Origin: Octopus vulgaris | Taxonomy: Eukaryota | Length of the DNA stretch: 64,000 bases | Direction of reading: 5' to 3' | Assembly: GCA_951406725.2 (NCBI GenBank) | Contig: OX597821.1 | Location: 85,312,001 to 85,376,000, forward strand | Shown here: positions 1-64,000 of the stretch, piece after piece | Position numbering within the stretch: position 1 is the first letter of the stretch | How the letters are laid out: each line of letters begins with the position of its first letter | Made by a program: the position numbers and the translations under genes | Notes under the pieces: generated by a model | The model's input: only the letters and a program-made list of their open reading frames with translations | Databases searched by the model: none | What the model was told of the DNA's origin: nothing

Positions 1-1129
1 CCACTGGTCTAGAAGAATGTCTAGAAATAGTGCTTAATGTTTCGAGCACTCCCTCTTATTCATCTCTCCTTAGCAGTTATATATATTGAAAAAACTGTTG
101 ATGGTATTGATTGATGTCATTGACAGTGCCTTAGCTTCAGCACCAGCAGCCTGTATGATTTATTGGAATGGCCAGATAACCCTCTGTATGGACAACAGGG
201 CAGTTAAAAGCTACACTCTGTGAGGAGTACCAAACTAACTGGACATTGAAGTGTAGTTTATAGTGCCAAGAATTGGTCTATTCATGTGAAATATTAATGG
301 TTATATGAATTGGTAAAATGCAACTAATTCAATTTCCAAGAGTACATTATGTATGTATTACTATGATTCCTACATTGGCACCAGGCCACAGATTTTCTAG
401 GAAAGAGAACTGAATCAACCAAGAAACATTTAGTGCTTGTGTCCTTAATTATAGGGATAAAGTCAAGAATGAATTTAGTGCAAATTTGTATTTCTTGCAA
501 TTCAACTACAATTTATTAAAACAGTGTTCTCGTGTCCCTCTGTTTTACTGGATGCTACTTTCTCTATTTCTCACAGTAGTTTTATATTCTTGGAAGTAAT
601 TGTTACACCAGACGGTAATAACTCTGACCGGAATACAATAACTACAACTGATGACTGATATTAACGGTTCCTCTCACTTCTCCCCCTCGTTGCCGATACA
701 AAACTGAAGGACACATTGTATTGTTACCAATCAGTGACTTGTTTTTCTTTTGTCTACTGAATATTTTTTATTGTTTACAAAGTTGAATTGATCCAATAAA
801 AAGAGAAAAAAAAAGAAACCCCTTGTAAATAACAAATAGCAATGAGGTCGGACACTGAATCTGTGTGCAGTATTCATATATCAGTAACAACGAAGAAGAC
901 GATGACATTTTTACTTGTGTGTGAAGTTTCACATTTATTACAGATCTTTCTCATTGGTACTATTTGTAGAGTAGCTTTTATAATTAGGGATTAGCACTGA
1001 ATCACAAACTCTGCACAGAAGTAACTTCACCGCACATTGATACTATTATTGATGCTGCTGCTGCTGATGATGATGATCTGTAACACAAACATAAAAGGCT
1101 GTAAATCTAGAGGCAGTTAGAATTTAACT

Positions 1130-1300
1130 CTCTTTACTCTTTTACTCGTTTCAGTCATTTGACTGCGGCCATGCTGGAGCAGCACCTATGGTCGAGCAAA
1201 TCGACCCTGGGACTTATTCTTTGCTAGCCCAGTACTTATTCTATCGGTCTCTTTTGCCGTAAACACACACCAGCATCGGTTGTCAAGCAATGCTAGGGGT

Positions 1301-1358
<58 letters not shown>

Positions 1359-1530
1359 GACAGGCTTCTTTCAGTTTCCGTCTACCAAATCCACTCACAA
1401 GGCATTGGTCGGCCCGGGGCTATAGCAGAAGACACTTGCCCAAGATGCCACGCAGTGAGACTGAACCCGGAACCATGTGGTTGGTAAGCAAGCTACTTAC
1501 CACACAGCCACTTACCACACAGCCACTCCT
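1130..1530 (-). mobile_element. SINE family A (tRNA-like head, CORE-like ccttgggcaagt segment, internal (TA)n(TG)n, gagtaaa tail)
   Basis: Reverse complement of the family consensus ggagtggctgtgtggtaagtagcttgcttaccaaccacatggttccgggttcagtccc...; more than 12 copies in the window. Confidence 0.9.
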
Positions 1531-1716
1531 GGTTCTTTTTATTATTATTATTTTTTTTAATTAACTATAGGGAACATTGTTAGGATTTAAACTTTGTGAC
1601 AGTGGTTTCTAAATTGGTACAAGGCCCCACATTTTAGGAGTGTAAATACAATAATTTGAATCTTTTGTTAATGAAACAACCTGTATAACAATGATAGTAA
1701 ATACAATCTTTGCACC

Positions 1717-1952
1717 CCCATTTCTTTATTACCCACAAGGGGCTAAACATAGAGGGGACAAACAAGGACAGACAAACGGATTAAGTCGATTACATCGACC
1801 CCAGTGCGTAACTGGTAATTATTTAATCGACCCCGAAATGATGAAAGGCAAAGTCGACCTCGGCGGAATTTGAACTCACAACGTAACACAGACGAAATAC
1901 CGCTAAGCATTTCGCCCGGCGTCCTAACGTTTCTGCCAGCTCGCCGCCTTTT
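1717..1952 (-). mobile_element. SINE family B (ggcggcgagctggcagaa head; gcctttcatcctttcggggtcgataaa central domain, Meta/MESC-like)
   Basis: Matches other copies. Flanked by the 12-bp TSD aatctttgcacc at 1705-1716 and 1953-1964. Confidence 0.9.
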
Positions 1953-3576
1953 AATCTTTGCACCATCTTGTCAGAATTGGAACCTGCTTCTGGGTTTTGT
2001 AGACTAATATATTTTATTACATTGCTGGGCCATGTTTAGATGTGTGATGTGACTGATGACAGTTGTGTAAACATATGTTTATTACTATGACTGAACTGTG
2101 GCCTGATAAATGTGGATATTACAAAGACATTTTTAGTATGAAGACTGATATCTTGTCAACATTACAGATTGTGGTACTGGATGTGTTGAGGCCCAGTCTT
2201 TATATTTGTAAGATTTATTACAGGACAAAAAACAAGTTGTGGTATTTCTTAATGTGCTGTCTTCCCAAATATCCTTCCTCACAATATGTCTTTGTAATAC
2301 CGTCTGTCTGTAGGAGTTGAAATATTTTCTGGATAAACAACTATCTCTGTAATAAAGTCTAGAGAACATTAATCTTTGAAATCCATCCTCATACACTTTG
2401 ACAAAAATCTCTTATCAATAACTTTTTCAAACCCTAGCTAACTATTTAGTTTACAGATCCCGTTTCAATTTACTATTGTGCTAAGAATGTGAAGAATTTA
2501 TGTTCCTGCCCTACATAAAACTGTTTCAAAAGTCCAAAATGAAGCTAGTATTTAATTCTGTCTCTTCTCTGCTGCTATATCTTGTGTAAGAATAATGCTG
2601 TGATTTTCTTTCTTTCTTTTTTTCCGCTGTCATCCTCTTTCAGTAGCTGTGTACAATATTAGTACATACAACTTATTTAGCACCAACCCAAAACTTTTGT
2701 AACATTTCTCATTAGTTCACATTGATAATATCTTAAACCAAGAATAATATTTCTAGAATTTGTTTGAGTGGGGAGTAAGAAACATTATCAAACATAATTA
2801 TAATGATGTGTTAGCCATGACACACTTGCTATTATGTCGCATGTATGTGAGGATGTGTGCATGCATGTGCATTATAGTATTTAAGATGTTTCTGAAATAG
2901 TGAATGAATTGTAGAAAATAATGATAGTGCTGGGCTAGAAACATAATGTCATACATTTCTTAGTTGTAAGCAGGGTTTCTATTAAATAAGATGAAAATCT
3001 GGGATGAAATTAAAATTCAAGTGAAAATTTTGAATCTGAAATAATTTGGAGCCGGAAATTTGAAGAAGACTATAAACTATTATTAGTGATGATTGTATTT
3101 AAGGTTTCTGGATAAGCTCATGAAAAGAACTCTTAGAGAATGTCCTAAGCTGAGAGACAGGTTCTGAGAGGATGGTCATATATGGTTAAGGAGCAAAAAA
3201 ATAAAAATAAAATGTAGTGATGTCAGGAGAATAAAAGATGTCTACAAAGAAGAATATGAGTGAGTGTGGTATGTTATATGGCGATATGAAGACCTGAATG
3301 TATCATATCTAAAGAGAGAAGAAAGATCATTGAAAACTGCTTTGTTAAAGGGTAAGAGAAATATTTTCAGTTTGGGTAAATGTAATATTTGAAAATGCAG
3401 AGACCAGAGTGACTGGCAAGGGAGGGAATGGTGAGTACATGAAGGGTAGTCTTTGCAAAGAGAACACCAAAAGAACATGGAATTTAGGTTTATGTAGGGT
3501 GATATTTAAAACTTTGCAAAGCAATTTAACAGTAAATGTAAAAAGCTATGGATGGCTAAACAATATATAAATGAGA

Positions 3577-3613
<37 letters not shown>

Positions 3614-3617
<4 letters not shown>

Positions 3618-4008
3618 AGGAGTGGCTGTGTGGTAAGTAGCTTGGTTACCAGCCACATGGTTCCGGGTTCAGTCCCACTGCGTGGCACCTTGGGCAAGTG
3701 TCTTCTACTATAGCCTTGGGCCGACCAAAGCCTTGTGAGTGGATTTGGTAGATGGAAACTGAAAGAAGCCCGTCGTATATATGTATATATATATGCGTGT
3801 GTGTCTGTATTTGTGTTTGTATGTCCCCCTAGCATTGCTTGACAACCGATGCTGGTGTGTTTATGTCCCCGTTACTTAGAGGTTCGGCAAAAAAGACCGA
3901 TAAAATAAGTACTGGGCTTACAAAAGAATAAGTCCCGAGGTCGAGTTGCTCGATTAAAGGCGGTGCTCCAGCATGGCCGCAGTCAAATGACTGAAACAAG
4001 TAAAAAGA

Positions 4009-4010
<2 letters not shown>
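3614..4010 (+). mobile_element. SINE family A, full length
   Basis: Head gcgcaggagtggctgtgtgg through tail gactgaaacaagtaaaa; preceded by (TA)n. Confidence 0.9.
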
Positions 4011-4052
<42 letters not shown>

Positions 4053-4108
4053 CTGGGAAAATTCCATCATTGAAACAGAAGTTAAGGGAATTGGAAATAT
4101 TTATGTAC

Positions 4109-4148
<40 letters not shown>

Positions 4149-4701
4149 AAGCAAGCAAGCAAGAGTAGTCTAACATTTCAGTGTTATATACTTTCTGGAA
4201 ATGATTATATAAATAAATAAATATATAACAGTATAAACACAGAAGTTGTGAGGGTTTGACTTCTTTTACTTTGATATATTTATAATGATGTTTTTCTTTT
4301 TTAGAAGCAGAAGGCTAGTTTTATAAAGCAATGTATTTATGTAGGCATTTGAATTAACATTTGTTCAGTAGTGATACGGAAGGTGGTGAGCTGATGGAAT
4401 TGTTACTGCAACGGACAAAATGCTTAGCAGCATTTCTCCTGACTTTACATTCTGACTTCAAATTCCGCCAGGGTCAGTTTTGCCTTTCGTCTTTTCAGGA
4501 TCAATAAAATAAGTACCAGTTGAGCACCTGTTCCCACGAAATTACTGGCCTTGTGCAAAAATTAGAAACCAATAATAATAATATATATTTTGTTGTTGTT
4601 TCCTTCCTATGATAATTGAATTCAGAAATGTGGGTCTCAAATGTTGAATGTGAAGATGTCTACCATTTGCAGGGTTTTTCCTTCAGTAATAACACCATTA
4701 A

Positions 4702-4904
4702 CCTTTTGGCATTTAAACCAGCCATATCCAACCAAAATATTCTACCCATTTTATGTTTAAACCAGCCTCTCACAGCTATCCTACAATGTCATTTTACAAA
4801 TAATCCCACCACTGGAATCTTGATTGTGTGAGATAATGCATGATGAATTCAAAACAATCTTAATAAATAGCACTACATTCGACAGCAATTTGCATGCTAA
4901 AGGG
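4702..4904. mobile_element. piggyBac-like MITE (family 2)
   Basis: TTAA|ccttttggcatt...atgctaaaggg|TTAA; related copies near 32828-33032 and at 35899-36136. Confidence 0.7.
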
Positions 4905-5759
4905 TTAATGTTTAAATGCTGTTTTCTTACAATGGTGGAAAATGAAATGTCTTCAAATGTTTAAATAATACAACTAAATCAAAGGGTAGGAAAAAAGTGG
5001 TTTTTAAAATATTTTTAACTGTTTGTTCAGGGGAGGGAAAGTTGTATCCATGACCTTTACAGGATTTCAGTGATTTTTTTGAGAGAAAGGAAGACTATTT
5101 TGATGTCCTTGTATTGGAAACCAGATCCAAATGTTTTTGCAACAGGATGGATACTGATAAAAGTGATGGTGATGGTATAAATTAAGTGTACCAGTCTAAA
5201 ACAAGGTCTGTATCTGATGGACTTTCAAATGCTGTCTTCTCAGTTTTACTCACAAGGCCTGGGTTAACTTGAGTCTATTATGATACAATACACTTGCTCA
5301 AAATGCTGTGCAATGGGATTGAATCTACAACCATATGACTGTTAAGTAAACTTCTTTATTGTGAAGTCGACTTCTCGATACATAATTTTCTTTTTTATCG
5401 CTACAGTTGATAAATGGGGAAAATATATAAATTGGGTATTTGACATTTACTAAAGTCTTTTACAGTTGAAATTTCTCGAAAGTAATATTAGCTGACTTTG
5501 GTAAAGAACTATTTTAAGTGTACTTAGCTTGTTGTTTCAGTATCTACATGATATGGGAGTTAATGATATATATGGCATACAAACTGTTTGAAATTGAATA
5601 CAATTCTTATATGTAAAAAGGTGTTTTTTGTTAAACCATAGAAAATATCAGGCTCTTTTACAATAAAGAAAATATTTCTATTTGTTGGTTACGTTTATCA
5701 TATCAGCTGGATAGATTCCATTCACTTAATTTAAAAGCTTAAAATTTTGCTGTAGTATA

Positions 5760-6147
5760 GGCGTAGGAGTGGCTGTGTGGTAAGTAGCTTGCTTACCAAC
5801 CACATGGTTCCAGGTTCAATCCCACTGCGTGGCACCTTGGGCAAGTGTCTTCTACTATAGCCTTGGGCCGACCAAAGCCTTGAGTTGATTTGGTTGACAG
5901 AAACTGAAAGAAGCCTGTCGTATATATGTACACTTGTGTATATATTTGTGTGTCTGCTTTCGTCCTCCCAACATCGCTTGACAACCAATGCTGGTGTGTT
6001 TACGTCCCCGTAACTTAGCAGTTCGGCAAAAGAGACCGATAGAATAAGTGCTAGGCTTACAAAGAATAAGTCCTGGGGTTGATTTGTTCGACTAAAGGCA
6101 GTGCTCCAGCATGGCCACAGTCAAATGACTGAAACAAGTAAAAGAAT
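5760..6147 (+). mobile_element. SINE family A, full length
   Basis: Same consensus as 3614-4010. Confidence 0.9.
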
Positions 6148-6662
6148 ATAATATATATATAAATATCATCATGTTGTCTAAATTTTTGTAGTTCCTTATT
6201 TTTAACTGTAATTTTATAAGTATTTCAAATATCAAATTTTGGGGGGGTCAGTCTTTTATAAAGTATGTTAAAGATGAAATGATTAAAACATTAAAATTTT
6301 GCATTCATATTTTGAAAAGTTTTGACATTTTATTTTCAACTTGATAATTTCATTTTTTTACCGTTTTTTTTTTTTTTTTCAACTTGATAATTTCATTTTA
6401 CATCATTGTTTGATAAACCTTTATGTCAATATATATTTTCTCTGTCATTTTCTTTTTATACAAAATGATAAAAAGTATTGTTATATCTGACCTCACCCAA
6501 AACTAAATAACTAGTTGAAATAATAATTATTGCAGTAATCCATACTTAAACATATTTTTACTTCTATATTTTTTACAATGTATTAAATTCATATTCTTAG
6601 ACCACCTGTCTCTTATCATTTCTGATTTTGTTTTCATATTATTATTATTATTATTATTTCAG

Positions 6663-7099
6663 GTGAGAAACAACGCATTGATCGTGGTTATGACTTTGCT
6701 GGAGTTCTGGAATGGTTTGCCGAAAGAGTTGATCGTATTATACTGCTGTTTGATGCTCACAAGTTAGATATATCTGACGAATTCCGGCGTGCAATAGAGG
6801 CCATCAAAGGTTATGATGACAAAATACGTATTGTACTCAACAAAGCCGATATGGTTGACCACCAGCAGCTGATGCGGGTATACGGTGCCCTTATGTGGTC
6901 TTTGGGGAAGGTCCTGAATACTCCTGAGGTTGCACGGGTTTTCATTGGCTCATTTTGGGACCAACCTCTTCAATTTGATATGAATAGAAAACTTTTTGAA
7001 TTAGAAGAAAAGGATTTGTTTCGGGATCTACAAAGCCTTCCTCGCAATGCAGCGCTGAGGAAGTTGAATGACTTGATTAAAAGAGCTAGACTTGCTAAG
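6663..7099 (+). CDS. EHD1: EH domain-containing protein (EHD1/Past1/RME-1 family), internal coding exon covering the C-terminal half of the dynamin-like G domain
   Basis: T-rich tract plus AG acceptor at 6661-6662; GTAAGA donor at 7100. The frame reads (G)EKQRIDRGYDFAGVLEWFAERVDRIILLFDAHKLDISDEFRRAIEAIKGYDDKIRIVLNKADMVDHQQLMRVYGALMWSLGKVLNTPEV...LNDLIKRARLAK, a near-invariant EHD sequence including the NKAD G4-like motif. 437 nt (2 nt plus 145 codons). Upstream exons were not found in this window. Confidence 0.96.
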
Positions 7100-8169
7100 G
7101 TAAGATCTATTTAAATAACAATTCTCTAAAGAAATCCAATCTTTAGAGATCTTTGTATTGTTTGCAAATTACCCTAAGTATTATGGTATATCGTTTCCAT
7201 CCTTAGTAATGTTTGACTCCGTCATCCCTGACTAAACAGAACTATGTTCCAGTGATGTGCTAGCTATGACTAACTTGTCTATTTTGCAGCCACAGTATAT
7301 CTAGAACTGTATTATCTAATATGTATGAGAGGGTGTTGAAAGGTTCTTGGTTTTAAGAGTACCATGAAAGGCCTGCTTGGAGGCCCAACTTTCTGAGTTC
7401 TTTTACTGAGCTTAAAAAAAAAACTGAAGGACCACTGCAATAAGTGTGTGAATCTGAGAGGGGAATACATTGAATAAAATCATAATTAACTGGTCCTCTT
7501 GTATTTTCTTTTACCCAAAGCCAAGAACTTTCCAATACCCACTCATACATGCTGTTTTTCAGTTGGTAGTTTGTAATTTGAGGGTGAATTGGTTGATATT
7601 TCTAGTAAGATGCATTATCACATGTATAGTCCCTCATTAACTTTTCCTTAGTAACATCATTGTGCTACTATAGTCCAGTCCTGATCAAGCAGACCTATGA
7701 CATGCAGGTAACTAGCAAACTGACTTGATGTGACATCCATTTGTAAAAAGATTTGATGACTAATTCTGATAGGTCACATGATTACGTAGAGATTCTCTCA
7801 TTGGCTCATATTTAGTAATATTTAATTCACTATCAAAACCTAGGATTGAAATGCATATCTTTGATCTTGCATTTTTAAAGTTTATTGATTAATTAGATTG
7901 CAATAATAATCTTAATTCTGTGATTTCTTTTGAATTTACAGAATGTGTTAAATTTGTAAATGATATTTTCAGTTGTCTCTAAATATTTGACAGTTTTGAG
8001 TGATATTTACTGGGAAATCTGTTAAATAAACAATGTATCTTTAGGACCGCAATAGTGAAATAAGACACCATTCTCTACTCACTAGCTATACTTCAGAGTG
8101 AGAAGCCCCACCACACTTTTTGTCAAGACAAGTATTTTAGTATTAGGCTTGTGTTCTTTGCTATCTTTT

Positions 8170-8760
8170 ATCTTTTACTTGTTTCATGGTGGGGCACTAT
8201 CTTGCAGAGTTTAGTTAAACAAACCAACCACAGTATTCTTTTTCTTTTTTCAATATAGTACTTATTCTATTGGTCTCTTTTGCTGAACCACTAAGTTGTG
8301 GGGATATAAACAAACCAACAGTGGTTGTGAAATAGCAAGAGAGACAAACACACAGACACATTTACACGCACGCACATTTATTCTTTTCTACTCTAGGCAC
8401 AATGCTCGAAATTTTGGGGGAGGGAGCCTGTTGAGTAGATTGACCTCAGTACACAACTGGTACTTAATTTATTGACCCCTCAATCGGATGAAAGACAAAG
8501 TTGACCTTGGCGGAATTTGAACTCAGAACATAAAGACAGATGAAATACCACTAAGTATTTCACCTGGTGTGCTAACATTTCTGTCAGCTCACCACCTTTT
8601 TACACACACACACACACACACACACTTAAGACAGACTACTGCATACACTCACGAGGCATTGGTTGGGCTGGAGCTATAGTAGAAGACACTTGCCCAAAGT
8701 GCCCTACAGTGGGACTGAACTCAAAACCATATGCTTTCAAATGAGCTTCTTAACCACACA
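8170..8760 (-). mobile_element. Diverged SINE family A with a nested family B copy (~8380-8598)
   Basis: The A-family sequence is interrupted at its internal CA microsatellite by a B-family copy. Confidence 0.75.
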
Positions 8761-9144
8761 GTCTTTTTAAAACTCCCACTAACATCAGGTACGGGCAGAC
8801 ATCTTATAATCTTCCAGGTGTTTATATATTCAATTTGATTGGATAATAAAAAGATTAACATTATTAAATATTTCTGACATTTCATACATCAATAGAATTA
8901 CATCGATGCCTTCATCTGTACTGATTGTTTTATTATATATCTAGTCAGCAGTTGTCTATGTGTTCGTGTGTGCGTATATCCGTGTAAATATATTTCTATT
9001 TATTTTACTGGCTTCCATCACTGGTCAGCAGCCAATGTCAAGTGTTTTAGCCAGTCATATCAATCTCTGGGCTTATTTTGGTCTCCTACTTGTTTTACTG
9101 ATTTGAATTTGTTGAATCACTAGTTTACAGACTGCAGAGCAGTA

Positions 9145-9340
9145 CATCATCATCATCATCATTTAATGTTCTCTTTCTGTGCTGGCATGGATGGCTTGGA
9201 CAGTTTGACATGGAGCTGGCTACCAGGGAGCTGTCCACACTCCAACTGTCTGTTGTGGCATGGTTTCTACAGCTGGATGCCCTTCCTGATGCCAACCATG
9301 TAGCAGAGTGTGCTGGGTGCTTTTTACATGCCACCAGCAC
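9145..9340 (-). mobile_element. RTE-type 3' tail fragment with (GAT)n end
   Basis: (cat)n followed by the reverse complement of ggcatcaggaagggcatccagctgtagaaac. Similar fragments near 14385-14570, 33600-33840, 45570-45710, 49520-49690 and 63480-63710. Confidence 0.7.
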
Positions 9341-10256
9341 GGGTGTGTTTACATTATTTTTTTATACCTGTGTAAAACCTAGACACACAAACAAGCATGC
9401 ACACAAACTCACACATACGGTAGCCTTTCTAAACAGTTCCTGTCTCCCAAATTTTACATCGTTTTGGTCAAGCTACAACTAATTGTGGTCAAGCTACAAT
9501 CATCCAAGTTAGCATTTAGTAAGATTGAACCTGGAACTACATCATTGCAAAGCAAACTTCTTTGTCACTCACCATACCCTGTGTGTGTATAGATATGTAC
9601 ACAGTATGCACAATGTGCATGTATATCTTAAAAACATTGTGTATACACACACACGCACACACAAAAGTCTGTCTTGTACCTGCAAGCCCATTAGGCTGTA
9701 TCCTATTCCAGTTTCCATAGTGTTTGAGGGACTGTGAGTACATAACCACTCCCGTGACCAGGGCACAAGACCATCATGGAGTTTACTCTGCAGCTGTTAC
9801 TGGTACTCATTTTCAACTGAGTGAAATTGAAGCAAAGTGTAAATGAAGTGCTTTGTTCAAAGTCCCATTGCCCCACCCACTTCTGGAATTGAACTCCTTA
9901 CTTTATGATCATGACCTAAACACTTTAACCACTTGACCTTATACCTTCACTGTGTTTGTGTGGAATGGTGTTACACTGATTTCTGAAAATATACTATCGG
10001 AAAGATATCATCAAAATTACGACTGTTAAGAATTTGTTTAAAAAACTGTGTACTGTTAAGGCTTATTATGAAGAATTATGTTTTGGAGCTCTATTTCGTC
10101 ACCTAATCTAGACATGATAGTTTTGCAGAATTTGTCACATGTCTGAGAATGTGCTAGATTTGCTACATGTGGTAACTACTCTACTTCTCACCATGTAACA
10201 CAGTTGGAGTGGGTGTAACCAAAACATAGTTAGTAGCAGATTGTGTGTGTGTATAC

Positions 10257-10305
<49 letters not shown>

Positions 10306-11811
10306 ATGTGTGTGTGTGTGTGTTGCCTGCCTCTTAGTTGTTGCTAGCAATTCATTTAATCTCCTCCCACACTTTCAGCAACGTTTTTTCTATTAAGTTG
10401 GATTTTTTAAAAAGAGTTTTGTTTCCCCACCCCAACCCCTATTTCCTCTCTCTCAGTAACTAGACATTCCACCAAACTTTTCAGCTAAAATAATTCTGTA
10501 CACTAATTCTTTACTATCATTTCATTTATTTTTTTTTTCATCCTTTTTTAAGGCTGTTTTTACAGTGTTTATTTTCGTATTCCTCACCAGTAAACCATTC
10601 CCCATGACCATCACTATTTGCCGGTTTTTATTTTGCTGTATAAAAGCACTTTCCCACCAATGGTGTAGTCTTCTTTTTTATTATTATTATTATTATTATT
10701 ATCATCATCTCTTGTTTTGATTTACTTTTACCTCACTGTCAGAAAATGTCTCTCATTTCCTTTGCCGGTGCCATGCATGAGAACTGTCACTTGTCTAAAC
10801 ATATGTCTGTTTCTTAACACTACATTTGGTACAGTCTGTGTCACAGTTATTACTGATGTTGGGGGTGGTATACGGTACCAGTTAAGGCTAAACTAATGGC
10901 AATTTTTTTTTCTGCAAATTCTTGAACCAGTCACACCTTGTTTGGACTCGATATTAAATCCTAGACGTTTATTATCATTTTGCTTGAAAGAGCTCTGAAA
11001 ATTTCTGGTTGTTTAAATTCCACTTTGTTTCTTAGTGTCTCTTCCAAATATGTTCTCATTGAAAGCTATTTCATTAAATTCTTTTACTAATAGCTAGCTG
11101 TATGCTTGAAGATGCTTATCCTTTAAGTTTTGATAAACAGATCACAACTATTAATCTCTGATCATGCCCATCTTGTAGGAGAAACCCTCAGTAGCAGCCA
11201 ATTGTAGTCAACTCTGAACGTCTCAGCATGTGCCACAAAATCTCCAGCACAAAATAAATCAGCTTTCTGTTTTTTAATGGTCAGCTTTGTCAGATCTCTC
11301 TAACAGTCATACTATAATTATGATGTCTATTAACACATAGCTTTTAAAAGGTTTATTTCATAGTAATTGTTTGTTTAATATATTAATTTTATTTTCTTCT
11401 TAGAAATCTGTGTTGATTCTTTAACTTATCAAGAGGTGTTAACAAATTAAGACAGATTGCTATGTTGATGAGGTAGACTAATTGCTAGATTGTATAATAC
11501 AGTAATGGAAAATTTAATTAAAAAAAATACTTGTACATTAATCAAGGTGGGGCTATTAATTCTTTTACTAATCTTTGTGTATTTACACAATACTCATGTT
11601 GAAATGTGTCCTGCTTTTGTCTCATTTAATTTTGAAATTACTGACAAATTTAGTAAAATAACTTTGTTGATGTTAAGCTAGGGTTTGAAACAGAAAGTAA
11701 ATTGTGACGGATGGTTTTAATTTAGATAACTTTAAAATGGGAAGCTTGTATCATAGAACTTAGAGTGGTGTCAGGTGGGTTCGTATCAAAAGGGTCAGTG
11801 AGTTGGTATGC

Positions 11812-12037
11812 AAGATGGCAGAATCGTTAGCACGCCGGGCAAAATGCTTAGTGGTATTTCGTCTGCCGTTACGTTGTGAGTTCAAATTCCGCCGAGGTCG
11901 ACTTTGCCTTTCATCCTTTCGGGGTTGATAAATTAAGTACCAGTTATGCACTGGGGTCGATATAATCGACTTAATACCTATGTCTGTCCTTGTTTGTCTC
12001 CTCTATGTTTAGCCCCTTGTGGGTAATAAAGAAATAG
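11812..12037 (+). mobile_element. SINE family B
   Basis: tggcagaatcgttagcacgccgggc...gttcaaattccgccgagg...gccccttgtgggtaataaagaaat. Confidence 0.9.
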
Positions 12038-13424
12038 GTATCAAAATAACATAGATTATTCTTAACAAGATTATCCTGCTTACTCTTAGCAAGATTAAAG
12101 GGAAATAACATTCTTAGTCCAGTTCAGAGTATGTGTAGTGATTAATCTTAAGTTGACTAAGAACTCAAACCTGTAGCATTTTTGTATCCCCATTTTTTTA
12201 ATATAAATTTATATTTTCTATATTTAATATAAAATACAGTGTACATTTAAACACATTCAGCGGTATCCATCATAGGACTCCCTTACGCTAGAAGGAACAA
12301 CTAAAGTCCAAACCACTAATTAGGGATAAATTCTCAAAGGGAATGAAAAATAAAATCATTTACCATCTATTTCCTGAACCATACACTAGGCCACTGGTAG
12401 TAAAAATTTCTAAAACCTTTATTACCCTGATATTATTAAATTTTCTATATTTATGTAGTTCTTATTCTTAATAGTTTTTTTTTTTATGAATTAACAGAAA
12501 CGAAAATATCAGGGTAGCAAGCACTTTGATTCACTGTTCAGCGTTCTCTTGTATATTTCAAGGAACACTTTCCTATGATGTATCTGTAGCATCTGTTTAT
12601 AATAGGGTTAAATGTGTCGTGGGTATTTAGCTTCAGTAAAAGGTTTAAGGTCTATGTTATTTTTAGACATCACTAAAACAAGGGAATGTTAGCCTCTTTT
12701 ATGTATACATAGCTATGAGTGCATGTCCATAGACTAACACTACCTTATATATTTATGGGGGTGGATATGGCTCACTATTGTTCCATTACGACCATTATTC
12801 AACTTTGTGCCTGCTAGTAGCTTTCAGATGTCATTTCAAAGCCATACACACAGCAATGCACACACAGAAGCTCTTGTATGTGATTCGAGAACTCCCTCAT
12901 GTGTGTGTGTGTGTGTAATGTATATAAATATTTGTAAGGTTATGTTAATTACATTTTGCCGTCACTGTTACCATGTGTTGAACAAATGATAAATCTTTAT
13001 GTGCCTATTATCATAATCACTGACATAATGAGCTAACGACAATTGAGTAGATAAGCATCACTGTTTGGTCCGGGCAGAGTGGGGTGCACACGTACATCTA
13101 TGAACTATTTGTACATGTTCTCTAATTATTTCATACTTTAACGAGTGAAAACAGTTATCACACCAGAAGGGGACAATTTGACTGACTAATTTCTTACATC
13201 TCTGCTGCTCTTGGTATCTTTAATAGCTTCAACGTCTTAATATCCTGTTACTTATTTAAGTAGAGCATCTATTTGTCAACTCTAACTCCATCTACTTATA
13301 GACATTTACTCATTTAGTTTCAGTCTACAGTATTACAGCCATATTTAATCTGACTGATTTCATTTTCCTTCAATTAAGTCAACTTGTACTTTTATATTGA
13401 ATAATTTCTTAAAAGCAACTGTAT

Positions 13425-13836
13425 TACTCTTTTACTTGTTTCAGTCATTTGACTGCGGCCATGCTGGAGCACCGCCTTTAGTCGAGCAAATCGACCCCGG
13501 GACTTATTCTTTGTAAGCCCAGTACTTATTCTATCGGTCTCTTTTTGCCAAACCGCTAAGTGACGGGGACGTAAACACACCAGCATCGGTTGTCAAGCAA
13601 TGCTAGGGGAACAAACACAGACACACAAACATACACACACACACACATACATATATATATATACATATATACGACGGGCTTCTTTCAGTTTCCGTCTACC
13701 AAATCCACTCACAAGGCTTTGGTCGGCCCGAGGCTATAGCAGAAGACACTTGCCCAAGGTGCCATGCAGTGGGACTGAACCCGGAACCATGTGGTTGGTA
13801 AGCAAGCTACTTACCACACAGCCACTCCTGCACCTA
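13425..13836 (-). mobile_element. SINE family A, full length and close to consensus
   Basis: Near-consensus reverse-complement copy. Confidence 0.9.
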
Positions 13837-15621
13837 TGTTAAGTTCTTCCTGCTTTCGTGATGTAAGTTGTTGTTTAACCCCAGGATTATTCTGCATCCA
13901 GCAGACAGACTGATGGTGAGAAGCATTCCATTTGAGACCAGATGTTTTTTACTCCAGATTAATTATTCCTGAAATTACATTATCCAATACCTTTTCTTTT
14001 TTTCTTAACAACGAAGTGGAATTTCAGAGATTTTGCTACTATTTCTAGCAAGTTGAGCATCCACTTAGAGGCTCTTTTAGTCTGGGTTGTAGGCCTCACA
14101 TTATCACTCACTTTAACACTTCCACCAGGTCCATGGATGCTTTTTGCAGTTCACTTGCCTTAAAAATTTTCTCTCCGCACCCTTGTTTTCCTACTCAGGC
14201 TTTGGTATTTATCATGTTTATTTATGCATAATATGCCCTTGTTTGAAGTACACATACAATTAATTCTTGTACCACTAATTATGGGCTTTGAAATTATGGG
14301 AAAAAAATCTCTCTTTCCTGCAATAATACCCACTTTTTTTTTTTTTATGTAGTAATATGATGTATAGAAATGTTTTATCATTTTCATCATTTAACATCCA
14401 TTTTCCATGCTGGCATGTGTTGGCTGGTCTGACAGGACCTGATGATGTGTCTCAAGGATTGCATTGAGTTCCAGTGTCTGCTTTGGCATAGTTCTCATGG
14501 CTGGATACCCTTCCTAATGCCAACCACTTTACTGCATGGGCTGGGTGATTTTTTTCATGCCACCTGCACTATTCAGGTTGCTTTGCAGTTTGCAAGGCTA
14601 TAAACTCCGGGGTAGGTGGGAGTACAGAATGAGAGGTGCTTCATGCTAGGGGATGAGGGAAAGTACTGTGAGTGTTTGGGGCATTGCATGTTCTCGCAGA
14701 GGGATCTGCATGGATTCTTACATCTTGTTGGGGTGAGAAAAAGAGAAAATGATCAGTAGAAGCTTCAAAACATAGATAACGACAATGTGTCCAAGGTGGC
14801 CCCACAAGGCACCAGCTGAGTAGAAGTTTATGGGTGGTTTGTGAGATTGTACGAGAAGGTGAAGGCAGACTGGCCAAAATGGGTAGGTTGAAGGTTGAAT
14901 GAGGCAAGAGCCATGAGCTGGGAAGACAGGAATGCTGAAGAATTTGTGGGTGGGGACAAGCAGTAGGAGTAGATAGATGATACAGTTGGTGAAGGATGGA
15001 AAAGAAGGGAGAGGGAAAATACAGGCATAGTGCATGAGGGTGGGGGAGTCACTGAAACAGGTGGAAAACCCAAAGTTTAGCATTTCCAGAACTCAGTTTT
15101 GCTGAGGCGAGCAAGTCTTTTTGAGAACCTCATATCGCCAGAGATCCTGGTCCTTAGATATTTTATAATCGTTGTCTAGAAAACGTTACAAAAGTTCAAC
15201 CATCTTCATGAAAACCAAAAGCAAATTTGGAAATGACTCATGAACTCTGTTGGTTAATATAACATTTTAACTTTATTGGCAAACGGTTGGAATTATTATT
15301 TACTTTCAATCTTCAATATAGAAAGCTTTAAAAAACATTTTACAGAATGTAAACACTTTCATTATTGAATTCTTCCATTTAAATACTTTTATTATGGAAT
15401 GCTTTTCTTTCAATAGAAATGTATACTGTAATGGCTCATTAGAATAACCATAGTATTTTAGAAACAAGAATATTTATTTTCATAAAGAATCAATAAGGAT
15501 AATACATCTATATTGTCGTTATCAATTTAATTTTTGCATTAAAGCGGGATTTGGAGTAATGAAATTTACATTCTTAGTTAAAGTAAAAAAAGTATTTCAT
15601 TTTATGTTAACGTTCAAATAA

Positions 15622-15660
<39 letters not shown>

Positions 15661-17284
15661 CTCTGATGAATGTATTACATTCAATCTTTCTGTATGAAAG
15701 ATTGATTGCAGCAGTCTCATGGTATCTATGGTTGTGAGTTGCACCAAACAGTATATTATTGCTATCATAACTATTACTATTTTTGTTAATTCACATCTGG
15801 TCTTGCCACTCCAACTATGGTTGCACACTTCACTGGAGTGGAGTTGACTAAAATTTAGTTCTCATGTGAACTGTGCACCCCTAATATTGGCTTCCAATTT
15901 TGGCACAATGCCAGCAATTTTGGGGCAGGGGCCAGTATTTACATTGATCCCAGGCACTCAACTGGTACTTATTTTATCAGCCCTAAAAGGTTGAAGGACC
16001 AAGTCAACCCTGGTGGTATTTGAGTGCATCCCTGATATTGAGGTTTAGAAATCTGGGAAAACATGGTGAGTATACATGAATCTTGCCCTCGTTTCACTTG
16101 TAAGAAATGCATTCAGTGAATGATACACTCCAACAGTTTGTGTGTAATTTTTCTAATTTGCAGAGCTATCCTACCTACATATAAGAGAAATAGTTGTAAT
16201 ATAATTTATAAAAAAATAAAGAAAAATCCATGGGACATACTTTACCACCTTGTTATTTATGTTGTTTTTTCTCTACATCATTTAAGTTCTTTATTGATAA
16301 TGTATTCTAGTATGTTGGAATTAGATAATAAGTCTCTAAAATGATGTTTGCTAGAGTTCTGTAAAAGTAGATAGTTGGTGTAGGTGATGGCAGAAACGAT
16401 TTAAAACAGCTGCCTATGATAAAAATCTATTGCTGACTGATTGATTGATTAACTGAAACAATATATGGTGTTTGCATCTGAAATGTGTTACTGGCAAGTC
16501 TGGATAAAATTATAGCAGGAGTGTACAGGAAGCTAAATGATTGGCTGGACTCTGATAGAAATACGAACATTAACCCATGAACTGTGCAAGGCCAGTATAC
16601 TGTCCAGTCAATGACCTTTTCCAATGCCCCAAATTGCATTTGCTGTTTCATGTGCAAGGGGTAAACTTTGACCTAACAACAGTGTTGGCCAATCGAAGGA
16701 CAGGATACAGAATACCGCCATATTTTTTCCTAAAAGATCTAGCTTGATTGGAGAAAAGGAGGCCCAGACAAAAGATGAAGACAGACTCCCAGATCAGTTG
16801 AATGTGGCATGCATCCTTTAGATTGTTTACATCGCTGTTTCACTGTCTGTTCACTACAATCCTCCTCTGCTATTTCAGTAAATATGCAATATTTTTACCA
16901 TGTTCTGATGCTGGAAAGAATGGATCCCAACACATGCTGTTGCTATGGTTTCTGAGTTGTATGGTGACAAAATGGGCAGTGAGGTCAATTAGAACTTTGG
17001 CTCTGATAGTGGCAGTGAAGCTTCTATGGATGAGCCCAAGTCAGCAGATCTAGAGTCTAGCAGCAACACTGCTGATAACTCTGATTGGGAGATCTGGGTG
17101 AATGTGGCAGGGGCAGTCTGTGGATGAGAGTGAATAATAATCACAATGAAGTTGTGAAGCATTGATTTTGAGCTGACCACAAAATCTTTGCTTAATGTAA
17201 ATGACTGGACACCACTCAAAGACTTTGTAAATCTGTGCCTGGCATACTAACGATTCACCCAGCTTGCCACCTTTTTATTAATGT

Positions 17285-17492
17285 TGGTTTCAAATTTTGA
17301 CACAGGGCCAGCATGTTTGGGAGAGGAGGTAAATCAATTTACATCAACCCCAGTACTTAACTGGTTCTTATTTTATCAACCCCGAAAGGATGAAAGGCAA
17401 AGCTGATCTCGGCAGAATTTGAACTCGGAATGTAATGATGGACAAAATGTCACTTAACAGTTTACCCTGTTTGCTGACAATTCTGCCAGCTC
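17285..17492 (-). mobile_element. SINE family B variant (alternative tail ggcctgtgtcaaaatttgaaacc)
   Basis: Central domain ccccgaaaggatgaaaggcaaag; related diverged copies near 4380-4570, 15890-16025, 18085-18290 and 59445-59675. Confidence 0.75.
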
Positions 17493-18684
17493 ACTGTTCT
17501 TTTTTTTGTCCTTCTTTAGTTTCACCAAACTTGCTCCCACCATCCTTATCCCATCGCCGTAGGGCTTTTGCAGAGAGAAAAAAGGGTGAGGAGGAAGAGC
17601 TGGATCGAAAAGAAACCAGCCAATGGCGTGAGTTTGTTTAGGGTGGAGATCTCCTTGCCAAGGGGGTTTCCATGCACTACCACCCAAAATGTTACAGCAG
17701 CACTACCTAGAGTAGCATGTGATATCTGGAAGATGGGTTGCAATGAAATGCCGCTAGCCTCCAATGTCATTAGAGTTGCACCTTTCTAGCAAGTCTGGCT
17801 TTGCTCTCTTCTGCTAGGATCAATCATTGAGTTTGGAGATCTAGCTTCCTCCATTTGATCCACTGTTGGGTCTTAGTTTGGTGTGGTGAGGAACAAGGAC
17901 AGCACTTCTGTGCCCTTGTTTGAACAGATCATGTTTTTAGTTCTGATGGGTGCCCTCATGCCCTCCTCCAAGATCCAGTAAACTGGTTTAGTTGTCAACA
18001 ACCTGACCATGGCTGGAAGGAGTGGGAGTACAAGGTTATCCACCTCAGCACCTAGCCTTCTTATTAATACTAACATTATTAAGACGGTGTATTGGCAGAA
18101 TTGCTAGGACATTGGAAAAAATGCTGAGCTGCATTTGTTCTTGCTCTTTACAATCTGAGTTCAAATCCTGGTGCGATCAATTTTGCCTTTTAGCCTTTTA
18201 GGATTGATAACATAAAGCACCAGTCAAGTGATGGTAGTGACTAAAACCTTTCCATTGAAACTGTTGACCTTGTGCCTAAATTAGAAACCACTATTAGCCT
18301 TGCTATATCACCTTAGACTAGGTCTTTGGATTTACTTACACCATATTCCACACATTAACACTGCTTTACTCTTCTTCAAGGACTTCTCAAAACTGCAGTT
18401 GTATGTCTTATGAAAGGGCTGGGTATCTTAAAATACGAAGACTTTGCAAGTGAAAAGTGTCAAATAAACTAACTTAATATATCACTGTGGAGATAAATTA
18501 AATTATAACTAGAAATAACGAACACTAAAGAATGCAGAGGAAAATTATTTAGAGAGGTTGTTAATTAGGAATGCTGTCGCAATTAATAGCAATTTAATCT
18601 GAACATAGAATAGCAATGTTTTTATTAATGTGTGTGCTGTTTTACACTCATTTCTTCCTGTTAACACGAACTGGATGGATTATA

Positions 18685-19470
18685 TCATCATCATCATCGT
18701 TTAATGTCCGTTCTCCATGCTAGCATGGGTTGGACGATTCGACCGGGGATCTGGGAAGCCAGAAGGCTGCACCAGGCTCCAGTCTGATCTGGCAGTGTTT
18801 CTACAGCTGGATGCCCTTCCTAACACCAACCACTCCAAGAGTGTAGTGGGTGCTTTTTACATGCCACCTGCACAGGTGCCAGGCGAGGCTGGCAACGGCC
18901 ACGATCGGATTGGTGCATTTTATGTGCCACCGGCACAGAAGCCAGTCAAGGTGGCACTGGCATCGGCCACAATTCAGATGGTGCTTTTTACGTGCCACCG
19001 GCACGGAAGCCAGTTGAGGCCACGCTGGCATCGGCCACGATTCAGATAGCGCTTTTTACGTGCCACCGGCACGCTAGCCAGTCTAGGTGGCGCTGGCATC
19101 GGCCACCTTCAGATGGTGCTGTTTATGTGCCACCGGCTCAGGGATCACAACTGCAGTTTCCATTGATTTTGATGTCGGTGTACTTGACTCAATGGATCTC
19201 CTCAAGCACAGGGTCGAAATGGTGTTTCTTCACTTGCCACCTGCACAGGAGTCAGTCCAGCGGTCCTGGCAACTGCCAGGTGCCAGTCATAGGATTGGTT
19301 CAATTTTGATTTCGATTTCACTTGCCCCAACAGGTCTTCGCAAGCAGAGTTTAGTGTCCAATGAAGGGAGGTTGGCATGGGTGCCTGTCGTCGGATGAGG
19401 GTCGATTTCGACTTCACTTGCCTCAACAGGTCTTTGTGTGTCCAAGGGAGGAAAGACATGCATAAGTGGG
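18685..19470 (-). mobile_element. 5'-truncated RTE-clade LINE (3' UTR with tandem hairpin repeats)
   Basis: Reverse complement of the 3' UTR at 21780-22399; begins with (cat)n. Confidence 0.85.
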
Positions 19471-19674
19471 TTGTCCGAGCTATAGAATATAGAATTGAAT
19501 GCTTTACACACTGCTAACTATTGAAACAAACAGCGGATTGCACCTGTTCTCTGTTAGATCAAGACAAACAATTAAGTGATTTTATGTACTCTGCCGAAGG
19601 ACAGAATACACTTGTAAAAGTGTATTCTACATAGATTTTATTTAAAATATTTAGTATCTTATGTTTTATTTTTT

Positions 19675-20005
19675 TACTTGTTTCACTCATTGGACTGTGG
19701 CCATGCTGGGGCACTGCTTTGAAGGGTTTGTTCAAATGAATCAACCCCAGTACTTATATTTTTAAGACTAGTAGTTACTCTAGTGGGGGAAGTAAACAAA
19801 CTAACACCAGTTGTCAAGCAGTGGTTGGGGAACAAATACAATACACACTCACACAAGCTTCCTCACAGTTTCTGTCTACTAAATTCACTCACAAGGCATA
19901 GGCTAGCATGGAACAAGATACTTGCTCAAGGTGCTGTACAGTGGGATTGAACCCAAAACTATTTGGTTGCAAAGTGAACTTCTTAACCACACAGCCATGT
20001 CTGCA
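19675..20005 (-). mobile_element. Diverged SINE family A
   Basis: Recognisable head (cacagcca) and tail (ggccatgctgg). Confidence 0.7.
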
Positions 20006-20778
20006 CTTAAAAATGTGTTTGTTGGATTTTAGATGAACTAATTTTGAAATTTTTAATTATGAAATTTAACAGTTTTGGCTTAGAAGACCTATAATCAACA
20101 ATATTCCAGCCATGACCTTCTGTCATTTTTTTAGGTGGTTATAATGTATCTAAGACTATCCAATGTATCTGCTTTCTTTTCAAGACAATTGGTATGATTT
20201 CAGGAAGATTTGACTGCTATTTCTTGTAGGTTAAGTAACTGTATAGAAGCTTACCTTATTAGCTCAAATAAAATGAACTCAAACACAGTACTATATAAAC
20301 TCTTTTTACCTTTATATTTTGTCATAGTTTAAGGAGTTCAATTGCTATAGTCAGTGTTTCCTTTTGTTATCCTTATCAAAGTTTGAAATATAAAAGTGCT
20401 GTTGTTAGATTTTCAGTTAAGCTGGTCATGTGTTCATTATAATGCTGACTTCTGACACAATTAATTTGCTCAGTTAAAAAATAGTTCCACAATATATCAA
20501 GAGAACTTCAGTCTTTGACATAAACATAAACAGGAATGTTTTTGCTACATTAGATCAGTCTTGTGAAGTTTTTACTTAAGTACCAAATTTTCTGACAGTA
20601 ATATTTGGTCTCATTGCTTCTCAGGGTAACCAAATACAGTCCCCTATCATATCTGCAATGGTATACCCCTCTCATATCATTGCTGTCTTGATTTAACATT
20701 TCTACAGTGACTTTGCTGTACCAAAATGGCAAACTCCACCCTACACTAAGATTTATTCATAGCTTCCATCTTTGCACC

Positions 20779-21336
20779 TGTAGTGATCCTATACAACGGC
20801 TCGCGCACCGTCAATTTGTATTTTGCGCGTGCGGGGGTTGGTGCTTTCACCACCGGAAGAAGAACCCTTTTGCCTACGTAGCAGTTAGCCGAGGCAAGGG
20901 GATCGTAAGACGTTGACCACCAGCGTCCAGCAAGCAGCGACTTGAGATATGTCTATCGAAGGCAACGGTCACGTATATTTTCTCTCTGTCCGAATTTGAT
21001 TCTAGCAGCAGTCGGCCGAAAGCTTTTAACTAAATTGTTGCCGACCACATCATCTTCCCTGTTCCGGATGCCATCTTTAACCCGTTCTGTTTTTAGCGGC
21101 TGAACATTGTAAATATTACAATCGATTAACTTTCAGCCTTGCGCGCCCAGAACCAAGGACATCAGATATACCACTGATCTCTCACCATAAGAGAATAAAG
21201 TAGTTATATATATTTTACGTTTGCGTCTTGTTGTTTCTGACTGGTAGAGAATTTGGATTTTAAAGCAACGGATAGTGATTGCTTCTCGCACCCCCAAAAG
21301 GTCCAGAGAAGATATTCACACACTAAGTTCGTTACA
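20779..21336 (+). mobile_element. Solo LTR (Ty3/Gypsy-type), 558 bp
   Basis: TGTAGTGA...TCGTTACA termini, 4-bp TSD CACC at 20775-20778 and 21337-21340, internal AATAAA at 21194, CpG-rich relative to flanks. Confidence 0.85.
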
Positions 21337-21513
21337 CACCTAACTTCTTCCTAACTGAAAACAGTGCAGCTCTTTCTATAACTGCCAACCCACTTCTCAC
21401 TAATCTCTAAACTTTAACAATTCAAAATTAATTCACAATAAATTTACTGTCACCTTTCTAGAGTGTTCTTCAATGGCTATGGAGCTTGAATCATCCTTGA
21501 TTCCTTTCTTCAA

Positions 21514-21546
21514 ACCATCTTTATCAACATCAGCCAGTTTCCAAAC
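21514..21546 (+). promoter_or_regulatory. Intronic exon-complementary sequence (candidate ADAR ECS) pairing with 23504-23536
   Basis: accatctttatcaacatcagccagtttccaaac is the exact reverse complement of gtttggaaactggctgatgttgataaagatggt (33/33). The match is observed; the function is inferred. Confidence 0.65.
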
Positions 21547-21611
21547 ATAAGAATAACAACTGATTGCTTCACAAAACTACTGCCTTACATCTAATTATGA
21601 GATGATGCTCC

Positions 21612-22399
21612 ATCACCCTAGCGGTTGAGGGAACCTGTGGAAGAGGCAGACCCAGGAAAACTTGGGACGAGGTGGTGAAGCACGACTTTCGAACTTTAGG
21701 TCTCACTGAGGAAATGACTAGAGACCGAGACCTCTGGAAGTATGCTGTGCATGAGAAGACCCAGCAGGACAAGTGAGACCATAACCCGTGGCCTTCTACA
21801 CGGGATGTAGCCAGCCCACTTATGCATACCTTCCCTTCTTGGGACACAAAACTCTACTTGTGAAGACCTGTTGAGGCAAGTGAGAATCAGAATCGAAATC
21901 GATCAATGGAAATTGCAGCTGAGTTACCAGTGCCGGTGGCACGTAAGAGAACCATCCGAACATGGCCGTTGCCAGCACCGCCCCGACTGGCCTCGTGTCG
22001 GTGGCACGTAAAAAGCACCATCCGTTCGTGGCCGTTGCCAGCGCCGCCCCGACTGGCCTCGTGCCAGTGGCACGTAAAAAGCACCATCCGTTCGTGGCCA
22101 TTGCCAGCCTCACCTGGCCCCCGTGCCGGTGGCATGCAAAAAGCATCATCCGTTCGTGGCCATTGCCAGCCTCGCCTGGCCACCAAAGCACCATCCGATC
22201 GTGGCCGTTTGCCAGACTTGTCTGGCACGTAAAAAGCACCCACTACACTCATGGAGTGGTTAGCGTTAGGAAGGGCATCCAGCCCTAGAAACATTGCCAG
22301 ATCAAACTGGGCCTGGTGCAGCCTTCTGGCTTCCCAGACCCCAGTTGAACCGTCCAACCCATGCTAGCATGGAAAGCGGACGCTAAACGATGATGATGA
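21612..22399 (+). mobile_element. 5'-truncated RTE-clade LINE: ORF C-terminus plus 3' UTR
   Basis: Encodes ...VEGTCGRGRPRKTWDEVVKHDFRTLGLTEEMTRDRDLWKYAV...*, the typical RTE RGRPRKTW/DR..W end; terminates in cgctaaac(gat)n. Confidence 0.9.
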
Positions 22400-22954
22400 A
22401 CGATATCCCTATAATGTTGAAAGACTTGACCAGATTGAAGGCTCAGTAGCTTTTGTTCTATAAACTTTTTAATGCCCACAATTTTTCTTTAAATTTTGCA
22501 CACAAAATATTGACATTTTTGAAGAGTCCTCTCTATGACTGCTAACTGTGGACACAAGTCTATGACATTGTTGATGACAAGATGTGGCATAAGGGTTGAC
22601 TAACTCACTGCAATGACATTGTTGATAGTAGATCATATATAAAAGGACTGACTAGAGCTACAGGACTTTGACAAATCATTCTTGATGGAAGATGCATTTA
22701 TTTACTGAAAAATTAGTAAGATATTCTTAATGATAGATTTCATTAACCAATAAGCTAGTGGACATTGTTTTACTCCAGGGTCTTACAGTTCAGTCTCTCT
22801 GTTACCTGTCATCTTGTTGGAGCTAACATAAGTAGCAGTAATATATTGAGACCACTTCTATCATTCATATTCCTTTGTTTATAACATCTAACTTTTGTGA
22901 GTAATCAAAAAATATTTATTTAAATGAACTAACAGTGTAATATTTCTCTTACAG

Positions 22955-23650
22955 GTCCATGCTTATATAATCAGCCAGCTTAAGAAGGAAATGCCAGCTA
23001 TGTTCGGGAAAGATTCTAAAAAGAAAGAACTTATCAACCGACTATCAACAATTTATGAGCACCTTCAAAGAGAGCACCAGATTTCTCCTGGAGACTTCCC
23101 AAACCTCAAGAGAATGCAAGACCAACTACAGCATCATGATTTCAACAAATTTCATCCTTTGAAACCAAAGCTTTTGGAAACTGTTGACAATATGTTAGCA
23201 GAAGACATAGCTAAACTGATGCGAATCATTCCTCTGGAAGACACCCTCGCTAAATTGAATGACTCAGAAAGCAATACTGTCAAAGGGGGAGCATTTGAAG
23301 GTTACAATGAAAGTCCATTTGGTTTTGGTTGTGGTGAAGGAATTGATGAGGGTCGTGGGGAGTTAGAATGGGTTGTTAGTAATGAGCGTTGCGATTACGA
23401 CAAAGTATTTGACACTCTAAGTCCTATTGATGGCAAAATCACTGGTAGCAACGCCAAGAAAGAAATGGTGAAATCCAAGTTACCAAACTCTGTCTTGGGT
23501 AAAGTTTGGAAACTGGCTGATGTTGATAAAGATGGTATGCTTGATGCTGATGAATGGGCCTTGGCAAATCATTTAATGAAAATTAAACTTCAGGGTCATG
23601 ACCTTCCTTCGGACTTGCCTGAGCATTTGATTCCACCATCAAAACGATAG
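22955..23650 (+). CDS. EHD1: EH domain-containing protein, terminal coding exon (helical domain, linker, C-terminal EH domain)
   Basis: Acceptor tttctcttacAG ending at 22954. Joins the previous exon in frame (RARLAK|VHAYIISQLKKEMPAMFGKD). Contains an SPF linker motif (GPF in other EHDs) and the EH domain KSKLPNSVLGKVWKLADVDKDGMLDADEWALANHL, ending PEHLIPPSKR* with TAG at 23648-23650. Confidence 0.97.
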   Translation, partial: VHAYIISQLKKEMPAMFGKDSKKKELINRLSTIYEHLQREHQISPGDFPNLKRMQDQLQHHDFNKFHPLKPKLLETVDNMLAEDIAKLMRIIPLEDTLAKLNDSESNTVKGGAFEGYNESPFGFGCGEGIDEGRGELEWVVSNERCDYDKVFDTLSPIDGKITGSNAKKEMVKSKLPNSVLGKVWKLADVDKDGMLDADEWALANHLMKIKLQGHDLPSDLPEHLIPPSKR

Positions 23651-23814
23651 TTAATTTATATGCTCTAACACTGGGGCAATTATTCCTTATTTCTCCCCCA
23701 CATCCCCAGTCTCTCTCTCTGGGTTCTTTAATGAGGAGGAGCCGTAGGTCCAGGGAAAGTGTAGGTGGAGTGTTTGTTGACAAATGTCATTCTGAGCTGT
23801 TGTTAAAGTGTCTT

Positions 23815-23820
23815 AATAAA
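23815..23820 (+). promoter_or_regulatory. Possible proximal polyadenylation signal of EHD
   Basis: First AATAAA after the stop codon. The motif is frequent by chance in AT-rich DNA. Confidence 0.25.
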
Positions 23821-24509
23821 GAATCGTTGGAGAAAGGGAGACCAAGAAGAAAACAATATTTTTGTTGGCTCAGAGAAAGCAAAGTACCAAGTATTAAAAA
23901 GGAAGAAAATACAATGAACAAAAAGTGGGAGCAAAAGTTGTTAACCCATTTGGGGTGGATTTATTATAACAAATTTAAGTATATCGTTTGTGAAGGGATG
24001 AGAAAAAAATTAAAAATTGTATATTGAAATTCATTTTTCTCACTGTTTTTATGTGTCCATATATCTTCATCAAGTATGAATATGTTGTGGGGAGAGATAC
24101 ATGTGGATGTTTGTTTTTTTTTTTTCTTCTCTCTTATCAAAGAAATCAGTATTATTTCTAAATTACAGCTAGTCTTTCTGTGATGTAACACTAACAGAAT
24201 ACTTATTGGTTGATCTCTTCTAGAATAGTATTTGGTATATCATCAGTTGTTTATGGTTTGGTTGCTCACTGAATCAGGAATATATTGAAGAATTTGTTTA
24301 AAATTGAAGTTATAAAAATATTTTCAAAAGTACTATATTATTTTTATTATTATTATTATGTTGTGTTAAGAGGTGCAATGGATCTTATTATATACTTTCA
24401 CTCGTTTTCATCAAAACACTTAACTCCTCCTGATCGAGCAATTCTATGTGTACTTACACACATTCTCTCTTCCTCTCTCTCTCTGAGAAAGAGAGAAAAA
24501 ATACGAATT

Positions 24510-25100
24510 ACACTCCAGGCGTCATCTTTTTTCCTCATCAAACCCTTCAGTCAAATTTTCATCAATGGAAACCTTTAATCATGCAACAATATGCACCAAT
24601 TCTATGAAGGACAACTGCTCTGGTGTCACTAACTACTGTCCAATCACTTTCGTTTTTTATTATCTCAAATTAATGGTATTAAGTTACAGATAGCCAGCTC
24701 TTTTATTATTTTGAGTTTACTTTCTCAGTGACCACCACTGCTGTTTTCTCAGAGCCAAATCTATTGAGAGCTGCTCTCCTATGTCTTGCAGCAGCTGTTG
24801 CTTTCAATATTGTTACTCTTGACTTCAAAAAAATTCTTCAACTACGTCTGACATGTGAACTGCTAAGCTGTGTAACGCCTGGACATTTCATCACAGCATA
24901 CAGCAATAGGACTCTATTAATTTTGGTGAAACTTAAGGTTTTGTTACATCTTTCACACTTTCCATTCCTCTTTCACTTTCTGCATACAAGTATCATACAC
25001 ATGTAACCTGAATACTTCATGCCAGAATTCCATGAACAGAGGCCTTGACAACTCTATGCAATGGAAACATAACAGCCTTGACTCCTTTAGCAGCACAAAC
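24510..25100 (+). pseudogene. Highly decayed non-LTR retrotransposon RT remnant
   Basis: aactactgtccaatcactt reads NYCPIT (NYRPIS-like), preceded by a caatggaaa (WK) motif. No open frame. Confidence 0.3.
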
Positions 25101-26585
25101 ACACATTCACTACACATATCAGGTGTAGCATTCTCTCTCCCATAACACAAAGCCCTCTAAGTCACGACAAATGTTAAGCCTCAAGATCTCTGGTTTTATT
25201 TAGCCTCATGCCAACCCTGAACTTTCATCGAGCAGACTTATGATCAAAGGCACCACGTCTCATCTTTTTCTCCATGCTTAAATGTATCTAAGACTACATT
25301 ATCCAATGTCATTTGTTTTTTTTTTTAAAGTGCCGGGGTGTGATTTGATAGAGATAAGACTGCTATATCAAGCTGGCCAAACAACAGAGAACCTATTAAG
25401 CCAAATACCTCTTCATCTATTTGATTAGGGCAAATAGACTAACAGAACAGTGTAGAAGGGAGGTTGATTGTTGAGATTAATTAGAGAGAGACAAATTTCT
25501 AGTAGGTGAAATGACCTTGCAGGGCTTCTTTGGATGTTTTTTGTGAACTTATAGTGTTGAATTCAATCAGTTGTTTGTTTCCCTCTATCTCACTTATTTA
25601 TAATAGTGTATCATGATAAAAACCTTAATCTCTGACTTAAATAACAATGGGCAATTGCGTTTATATTCATGAAATAGTTTTGTATGATAAAAGGCAATAT
25701 TCAGGTTATATAAATGAAAAAGGGAAAAAGAATTTGAGAAAGTAGAGCAGAATAATTTTGTTGTTTAGCCTTTTGATCAAGCCTTGATCAAGAAGGCTTA
25801 TAAATTCCAGCCATGACCATGCTACCATTTGAAATTTGATGTATGTGCATGCATAGGTTATATATTTTTACATTAGCCTTCCATCATGGCATGGGTTGAA
25901 CAGGTTGCCAAGATCCGAGATGGTTCCCACTTGCAATTACCGTATTCCTCAACAGTCAGAATACCATGTCTTGTTTGCATGTTTTGTTTTGAGAGTTTCT
26001 ATGGTTGTCTGCCCCTCATAACATCAACCACTTACAAAGTGGTTCAAGATGCATTTTATCATGGCACTAAAGGAGTTATCTCAACAAGATAAGATGAATA
26101 GTTCATTCCTCTGACCATTTTGTTGTATCTGCTCATTTGTTAATTACTTTGCAGAGTGTACTGGATGTATTTTACCATAGCACCAGCACTAGTGAGGTTG
26201 CTATGTACCCTGCAAGATAAAAGAGGGACAAAGAAGTCAGAGTATATGAAGAAGAAGACTATGAATGGAGTAACTTTTGAGTGAAAGGAGAAATGGGAGA
26301 GACTGTTGTAAGAAGTAATGGAAAAGAAGATACAAAGGCAGGGACTAATAAGAGAGACAATAGCGGCAGATGTTGATGGGAAAGACTTGACACAGGTTAC
26401 ATATATTTACTGGTGAGAGAGAAGATGAGTGACCCGGTAGATATTGTTGGTGGTAAGAGTGTGGTTAATGTCATTATCACATCACCTGGAGGAGAATAGA
26501 TGGGGACTGGGAATATAGAGAGTAATGGTAGCTGGTGAGATAGCAAGTGGTGAATAATTTTGGTGACAGACAATTGTGAGAGAGA

Positions 26586-27000
26586 AGGCGGCGAGCTGGC
26601 AGAAACGTTAGCACGCCGGGCGAAATGCTTAGCGGTATTTCGTCTGCCGCTACATTCTCAGTTCAAATTCCGCCGAAGTCGACTTTGCTTTTCATCCTTT
26701 CAGGGTCGATTAAATAAGTACCAGTTACACACTGGGGTCGATATAATCGACTTAATCCATGTGTCTGTCCTTGTTTGTCCCCTCTGTGTTTAGCCCCTTG
26801 TGGGTAGTAAAGAAAAAGGTATTTTGACTGCCACTACGTTCTGAGTTCAAATTCTGCCGAGGTTGACTTTGCCTTTTATCCTTTCGGGGTCGATAAATTA
26901 AGTACCAGTTACACACTGGGTCGCTGTAATTGACTTGATCCATGTGTCTGTCTTTGTTTGTCCCCTCTGTGTTTAGCCCCTTGTGGGTAGTAAAGAAATA
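26586..27000 (+). mobile_element. SINE family B with tandem partial duplication (dimer)
   Basis: Full copy at 26586-26815 followed directly by a 5'-truncated second copy. Imperfect shared TSD acaattgtgagagag / acaattgtaagatag. Confidence 0.85.
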
Positions 27001-28479
27001 AGAAACAATTGTAAGATAGTGAAGGCTAGCAGTAAATGAGGTATATTAAATAGTTTTAGATCTCATGCAGTTTTCCATTAGTCAAGCATTGTGAAGAGAG
27101 AGGCAGTAGAGAGATGAAAAGGTTTTGAATAGGCAAGAAAAGCAACAAACTACCCTGTGAGAAAATGGAGGAAAGGTGACATTGATTTCATCAGAATTTG
27201 AGCTCAGAATGTAAAGGGATGTAACTAAATACACAAGGCATTTTGTCTACCTTCTAGCAATTACACCAATTCAGTTCCATGAAAAGTACAGGAGTTGATA
27301 TAGTCAATTAAGAACCTTTGAAAGTAGTGCCCCAGTATGGCCACAGTCCAGTGGTTGAAACCAGTAAAAGTGTGTGCTGTGTCCATCATTCTAACATCCA
27401 CTTTTCCATGGTTGCATGGGTCAGACAGAATTTGAGCTACATTTTCTACAGCTGGATGCCCTTCCTGTCATCAACCCTCACCTGTTTGCAAGCAAGGTAA
27501 TATTTTCACATGTCCAGTCAGGCTTTTGTACTAGAGACAGGAAACAAATGATGTTTGTTTACAACTCATGAATCCTCAAAACATGGATACATACACATAC
27601 ATACACATTGACAGGTTTCATTCAGTTTCCATCTATCAAATTCACTCACAAGGCTTTTGTCTGGCTAGGACTACAGTTGAAGACACTTGCCCAGGGTACT
27701 GTGCAGTAGGACTGAACCCCAAACCAAATGACAATTGGGCAAGTAAGATGTTTTAGTACCTACCAGAGCAGGGGTCAGCCTGCCATCAACATCCATCCAT
27801 TCTAACAGCTTTCTGTATCCTGGTGAGTTTATGGTTCCTATTTCATACCTGGTATATAAGATGACCCCTTTCCCTATTTTGGGAGCGATTTTTATTCGTA
27901 TGGTTAAAAGGACCTCTTATTTGTTAACGTATACTGTAATATATAATGGCTCTGTGGTGAAGAAGTTTGCAACCACATGGTCCCAGCCTCAGTTTCATTT
28001 CACGGCTCCGGGGGCAAGTATCTTCTAATAAAATCTCAGGTTGAGATAATGGAAATTATAATAACATAATGAAATTAGAAACTATTAAAAAAAATATTCA
28101 GGAAGCAAAAACAATCAAAAGCAAAGCATTTGATTTGATGCATGTGTATATATATAGTTGAATAAATAAAAAATATTTGATTGTGTGTATATAAGATAAA
28201 GAAAAATAATACCTTCTGTTAATATATTTGAATTGTATCTTAGGACATTCACAGAAAGTTGTTCACATTCAAACACACATTATGGATGTTAAATGTTGAT
28301 GATGATATCTATAGGAAAAAGTATATGAAACAGATTATACCATTTGTTCCCTATGCACATTTTACTATTGTGGCTATTTGCGTTCTTTGCAGTGGGTGTT
28401 CATAGTGCATTTAGATGCAGATCCACAATGGTTCTTCAGAGGAACATTTTATAGCATGTTGACACTGACCAAATGCATC

Positions 28480-29670
28480 ACTGATGCCAACCACTTAACA
28501 GAGTATGCTGGATGCCTTTTATGTATCAACGGCATGGGTGCATTTATGCAGCACCGGCACAGGTGCCTTTTATGTGGCACTGGCACCTAAAAGGACAATC
28601 TTGTATGTGTGGAAGACAGCGATTTTACTTAGCTTGATGCATCTTCTCAGGCACAGCAAATTTCCACATTTCCTGGTCCCTTGTCATCTCCTAAGTGAGG
28701 CCCAGCATCTGAAGATCCTTTCTCACCACTTCGTCCCATGTCTTGCTGGGCTTATCCCTTCCACAGGTACTCTCCACAATTAGGGCTTGGCACTCCTTTA
28801 TACAGCTGTCCTCATCCGTATGCATTACATGACCAAACCAGCACAGTCTTCTCTCTTGCACACAACATCTGATGCTTTTTATACCCAGTTTTCCTCTTAA
28901 ATCATTTACACTCTGTCGTGCATGCACACTGACATTACCCATCCAGTGGAGCATGCTAGCTTCATTTCTTTCGAGCCTTTGCAAGCCCTCTGTAGTCAAA
29001 GCCCATTTTCATTGCCATGTAACATAGCTGTATGTACACAAGCATCATACAATCTGCCTTTCACTCTGAGGGAGAAGCCCTTAGTTACCAACAAAGGTAG
29101 AAGCTCTCTGAACTTTGCCCAGCCTGTTCTTATCTTAGCAACTACACTTTCAGAACTTCTTCCGACACTGCTAACTTGGTCTTCTACGTAACAGAAGATA
29201 TGAACTGCGTATAAGGATATCCCCCTGAGAATTTGAGGGACCCCATTACTTGTGCATTTTTATGACTTATTGTACCAGCACATTTACCATACACAAAGAC
29301 TATATTCCCTATTAACCTTCTTGTGATACCACTACACCTCTTATGTGTCCGAAGCTTGCACTGGGTACAAAATATGGAATTTCTACCAACACCCTACTTA
29401 CATACTGAGCAGGGCCATCTTCCAGAAGAGACTTATGATTTGTTTGTTTTCCTACTTACTTGGACTTCAGTTTTCACTAAGGCCCTTAGATTCCTGACCT
29501 TGTTTTCACACCTGATATTTCTTCTCTAGATCAGGTAGTGATTCAGCTATGAAAACAAGGTCATCAATGTAGAGGTGTTCCCATGGACGTCTGGTCTTGA
29601 ATTCCCCTGTTAAGGTCTGAAGAACTAAGATAAACAGGAGTGGGGCTGAGAACTGAGCCTTAGTAAGCTC
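28480..29670 (-). mobile_element. RTE-clade LINE fragment (RT domain to 3' UTR), frameshifted
   Basis: Minus-strand ORFs give PLLFILVLQ...PWEHLYIDDLVFIAES (YADD motif) and ...ERRLCWFGHVMH...CGRDKPSKTWDEVVRKDL. Confidence 0.9.
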
Positions 29671-30434
29671 CTGCCTGAATATGTAAATATATATAATATC
29701 ATCAATATCTAATGTCTTCTTTTCCATGCTTACAGAGGTCAGATTGAATTTCTTGAGGTAAATTTTTCTATGGCTGGATGTCTTTCCCATCGCCAATCCA
29801 CATATGTTCCCAAGCAAGGTATTAGTTTTCCATGGGAGATTGGAAATGAACAATATCACTTGTTTGATGGTGATACTCATTTACAATCATCACAAGACAT
29901 CAAGACAAGGCTACAAATGCACACCACACACACAGATGATAGGCTACTTTCGGTTTCCCTTTTCAAATATCTATCTATGATACATGCATGTAGGGGAGGG
30001 AGTTAGGTAGCCTTTATCCATAAGTATTGCTGTTCACTTTTTCTCAACTAATCTTTTCCAAAACTGTTTCAGAATAATGCATGAAGACAAAAGTCTCGAG
30101 TCTGAGGTATCCCTGGGATAAAACAGGGTTCAATAAAAGCAATGATGAAAGATTGATGATTGTAATGGGGCAGTTGTAGAATAACTGTGTTAGTGTGGAG
30201 TACAGAAATATTGTCAGTTTATGACCTCATACTCTCTGTTTCTCTTTAAGACCTGCCATTTTGGAGGTGGCCATATACAATATGTAGAAAAAGAATCGGC
30301 AGAAATTTTGTATAATGTACCTATTACCAATTATATTAATCAATATAAGGGTAGCAAAAAATTCAAGAAAAATTTTCCACCACCAGCAGTCTAGTGAGAA
30401 AGAAAGAATAGTCACAGACTATATAATATACATT

Positions 30435-30662
30435 CAACAATATTAAGGAATGGCCCTGATAGGCCATTCGACTCACTAGAAAGAGCAGCCAAACTCAAAC
30501 CGCTAAATAGTTGTAATTCTGAAACTAAAGGAGAAATAAAAACATTTATCCTTGTTTTTATTTCTCCTTTAGTTTCAGAATTACAACTATTTAGCGGTTT
30601 GAGTTTGGCTGCTCTTTCTAGTGAGTCGAATGGCCTATCAGGGCCATTCCTTAATATTGTTG
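30435..30662. repeat. Perfect long inverted repeat (110-bp arms, 8-nt spacer)
   Basis: 30435-30544 is the exact reverse complement of 30553-30662; spacer tttatcct. Confidence 0.95.
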
Positions 30663-30949
30663 CATTACCAATTATAGATGCACAAGAAGCAAAATGGGAT
30701 CAGAGGCAGGCTGACAGGGAAGTTAGTCTTCATCTTCATAAACAGTAGAAGCACAAGAGTTGTTCACAACAAGAGTACTTGTCAGTTAGTCAACTTGTTA
30801 GATAAAACAACCAAATTGCCCTTAAATCAAACCGTATCATCTTAAAAATAGAACACATGGGACAATCTAACCTAAAGAACTAAAAGGATGGAGGTACCTT
30901 TGGTTATTGGTCTGCTTGAGCAAAGCTGACATGGTGCTACACAACAATA

Positions 30950-31252
30950 TCACCGTGACCAACCAGGCTATCAGATGTTGCTGCACATCGCTGGTCACAA
31001 TGCGCTTTGCATTGTTTTAGCCTTCAAATGATGCCACCCCGCTGGCTAAGCGAGCAGGCCAATAGAAGAAAGAGTGAGAGAAAGTTGTGGCGAAAGAGTA
31101 CAGCAGGGATCGCCACCACCCTCTGCAGGAACCTCGTGGAGCTTTAGGTGTTTTTGCTCAATAAACACTCACAACGCCCGGCCTGGGAATCGAAACCGCG
31201 ATCCTACGACCGCGAGTCCGCTACCCTAACCACTGGGCCATTGTGCCTCCAC
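30950..31252 (-). mobile_element. SINE family C (tRNA-like head ggaggcacaatggcccagtggttagg), tail type 1
   Basis: A-box/B-box-like motifs (tggcccagtgg; ggtttcgattccc). Second copy at 36957-37257. Confidence 0.85.
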
Positions 31253-32034
31253 ACAACAATATATATACTTTAAATATAGCATGACATTTTTCTATTTTCA
31301 TTTTTATGAGTGTCTTTTAAAGAATTAGAACTAAAAGTAACTAATTCTGGTAAATCTGGAATTTTCTCTGACATATATACTCAAGCTCATATGAACTCAA
31401 GTTTATATGATATCTACAGGAATGCTAAGTGGTAGTTATTCAAAGACAATTGATGATGTAACTGGAGTATATTTAAGTGTTTGATATTAAGTTTCTGAAA
31501 CTTAGTCCAGCTAAGTTGTTTCGGCACCATAAAAGGCGTGGTAGTAATTGTTTAAAACAGGATTCATCAGGAAGTGGCTCTGAACTGATCCTGTGTACTA
31601 ACCAACCAATCACCAGTTCAGTTATGAATAATCTCTCTGCTATATGCTCCTATAGATATTACACACACACACACACAAAACAAAAGAAAATACACAACAT
31701 AAGGATCTTTTGATATTTCCTCTTTTTTTTGGTGGTGGTAAAAAGCTAACAGAACACTTCTCAGTTATACAATACTTGAGCTGTTTAGAATAGAACCTGG
31801 TGGATTGGCCAATACAAGAGTTAAGGGCTTGTCAACAAGTTCAGGGCTTGTGACGGGATGTGAACTGACAGCCCTTTAACCATCTAATACACCACAGAAT
31901 TGTGAACAACGATGTTTTGTTCAATTTTCTCTAGAGCTATGACTGGTTTACGTATTTGTTTACTAGATGGATGAGAATAGAGAGAGAGAGAGAGGCGAAG
32001 GAGGAGGAAAGGAAAACAATGAATTGCAGATAAT

Positions 32035-32247
32035 CTTTTCTACTCTAGGCACAAGGCCTGAAATTTTGGGGGAGGGGACCAGTCGATTAGATCAACCCCA
32101 GGGTGCAACTGGTACTTGATTTATCGACCCCGAAAGGATGAAAGGCAAAGTTGACCTCGGCGGAATTTGAACTCAGAACGTAAAGACAGATGAAATACTG
32201 CTAAGCATTTTGCCTGGCGTGCTAACATTTCTGCCAGCTTGCTGCCT
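32035..32247 (-). mobile_element. SINE family B variant
   Basis: Consensus match. Direct repeat atgaattgcagataat at 32019-32034 and 32280-32295. Confidence 0.85.
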
Positions 32248-33065
32248 TAAAAAAGTGTTTAAATAACATTAACGAAAAGATGAATTGCAGATAATGATGA
32301 GGAACTGGATCAATGATGGATGTTAGGAAGAGAAATGAGATGAAATCATGCAGCCATATGCTGAGGATGGATGTGACCGGGTGAAAGGAGTGATGAGAAT
32401 GAATGTGGAAGGAAGTAAAGGAACCGGAAAACTGCGAAAGGTTTGGCTAAAGATAATGAAAAAGGAAATGAAGTGACAGAATATGTGAAGAATAAGGATA
32501 AATTAAGATTACCATGGGGTTCACAAAGCTAAATTTGCTCCAGCTGGGAAAATGCCCTTAAAAATTTTAAATACATTTGTTTGAAAAATGGTGATGATGA
32601 TAATTTATTAGGTCACGCTGTATGGTTCAACGCTTCATTTCTAACCATTGATACATTGATAATCTTTGCTTAAGGCTGTGGATAGTGACAAAAATTCTTA
32701 TCAAGTCCACTGAATGGTTATGAAAGGATTGGTGGAAACAGGAATGTAATATCAAGACTAATTTTCTGTCTGTCTGTCTCTCTCTCTTTCTCATTGTAAT
32801 CTATTCACCATCTGTTAGAATACTTAACCCTTTAGCACTTAATTCAGTCTGTTTTATATTCAAACTGGCCAGATTGGGCCTCTCACAACTACCCGACAAT
32901 GTGATTCTAAAAATAAACAATCACATCATTGAAATCTTTGAAATCACTAAACTATAACATAATGCATAATTAGTTCAAAACAATGTGGATAAATGATCAT
33001 CACATTTGATAGAGTTATCTGAATACTAAAAGTTTAGATATACATTAGTTGTGAGAGTCCACATA

Positions 33066-33472
33066 GGCATAGGAGTGGCTGTGTGATAAGTAGCTTGCTT
33101 ACAAACCACATTGTTCCAGGTTCAGTCCCACTGTGTGGCACCTTCTGCAAGTGTCTTCTACTATAGCCTCGGGCCGACCAAAACCTTGTGAGTGGATTTG
33201 GTAGACGGAAACTGAAAGAAGCCTGCCGAATATATGTATACATATATTTATATATGTATGTGTGTGTCTATGTTTCTCCCCCAACCAACATCACTTGACA
33301 ACCGATGCTGGTGTGTTTACGTCCCCATAACTTAGCGGTTTGGAAAAAGAGGCCGATAGAATAAGTACTAGGCTTAAAAAGAATAAGTCCTGGGGTTGAT
33401 TTGCTCGACTAAAGGTGGTGCTCCAGCATGGCCACAGTCACATGACTGAAACAAGTAAAAGAGTAAAGAGAG
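33066..33472 (+). mobile_element. SINE family A, full length
   Basis: Consensus match with gagtaaa tail. Confidence 0.9.
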
Positions 33473-33783
33473 TATAGTTAAATAACTTGTGTTTAGTTAT
33501 GCTCATTACATTCTAAGTTCAAATCTCAACATACCAGGTTCAAATCCTTGTCAATTATGCTCTACCTCCTCTACAAATTTTCAGCCTCAAGTATTGGTGT
33601 GGGTGCTGGTGCCATGTAAAAAGCACTGGTGATGGTGCCATGTAAAACTCATCCAGTACACTTTGTGGAGTGATTAGTGTTAGAAGAAAAGTGAGAACAG
33701 ACTATGAAACTTGGTGCTGCCACAGGCCTTGCCAGTTTCTGTCAAGCCATCCAACCCATGCCAGCATGGAAAACACACATTAA

Positions 33784-33820
<37 letters not shown>

Positions 33821-34130
33821 CGATGACGTCGACGACGACGGTGCAGGAAAGTATTACATGAAATATAGAATAATTTATGAAATCTTTATTGAAGGCTGCA
33901 AAAATAAGTAAATTCCCGACAAACTTCCTCCATGGTACTGTTTCAATTCTCAACCGTTTCTTATCATTCCAGATCACTCACGTAACTATCATCTTCAAAC
34001 AGGGAAAGTCACATTGGATACTATAGAACTAGATATATTTAGACTTAAAAAAAGATGAGTGGTCATAGCTTGAATACTTCCTGTATCAAATGTCTATTCA
34101 GTCAGGATATTGTAGTTTATGCATCTTTAA

Positions 34131-34352
34131 CCCTTTCGTTACCAAACCCGGTTGAAACTGGCTGTGGCTCTGTAGCACAAATGTCTTGTTTCCAAAAGTT
34201 TTGAATTAAAATCTTCCACCAAACCTTAGTCACAACTTATGTTCCCAACACTAGCTTGATGATGACTAAATTATTTTACTAAATTCTTTCTTATATTTAA
34301 AGTAATTGAAAGAAACACAGAACATCTCAAAATATATATGGTAGCAAAAGGG
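34131..34352. mobile_element. piggyBac-like MITE (family 1)
   Basis: TTAA|ccctttcgttacca...tggtagcaaaaggg|TTAA; a decayed inverted relative lies near 11560-11795. Confidence 0.8.
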
Positions 34353-35546
34353 TTAAAATGATGGAATGGTCATGGTTGGAATGTCCTGACCACAGGTCTG
34401 AAAGAGAATGGGACAATATGATATTCATGCCTTTGATGAGAGCATTATCCAGTATATTCTTCCATTTTTAAGATGGTAGGCTGTGGTATGAGGGAGATTT
34501 GGATGATATTTCTAGCAGACCAAATAACAGCATACAGGCTTGCTAGTTGACTTGTAAACTTATCTGTTAGGTTGGAAGTGGAGTATACTACTGTACTATA
34601 GTGATAGGATGTAAATATTTTAAGCCTTTCAAGAGGCTGAATCAAAGTTATTGTCCTCTGAATTGTGGTTCAGCATCAGGTCATCTTTGATGAAACATGC
34701 TTAGGATCATTTTCTATATTAGGGACTACATTATATTGTGTGCACTTCTTTTTTTCTTTAGAAGAGACTGTGTAATTTAAGGGAAACTTGACTGCTATTT
34801 CTAGCAGTTCAAGTAAAACCTTATAAAAGTTGAGTGGTCTTACAGCTAAAATCTGGTGATGGGTAGACACAAGCATGTGAAGAGATGGAATGGGACATCT
34901 GATGTTGCCACAACAGTTCAAATTCAATGGCAAAGTCTACCAAGACTCAGATTTGATGTTCAGTACCATTAAAATGGTTATTAGCTTCTCCTTTAATACC
35001 CACATTATGACATGAGCTCAGCAATGCAAGCTAACACAAGTTATCTTAATAACACATCTCTTCACCCATTTATATTTTTACCATAAGTCTCCTGTCCACC
35101 CAACTATGATCAGCTTTATTGTTTTCCAGAGTGTGGACATGAAAAATTAAAGTACCAGTCAAGCATTGTGGGTAATGAAATTGACCATGCCCTTCCTTGA
35201 AATTTGTGGCCCGCTACCTAAATGAGAAATCATTAAACACTTTAACTCCTTATCTTTTATCTTTCACAAGGTGCAGGAGTGGCTGTGTGGTAAGTAGCTT
35301 GCTTGCCAACCACATGGTTCCAGGTTCAGTCCCACTGAAAGAAACCCGTCGTATATATGTATATGTATATATATGTGTTTGTGTGTCTGTGTTTGTCCCC
35401 CCAACATTCAGCTGCAGAGATCAAGCTAAAACAGACTATGGAAACTGGTGCAGTCCCTGGGCTTGCCAGTTCCTGTCAAGCTGTCTAACCAACAACATAA
35501 TGGAAAATGGATGTTAAATGTTGCTGTAGATGATGATGATGATGAT

Positions 35547-35781
35547 AAGTCAGAAAACAGCACAGCTCCCATGACTTTCGGAAACATTTTTTCACGCTCA
35601 GGGTTGCTGAAGCGTGGAATAAACTGCCTGCATCAGTTGTTGACTGCCATGACACTGCATCCTTTAAGGCCCTCATGCTTCCCGAAATCCGTCGAAACTA
35701 CACCTGATTATATATACACTTTAGATGAGTTGTAGTGCACCTGAGCACTGTACACAATTATTATTATTATTATTATTATTA
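35547..35781 (+). mobile_element. CR1/L2-type LINE 3' fragment with (ATT)n tail
   Basis: Reverse complement of part of 52785-53100; encodes ...HDFRKHFFTLRVAEAWNKLPASVV. Confidence 0.85.
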
Positions 35782-35898
35782 TATAATGATGACGACGACG
35801 ACGATTTTTTTGAGTCCTCCACATACAATTTTGGAAATTAACAAAACTTATCTCCAGAAGTGAAAAGAAAACAACTGAAAAATCTCTCTAAAATTTAA

Positions 35899-36136
35899 CC
35901 CTTTAGCATTTAAATCCTGCCATATCTGGTCCAAATATTCTACATGTTTTATGTTTAAACCAGCCAAATCTGGCCTCTTGCATCCATGCTATCATTCTTA
36001 AGATAAAATATCATTCTTAAGATTAAAAAAATCAAATTATCAAAATCTTGAAATCAGAGGATAATGCATAATTAATTCAAAACAATGTAATTAAAATAAG
36101 TATTACATTTGACCGAGTGATCTGAATTCTAAAGGG
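35899..36136. mobile_element. piggyBac-like MITE (family 2)
   Basis: TTAA|ccctttagcatt...aattctaaaggg|TTAA. Confidence 0.8.
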
Positions 36137-36870
36137 TTAAATAAACTGAGTTGCTGTTTGACTGGAAGTTGGACAGCTATAGCCTCCCTTCACATTACAG
36201 CCAATCATGGCCTGGCCTACATAACAAAGTACATGAAATTAGTTCATTTCCTCTGTTTTAGATTTCAGATCAATAATTTCAGCAAATCTTTATATTGTGT
36301 ATTGCTGTTCTCAATTTCCCCGGTTCACAGCTTTGTTTTTCTTTGATAACACTTCTTTGTTTAAAATATATCATTTTCAAGGCTTGTAATTGTCATTTTT
36401 GTAAAAAAAAATCAATGTCACCATTGAAATTCGATACTCTATTTGTAGCTAACAAAGAAACCTCCTTTGTTGTTATCTCAACCTGCAAGAGATAGCAACA
36501 AAAATCTCTCTTAAATCATAACCCACCATCTTAAAGGATATATTGGACAATAAAATCTTTGATGATATAAAAAAGATGGGAAGATCACAAGTTTAGGTTT
36601 TGGTGATATATTTCTGACTTGGGGCTAAATGACTACAACAATGGCAACAAGAAAATTATTTGATTCATCAGTAAACATTGGATATCGTCATCATCATCAT
36701 CATCATCATCATCATTTTAACGTCCACTTCCCCATGTTTGCATGGGTCAGATGGAATTCGATTTACATGGTAAGATGTATCAAGCTAAGTAAAATCACTG
36801 TCTTCCACACATACAAGATTGTCCTCTTAGGTGCCAGTGCCACATAAACACTCGAAAGAAACTCAGCCAA

Positions 36871-36919
<49 letters not shown>

Positions 36920-36956
36920 TATATACACATATATATATATATATACATATCACTGT

Positions 36957-37257
36957 CACCATGACTCAACCAGGCTATCAGATGTTGCTACACATCGCTG
37001 GTCACAATGCGCTTCGCATTGTTTTAGCCTTCAAATGGCACCACCCCGCTGGCTAAGCGAGCAGGCCAACAGAAGAAAGAGTGAGAGAAAGTTGCGGCGA
37101 AAGAGTACAGCAGGGATCGCCACCACTCCCTGCCGGAGCCTCAGGGAGCTTAGGTGTTTTCGCTCAATAAACACTCACAATGCCTGGTCTGGGAATCAAA
37201 ACCGCGATCCTATAACCGCTAGTCTACTGCCCTAACCTCTGAACCATTACGCCTCCA
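36957..37257 (-). mobile_element. SINE family C, tail type 1, within a (TA)n tract
   Basis: Homologous to 30950-31252. Confidence 0.85.
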
Positions 37258-37263
37258 TATATA

Positions 37264-37319
<56 letters not shown>

Positions 37320-37328
<9 letters not shown>

Positions 37329-37488
37329 GGAGCTTCTACAGGACTAGAACTGTTTCATTCAAGAGAAATCTTCAGGAAACAGTTCTAGTCCTGTAGAAGC
37401 TCCTTCTATATAATAAATTAATTTTACTCTGCTATGTATTGAGTACCTTATTTACTGTGGTTAACCCCGAATCAACCCGGGACCTACA
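37320..37488. mobile_element. Foldback element in (TA)n, probable Penelope-like pLTR remnant with a partial hammerhead motif
   Basis: 37-bp perfect inverted arms (37320-37356 and 37376-37412). The minus strand across the spacer reads CTGAAGA-tttctcttgaat-GAAAC. Followed by AATAAA and a tail resembling 56365-56401. Confidence 0.6.
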
Positions 37489-39994
37489 TATATATATATA
37501 TATAAGTAAATATATGTTAGAAATGCACACAAGTTGACGTAATGAATATTTTAGAAATAAATGTTAAATATTGTCTCCAATTGATGATTGATATAGATAT
37601 AGATATAAAAGCACCTGTGAATCAAAACCATATCATGGAATTATTGTTTATAGAGCTTACTTTTACTCTTACCAAAGATTACTTTGGTATTGGTGATTGA
37701 GATGGAAGCACATATCTTTCTGACTTGTCATGATAGCCCTATATTTTAGGGGAAGGTGGAAGCTGTGATGTCCATATAGTTCCTGAAAGCAGTTGCAGTC
37801 TAATGACCAAAACAAGTAAACAATAAAATATAAAAATTTTAACAGGATTTTTTATACATTGATATATAACACTGATATTCATAACACTGACCATAACAGC
37901 TGACATCCAGTGCAACAACCAACACCTACTGCAACAATAATCAATATACAACCATAAACTGCACGAAACTTTCCATCTCTCTTTGCAACAAGAATTCCTG
38001 TCCTAGGTGCTAAATTTCTCTTCTTTCTAAAGACATAACTTATTCCACTGTTTGAACTCTTATGGAATTAGATAAAACTAATTATAATGTTACAATTTAT
38101 TTTGTCGTTGAAATTAATTAGCACATTGATGTAATTCCAAAAATAGCTCCAGTTTCTATTTTAAAGCATGCTATGAGCAATCCCTTATGCTTTCTATTCT
38201 CTAGCACCAATCACATATTGGGAGTGTGTGTGTATGTGTGTGAATAAGGATCTTTGGTTCTGTGCAATTGTTTGTGAGAATTGTTAACTTATTTGTTCCA
38301 TTATAGTGGATTAACTTAATGGTGTTTGTAAAGTACTTGGTCTGATCAGTCATGTCAAGACTTGTCTGGACTCTACCTAGTTCTATGCAATTAAAGAACA
38401 CATTTTATTGCCATTTTTTAGCTTCCGGTCTTTTCAGTCCAGGTTCAATGTCAGGATAAGCATATTGATGATGTTATTGATAAATAGGGATGGAATGAGA
38501 GAAATAATTCTTTTAGTAAACTAGACGAAGAAAAATATGTGTAAAACGTGACTGTGTGATGGTAGGGAAACATGGTCAGTAAATGTAGGGGCCTAATTTA
38601 GAAACTATGTGTGATATATAGAGCAGTTATGATGAGGTGTGTGTGTGTTAGATATTAAGTGCTGTATCACAGCAAATATTAGCAGTGAATGCAGAGGTGT
38701 GTATGTGATGTGTTTAATTTGTTTCATGTTGCAGATGGTGAAGTATGGGGTCATGAATGCAGATCAAAAGATGGATGACTTGTACAGTTTGTTAGATTAT
38801 CAAATAAACTAAGAAAAAAATTAAGAGTTGCAGCTGTGACCAGACAACAATGAAATTGGCCAATGTGGGCAAGAGAGAATTCAGTGATATAAACCTATAA
38901 TGTGAATAGAAGGAATGGATGATATACACCGGGTGAAAGTAATGGAACTATAAAAGTATTGAAAGATTTGATGTTGGAAGGGATTCATAGTGGAAGTTAA
39001 TAGACCAAAGATAATTTTGAATTAAGTTATATAGATCAGATTTAAGAACATTGGACCCTCAAAATGAGATGATGCACGTCTTACATTGTAGATGTGTGTT
39101 TTAAGGAGGCATTGGAGGAGGTGAAGAGGAAAAGGTTATAGTGAGACAGATGTAGGTATCTTACTGAAGAGGAAGTACAAAGTTACCTGGCTGGAGAGAG
39201 AAAGATCAGGAATGAAGACAGAAACAGGTGTGCTGCTGCAAAGGAAATACATGGTTGCCCAGCCTGAGGGAAGTGCAGGAGAAGGAGAGAGAGAGAGAGA
39301 GAAACAGACAGACAGGCAGACAGACAGACAGAGAAAGAGAGAGAGAGAGTGGAAGACTGCAGGGGGGAGATGGTGGCAAAATGCCAGGCATGCTCACAAG
39401 GAATGGGAATCGGAGTATGAATGCAATTGTTGAGTAAAAGAAGAGAGATATATAGATAGTGGCAAGTACCAGGGCATACCTTTGAGGTTCAAATGCCATA
39501 ATATAAAGGGAGTGCGATTAAAGAGTGCAAGTAGGTGGTGAAAGACCTGGGTACGTAAAGAGTTAGAGGGACTACTAGATAGCAATGATACAGAGGAGCA
39601 GAGGTGTGAGGACAGGATTGGGGAGTGAGAGCTAGGCCTAGTGAATGAAGGAGGAAATGTGAAAAAGAGAAGAGATGTAAATTGGTTTGTTAGGATAGGG
39701 TGAGGGAAAAGTTTTAATAAAATTAACGTTCCTCTTTCATTGAATAAATAATATAAAATATACATACTTATATGTATATAACTATATACAGTTCATACAT
39801 GGGCAGTTAAACATATGTACATTTGTAATCAGTTACTTAGATAATTAAATGAGCTGTGAGTGTCATTGCAGGAAACACATTGTTAATTATCAGAAGTTAG
39901 TTGCCATAAGATCTGCATAGAAAACATATTCTCTCAAACGTCTTCAGCCATCTTATAACTATTCAAATACAAAATTATTATATGTAGGAAATGT

Positions 39995-40009
39995 TTAATA
40001 ATAATAATG

Positions 40010-40076
<67 letters not shown>

Positions 40077-40096
40077 TAATAATAATAATAGTAGTA

Positions 40097-40136
<40 letters not shown>

Positions 40137-40186
40137 CAATAATAATAGTAATAATAATAATAATAATAATAATGATAACAATAATA

Positions 40187-40240
<54 letters not shown>
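39995..40240 (+). repeat. (AAT)n microsatellite, ~245 bp
   Basis: Direct observation; explains the poly-N, poly-I and poly-L ORFs. Confidence 0.98.
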
Positions 40241-43200
40241 GGGGCCGTGGTGGTACTGTGGTGTTTTTCCGGAAGGGTCTGGATTTGAAAATAAAGGCAG
40301 TCTTCCTGGATCTAGAAGGTAAGTTGGTGGTCCTAGATGTGAACAGCAGTGATGGCAGTGCTTTCAAACTGGTCACTGCCTATGCTCCAACAAGGGCAGG
40401 GAGGTCGATTACTTTAAGCATCTGGAAGTTTTCTGGGAACGTCTCAGACTTTAGTATTAGTAGGGGATGGGAATGCTGTCTTAGAGGGACGTTTCAATTG
40501 TGTGGGAGTATCTGACAGGAGAGGGGTGTACAAAATCTTCAAAAACCTGCTCACACGTTTTCAGTTGTGTGTCAGGTACCGACTAGATAACCCGAATGTG
40601 CCAAAGTGGACTTGTACAAACTGTATCAGGTCATCTAGATTGTATCTAGATAGGGTGTTTTGTAGGCCAGTGTTCAAGGATAGCATAGGGTGCCCACAAT
40701 TTCACATGGTCGGCTACACAGACCATAAATTTGTGATCTGTACAGTCGACTTAGAAAGACTTCAAAGACAGGGTCCCAGTTACTGGAAGCTGAACAAGTT
40801 GTTACCGGTGTGTCAAGCTTACAGAGACTGGATTAGCAAATTAGTTAAGCAGGCATTGATGGGTGCAATTGTCAACAACAACTGGTGGTTTACTCTTAAA
40901 AGAGCAATTAGAGTAGAATCGATTAGGTTTAGCAAAGCATTAGCGGTAGAGAGAAATAGAATAGAAGGAGATTTAGTTAGGAAGTTAGATGAGGCACTTA
41001 GGACAGGCATCGCAACTGAAATACTGGCAGTCAATTTGGCCCTCAACCAATTTTTCAATGCCAAACATGAAGGCTGTGCTGTCAGAGCTAAGGTATGTTC
41101 ATTAAGCAGGGAGGGAACAAAAGCGTCATGATAGGCCTGCATGGCAGAGGGGGAAAAGTGGAAATAAAGCCACCATTCACTCTTTGGTGGACCAGAACAG
41201 ATTCATGGTATTCGAGCCAAAACAGATGTGTGTGGCTTTTCAGCGGCAATTTGCTCAACAGTTTGGGACAAGTGGTAGTTCAGATAACAGGGAAGATTTC
41301 AGTGCCTATTTGGGCAGCCTACCATGACTCTCAACGAACGAGGCAGAGTGCTGCAAAAGGGTGATAACAGCCACAGAAATACAGGAAGCAATGAAGAGTT
41401 GCACGAGCAGTAGATCTCTGGGTTTGGATGGTCTGCCCTACAAGTTTTATACTTTGATGACAGAATTGCTTGCGAGACTCTTAGCAAACATCTACTGCAA
41501 CTGGCAGCAAAATAGGAGAATTCCCACTTTTCTTTGTCGAGGGGTAGTGGCCCTGCTGAGAAAGGACTCAAACAAGGGTACATTATAGAGAATTTCAGGC
41601 CCATCAATCTGCTCAATGCAGAGTTGAAGATTTTGGCCAAGATGTTAGCCAAGAGGTTGGCACTTGTCATGGACAAACTGGTTGGCGAGGTGCAAACTTG
41701 TGCCATCCCAGTCAGGAGTATTCACGATAACCTCCATCTTCTGCACTACATCTTAGAGAGGGTGGGTAATGAAGCTGGCATGGGTGGGGCTCTGATCAAT
41801 TTAGATCAATCTAAAGCTTTTGATTGGGTTGACCATCAATACTTTGCGGCTGTCCTCAGGGCAGCTGGTTTCGGTCCAGTTTTATGTGGTTGGATTGCTG
41901 CTTTATACAGTGGCATCTGCTCGGTTGTTCAGGTGAATGGTACCTGTTGGAGCTGTAGCAATGTCGTCCTCTCATTGCTATCTTCACTGTTTGAGCAGAG
42001 AATTAAGAATAACCTCGTTCGAGATTACAAACATCTTCGGCTAGTTCAACATTGTTGTAAACACTAATTCGATTGGCTGACACGTGGTCTCTACTACGTT
42101 CGCACCGCTGGTTATAACGTGACGCGATTTGCCTCCGCTTATTTTCGCGCCATAGTTCCAAGCAGCCAATCACAGCTTTCCATTTCTGAAGTTCATTGGG
42201 AGCCACAGAAAGCTTATAAAAGAAGGTTTCTCAGACAAATATCCGTCTTAGGTTTCAAGTCCTTCTCAGGGCTAACATCTGACCACACAGAGCATACTAG
42301 ACCAAGTTCCAGTTTGAAAGGCAGGCGACCACCATTAATACAAGATGTTACAGATACCTTCCATACTGTTAGTGTGAAAATATCACCATGAAAAAAACGG
42401 TTACAGGATATCTATAACTAGAGAAAAATAACCAAGCAGAATATATAAGGAAGACGCAGCAAAAACCAAGCGACAGACATCGACAAACATCGAAGATTTA
42501 ATTTGTACACAAGACAACTACAGATTCAGCTATAGCGGTTAGGTGAAAATCTCGCCACGGAAAAACGGCTACAGTTAACACATCTGGAAGTATATTCATA
42601 TCAAGAGAAAGATAAACACAACGAGTGATTCAATTAATCTCAACTATGAGACGCAACATCTTGATATGGAACTCTTACGCTGTACCTCATAAACGGTAAA
42701 TCAATTATCTGTTCTTGGGTTCTAGTTTCTTCTAAGAACTACCTTAAGCCATCTGTTATTACCTGTTGCCAGGCTGATACCAACAACATGAACTGTGAAC
42801 CAAATTCCATCGTCATTTCACTGGTCAGTACTTTTTACGCCTCACGAACACACAGACACAAAAACATGCTAACACTTACAAACTTCCAACATCAAGCATG
42901 ATTGTAAAATATGTAAAATAAATAATGTATATATCTTAAAAAAAAATCTTGTTGTCATTCCAATTTATGTGTTTTGCCGCTGCATGTATTACCTGGTCAG
43001 TAAATAAATTATTAAGAATGGGATCGCGTGCGATTGTATCTCTTATACGATACGACCGTATGTGATCCTATTTTTATAGAGCCATTCAGCATCCTGCATT
43101 CGGTCTGTCAAGGGTGCCCTCTCTCCTCTCTTCTCTATGTACTGACTCTTGAGCCATTATTGTGGAAGTTGGAGGCTTTGAGAGGTGTCCTTTGTGATCT

Positions 43201-43870
43201 AGAATGTGAAAGAAATGTGTCTGCTTACACTGATGATGTCACCATTATAGTGTCGAACCACAGGCATACAGACCTGATTGGTGAAACACTAGAGGAATAT
43301 GAAGCAGTGACAGGAGCTAAAATTAATGGGGAAAAGTTAGTGGGCTTGTAACTCGGCACCTGGAGAAGCAAGCCCATGCCATCCAACAGCATGATGGGGC
43401 ACTGGCCAGACGATCCCGTTAAGCTGCTCAGAGTTTGGTTTGGTCCTGACTCCCAGGTGGAGAAGAACTAGGATGAGGTGACGAGAAGGGTAGCCAATCT
43501 CACCCAGAAATGAGCCAAGAGAAAGCGGTCCCTGAAAGGTCAAGCGGAGGTGGTAAATGCATACATTGCATCCGTCATCTATTACCACTTGACTGTCATT
43601 CCTTGCCCTGTTTGCTGGTTGACCAAGCTGGTGCACTTACTCTTCTGCTTTCTGTGGAAGGGGCACATTTCACTGCTGTTAACAACTACTGAATGGAGGG
43701 CTGAGTATGCCATGGTTGCTGATGCACAGACATGCACTGAGGTTGCAGCATCTCCAGCATTTCCTTGACGGAGAGCAGGTGTGGTCAGAGTTTGTAAGAC
43801 ACATTTTTCCACATCTCATCACTTTGACTGAGTTGCAATCCTGGATTAGGCATAGACCGAGGAAGGACCC
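40241..43870 (+). mobile_element. L1/Tx1-clade non-LTR retrotransposon ORF2 pseudogene (APE endonuclease plus RT), interrupted by a solo LTR
   Basis: Motifs in order across frameshifts: GGTVVFF, GKLVVLDV, AYAP, YLDRVF, TDH, YWKLN, SLGLDGLP, NFRPINLLNAELKILAKMLAKRL, DQSKAFDWVDH, QGCPLSSLLY, AYTDDVT, GAKIN. Confidence 0.93.
41954..43078 (+). mobile_element. Solo LTR, 1125 bp, inserted into the L1/Tx1 RT region
   Basis: 4-bp TSD GAGC at 41950-41953 and 43079-43082; termini TGTAG...TTATA (decayed TG..CA); CCAAT near 42165, TATAAAA near 42215, AATAAA near 42917 and 43003. Removing it restores ...LLEPFSILHSVCQG. Confidence 0.85.
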
Positions 43871-43903
<33 letters not shown>

Positions 43904-43906
<3 letters not shown>

Positions 43907-44188
43907 TATGTTTGACTTTTGCTTTATGTTTGTACAAGTTGGCTCAAGTCTCACACAGAGACCTCAAGAGACAACAGGTTGGAAGTTCACGTTGTTATTA
44001 TGCCTAGTGTGCCATATATTTGGGGGGGTTTTTTTGGTGTTGTACTAGTGAATGTCTAATAAATAAATTTAAAAAAAAAAGTTTGTTTTAAACCTTGGGA
44101 TTACATAGAAAGTATTTTGCGTAGGATATGAGCAGTTCCCACGAGCTCTATCTTTTGAATTTCTGCCATTTTGGGGTTTCCTGGTATC

Positions 44189-44189
<1 letters not shown>
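43904..44189 (-). mobile_element. 5'-truncated R4/Dong-like (RLE-type) non-LTR retrotransposon in a (TAA)n tract
   Basis: Minus strand 44187-44101 translates to IPGNPKMAEIQKIELVGTAHILRKILSM*, resembling the QK..LxGTAHILR C-terminus of R4/Dong ORFs; (TAA)n on both sides. Confidence 0.75.
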
Positions 44190-44249
<60 letters not shown>

Positions 44250-46555
44250 GTTGTTGTTGTTGTTGTTGTTGTTATTATTATAATGTTTTAGTGAGTAATG
44301 TAGAGTATAAAGTGAACTTCTGACAGGCCAAGAGCATGATGTAATTTTCAACTGAGGTATATTCATGTCATATTACCATTGTCTCTGGGGAAAAGTGTAA
44401 CATCAACACGAAGCCATGGGATTGCAAAATTATCTTCTTAAACACCATGTTTACAACTGGAATCGAACCAGGACTTTCTAATATAACTGTAAGCATTAGG
44501 CTTCACTGTTATTTTATAGATGTATTGAAATATATCATTGATTAAAGATGAAATTATAATTGCATTAGCCCCTTTTATACTGAAGTTTCAGTGTATTCTA
44601 ATATTGGTGGACTCTTTAAGAGAATAATTAGTTTTTCTTACATGAAATACTTACTTCCTCTCCACTTCTTCATGTTAAGCAATAAATCACTTTCCTCTCT
44701 AATCTATCTAACAAAGCAACACTTTTGTCGCTGCTACTTGATTCAACAAGAAATATCAGTGGCTATTAATGTCACTAGGATAGAATGCTGTGATATTTTC
44801 AACTTGGCTTTCTACTGCAAGATGTATCTTTTTCTCAGGCAAGCTCCAGTTTAATTTGACTTTTTAATGACAGAAACTGAGAGATAGAAGGGTGCAAAAG
44901 ATAACATTTTGTGGTTTTGGTCAACAATACGGCCTTTGAAAGTTACCTAATGCCATTCTGATAAAAATTTTTCACTTTTGAAAATTTCACTTAGACTTTG
45001 CTGTTAATAGCCATTTAAGGTCACAACTCTGGCTGTAAATATATCTCAGACTGCAGAAACTGAGACAAATTTCTTCAGTTCATCAATCTGAAAACCAGTA
45101 TGCTTGCACTTTTAACCAAGACAAATTCTTTACCTTCTTTTTAAGTGTAAAATTGTTATCAATCCAGCAAAAAATTGAACTCCATCCTGTGGCAGTTTGT
45201 ATCAGAGTTGTCAAAAAGTTTATCATATACTTAGGTACTCATTTATTTGTAAAGTATATTGATGTGAGAAGACAGAGGTTCAAATCCTGCCACCAAGCTG
45301 TCAACTGTTAATGAGAATTCTATATTCAAAATACTCATTTGGCATCTTAATTTAGAAAACTGATTTTGAATTCATATTGTGGGTCATCTTCCACCCCCAA
45401 TCTAAGAGCAAAGGATATAGGAATTCTTTGTCAACCATACTTTTGCAAAGAACATTAGGAACCATTTCATATGAAATGGGTTCTAATTTATTAGCTTATA
45501 ATACAGAATGTATTTTCCAAATTGTGTACAGTATAATCGGGGCCAGAATGATCTAATGCAGGGAGTCATCACCATCACCATCTTCATTAAACATCTATTT
45601 TCCATGCCGGCATGGATTGGACAGTTTGACAGAAGCTAGTAGGACTGTGTCTGCACTAGGCTCCATTGCATGTTTTGGCATGGTTTTGATGACTGGATAC
45701 CCTTCCTAATATCAAGTTACATTGTTGAATTATAATTAATTTCATGGACCCAGCTGTATATTGAAGAACCAGGACCAATGTACATAGATCAGCTAGCATA
45801 AATATAGAGATAATAAAAGTGATTAGAAGGTTCTAATATTTATTATTTTACCTAAACCTTGAAATCTACCAGTTAGCCAATTTCAAAGGTTATAACTGTA
45901 AGACAATGGCTTACATATATGATAAATAATTGGATGAATTTGAATGTGTAGACCCTTCCTGCATAATTCCTGATTTCGTTTTAAATCAACCCTAAAAGCA
46001 CAAAGCTCAAATTATATGAATTCATTAACATATGACATTGTTACTGATCTGTTTTTATGATCAAATGTTGAAAATGTGTTTATTTTAATATAAACATATT
46101 GAACTTATTTAATAGCAAAGGATAGACTCAAACTGTATGCTCTAAAACGCTTGTTTACTGTTAAAAAATCTAGGTTTGATCAAGTGGGAGAGGTTAGCAT
46201 TCAGGTGTTTATAACAAGCCAGAAAAAATAAGGTAGGAATTTGGTATGGGCTTACATTTCTATAGATGTATAAAGGAAACCCTTTGGTAAAGAATCATAT
46301 GTTTTCTTTATCATTTTTTCCTTTTTGAAATTATATTCTCTTCTATTACTTGAAGTACATCACATACACTTTATACAAATGCCTTGCAACCTATACATAA
46401 ACTATATATAAGGCCTACTTTTTACATCTCTGTCAGGCCTGTTACCAGCTTGGTTCTTGGCTATAATATATTAGTGATAATTTTTATTTGTTCAACCAAT
46501 CTTATATATGAGGAACGTATTAATTAAACACAATATTGTATGACACACACACATG

Positions 46556-46614
<59 letters not shown>

Positions 46615-46836
46615 GACAGAAAGACAAATAGACAGAGGCAGACAGACAAACAAATATATGATGGGCTTTTCCAGTTTCCATTTACCAAATCCACAACCAA
46701 ACCTTTGGTCAGCTCAGGGCTCTCATCAAAGTCACTAGCAGGGAGACTGAACCTGAAACTAAGTGGTTAGAAAACAAACTTCTTAATCACACAGCCATAA
46801 TAGAATAAAATTTATATATTAAATAGAAGCATACAT

Positions 46837-47267
46837 AGGCGCAGGAGTGGCTGTGTGGTAAGTAGCTTGCTTACCAACCACATGGTTCCGGGTTCAGTCC
46901 CACTGCGTGGCATCTTGGACAAGTGTCTTCTGCTATAGCCCCGGGCCAACCAATGCAGTGTGAGTGGATTTGGTAGACGGAAACTGAAAGAAGCCTGTCG
47001 TATATATGTACATATATATATATATATATGTATGTGTTTGTGTGTTTGTGTGTCTGTGTTTGTCCCCCTAGCATTGCTTGACAACCAATGCTGGTGTGTT
47101 TACGTCCCCGTCACTTAGCGGTTCGGCAAAAGAGACCGATAAAATAAGTACTGGGCTTACAAAGAATAAGTCCCGGGGTCGATTTGCTCGACTAAAGGCG
47201 GTGCTCCAGCATGGTCGCTGTCAAATGACTGAAACAAGTAAAAGAGTAAAATAGTAAAGAGTAGAGT
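46837..47267 (+). mobile_element. SINE family A, full length
   Basis: Consensus match. Confidence 0.9.
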
Positions 47268-47938
47268 ATACAAAATAAAATCTTCCATATACAAAGCCGC
47301 ACAGACAAAAAGATTTTCAACAATGTGCGATTGAAAAACATTATAATTACATCATCTTTAGTGTACATGGTATGTAATAGTCAGAGTCAAATGTTTAGTT
47401 TTGTTAAACTTAAAACTGGAAAGGAAATACTTTAGTTTAACAACATAATCATGTAAGAGATTCTGTAGTCAGTCAGTTCATATTACCAAATTGTAAATTA
47501 CTTCCTGATCAAATTTTCTCCATACAGAATTGCAACATTCTTCTGAAAGATGTAAATTATACTGTTATGACCTACAGTTTTTTTTTTTTCCAGTAATTTC
47601 CTCAGTGGTCACTTTATCAGCTCAGTCTGAGTATTGTCTTGTAACAAGGATCAGTGCAGTTAATTTCTTTGAGAAAAAAAAAATCATTGAAGATAATGGA
47701 ATTTGACGATTTCCAGTTCTCATTAGTAAATGATAGCAACTGTTTCACATTAATGTAAATTGTTAATTTAGTTATTGCATGATACAATACCACTAATGTT
47801 TTCCAAGCCCTGAAAAGCTTTGGTCAAATGCTGGTGTCTGCATTTGGTTTCCTACTGTTATCTAAACAATATGGTTGTGGCTGAATGATTAAATAAAGTT
47901 CGTTTTGAAATCAGGTGGTTCCAGATTTGATCTGTTAT

Positions 47939-47984
<46 letters not shown>

Positions 47985-48400
47985 TTGTTTCAGTCATTTC
48001 GTTGTGGCCATGCTGGAGCATTGCCTTAAAGGGCTTTTTAGTTGAAGAAACTGACTCCAGGACTTATTCTTTGTAAGCCTAGTACCGGTATCTTTTGCTG
48101 AACTGCTATGTTGCAGGAATGTAAACACACCAACAGTGGTTGTCAAGCAGTGGTGGGAGTCAAATACAGACACACAGACACACACACATAGATATATACA
48201 TACATACATACATACAGACATACATACGTATATATATGATGGGCTTCTCTCAGTTTCCATTCACCAAATCCATTCACAAGGCTTTGGTTGGCCTGAGGCT
48301 ATAGTAGAAGACACTTGCTCAAGGTGCCATGCAGTGGGACTGAACCCAAAACCTTGTGGTTGGGAAACAAACTTCTTACCACACATAAACACCTGCGCCT
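47985..48400 (-). mobile_element. SINE family A, diverged
   Basis: Consensus match, reverse orientation. Confidence 0.8.
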
Positions 48401-48480
48401 ATATATATATATACATACATGAATACACACTCACACACACATATATACATATGTATACATATATATATATATATATATCA

Positions 48481-48596
48481 AGTGATCACGTGACCGACCA
48501 GACCATCAGATGTTGTTACACATCGCTGGTCACAATGCGTTCGCATTGTTTTAGCCTTCGAATGGCGCCACCCCGCTGGCTAAGCGAGCAGGCCAA
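48481..48596 (-). mobile_element. Headless tail-type-1 module of SINE family C in (TA)n
   Basis: Near-identical to 56107-56224, with the same breakpoint (gcaggccaa). Confidence 0.8.
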
Positions 48597-48613
48597 TATA
48601 TATATATATATAT

Positions 48614-48681
<68 letters not shown>

Positions 48682-49010
48682 GTTACAGGATTTCAAGTAG
48701 TAATGCAGTACGACCGTTTCAAGTGGCTCCATTTAATTGAACAATGCAATCATTACATTCATGTTAAATACAGTGCTATCTTCAAATGTGCAAATACGGA
48801 ACTTCAACAGACAAGATACATTAATACAATTTTTCTTAAATATTTTAACAGAGCAAGAGGATGGAAGAAGTTCTTGCTGTCTCTATTATAGCAGGAATAG
48901 CTAAGAGAACAGGAAGGGTTTCCATCCATAGAAAATGTACTTCAATAAACTCTGTTCAATCCATGCAAGCATGTTATTTTGTAAAGAATGAGTGTTTGGT
49001 CCAATATATA

Positions 49011-49410
49011 CTCTCTTTTACTCTTTTACTTGTTTCAGTCATGTGACTGCGGCCATGCTGGAGCACCACCTTTTAATCGAGCAACTCGACCCCAGGACTT
49101 ATTCTTTTGTAAGCCCAGTACTTATTCTATCGGTCTCTTTTGCCGAACCGCTAAGTAACGGGGACATAAACACACCAGCATCGGTTGTCAAGCAATGCTA
49201 GGGGGACAAACACAGACACACACACATATATATATATACATATATACGACAGGCTTCTTTCAGTTTCCGTCTACCAAATCCACTCACAAAGCATTGGTCA
49301 GCCCGGGGCTATAGCAGAAGACACTTGTCCAAGATGCCACGCAGTGGGACTGAACCCGGAACCATGTGGTTGTTTAGCAAGCTACTTACCACACAGCCAC
49401 TCCTGCGCCT
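49011..49410 (-). mobile_element. SINE family A, full length
   Basis: Consensus match. Confidence 0.9.
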
Positions 49411-49867
49411 ATATATGTTCTCAATTGTTTCATGTTATCAACCTGATAAAGAATATAATGATGACAACAATGATAATAATACATGATAACAATAATAGCA
49501 TATGATGATAATACATCACACACTGTAAAGGGTTTGGTGTTAGGAAGGGTATTCAGCTGTAGAAAAACTAAGCGAAATCAAAGGGAAACCTGATGCAGCT
49601 TTCCAACTTACCAGCTCTGGTGGAACTGTCCAACCAATGCCAGCAAGGAAAATGATGTTAAAGGATGATGTTAGCAATGATGATGATGACGATATGTTTA
49701 TTGATAATATATTTGCTAGATGAGATCTACCTCTACAATAATATTTTGGTATAGGAGATTTGTAGCAACAGGAAATTTAAAGGGCTCCCATCATTCATCA
49801 ACCAGTTAGCACACATGAATAGCACCTCTTCATTTGTCTCCCTCTTTCTCTCTCTCACATGTGTGTA

Positions 49868-49911
<44 letters not shown>

Positions 49912-50439
49912 AGTAAATAACTTAATATAATTTGACAGAGCGTATAACTTGATATTGTCTCAGTTTTGTTTCAAACCTATCAGTGCATTCCTCCGCTCTA
50001 CTCTGAGAGAATGGAGGTCAAATTCTGACAGATTTAAGGAAGGGTTGGGTCTAAAAATAAAGTCAAGAAGAGAGAAATGTTATTGTGTGTGAAAAGGAGG
50101 GCACTTCTGTTCTATCTAGTGGTCTCAGTGTTGGCGATGTACAGTGTGAATGTATTTTCTTTATAGTGGTTGTAAGGATGGTGGAGGGAAACACTTGTTG
50201 CTGCATTTTCTTTATTAGAACTGTAATTGGAGGATACTAGAGTGGAAGAAATGGTAGAGCATTGAAATAGGTGCTTTGCATTATCTCATTATATACCTTG
50301 TAAGTTTTGAGTTTGAATCTTGTCAGTCAATTTTATCTGACATTGCCATGCTTGAGAAGAAGGGCCATCAAGCCAAGTGAAATGGCAGATACTGGTGTTA
50401 TGCAACTGGCACCTGTGCGGGTGGTACATAAAAGTGGTT

Positions 50440-51135
50440 GGCATTAGGAAGGGCATCTTGGAAGGGCATCTTGAAAGGGCATCTTGGAAGAGCATCTCGG
50501 AAAGGCATTAGGAAGGGCATCTTGGAAGGGCATCTCGGAAAGGCATTAGGAAGGGCATCTTGGAAGGACATCTTGAAAGGGCATCTTGGAAGGGTATTTT
50601 GGAAAGGCACTAGGAAGAGCATCTTGGAAGGGCATCTCGAAAAGGCATTAGGAAGGGCATCTTGGAAGGATATTTTGGAAAGGCATTAGGAAGGGCATCG
50701 TGGAAGGATATTTTGGAAAGGCATTAGGAAGGGCATCTCGGAAAGGCACCTTAGAAGGACATCTCGGAAGGGCATCTTGGGAGGGTATTTTGGAAAGGCA
50801 TTAGGAAGGGTATCTTGGAAGGGCATCTTGAAAGGGCATCTTGGAAGGGCATCTTGGAAAGGCATTAGGAAGGGCATCTTGGAAGGATATTTTGGAAAGG
50901 CATTAGGAAGGGCATCTTGGAAAGGCATTAAGAAGGGCATCTCGAAAGGGCATCTCGGAAAGGAATTAGGAAGGGTATCTTGGAAGGGCATCTTGAAAGG
51001 GCATCTTGGAAGGGCATCTCGGAAAGGCATTAAGAAGGGCATCTCGAAAGGGCATCTCGGAAAGGAATTAGGAAGGGCATCTTGGAAAGACACATCGAAA
51101 GGGCATCTCAGAAGGGCATCATGAAAGGGCATCCA
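50440..51135 (+). repeat. Minisatellite of 12-13-bp units (ggaagggcatctt / ggaaaggcatta) inside an RTE 3' tail
   Basis: Begins at the normal RTE-tail motif gtggttggcattaggaagggcatc and resumes with cagct...gttaaat(gat)n at 51135-51230. Confidence 0.92.
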
Positions 51136-51197
51136 GCTATGCCAAATCAGACTGGAGTCTGGTGTAGTCCTATACCAGCATGGACAACAGATGTTAA

Positions 51198-51233
<36 letters not shown>

Positions 51234-51629
51234 CATTCAAGAATAATAAAATAAATACTAAGTCACATAGTGGATGTGACTCATTTGATTATATCTCCTA
51301 CCTTCAGTTATATATTTATGACATTGGAGCCAATGAAGTTCATATGTGTATTACTCAACCAGCTACAAACATCAGTCAAACGAATCCCACAAATCGCCAC
51401 CTTAACATCTTAAAAAAAGGAAAGGTTTATTAGATTAGTCAGTATTAGATATATAAAATGATATACTACTTGTGATAGGAACACTTTTGATTTATATATA
51501 TCTGTTCAATCAGGAGTGACACTGGACCTAACAACAACAGTTTCTTACATTGTGTGAATGTACGGGTTTCTTAACAACACAGTTATGGAACCGGTGCCGT
51601 GCTCCATGATGTTAGGAAAAACATGTCAA

Positions 51630-51710
51630 CACCACCACCAGCACCACCAGCACCAAAGCCACCACCACCACCAATACCACCACTGCCACCAGCACCACCA
51701 CCACCACCAT
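51630..51710 (+). repeat. (CAC)n / (CAG) imperfect microsatellite
   Basis: Direct observation. Confidence 0.85.
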
Positions 51711-52784
51711 TAATGCTTCCAGCAGTTACTATTTATATTTAGATATTGTATTGGTAACAACAATCTTTTTTTTTTTGTTTTCTATTAGAAAATAAAGACA
51801 TTATAAATGGTGTCAACTGTCTCGGTTGGTCCTTTGTATTATTAAGTGTAGAGAATAGATGAAGGTGTGGCAGTATACAGAGGCATGGCTGTGCTGCTAA
51901 GCAGTTTGCTCCCCAACCACCTAGCGTTAGATTCAGTCCCATTGCGTGGCACCTAAAGCATGCATCTTCTACTACAACTACTACAGCTCTGGGCTGACTG
52001 AAGACTAGTGAGTGAATTTGATGGACAGAAACTGAAAGAAGCCCATTGTATGTATATATATATATATATATATATATACTCTCTCATGCACATACACACA
52101 CAGCAACAGCAGCAGCAGCAACTTAACAATAGAAATAGTAAAAACAGAACCTGGTCCTTTGTGAGAGAGTCTGTAATGCACAACATTATATATTTTGAAG
52201 AGGGCCCTAACATGGATGTCTAAATAAAGAGTGACCACCAAAAACTAAAACCATGTAGATATGCTTTCGTGGTGTTATTAGTTAGCCACTGTACTACATA
52301 GGGACTGCACTTGATAACCACACTACCTTACAACTACTGCAGTATGACACAGCCACTGCACTACACAGATACTCTACTACAAAGCTGTTGTACCATACTG
52401 TTATTGCAGTACTTCACAACCTTTGCATTTCTTTGATGCTGTACTACAAAGCTCTTGTACCACATAGTTGTTTTTTCCCAAACACAATATCTCACAGGTA
52501 CTATACTACAAAGCTGTCATACCAAACAGTCAGGAGATTGCACATCTGTTGCACTGCTAAATTTCTGCAGTTCATAACCTAACCCAGCCACTGAATAATA
52601 CAATTGTTGCACCACACAGCTGATTCAATGCAGTAAAATCACAATTTTGTTCTTAATAAATAATTAAATATCTCAGTGGCCATCTGTCTATTTGTGTTAG
52701 TGTCCAGATCAATGTTAAACTGTATCACATTACACTCCATGTAAAACTAGGTCTCTAACTGTATCCTGAATTATTCTAGTCTAT

Positions 52785-53300
52785 AATAATAATAAAACAT
52801 TGTGTACAGTGCTCAGGTGCACTACAACTCATCTAAAGTGTATGTATAGTACATAGGGTAATGTACAAGCGTCAGGAAAAGAACAGTGCATGAGTCATGA
52901 CATACACATATGTGTATGAGTATGGAAGGGGGACAATCAGGTGAAATTTCGGCGGATTTTGGAAAGCATGAGGGCCTTAAAGGATGCAGTGTCATGGCAG
53001 TCAACAACTGACGCAGGCAGTTTGTTCCATGCTTCAGCAACTCTGAGCGTGAAAAAATGTTTCCAAAAGTCATGGGAGCTGTGCTGTTTTCTGACTTTGT
53101 AGGCATGTCCACGTGTGTTGGACACATGGGGATCAAAAAGGTGTTCAGTGTTGTTGGTGAGGTGGTTGATAACTTTGTGGGTGTTTACCAAGTCTATCGC
53201 CAGACGCCGGAGCTTCAGTGAATCCATGCCCAGGGAAACAAGGCGCTCAGAGTATGGTAGGTGTCTGATGGAGGGTATGCGTTTGGTTGCACGTCTCTGA
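52785..53300 (-). mobile_element. CR1/L2-type LINE 3' fragment
   Basis: ORF 52937-53371 includes QRRATKRIPSIRHLPYSERLVSLGMDSLKLRR...TRGHAYK...HFFTLRVAEAWNKLP, a classic CR1 ORF2 C-terminus; (ATT)n tail. Confidence 0.9.
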
Positions 53301-53439
53301 GAGATTTCAATCATAGCATTTATCCTTAACTCCTGATGAAATTGTAGGGACACCGTTGTGATATACAGCATGTCTTAGGTGTATTTTTTAGACATTAGGA
53401 ACCCATTCTGCTCTAGGTTTGATCATAGCTGATTTATTT

Positions 53440-53471
<32 letters not shown>

Positions 53472-54676
53472 GCAGGCAGACAGATAGATGGACAGACAAA
53501 GACAGAAAGAGATGAACCATACTTTTATTTATCAGTTCCAAAAAGATGAAAGGCAAACTTGATCGCAATAGTATTTGAACACAGTGTGCGGCAAACTGGA
53601 ATGATTACCACAAGGTAATCTATCTGATATCTTAATGACTTGACTGATTTGCTGTCTTAATTTCTGCTCTTTGGATTATCAAACCACTCTACATTAGACT
53701 TTTGTTACTTTGATTCCCACTACGTCATTGCTTGCTTCCGCTTCCTCTCTTTCTTCTTCTCTCTGTTGATTGATGTATGGGCAGACATGTTTAGTGTTAA
53801 TTTCACAAGTTAATGTTAACAACAGCTTATGAACTCAGAACACCTCAAATAAAAGGCCAATAGCTTCTGCTCACCACACTCTAACTTCTTATTACGTATA
53901 TATGCCCAAATATCCTGTGCTGTTACTGCCATCAGAGAAATTAGATTAACAATTGCAAATCAGACATTGAAAGTGCATCAACTTGCTTCTTTTGTTTCTT
54001 CCATATTCACCAGATAAATTTGGTTGAGATGCACAAAATATCATGCACACCTTTTGCACTTTAGTGAGTTGCATTAATTTGCAGCAGATGGTACCATATG
54101 TCATATATATGTGTACGAATGTATCTGTGTGTGTTTGTGTGTTTGCCTTCTACAGCTCTTCCTGAAAATTATTCAATAATTGGCCATTTAAATTCTATTT
54201 GCACCATTTGTTTCAGTTGTTAATGACAGATATGAAAGTTCAAATAGGAGTCTCTCTTTCTCTCACTTCAACTGTGGAATATCTCCCCATATTTCTGTCT
54301 TGGTGGTAGAAAAGCTTTCAGACTTGCTATCTGTCCATTTCTTCATTTTTTTTCCCTTTCCATAAATGTCGGTAAATACCAACAATTTTGAGTATATCTT
54401 TTTAGTGCAATTTGCAATTCTCCAGATTTGTAGTCTTTCTTTTTTCTTTTTTTTCTGCATCATGAGCTTTAACTTTTATTCCATTTTCTTTCATTAATAT
54501 TTTGTTTCTTTAAATGTGTAATTATCCCCCTCTCCTCCCATTAATCTAGCTCCACCCTAACCTCTACCATCGCAAACAACAAGATCAGAATTTCAACCAA
54601 CTTCCATTACAACCAAACTACACTATAATGGAATAATATGTTACATTAAATGAAATGTCTGATATATAAGATAAGT

Positions 54677-54964
54677 GGAGGCGCAATGGCCCAGTGATTA
54701 GGGCAGCAGACTCGCGGTTTCAATTCCCAGACCAGGCATTGTGTGTGTTTATTGAGCAAAAACACCTCAAAAGCTCCATGAGGCTCTGGCAGGGGATGGT
54801 GGCGACCCCTGTTGTACTCTTTCACCCCAACTTTCTCTCACTCTCTCTTCCTGTTTCTTGAGTAACGCTGCGATGGACTGGCATCCCGTCCAGCTGGGGA
54901 GGAACACATACACCACAAAAACCGGGAAACCGGGCCCATGAGCCTGGCTAGGCTTGAAAAGGGT
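54677..54964 (+). mobile_element. SINE family C, tail type 2 (V-domain-like gcgatggactggcatcccgtccag)
   Basis: Same head and body as 30950-31252 but a different 3' half. The reverse complement of this tail recurs at 63915-64000. Confidence 0.8.
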
Positions 54965-55199
54965 GAGAGAGAGAGAGAGAGAGAAATATAAGATAAAACT
55001 AAGCTGCAATGTCCACCACTGCCACCACCACCACCACCATCACCAGCAGCAACAACAGCAGCACCACCACCATAATATAATAGATCTGTTACTTAGCCTA
55101 GGTCAGCCGGATAAAACAGACATAAGATGAAAATATATTGCATACTTGACCATCTTGTCTTTTTATCAAACACATTGTGTCCAGGATTATTTTTCTTTT

Positions 55200-55600
55200 A
55201 TTCTCTTACTTATTTCAGTCATATGACTGTGGCCATGCTGGAGTACCACCTTGAAGGGTTTTAGTTGAACACATCAACCCCAGGACATATTTTTTATAGC
55301 CTAGTACTTATTCTATCGGTCTTTTTTGCCAAATCACTAAGTTATGGGGGAGATGTAAACACACCAACACTGGTTGTCAAGTGGTGATGGGGTGACAAAC
55401 ACAGTCACATAGACACACACACACAGATACACACATACATGTACATACGATGGGCTTCTTTCATCTACCAAATCCACTCATAAGGCTTTGGTCAGCCTGA
55501 GGCTGTAGTAGAAGACACTTGCCCAAGGTGTCACACAGTGGGACTGAACCTAGAACCATATGGTTGGGAAGCAAGCTTCTTACCACACAACCACACCTAC
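55200..55600 (-). mobile_element. SINE family A, diverged
   Basis: Consensus match. Confidence 0.8.
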
Positions 55601-55868
55601 AATTTTTTTTATTTGATCAGTTTTTAAGAAGGGTCAGTGCCCATGGTTTTTATAGGCCCTCTGAGACTGAGACTGTTAATGTTCTACTTACAAAAAACAT
55701 TATCTGAAGTGCCTTTTGTTTTTTAAGAGTGTAGTATGTGATTTGAGAGTTGTTTAACTGCTATTTTTAGCAGGTTAAGCCTCCATATAGAGGCTTTCTT
55801 GTCTCCTTATTTGAACATATTTTAATTCCTTGTGTGGGCCTTTAAGACTCATCATCATCTGGTTAGAA

Positions 55869-56444
55869 CAGCGTTTCTCAACCGGGGTACCCCAGAACCC
55901 TAGGGTTCCACAAAAGGTTCCTAGCGGTTCCCTGAGAAAGAGTGAGATAAGCTAATGCTAATTTCATGATCGTAATATTACTAATCATTCACAACATATT
56001 ACTGGTTATTGTAATATTGTAATATAGACATCATCCTATCTAACCTATTATGTTATCAAAAAAATATAACAAGCTTACAAATATATATAAAAATATATAT
56101 ATATATCACGTGATCACGTGACCGACCAGACCATCAGATGTTGTTACACATCGCTGGTCACAATGCGTTCGCATTGTTTTAGCCTTCGAATGACGCCACC
56201 CCGCTGGCTAAGTGAGCAGGCCAATATATATATATATATACTTTATTTAAAAGCAGCAGAAATATAACAAAAGCTGTTACTCGGAGTTTCACATTCCTGT
56301 TCGTCGGACAGTAACAGCAGTAAACTCCGAGTAACAGCTTTTGTTATATTTCTTAAATATAACAAATAAAGCATATTACTCTACCTCTGGTATTTGAGTA
56401 CTCTTTTTTCCACATTGTTTCACATTTATGTGCTTACTCCGGTG

Positions 56445-56482
<38 letters not shown>

Positions 56483-56614
56483 ATTTACCACATGAACTAC
56501 GATGAAAAAAAGATAAGAGAAGGATATGGTATATAATTTTTTTTTGCAGGGGTTCCTTGAGACATGTAATTTATTTTAAGGGTTACACGAGGGTAAACAG
56601 GTTGAGAAACACTG
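55869..56614. mobile_element. hAT (Charlie/Buster-like) MITE hosting nested insertions
   Basis: TIRs cagcgtttctcaacc / ggttgagaaacactg; decayed 8-bp TSD ggttagaa / gtttagtg with central TA. Confidence 0.75.
56274..56311 (-). ncRNA. Minimal type I hammerhead ribozyme motif (Penelope-like), U4C core variant
   Basis: Minus strand: CUGU-CCGACGA-ACA GGAA UGU-GAAA-C UCCGA G-UA^-ACAG. Stem I is 4 bp, stem II is 3 bp with a GNRA loop, stem III is short and quasi-palindromic, and the cleavage triplet is GUA. Confidence 0.7.
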
Positions 56615-58305
56615 GTTTAGTGAATTACTAACTCATCGCTTACACCACACATGATCTTGTATGTATTCTGATATTGTGTGTGATAAACTCTTCTACCAGC
56701 CTACACTGATATAGCTTGATAACCCATAAATAGGCAGGGCTGTGTGATAAAGAAGCTCATTTTGCATCTGCATTGTTGGTTCTGGGTTCAAGCCCTCCCT
56801 GTGGCACCTTGAGTGTTTTACCATAGCCTTGGGTTGTTCAAAACTTTCTGATTGAAATATGTAGATGGAAACTATGTGGAAACCTCTTGTGTGTGTGTGT
56901 ATGTGTGTATTTGTCTTTTGCCACTGTGTACTGAAGAAAGATGTAAATTTTGAGAAAATAGATAAACCAGTGCATTTTACCAGAAAACACCTTGCAGTAT
57001 TTATTCTATCAAATTCCACAGACATACCCTTGTTACTGAAAATGCTGTGAACCTGTGATGGGTCTGTTGGAACCATATAATGAATCACATCATTGTTCAC
57101 AAAATACATGATATAAAATAATAAATCTCCAAATTTTTATCACTTATTTTAACTTTGTGGCTGTAGCTCTTCTTATCTCCATCTCCATCTTGTTTGATAT
57201 GTGGCATTCAAAGTTATTATTATTTTTATTATTTTCAGCCATCTAAAAGCCGTCATATAAACAAGAGAGGTGAAGATTTAAAGCTTTAACACATGCTGTA
57301 ATCACTCCTCAGCTCACTAACGTCTAGCCCAGAGACATGCTATCTTCTCATGCTGTCTTTTCTTCTTTTACTACAGTGACCTCTTCTCTTTGAAACCATC
57401 TGGTCTCACATCACCTCCAGTTAGGTCCTACAAACAAATTTGTCTCTCATCCTTTAACATTTTGCCTTCCAAGCCTATTTTGTGCTATAATTTCTTTTGC
57501 ACGAGCAGTCTAATTTTGTTATAAATTATGCATTTTTAAATTTTTTAAAATATATCTATGTCCGACATTCAATAAATAAACTATCACACTGATTTATAGT
57601 ATAGATATCATTAATGAGTGCTTCAGGAGAGAACAAACATTATATACATTCTGTACTGTCGGAGTCACCAGTGATACACATGTTATAACATGTTCGTGTT
57701 GAATATATCTCCATTTATACATTTTTTTCATTTATTTATGACTTTTTTTCTACAGATTATATTTTAGATTATATTATGTAAGCCTCAATGACTTCTTTTT
57801 CCCCAAAGTTATTTTATTGGGGGAAGCAGTCCAATGACAGAGACTTGCATCCTTCTGATATCTGTATTTAGCACATTTCCTAAAATTTGAATGATACGGT
57901 TTGATCCACAGTAATGTTAGGCATCATAAAAAAGCCTCACCACTGGGAGTCACCATGACTCCTATAGAGTATTAAGAACATAGTGTAGGAAGTCATTGAT
58001 GACTCTCATGGTATAATAAGAATAAAGGATAGTGAGTCTCTGGTGATTCCCATGGTAGGAAAAGTGTTAATCCCTAATCTGATACCTTCCCACTCCCAGG
58101 CACCTCACAATCCACTGTACCCGATCCTTCTTCCCCGATATTTTGACTCCCTGAGAAGTGACTTCTTACTAATGGTTTTCCTGTAGTTGTTAACTTACAA
58201 TTCAAGAACAATAACCATCTGCTAATCAGGAAGATTTGTATAAAGCCCATGAACACAGCCCCTTTGTCCAAACCCCACTTATGAATGAATAAATAAATAA
58301 ATAAA

Positions 58306-58680
58306 GGCATAGTTGTGTGGTAAGAAGCTTGCTTCCCAATGACATGGTTCTGGGTTCAGTCCCACTGCATGGAATCTTGGGCATATATCTTCTACTATAG
58401 CCTTCTACAAAGCCTTGTAAATGGGTTTGGTAGAGAGAAACTGAAAGAAGCCCATTTTGTGTGTGTTGTGTGTGTGTGTATGTGTTTGTGTCTTTGTCCC
58501 CCACTACTGCTTGACACCTGGTGTTGGTGTGTTTATGTCCCTATAATTTAGCAGTTCAGCAAAAGAGACTGACAGAATAGGTACCAGGATTTTAAAAAAT
58601 ACAAGTACTAGGGTCATTTCATTCAGCTAAAAATTCTTCAAGGCAGCGCTCCAGCATGGCCACAGACTGAAACAAGCTAA
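58306..58680 (+). mobile_element. SINE family A, diverged
   Basis: Consensus match. Confidence 0.8.
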
Positions 58681-58805
58681 AGAACAAAAGAAAATAAAAG
58701 TAAAAACAGTCACAAGAACATGTCTCATCATCGTTTTCACTCCAGTTTGATACGATAGAATACAAACAATACGATACAATTCTACAATTATACAGTACAA
58801 TACTG

Positions 58806-59087
58806 ACTGTTGCCAGCCTTGCCTGGCCCCTGTGCTGGTGGCACGTAAAAAGCACCATCTGTCCGTGGCCGTTTGCCAGTTCTGTCTGGCACCTGTGCGG
58901 GTGGCATGTAAAAAGCACCCACTATACTCACGGAGTGGTTGGCGTTAGGAAGGGCATCCAGCTGTAGAAACACTGCCAGATCAGACTGGGCCTGATGCAG
59001 CCTTCTGGCTGCACAGACCCCAGTTGAACCGTCCAACTCATGCTAGCATGGAAAGCGAACGTTAAATGATGATGATGATGATGATGA
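58806..59087 (+). mobile_element. RTE 3' UTR fragment
   Basis: Homologous to 22150-22399; ends in (gat)n. Confidence 0.88.
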
Positions 59088-59363
59088 ATACAATATAGTT
59101 CTTTGTTATATGCTTCTTCATCTCCTTCTTCCTATTTCTAACAATAAAATTCTAGCTGGCAACTATTGTACACTGCATACTTATAAATAGCATTTTATTC
59201 TGCCCATCTGTATTTTCAGTGCCTGTTTGTGGGTAGGGGTTTAACTGAAATTTACTCCAATTATAGATGAATATCTGACACTCTTCATCATTAATAAGAC
59301 AAATTTTACTAACTATTTTTTGCAACCAAAGCCATATGGTCCTCATTGAAGTATACATGTATA

Positions 59364-61029
59364 CAGGGTGTCCCCAAAATGTATGCACAATTTAACAGCT
59401 GATAACGCACTTAATTTTCATTCATTTTTAGATTTAATCCATTAGAAATAATGGTTTCAAATTTTGGCACAAGGCCAGCAATTTTTTGGTGGGGTGGGGT
59501 GAAGGGACAAGTCGATTAAACTGACCCCAGTGCTTTTGAATGGTACTTATTTTATCTACTTTGAAAAGATGGAAAGCAAAGTCGACCTTGGTGGAATTTG
59601 AACTCAGAATGTAAAAACATGAAATGTCACTAAGCATTTTACTCATCATGTCAATGATTCTGCCATTTCACTGCCTTGACCATTACAAATAACGAAGGGA
59701 GTCAATCTAATCTTTGAATGAAAGAAGATTCTCCTGAAGCATTTCTGGAAGTGTGAAAATGCAATCAAAGTGCAAAGACAGTTTAGGAGGAAGTTTTGAA
59801 TAGATCCATTTACACAATTTATACTCATTAGAATTCGAGTAAAGTTTGAAGCTAATGGAACTGGTCAGAATGTCTACAAGAAATGTTTGATAAGACTGTG
59901 AACATTGATGAGTCCTGCAAAGAAAGAAAGGCGACTAAATCTGTAATAGCAGAGTTGAAAAAATCAGTGTGGCAATTGAATCATGAAAAAGGGACTTCAA
60001 GATCAAGCATCGATCACAAGAAAAGTTTTATTCCAAGAATAGTCTATGAAGATGATCCAAACCAAAGAGTGAAGTTTTACAATTGGTACTTGACAATATA
60101 TGTAGAAACTGCACACTTTCTAATGAAGATTGATTGGAGTGGTGAGGCAACATTTAACTTAAACGGCTCAATTAACTTTCACAGTTGCACCTGCCGGTGA
60201 CCTGAGAATCTTTTGTTACAGAGGAATAAAATGTTGATTTACCAGAAATTCCTATAAGGTGCAGCTTATCATGAAAAGGATTAATTGGACTGTTCTCTTT
60301 TGATGGTACTGTGACAGTCTGTCATACCAAGCATTCGAGAGGAGATTGAAGATGTAGAGTTCTATTTTCAGCAAGATGGTGTACATTACCTATTTCTTTA
60401 TTACCCACAAGGGGCATAGAGGGGACAAACAAGGACAGACATAGGTATTAAGTCGATTATATCGACCCCAGTGCGTAACTGGTACTTATATAATCGACCC
60501 CGAAAGGATGAAAGGCAAAGTACACCTCGGCGGAATTTGAACTCAGAACGTAGTGGCAGACGAAATACTGCTAAGCATTTCACCCGGCGTGCTAACGATT
60601 CTGCCAACTCGATGCCTTGTGTACATTACCATAGCAATGTAAGGGTCTACCATAAGATTTTGTAATACATGTGGATTAGATGAAGGGGTTCAATGGAACA
60701 CCGTCTACCTTCACTGGAGTTCACACTACTAGGATACTTAAAAGATAATGTTTTCAATGCAAAACCAGCAACAGTCAAAGAATTGAGGGCAGCCATCGAA
60801 TGAGAATGTGTGCAAATACTGAATGAGATGTTTCTTGGTGTTTGCAATTCCACTTCTTTGTGTTATCATCAGTGCTTGGATCAGAATGTTCCTTAGATTG
60901 AAATTAGGCATTCATAAAAGATTACGTTGTTTGTAGATTCTATTAAATTCTGAAAATGAAATGCATTTCAATAAACAATTTTATAATCATTCATTGTGTG
61001 TATACATTTTTATAGGTCTCTTTTATGTA
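59364..61029 (+). mobile_element. Decayed Tc1/mariner (DD37D/maT-like) transposon with two nested SINEs
   Basis: Left end TA|cagggtgtcccc. Pseudo-ORF remnants KCENAIKVQRQFRRKF, DWSGEATFNLNGSINFHSC (WSDEA.F.L.G.VN..N-like), FYFQQDG and GYLKDNVF. Possible degenerate right TIR near 60993-61029. Confidence 0.75.
60391..60618 (-). mobile_element. SINE family B inserted just after the QQDG codons of the transposase
   Basis: Perfect 12-bp TSD gtgtacattacc at 60379-60390 and 60619-60630. Confidence 0.92.
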
Positions 61030-61133
61030 TGTATGTATGTATGTATGTATGTATGTATGTATGTATGTATGTATGTATGTATTATGTATGTATGTATGTA
61101 TGTACATGTGTGTCTGTGTGTATATATTCTGTG

Positions 61134-61168
<35 letters not shown>

Positions 61169-61314
61169 TCATATATATATATATACACACATGCACATCA
61201 TATATATTCTATGTGGTTGGTTATGGCTGGTCAGAATGTTACCATTGGCTTCACATCTATAATTGCTCTTAGCCATATTGTCGACTCACCTGGCTTTCCT
61301 GGCTGAAGGCACAT

Positions 61315-61816
61315 TGTAGTGAACCTTGGTGGTCAAGTATGAAAGCAAAACGGAAAAGAGATTTAATGAGAGTAATCTCCCTCAACCTTCTAGAAAGTTC
61401 TCGAACATTCTAGAAGTTTCCAGTTGATGTGGAAGTCAGGGACCTCCGGTTCATCCCTTATATAAAGAAACAAATTTCTAAATTCGCATCGCTTGTGTCT
61501 GTCGATTCTTAGACAAGCATTGAGTCAGGCCACTTGCATACACACCCGCATGTGGATATGTTTGCCTCACTTGCTTGGAGACATGTGGTTGCAAAGAATA
61601 TGTTCATATGATGTTACAAGCTTTCCTTCAATTTACCTTATATGTTAACGTATTACCTCCAGTAATAAATATGTTATGACTTATTACAAATGTCTTGCGA
61701 GTTCCTATTTTCTCGTCGTTACATACAAGATGGTACCCCCTTTTTTCTCATGCTTATTAAATTATAGGATGTTGTTTAATCAACATTTTCACTATAAAAT
61801 GGTAACCCCGATGTCA
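61315..61816 (+). mobile_element. 5' LTR (61315-61796) plus tRNA-Trp-like primer-binding site of a decayed Ty3/Gypsy element
   Basis: TGTAGTGAA...TTCACTATA inverted termini; TATATAAA at 61459; AATAAA near 61664. tggtaaccccgatgtca at 61800-61816 resembles the complement of the tRNA-Trp 3' end (tggtgaccccgacgtga). Decayed internal sequence may extend to ~62460. Confidence 0.72.
61387..61421. promoter_or_regulatory. Heat-shock element array (7 alternating nTTCn/nGAAn units)
   Basis: TTCtaGAAagTTCtcGAAcaTTCtaGAAgtTTC with perfect 5-bp periodicity, ~40 bp upstream of the LTR TATA box. Confidence 0.8.
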
Positions 61817-62646
61817 AGATCACGATAGCCACTGTGCACACTTCACTATAATAATATAGAAAACCCAACTTTTTGAATATGTAACTCACAGCACATGGTA
61901 AACAGACTTGATTTGCAGTCTTCACTCACATCTCAACTAAAAATCAATGGCCTGACGTCAGATTTTCTCTTGTTCAAGGGAACCTTTAGAATTCGTCTTC
62001 TTTGCCTTGAATTTATACCTAACAGAGTAAACGGTATTCTTTCAAATAATTTCCTTTTGAAGTAATTTTCTCTCACAATGTTGACTGTCAACATTTTATG
62101 CTAGTAAATTCAAGATGGAGTTTTTCCAACATGGCACCTGTCTTCATCTTCCTCGCCATTTTTTCTCATGCAATTACCACTCTGAGCATGCACAGTGGAT
62201 GTGCTTGCCAAATCTCAAGAGTTCCCTATTGCATTCGCCTGTCTCGATTTCTCCACGCGGCCGGACTTTGACTGCCATGCACATGAACAGCGTTATCATC
62301 AACACCGCCAATACTGTCACCACCTCAGCCTTCATACCAGACTACAGTGCTTACGTCACCACTTCCATGGTTTCAACACTAATTTCGAATCATTCCTGCA
62401 CCATCTTCTGTACAGCAACCAGTTTTGTAGCCTTATACAGTAAATTTCAGCCACTCTGAGCACTGCAAAAACAGATACAGTAGCCCCTTGTAGCCTTCTA
62501 ACTGTCCAACCCATGCCAGCATGGAAGGCAGATGTTAAATGATGATGATGATGACGATGATGATGTTGATGATGATGATGATGATGATGATGATGTTGAC
62601 ATATAAGCTATATAAATAAAAGCCTGGAAATATCAATATGCGTGTT

Positions 62647-62677
<31 letters not shown>

Positions 62678-63122
62678 TTGTGTGTGTTTGTGTGTGTGTG
62701 CATGTAATACTTTAATATGCATCCTTATTTAGGGACCCAGATGGTTCCAATAAAAACGAGAAAAGAAAACATGTCAAACAGAAGATAATTTGTTCAAAGA
62801 GTTATTTCAGAACTTGTCTGTTTTCACTGATATTTTTCTCTTGTCTAAAGTCTACCAGTTTTCACAAAAGCCTTTAAAGTATATCTCTCCACTCATCAAC
62901 TTCACGAAATGGTGATACACTATGATTTGCAGCAGCTGTCTGCTTTTAACTCTAGAGAACCATTACTTATTTGAAATATATGTTCCTTTGGCTTTTGTGA
63001 AAAACAATTGTAGTCCTTAGATTTCTTCATTTCCTTTTGTTTCCTTCCATTGTGTTGAATGGAAGGTTTGAGGGACTGCTGGGATTTTAGTGACATTAGA
63101 AAATGTATGTACTATTAGCATC

Positions 63123-63154
<32 letters not shown>

Positions 63155-64000
63155 ATGAATAAAGAAATAAAGAATGAAAGAAAGAAAGAAAGAAAAACTT
63201 GTGTGCTCATTTCTGCAGAACTTCATATGAGAATTTGTCATTAGGAATAAAGTAGAAATTCAATATAGATAGAATTTTGCCTTTTTTTTTTCTTTTTTTT
63301 TCTACTTGACACAGAACCAACAGAGTTAGGAAGAAAACTTAACTGTTTCATAACTTTTTAAGTGGGTGTAGCAGAAATGCTTTTTAAAAGGCTGCATGAA
63401 ATATTTGGTAGGCAGACACAGAAAGCAACCTACCATACACAGACACACACACACACACACACACAAACACACACATTGTCATCATCGTCATTGCTGTTGT
63501 CGTCATTGTCGCTAACATCATTGTCATTGTCGTTGTCGTCATCATCATCATATGTCTGTTTTCCATGTTGGTATGTGCTGGATGGGTTGACAGGAGCTAG
63601 CAAGTCAGACAGCTACATGAGGGTCCATTTGTCTGGTTTGGCATGGTTTCTATGGCTGGATGCCCTCCCTGATGCCAACCCCTTTACAAACTGTACTGGG
63701 TGCTTTTTTATGTGGGGTCATTTGTTTCCAATATTCTGTGAAAACATATCTGGTCATTAAGAAATATCACCTTTCTTGGAAACAAGGAAGAGTTAATGGA
63801 AAGAAGTGGATCTGGCTGAACAAAAAATCTTCCTCAATTAACCATTTCCAGCCCTTGCAAGGATGATAAAGTGGACTTTAAAACTATGATGATTATAAGA
63901 TAAATAAAAATAAATGTGCCCTTTTAAAGCCTAGCTAGGCTCATGGGCCTGGTTTCCCTGTTTCTATGGCGTATGTGTTCCCCAGCTGGATGGGACGCCA

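What the first reader, a model, noticed from the sequence alone, without database searches (positions are those of the whole stretch)
21514..23536. Intronic 33-nt perfect antisense copy of the EH-domain codons: candidate editing-complementary sequence for EHD recoding
Seen: 21514-21546 in the intron is the exact reverse complement of 23504-23536 in the last exon, ~2 kb away, in sequence I could not assign to any repeat. The exonic target is exactly 11 codons, VWKLADVDKDG. Established: this peptide contains the conserved Trp of the NPF-binding pocket and the D-x-D-x-D-G start of the EF-hand loop of EH domains; ADAR recoding sites are often specified by intron-exon duplexes; coleoid cephalopods recode extensively. 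Inference: the pre-mRNA folds into a 33-bp duplex that could direct A-to-I changes (AAA Lys to Arg/Glu/Gly; GAT Asp to Gly), tuning partner, lipid or Ca2+ binding. The duplex would also loop out the 3' splice site and could couple editing to splicing. An ~800-bp RTE insertion now lies between the arms.
Basis: partly seen in the sequence, partly recalled or inferred. Interest (0 to 1): 0.85.

Follow-up and report, generated by a model that had tools for sequence, protein, structure and literature searches.

The report
Backwards exon snippet in octopus intron
An octopus membrane-trafficking gene (EHD) carries, in its last intron, an exact 33-base backwards copy of part of its last exon; this is likely the scar of a DNA copying slip, and although the two stretches are predicted to pair in the unspliced RNA, nothing yet shows that this drives RNA editing.

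Summary
21514-21546 is the exact reverse complement of 23504-23536 (VWKLADVDKDG, last exon of the single EHD gene of Octopus vulgaris). The 33-mer occurs only at these two places in the 2.8-Gb genome. It is not an assembly artefact: short-read contigs of 3 of 4 runs laid (three organism labels) carry its left junction and 30 of its 33 bases unchanged. Folding predicts the full 33-bp helix.

The editing reading is untested. No RNA reads were available, no EHD entry turned up in six supplement searches (the main octopus tables were not held), and 21 of 21 cephalopod EHD proteins keep the unedited peptide. The duplex is perfect, with no A:C mismatch. All three Asp codons have a disfavoured 5' G, the Trp codon has no A, and conservation is shown only among very close relatives, where neutrality also predicts identity.

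Best reading: a young, likely neutral templated inverted insertion that may be edited incidentally. Against this, such copies were rare in a 1.26-Mb background. The scan's notes report similar intronic antisense exon copies in five other genomes (unchecked). It is a clean, cheap test case for intron-guided recoding in octopus.

The parts
21514..21546 (-). 33-nt exact inverted copy of exon codons VWKLADVDKDG inside the last intron (36 nt at 97% from 21511)
   Evidence: left junction plus 30 of 33 nt in contigs of X1, X2, X3
23504..23536 (+). template: 11 codons of the EH domain (Trp-Lys and the D-x-D-x-D-G EF-hand loop start)
22955..23650 (+). last coding exon of the single-copy EHD gene (DUF5600 + EH domain, stop TAG 23648-23650)
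7100..22954 (+). last intron, 15,855 nt, GT..AG
21613..22399 (+). 5'-truncated RTE-like retrotransposon fragment between the arms; (GAT)n tail; candidate target-site duplication GATGATG at 21601-21607, downstream of the arm
   Evidence: RTE label recalled from the GRGRPRKTW C-terminal motif; a contig end at the same tail position in X2 suggests it is shared with organism B
20779..21336 (.). solo LTR (TG..CA, CACC duplication) 177 nt upstream of the arm; missing together with its flanks (about 20679-21412) in organisms B and C
18688..19167 (-). inverted partner of the RTE 3' part (511-nt alignment, 78% with 21902-22399); its helix would cross the 33-bp helix

Best explanation
The 33-nt intronic stretch is an exact inverted copy of EHD exon sequence that likely arose once, by a DNA polymerase template switch during replication or break repair, and is likely carried along neutrally rather than kept as an editing guide. 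Shown: the copy, its single-copy template 1,957 nt away (1,165 nt without the RTE), its abrupt ends, and its presence in three close relatives. Inferred: a stalled or broken strand in the intron copied about 33 nt from the opposite strand of the nearby exon and returned, some time before these relatives split. Predicted side effect: before the last intron is spliced the arms can pair into a perfect 33-bp helix, so ADAR may deaminate a few adenosines on both strands at low level, most plausibly in the two Lys codons and in the intron arm.
For: Inverted orientation, short length, abrupt ends and a unique template nearby match the described signature of templated insertions: inverted copies near their template, about 100 germline events of 25 bp or more per human genome (PMC8421209, passages). 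The arm sits in an unstable 276-nt spacer between a solo LTR and an RTE, and about 730 nt just upstream are absent in organisms B and C. The duplex has none of the mismatches that mark many selective sites (10.1101/840884, passages). A perfect match is what neutrality predicts for a young copy: P(no mismatch) 0.44-0.81 for an origin 2.5 My ago under assumed rates of 1-4e-9. 21 of 21 cephalopod EHD proteins keep the unedited peptide. Unnamed Logan proteins of more distant cephalopods (P0133, P0134, P0253, P0254) read through these codons in one contig, whereas exon contigs break at the 33-mer in X1-X3, which hints that no perfect copy exists in those species (indirect). Five earlier scan notes describe the same pattern in other genomes (unchecked).
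Against: No empty-site allele was seen, so the insertion event and junction microhomology are inferred. The distance (1.2-2 kb) is far beyond the 100-bp window used in PMC8421209. Such copies are not common background here: in 1,264,000 nt the only repeat-free, abrupt-ended pair within 5 kb was this one; the 2 others were high-copy repeats. A, B and C show 0 differences over 21413-21543 (131 nt), which is compatible with constraint as well as with recent divergence. The helix is predicted to be very stable (about -57 kcal/mol) in an animal with very active ADARs. Editing was not measured at all.
Confidence: 0.56

Rival explanations
1. The arm is a working editing-complementary sequence. It pairs with the last exon before splicing and directs robust ADAR recoding of the Lys codons (W-K to R; EF-loop K to E or R), possibly helped by the neighbouring inverted RTE pair acting as an ADAR-recruiting element.
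For: Full helix predicted at 37 C and 18 C. An ECS in the upstream intron and nearby inverted repeats as inducers are documented for NEIL1, also at an AAA Lys codon (PMC4053975, passages). A 511-nt, 78% inverted RTE pair lies beside it. The EF-loop Lys is R in 51 of 249 homologs, so recoding could be tolerated. The arm is unchanged in three organism labels. The pattern is rare in the background.
Against: No editing data. No A:C mismatch or bulge. The W-K lysine is K in 244 of 249 homologs. 0 of 21 cephalopod proteins show a recoded residue there (weak, most come from genomes or from assemblies that drop minor variants). No conservation shown beyond very close relatives. The RTE-RTE helix crosses the 33-bp helix and was not in the fold. 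In squid, most neural recoding sites are edited below 1% (PMC9068888, passages) and some substrates need no intron (PMC7192619, passages).
Confidence: 0.15
2. The arm is a neutral piece of EHD RNA that was reverse-transcribed by a retrotransposon enzyme and patched into a break in its own gene, rather than a DNA template switch.
For: The template is exonic, RTE and LTR elements flank the arm within 66 and 177 nt, and RTE-like copies are abundant in the genome.
Against: The RTE's candidate duplication (GATGATG, 21601-21607) lies downstream of the arm and the LTR has its own CACC duplication, so the arm is outside both insertion events. It has no splice junction or poly(A) to mark an RNA origin.
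Confidence: 0.17
3. The helix acts without editing, by slowing or aiding removal of the last intron or by holding the transcript in the nucleus.
For: The arms enclose the 3' splice site and the helix is predicted to be stable.
Against: Neither arm covers the branch point region or the splice site (1,408 and 549 nt away). The exon arm appears only after the splice site is transcribed. 8 of 8 octopod proteins use the same junction.
Confidence: 0.06
4. The arm is an assembly artefact.
For: The right junction (21547-21609) was covered in 0 of 4 runs.
Against: The left junction plus 30 of 33 nt is present in short-read contigs of three runs from three studies and three organism labels, at single-copy depth, and the exon contigs break at the 33-mer in those runs, as expected for a real second copy.
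Confidence: 0.01

Closest known systems
Templated insertions from template switching (MMBIR-type 'MMB-TI'; PMC8421209, passages seen)
   Same: Short inverted copy of a unique nearby sequence with abrupt ends, fixed in the germline.
   Different: The template is 1.2-2 kb away rather than within 100 bp; junction microhomology cannot be scored without the empty allele.
Intronic editing-complementary sequences of ADAR recoding sites: NEIL1 K242R with its ECS in upstream intron 5 (PMC4053975, passages seen); GluA2 Q/R (recalled)
   Same: Intron-exon complementarity in one pre-mRNA; as in NEIL1 the arm is upstream, AAA Lys codons are in the helix and inverted retrotransposon copies lie nearby.
   Different: Editing is not shown here. 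The duplex is perfect, not mismatched. The arm is 2 kb away, with the splice site deep inside the loop. No deep conservation or compensatory change is shown.
Inverted-repeat dsRNA edited promiscuously (Alu-like; 'ubiquitous' editing in squid, PMC9068888, passages seen)
   Same: A perfect duplex made by a duplication accident would be edited without site selectivity.
   Different: Only 33 bp long, and one arm is coding sequence rather than a repeat.

Membership tests
Intronic editing-complementary sequence (ECS) | Complementary to an exonic stretch on the same pre-mRNA | tested here: met
   33 of 33 nt, both inside the EHD transcription unit
Intronic editing-complementary sequence (ECS) | Forms a stable duplex in the transcript context | tested here: met
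   In silico only: 33 of 33 pairs in the fold of 21400-23700; the crossing RTE-RTE helix was outside that fold
Intronic editing-complementary sequence (ECS) | A-to-I editing occurs at an exonic adenosine of the duplex | not testable with these tools
   No raw RNA reads listed; no EHD rows in the supplements held; main octopus site tables not held
Intronic editing-complementary sequence (ECS) | Mismatch or loop architecture that selects a site (typical, not obligatory) | tested here: not met
   Perfect Watson-Crick helix, no A:C mismatch
Intronic editing-complementary sequence (ECS) | Conserved beyond neutral expectation, with compensatory changes | tested here: inconclusive
   Unchanged in three close relatives, expected under neutrality if young; no orthologous intron of a distant octopus or squid could be read
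Intronic editing-complementary sequence (ECS) | Required for editing (deletion abolishes it) | not testable with these tools
   Needs a minigene assay
Templated inverted insertion | Short inverted copy of a nearby single-copy template, not a transposon part | tested here: met
   Two places genome-wide; outside the LTR and RTE duplications
Templated inverted insertion | Abrupt ends with unrelated flanks | tested here: met
   Flank alignment scores 10 and 10 over 60 nt each side
Templated inverted insertion | Empty-site allele or ortholog and junction microhomology | tested here: inconclusive
   No empty allele among 4 runs; X13 lacks cover there; 2 further matching bases beyond one mismatch at the left end

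The most novel reading that the evidence does not exclude
A copying accident in the common-octopus lineage created, in one step, a new intronic guide that lets ADAR recode lysines in the partner-binding face and EF-hand loop of EHD. It would be a dated birth of a recoding site and direct evidence for long-range intron-exon guides in cephalopod editing, which current studies largely ignore.
Probability: 0.13. Interest if true: 0.62.

Novelty: new member of a known kind. Interest (0 to 1): 0.27.

Why it matters
How coleoid cephalopods specify their many recoding sites is open, and one analysis states that introns are largely ignored in such studies (PMC8891338, passage). A perfect, lineage-restricted intron-exon duplex is a natural experiment. 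If species with the arm edit these codons and outgroups without it do not, new recoding sites can be born by a single templated insertion. If no editing is found, it shows that a stable upstream-intron helix is not enough. Existing public RNA-seq could answer this. As it stands it is most likely an ordinary mutational scar.

Tried and rejected
Run search: no RNA holder listed.

Laying contigs: 21547-21609 was uncovered in 4 of 4 runs, and X13 (organism D) had an unbroken exon contig and no intron contig. Short links to high-copy repeats are often pruned from such contigs (recalled) and X13 depth is about 7, so I draw no conclusion. D shares an exact single-copy non-coding 30-mer with G000, so it is a very close relative and gives no deep test. 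A similar check for B and C was uninformative (3 places).

Published editing tables: no EHD row in the supplements held for PMC8382921, PMC6881472, PMC4384741, PMC9699675 (one file not searched), PMC5850729 and PMC9989829. These files may not contain octopus site lists or may use other gene ids. PMC7703385 had only a PDF, listed but not searched. The PMC9068888 table was too large to read. Liscovitch-Brauer 2017 and Kieken 2010 are not held.

Metagenome loci: 10 EHD-like loci at 32-70% identity; the three longest inverted matches inspected were simple repeats or a local hairpin.

Local hairpin or miRNA-like fold around the arm: z = -0.55, rejected. Cryptic exon starting near 21463: 67 of 489 intronic YAG sites score as high, rejected. 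Other templated pieces in the 276-nt spacer: next best hit E = 0.008 in 464 kb, none convincing. Arrival with the RTE or LTR: rejected on duplication positions. Recoded octopus protein variants: none found. A self-BLAST background timed out and was replaced by a k-mer method.

Full report
Observation. Window 21514-21546 is the exact reverse complement of 23504-23536, which reads in frame as VWKLADVDKDG. The match runs to 36 nt with one mismatch and ends abruptly. Chance expectation is about 1.5e-13. With up to two mismatches the 33-mer occurs at these two places only in the 2.8-Gb genome, and the last exon has no paralog or retrocopy.

Gene. The exon encodes DUF5600 and EH domains, aligns to the solved EH domain of EHD1 and is 100% identical to O. 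sinensis EHD3. The last intron is 7100-22954 and the last-exon CDS 22955-23650; the target lies 549 nt past the 3' splice site. That the Trp is the NPF-pocket residue and that the lipid-binding K483 of EHD1 is the Lys just before the duplex (23501-23503) is recalled numbering; PMC3769341 (passages) confirms only the role of K483 and of the positive surface.

Surroundings. The arm lies in a 276-nt unique spacer. Upstream is a solo LTR, 20779-21336, with TG..CA ends and a CACC duplication. Downstream is a 5'-truncated RTE-like fragment, 21613-22399, whose candidate duplication GATGATG (21601-21607) lies after the arm. The arm is therefore outside both insertion events. Without the RTE the arms would be 1,165 nt apart. 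The RTE has an inverted partner at 18688-19167 (511 nt, 78%), whose helix would enclose the arm and cross the 33-bp helix.

Reads. I laid 4 of 21 listed runs, all contigs, on 21310-21640. In X1 (organism A), X2 (B) and X3 (C) a contig runs from unique intron 30 nt into the 33-mer with no other letters, at depths similar to the exon contigs (75.7 vs 53-61; 45.9 vs 46-49; 7.9 vs 4.7-6.7), and the exon contigs break at the 33-mer. This removes the artefact reading, though X1 may be the source sample. B and C are identical to the window over 21413-21543 but lack about 20679-21412. The exon-side contig of X2 ends at the RTE tail as in X1 (1,164 vs 1,165 nt), so the RTE is probably shared. The right junction was uncovered in all four runs and X13 (D) had no intron contig; both are inconclusive, and D is a very close relative. 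Organism names were coded and I did not resolve them.

Age and constraint. As a yardstick, O. vulgaris and O. sinensis split about 2.5 My ago and O. bimaculoides about 34 My ago (10.1101/2023.05.16.540928, passages). With assumed neutral rates of 1-4e-9 per site per year, the chance of no mismatch is 0.44-0.81 for a 2.5-My-old copy, 0.13-0.60 at 10 My and 0.00-0.22 at 34 My. Identity among close relatives thus says little. One indirect hint: unnamed Logan proteins of more distant cephalopods that appear to start within the last exon (P0133, 97% identical; P0134, P0253, P0254) read through these codons on one contig, which a second exact copy tends to prevent. An imperfect arm would not show this way.

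Folding and editing potential. In 21400-23700 all 33 pairs are in the minimum-energy fold with probabilities 0.93-1.0 at 37 C and 18 C; opening costs are 3.5 and 8.7 kcal/mol, against about -57 for the helix. That fold omits the upstream RTE partner. Of 9 exon-arm adenosines, 4 have a 5' G, including all three Asp codons; ADAR's dislike of 5' G is recalled. The Trp codon has no A. Plausible targets are 23511 (K to R) and 23528-23529 (K to E, R or G). Among 249 of 252 homologs with the motif, the three Asp positions are D in 249, 248 and 249, the W-K lysine is K in 244 and R in 5, and the loop lysine is K in 173 and R in 51. Perfect duplexes are edited promiscuously and A:C mismatches favour selected sites (10.1101/840884, passages). 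An upstream-intron ECS with nearby inverted repeats has precedent in NEIL1 (PMC4053975, passages). In squid, 54% of neural recoding sites are edited below 1% (PMC9068888, passages), and some substrates need no intron (PMC7192619, passages).

Direct editing evidence. None either way. No RNA holder was listed. Six supplement searches gave no EHD row, and the main octopus tables were not held or too large; unseen supplements may well contain the answer. 21 of 21 cephalopod-type proteins keep the unedited peptide, which is weak because most derive from genomes or consensus assemblies. A literature search with octopus, squid, RNA editing, recoding and EHD1 found 78 papers holding at least four terms; none of the 40 listed contained 'EHD1'. 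A search for inverted duplications creating editing sites listed 15 of 29 papers, none containing 'inverted duplication'.

Background. In 1,264,000 nt from five blocks, 178 exact two-copy pairs of 22 nt or more passed filters; 4 had abrupt ends, all inverted, 3 within 5 kb. A mismatch-tolerant version gave the same 3. The two others proved to be high-copy repeats; the distant pairs were not checked. So repeat-free copies like this one are rare, which counts against calling it common noise. Zero unselected cases in 1.26 Mb still allows up to about 2.4 per Mb. Earlier notes of this scan describe intronic antisense exon copies in five other genomes, four read as copying scars (not checked by me).

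Mechanism. Shown: an inverted, short, abrupt copy of a unique nearby template, shared by close relatives. Inferred: a single template-switch insertion of the kind described in PMC8421209 (passages), at a longer distance than that study searched, now drifting (0.56). Predicted: transient pairing before the last intron is removed, with low, unselective editing. Rivals: RNA-templated capture (0.17), working ECS (0.15), splicing effect (0.06), artefact (0.01). It works like an ECS only in the sense that it can pair; membership is unproven because editing and conservation are untested.

Verdict. Real and unusual, probably an ordinary mutational scar; new member of a known kind; interest 0.27. It is worth one look in public neural RNA-seq and one alignment to the O. 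bimaculoides intron, which together would settle it.

Noticed in passing
window 30435-30544 / 30553-30662: A perfect 110-bp inverted repeat with an 8-nt loop, the longest exact inverted pair in the window.
   Followed up: no
window 20679-21412: About 730 nt including the solo LTR are present in the window and in X1 but absent in organisms B and C, whose contigs join about 20678 to 21413.
   Followed up: partly
window 18688-19473 and 21812-22399: Two RTE-like copies in opposite orientation in the same intron could form a long dsRNA; further inverted pairs lie at 8430-8589/11813-11970 and 11813-11965/17339-17491.
   Followed up: partly
proteins P0002, P0003, P0004, P0131: Near-identical decapod-type EHD proteins from unnamed assemblies differ by I381V and S312G; both could result from A-to-G changes and may be recoding elsewhere in EHD, or species differences.
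   Followed up: no
75,097 and 43,346 nt upstream of the window start (G000:C8): The first EHD coding exon and a small optional exon lie far upstream; the coding span is about 99 kb.
   Followed up: partly
L024:7545-7962 (G000:C8:85119545-85119962): A 418-bp MITE-like family with 30-33-bp terminal inverted repeats; 3,223 candidates in the genome, 40 scored, 93-96% alike.
   Followed up: partly
window 37320-37356 / 37376-37412: A 37-bp perfect inverted repeat with a 19-nt loop.
   Followed up: no
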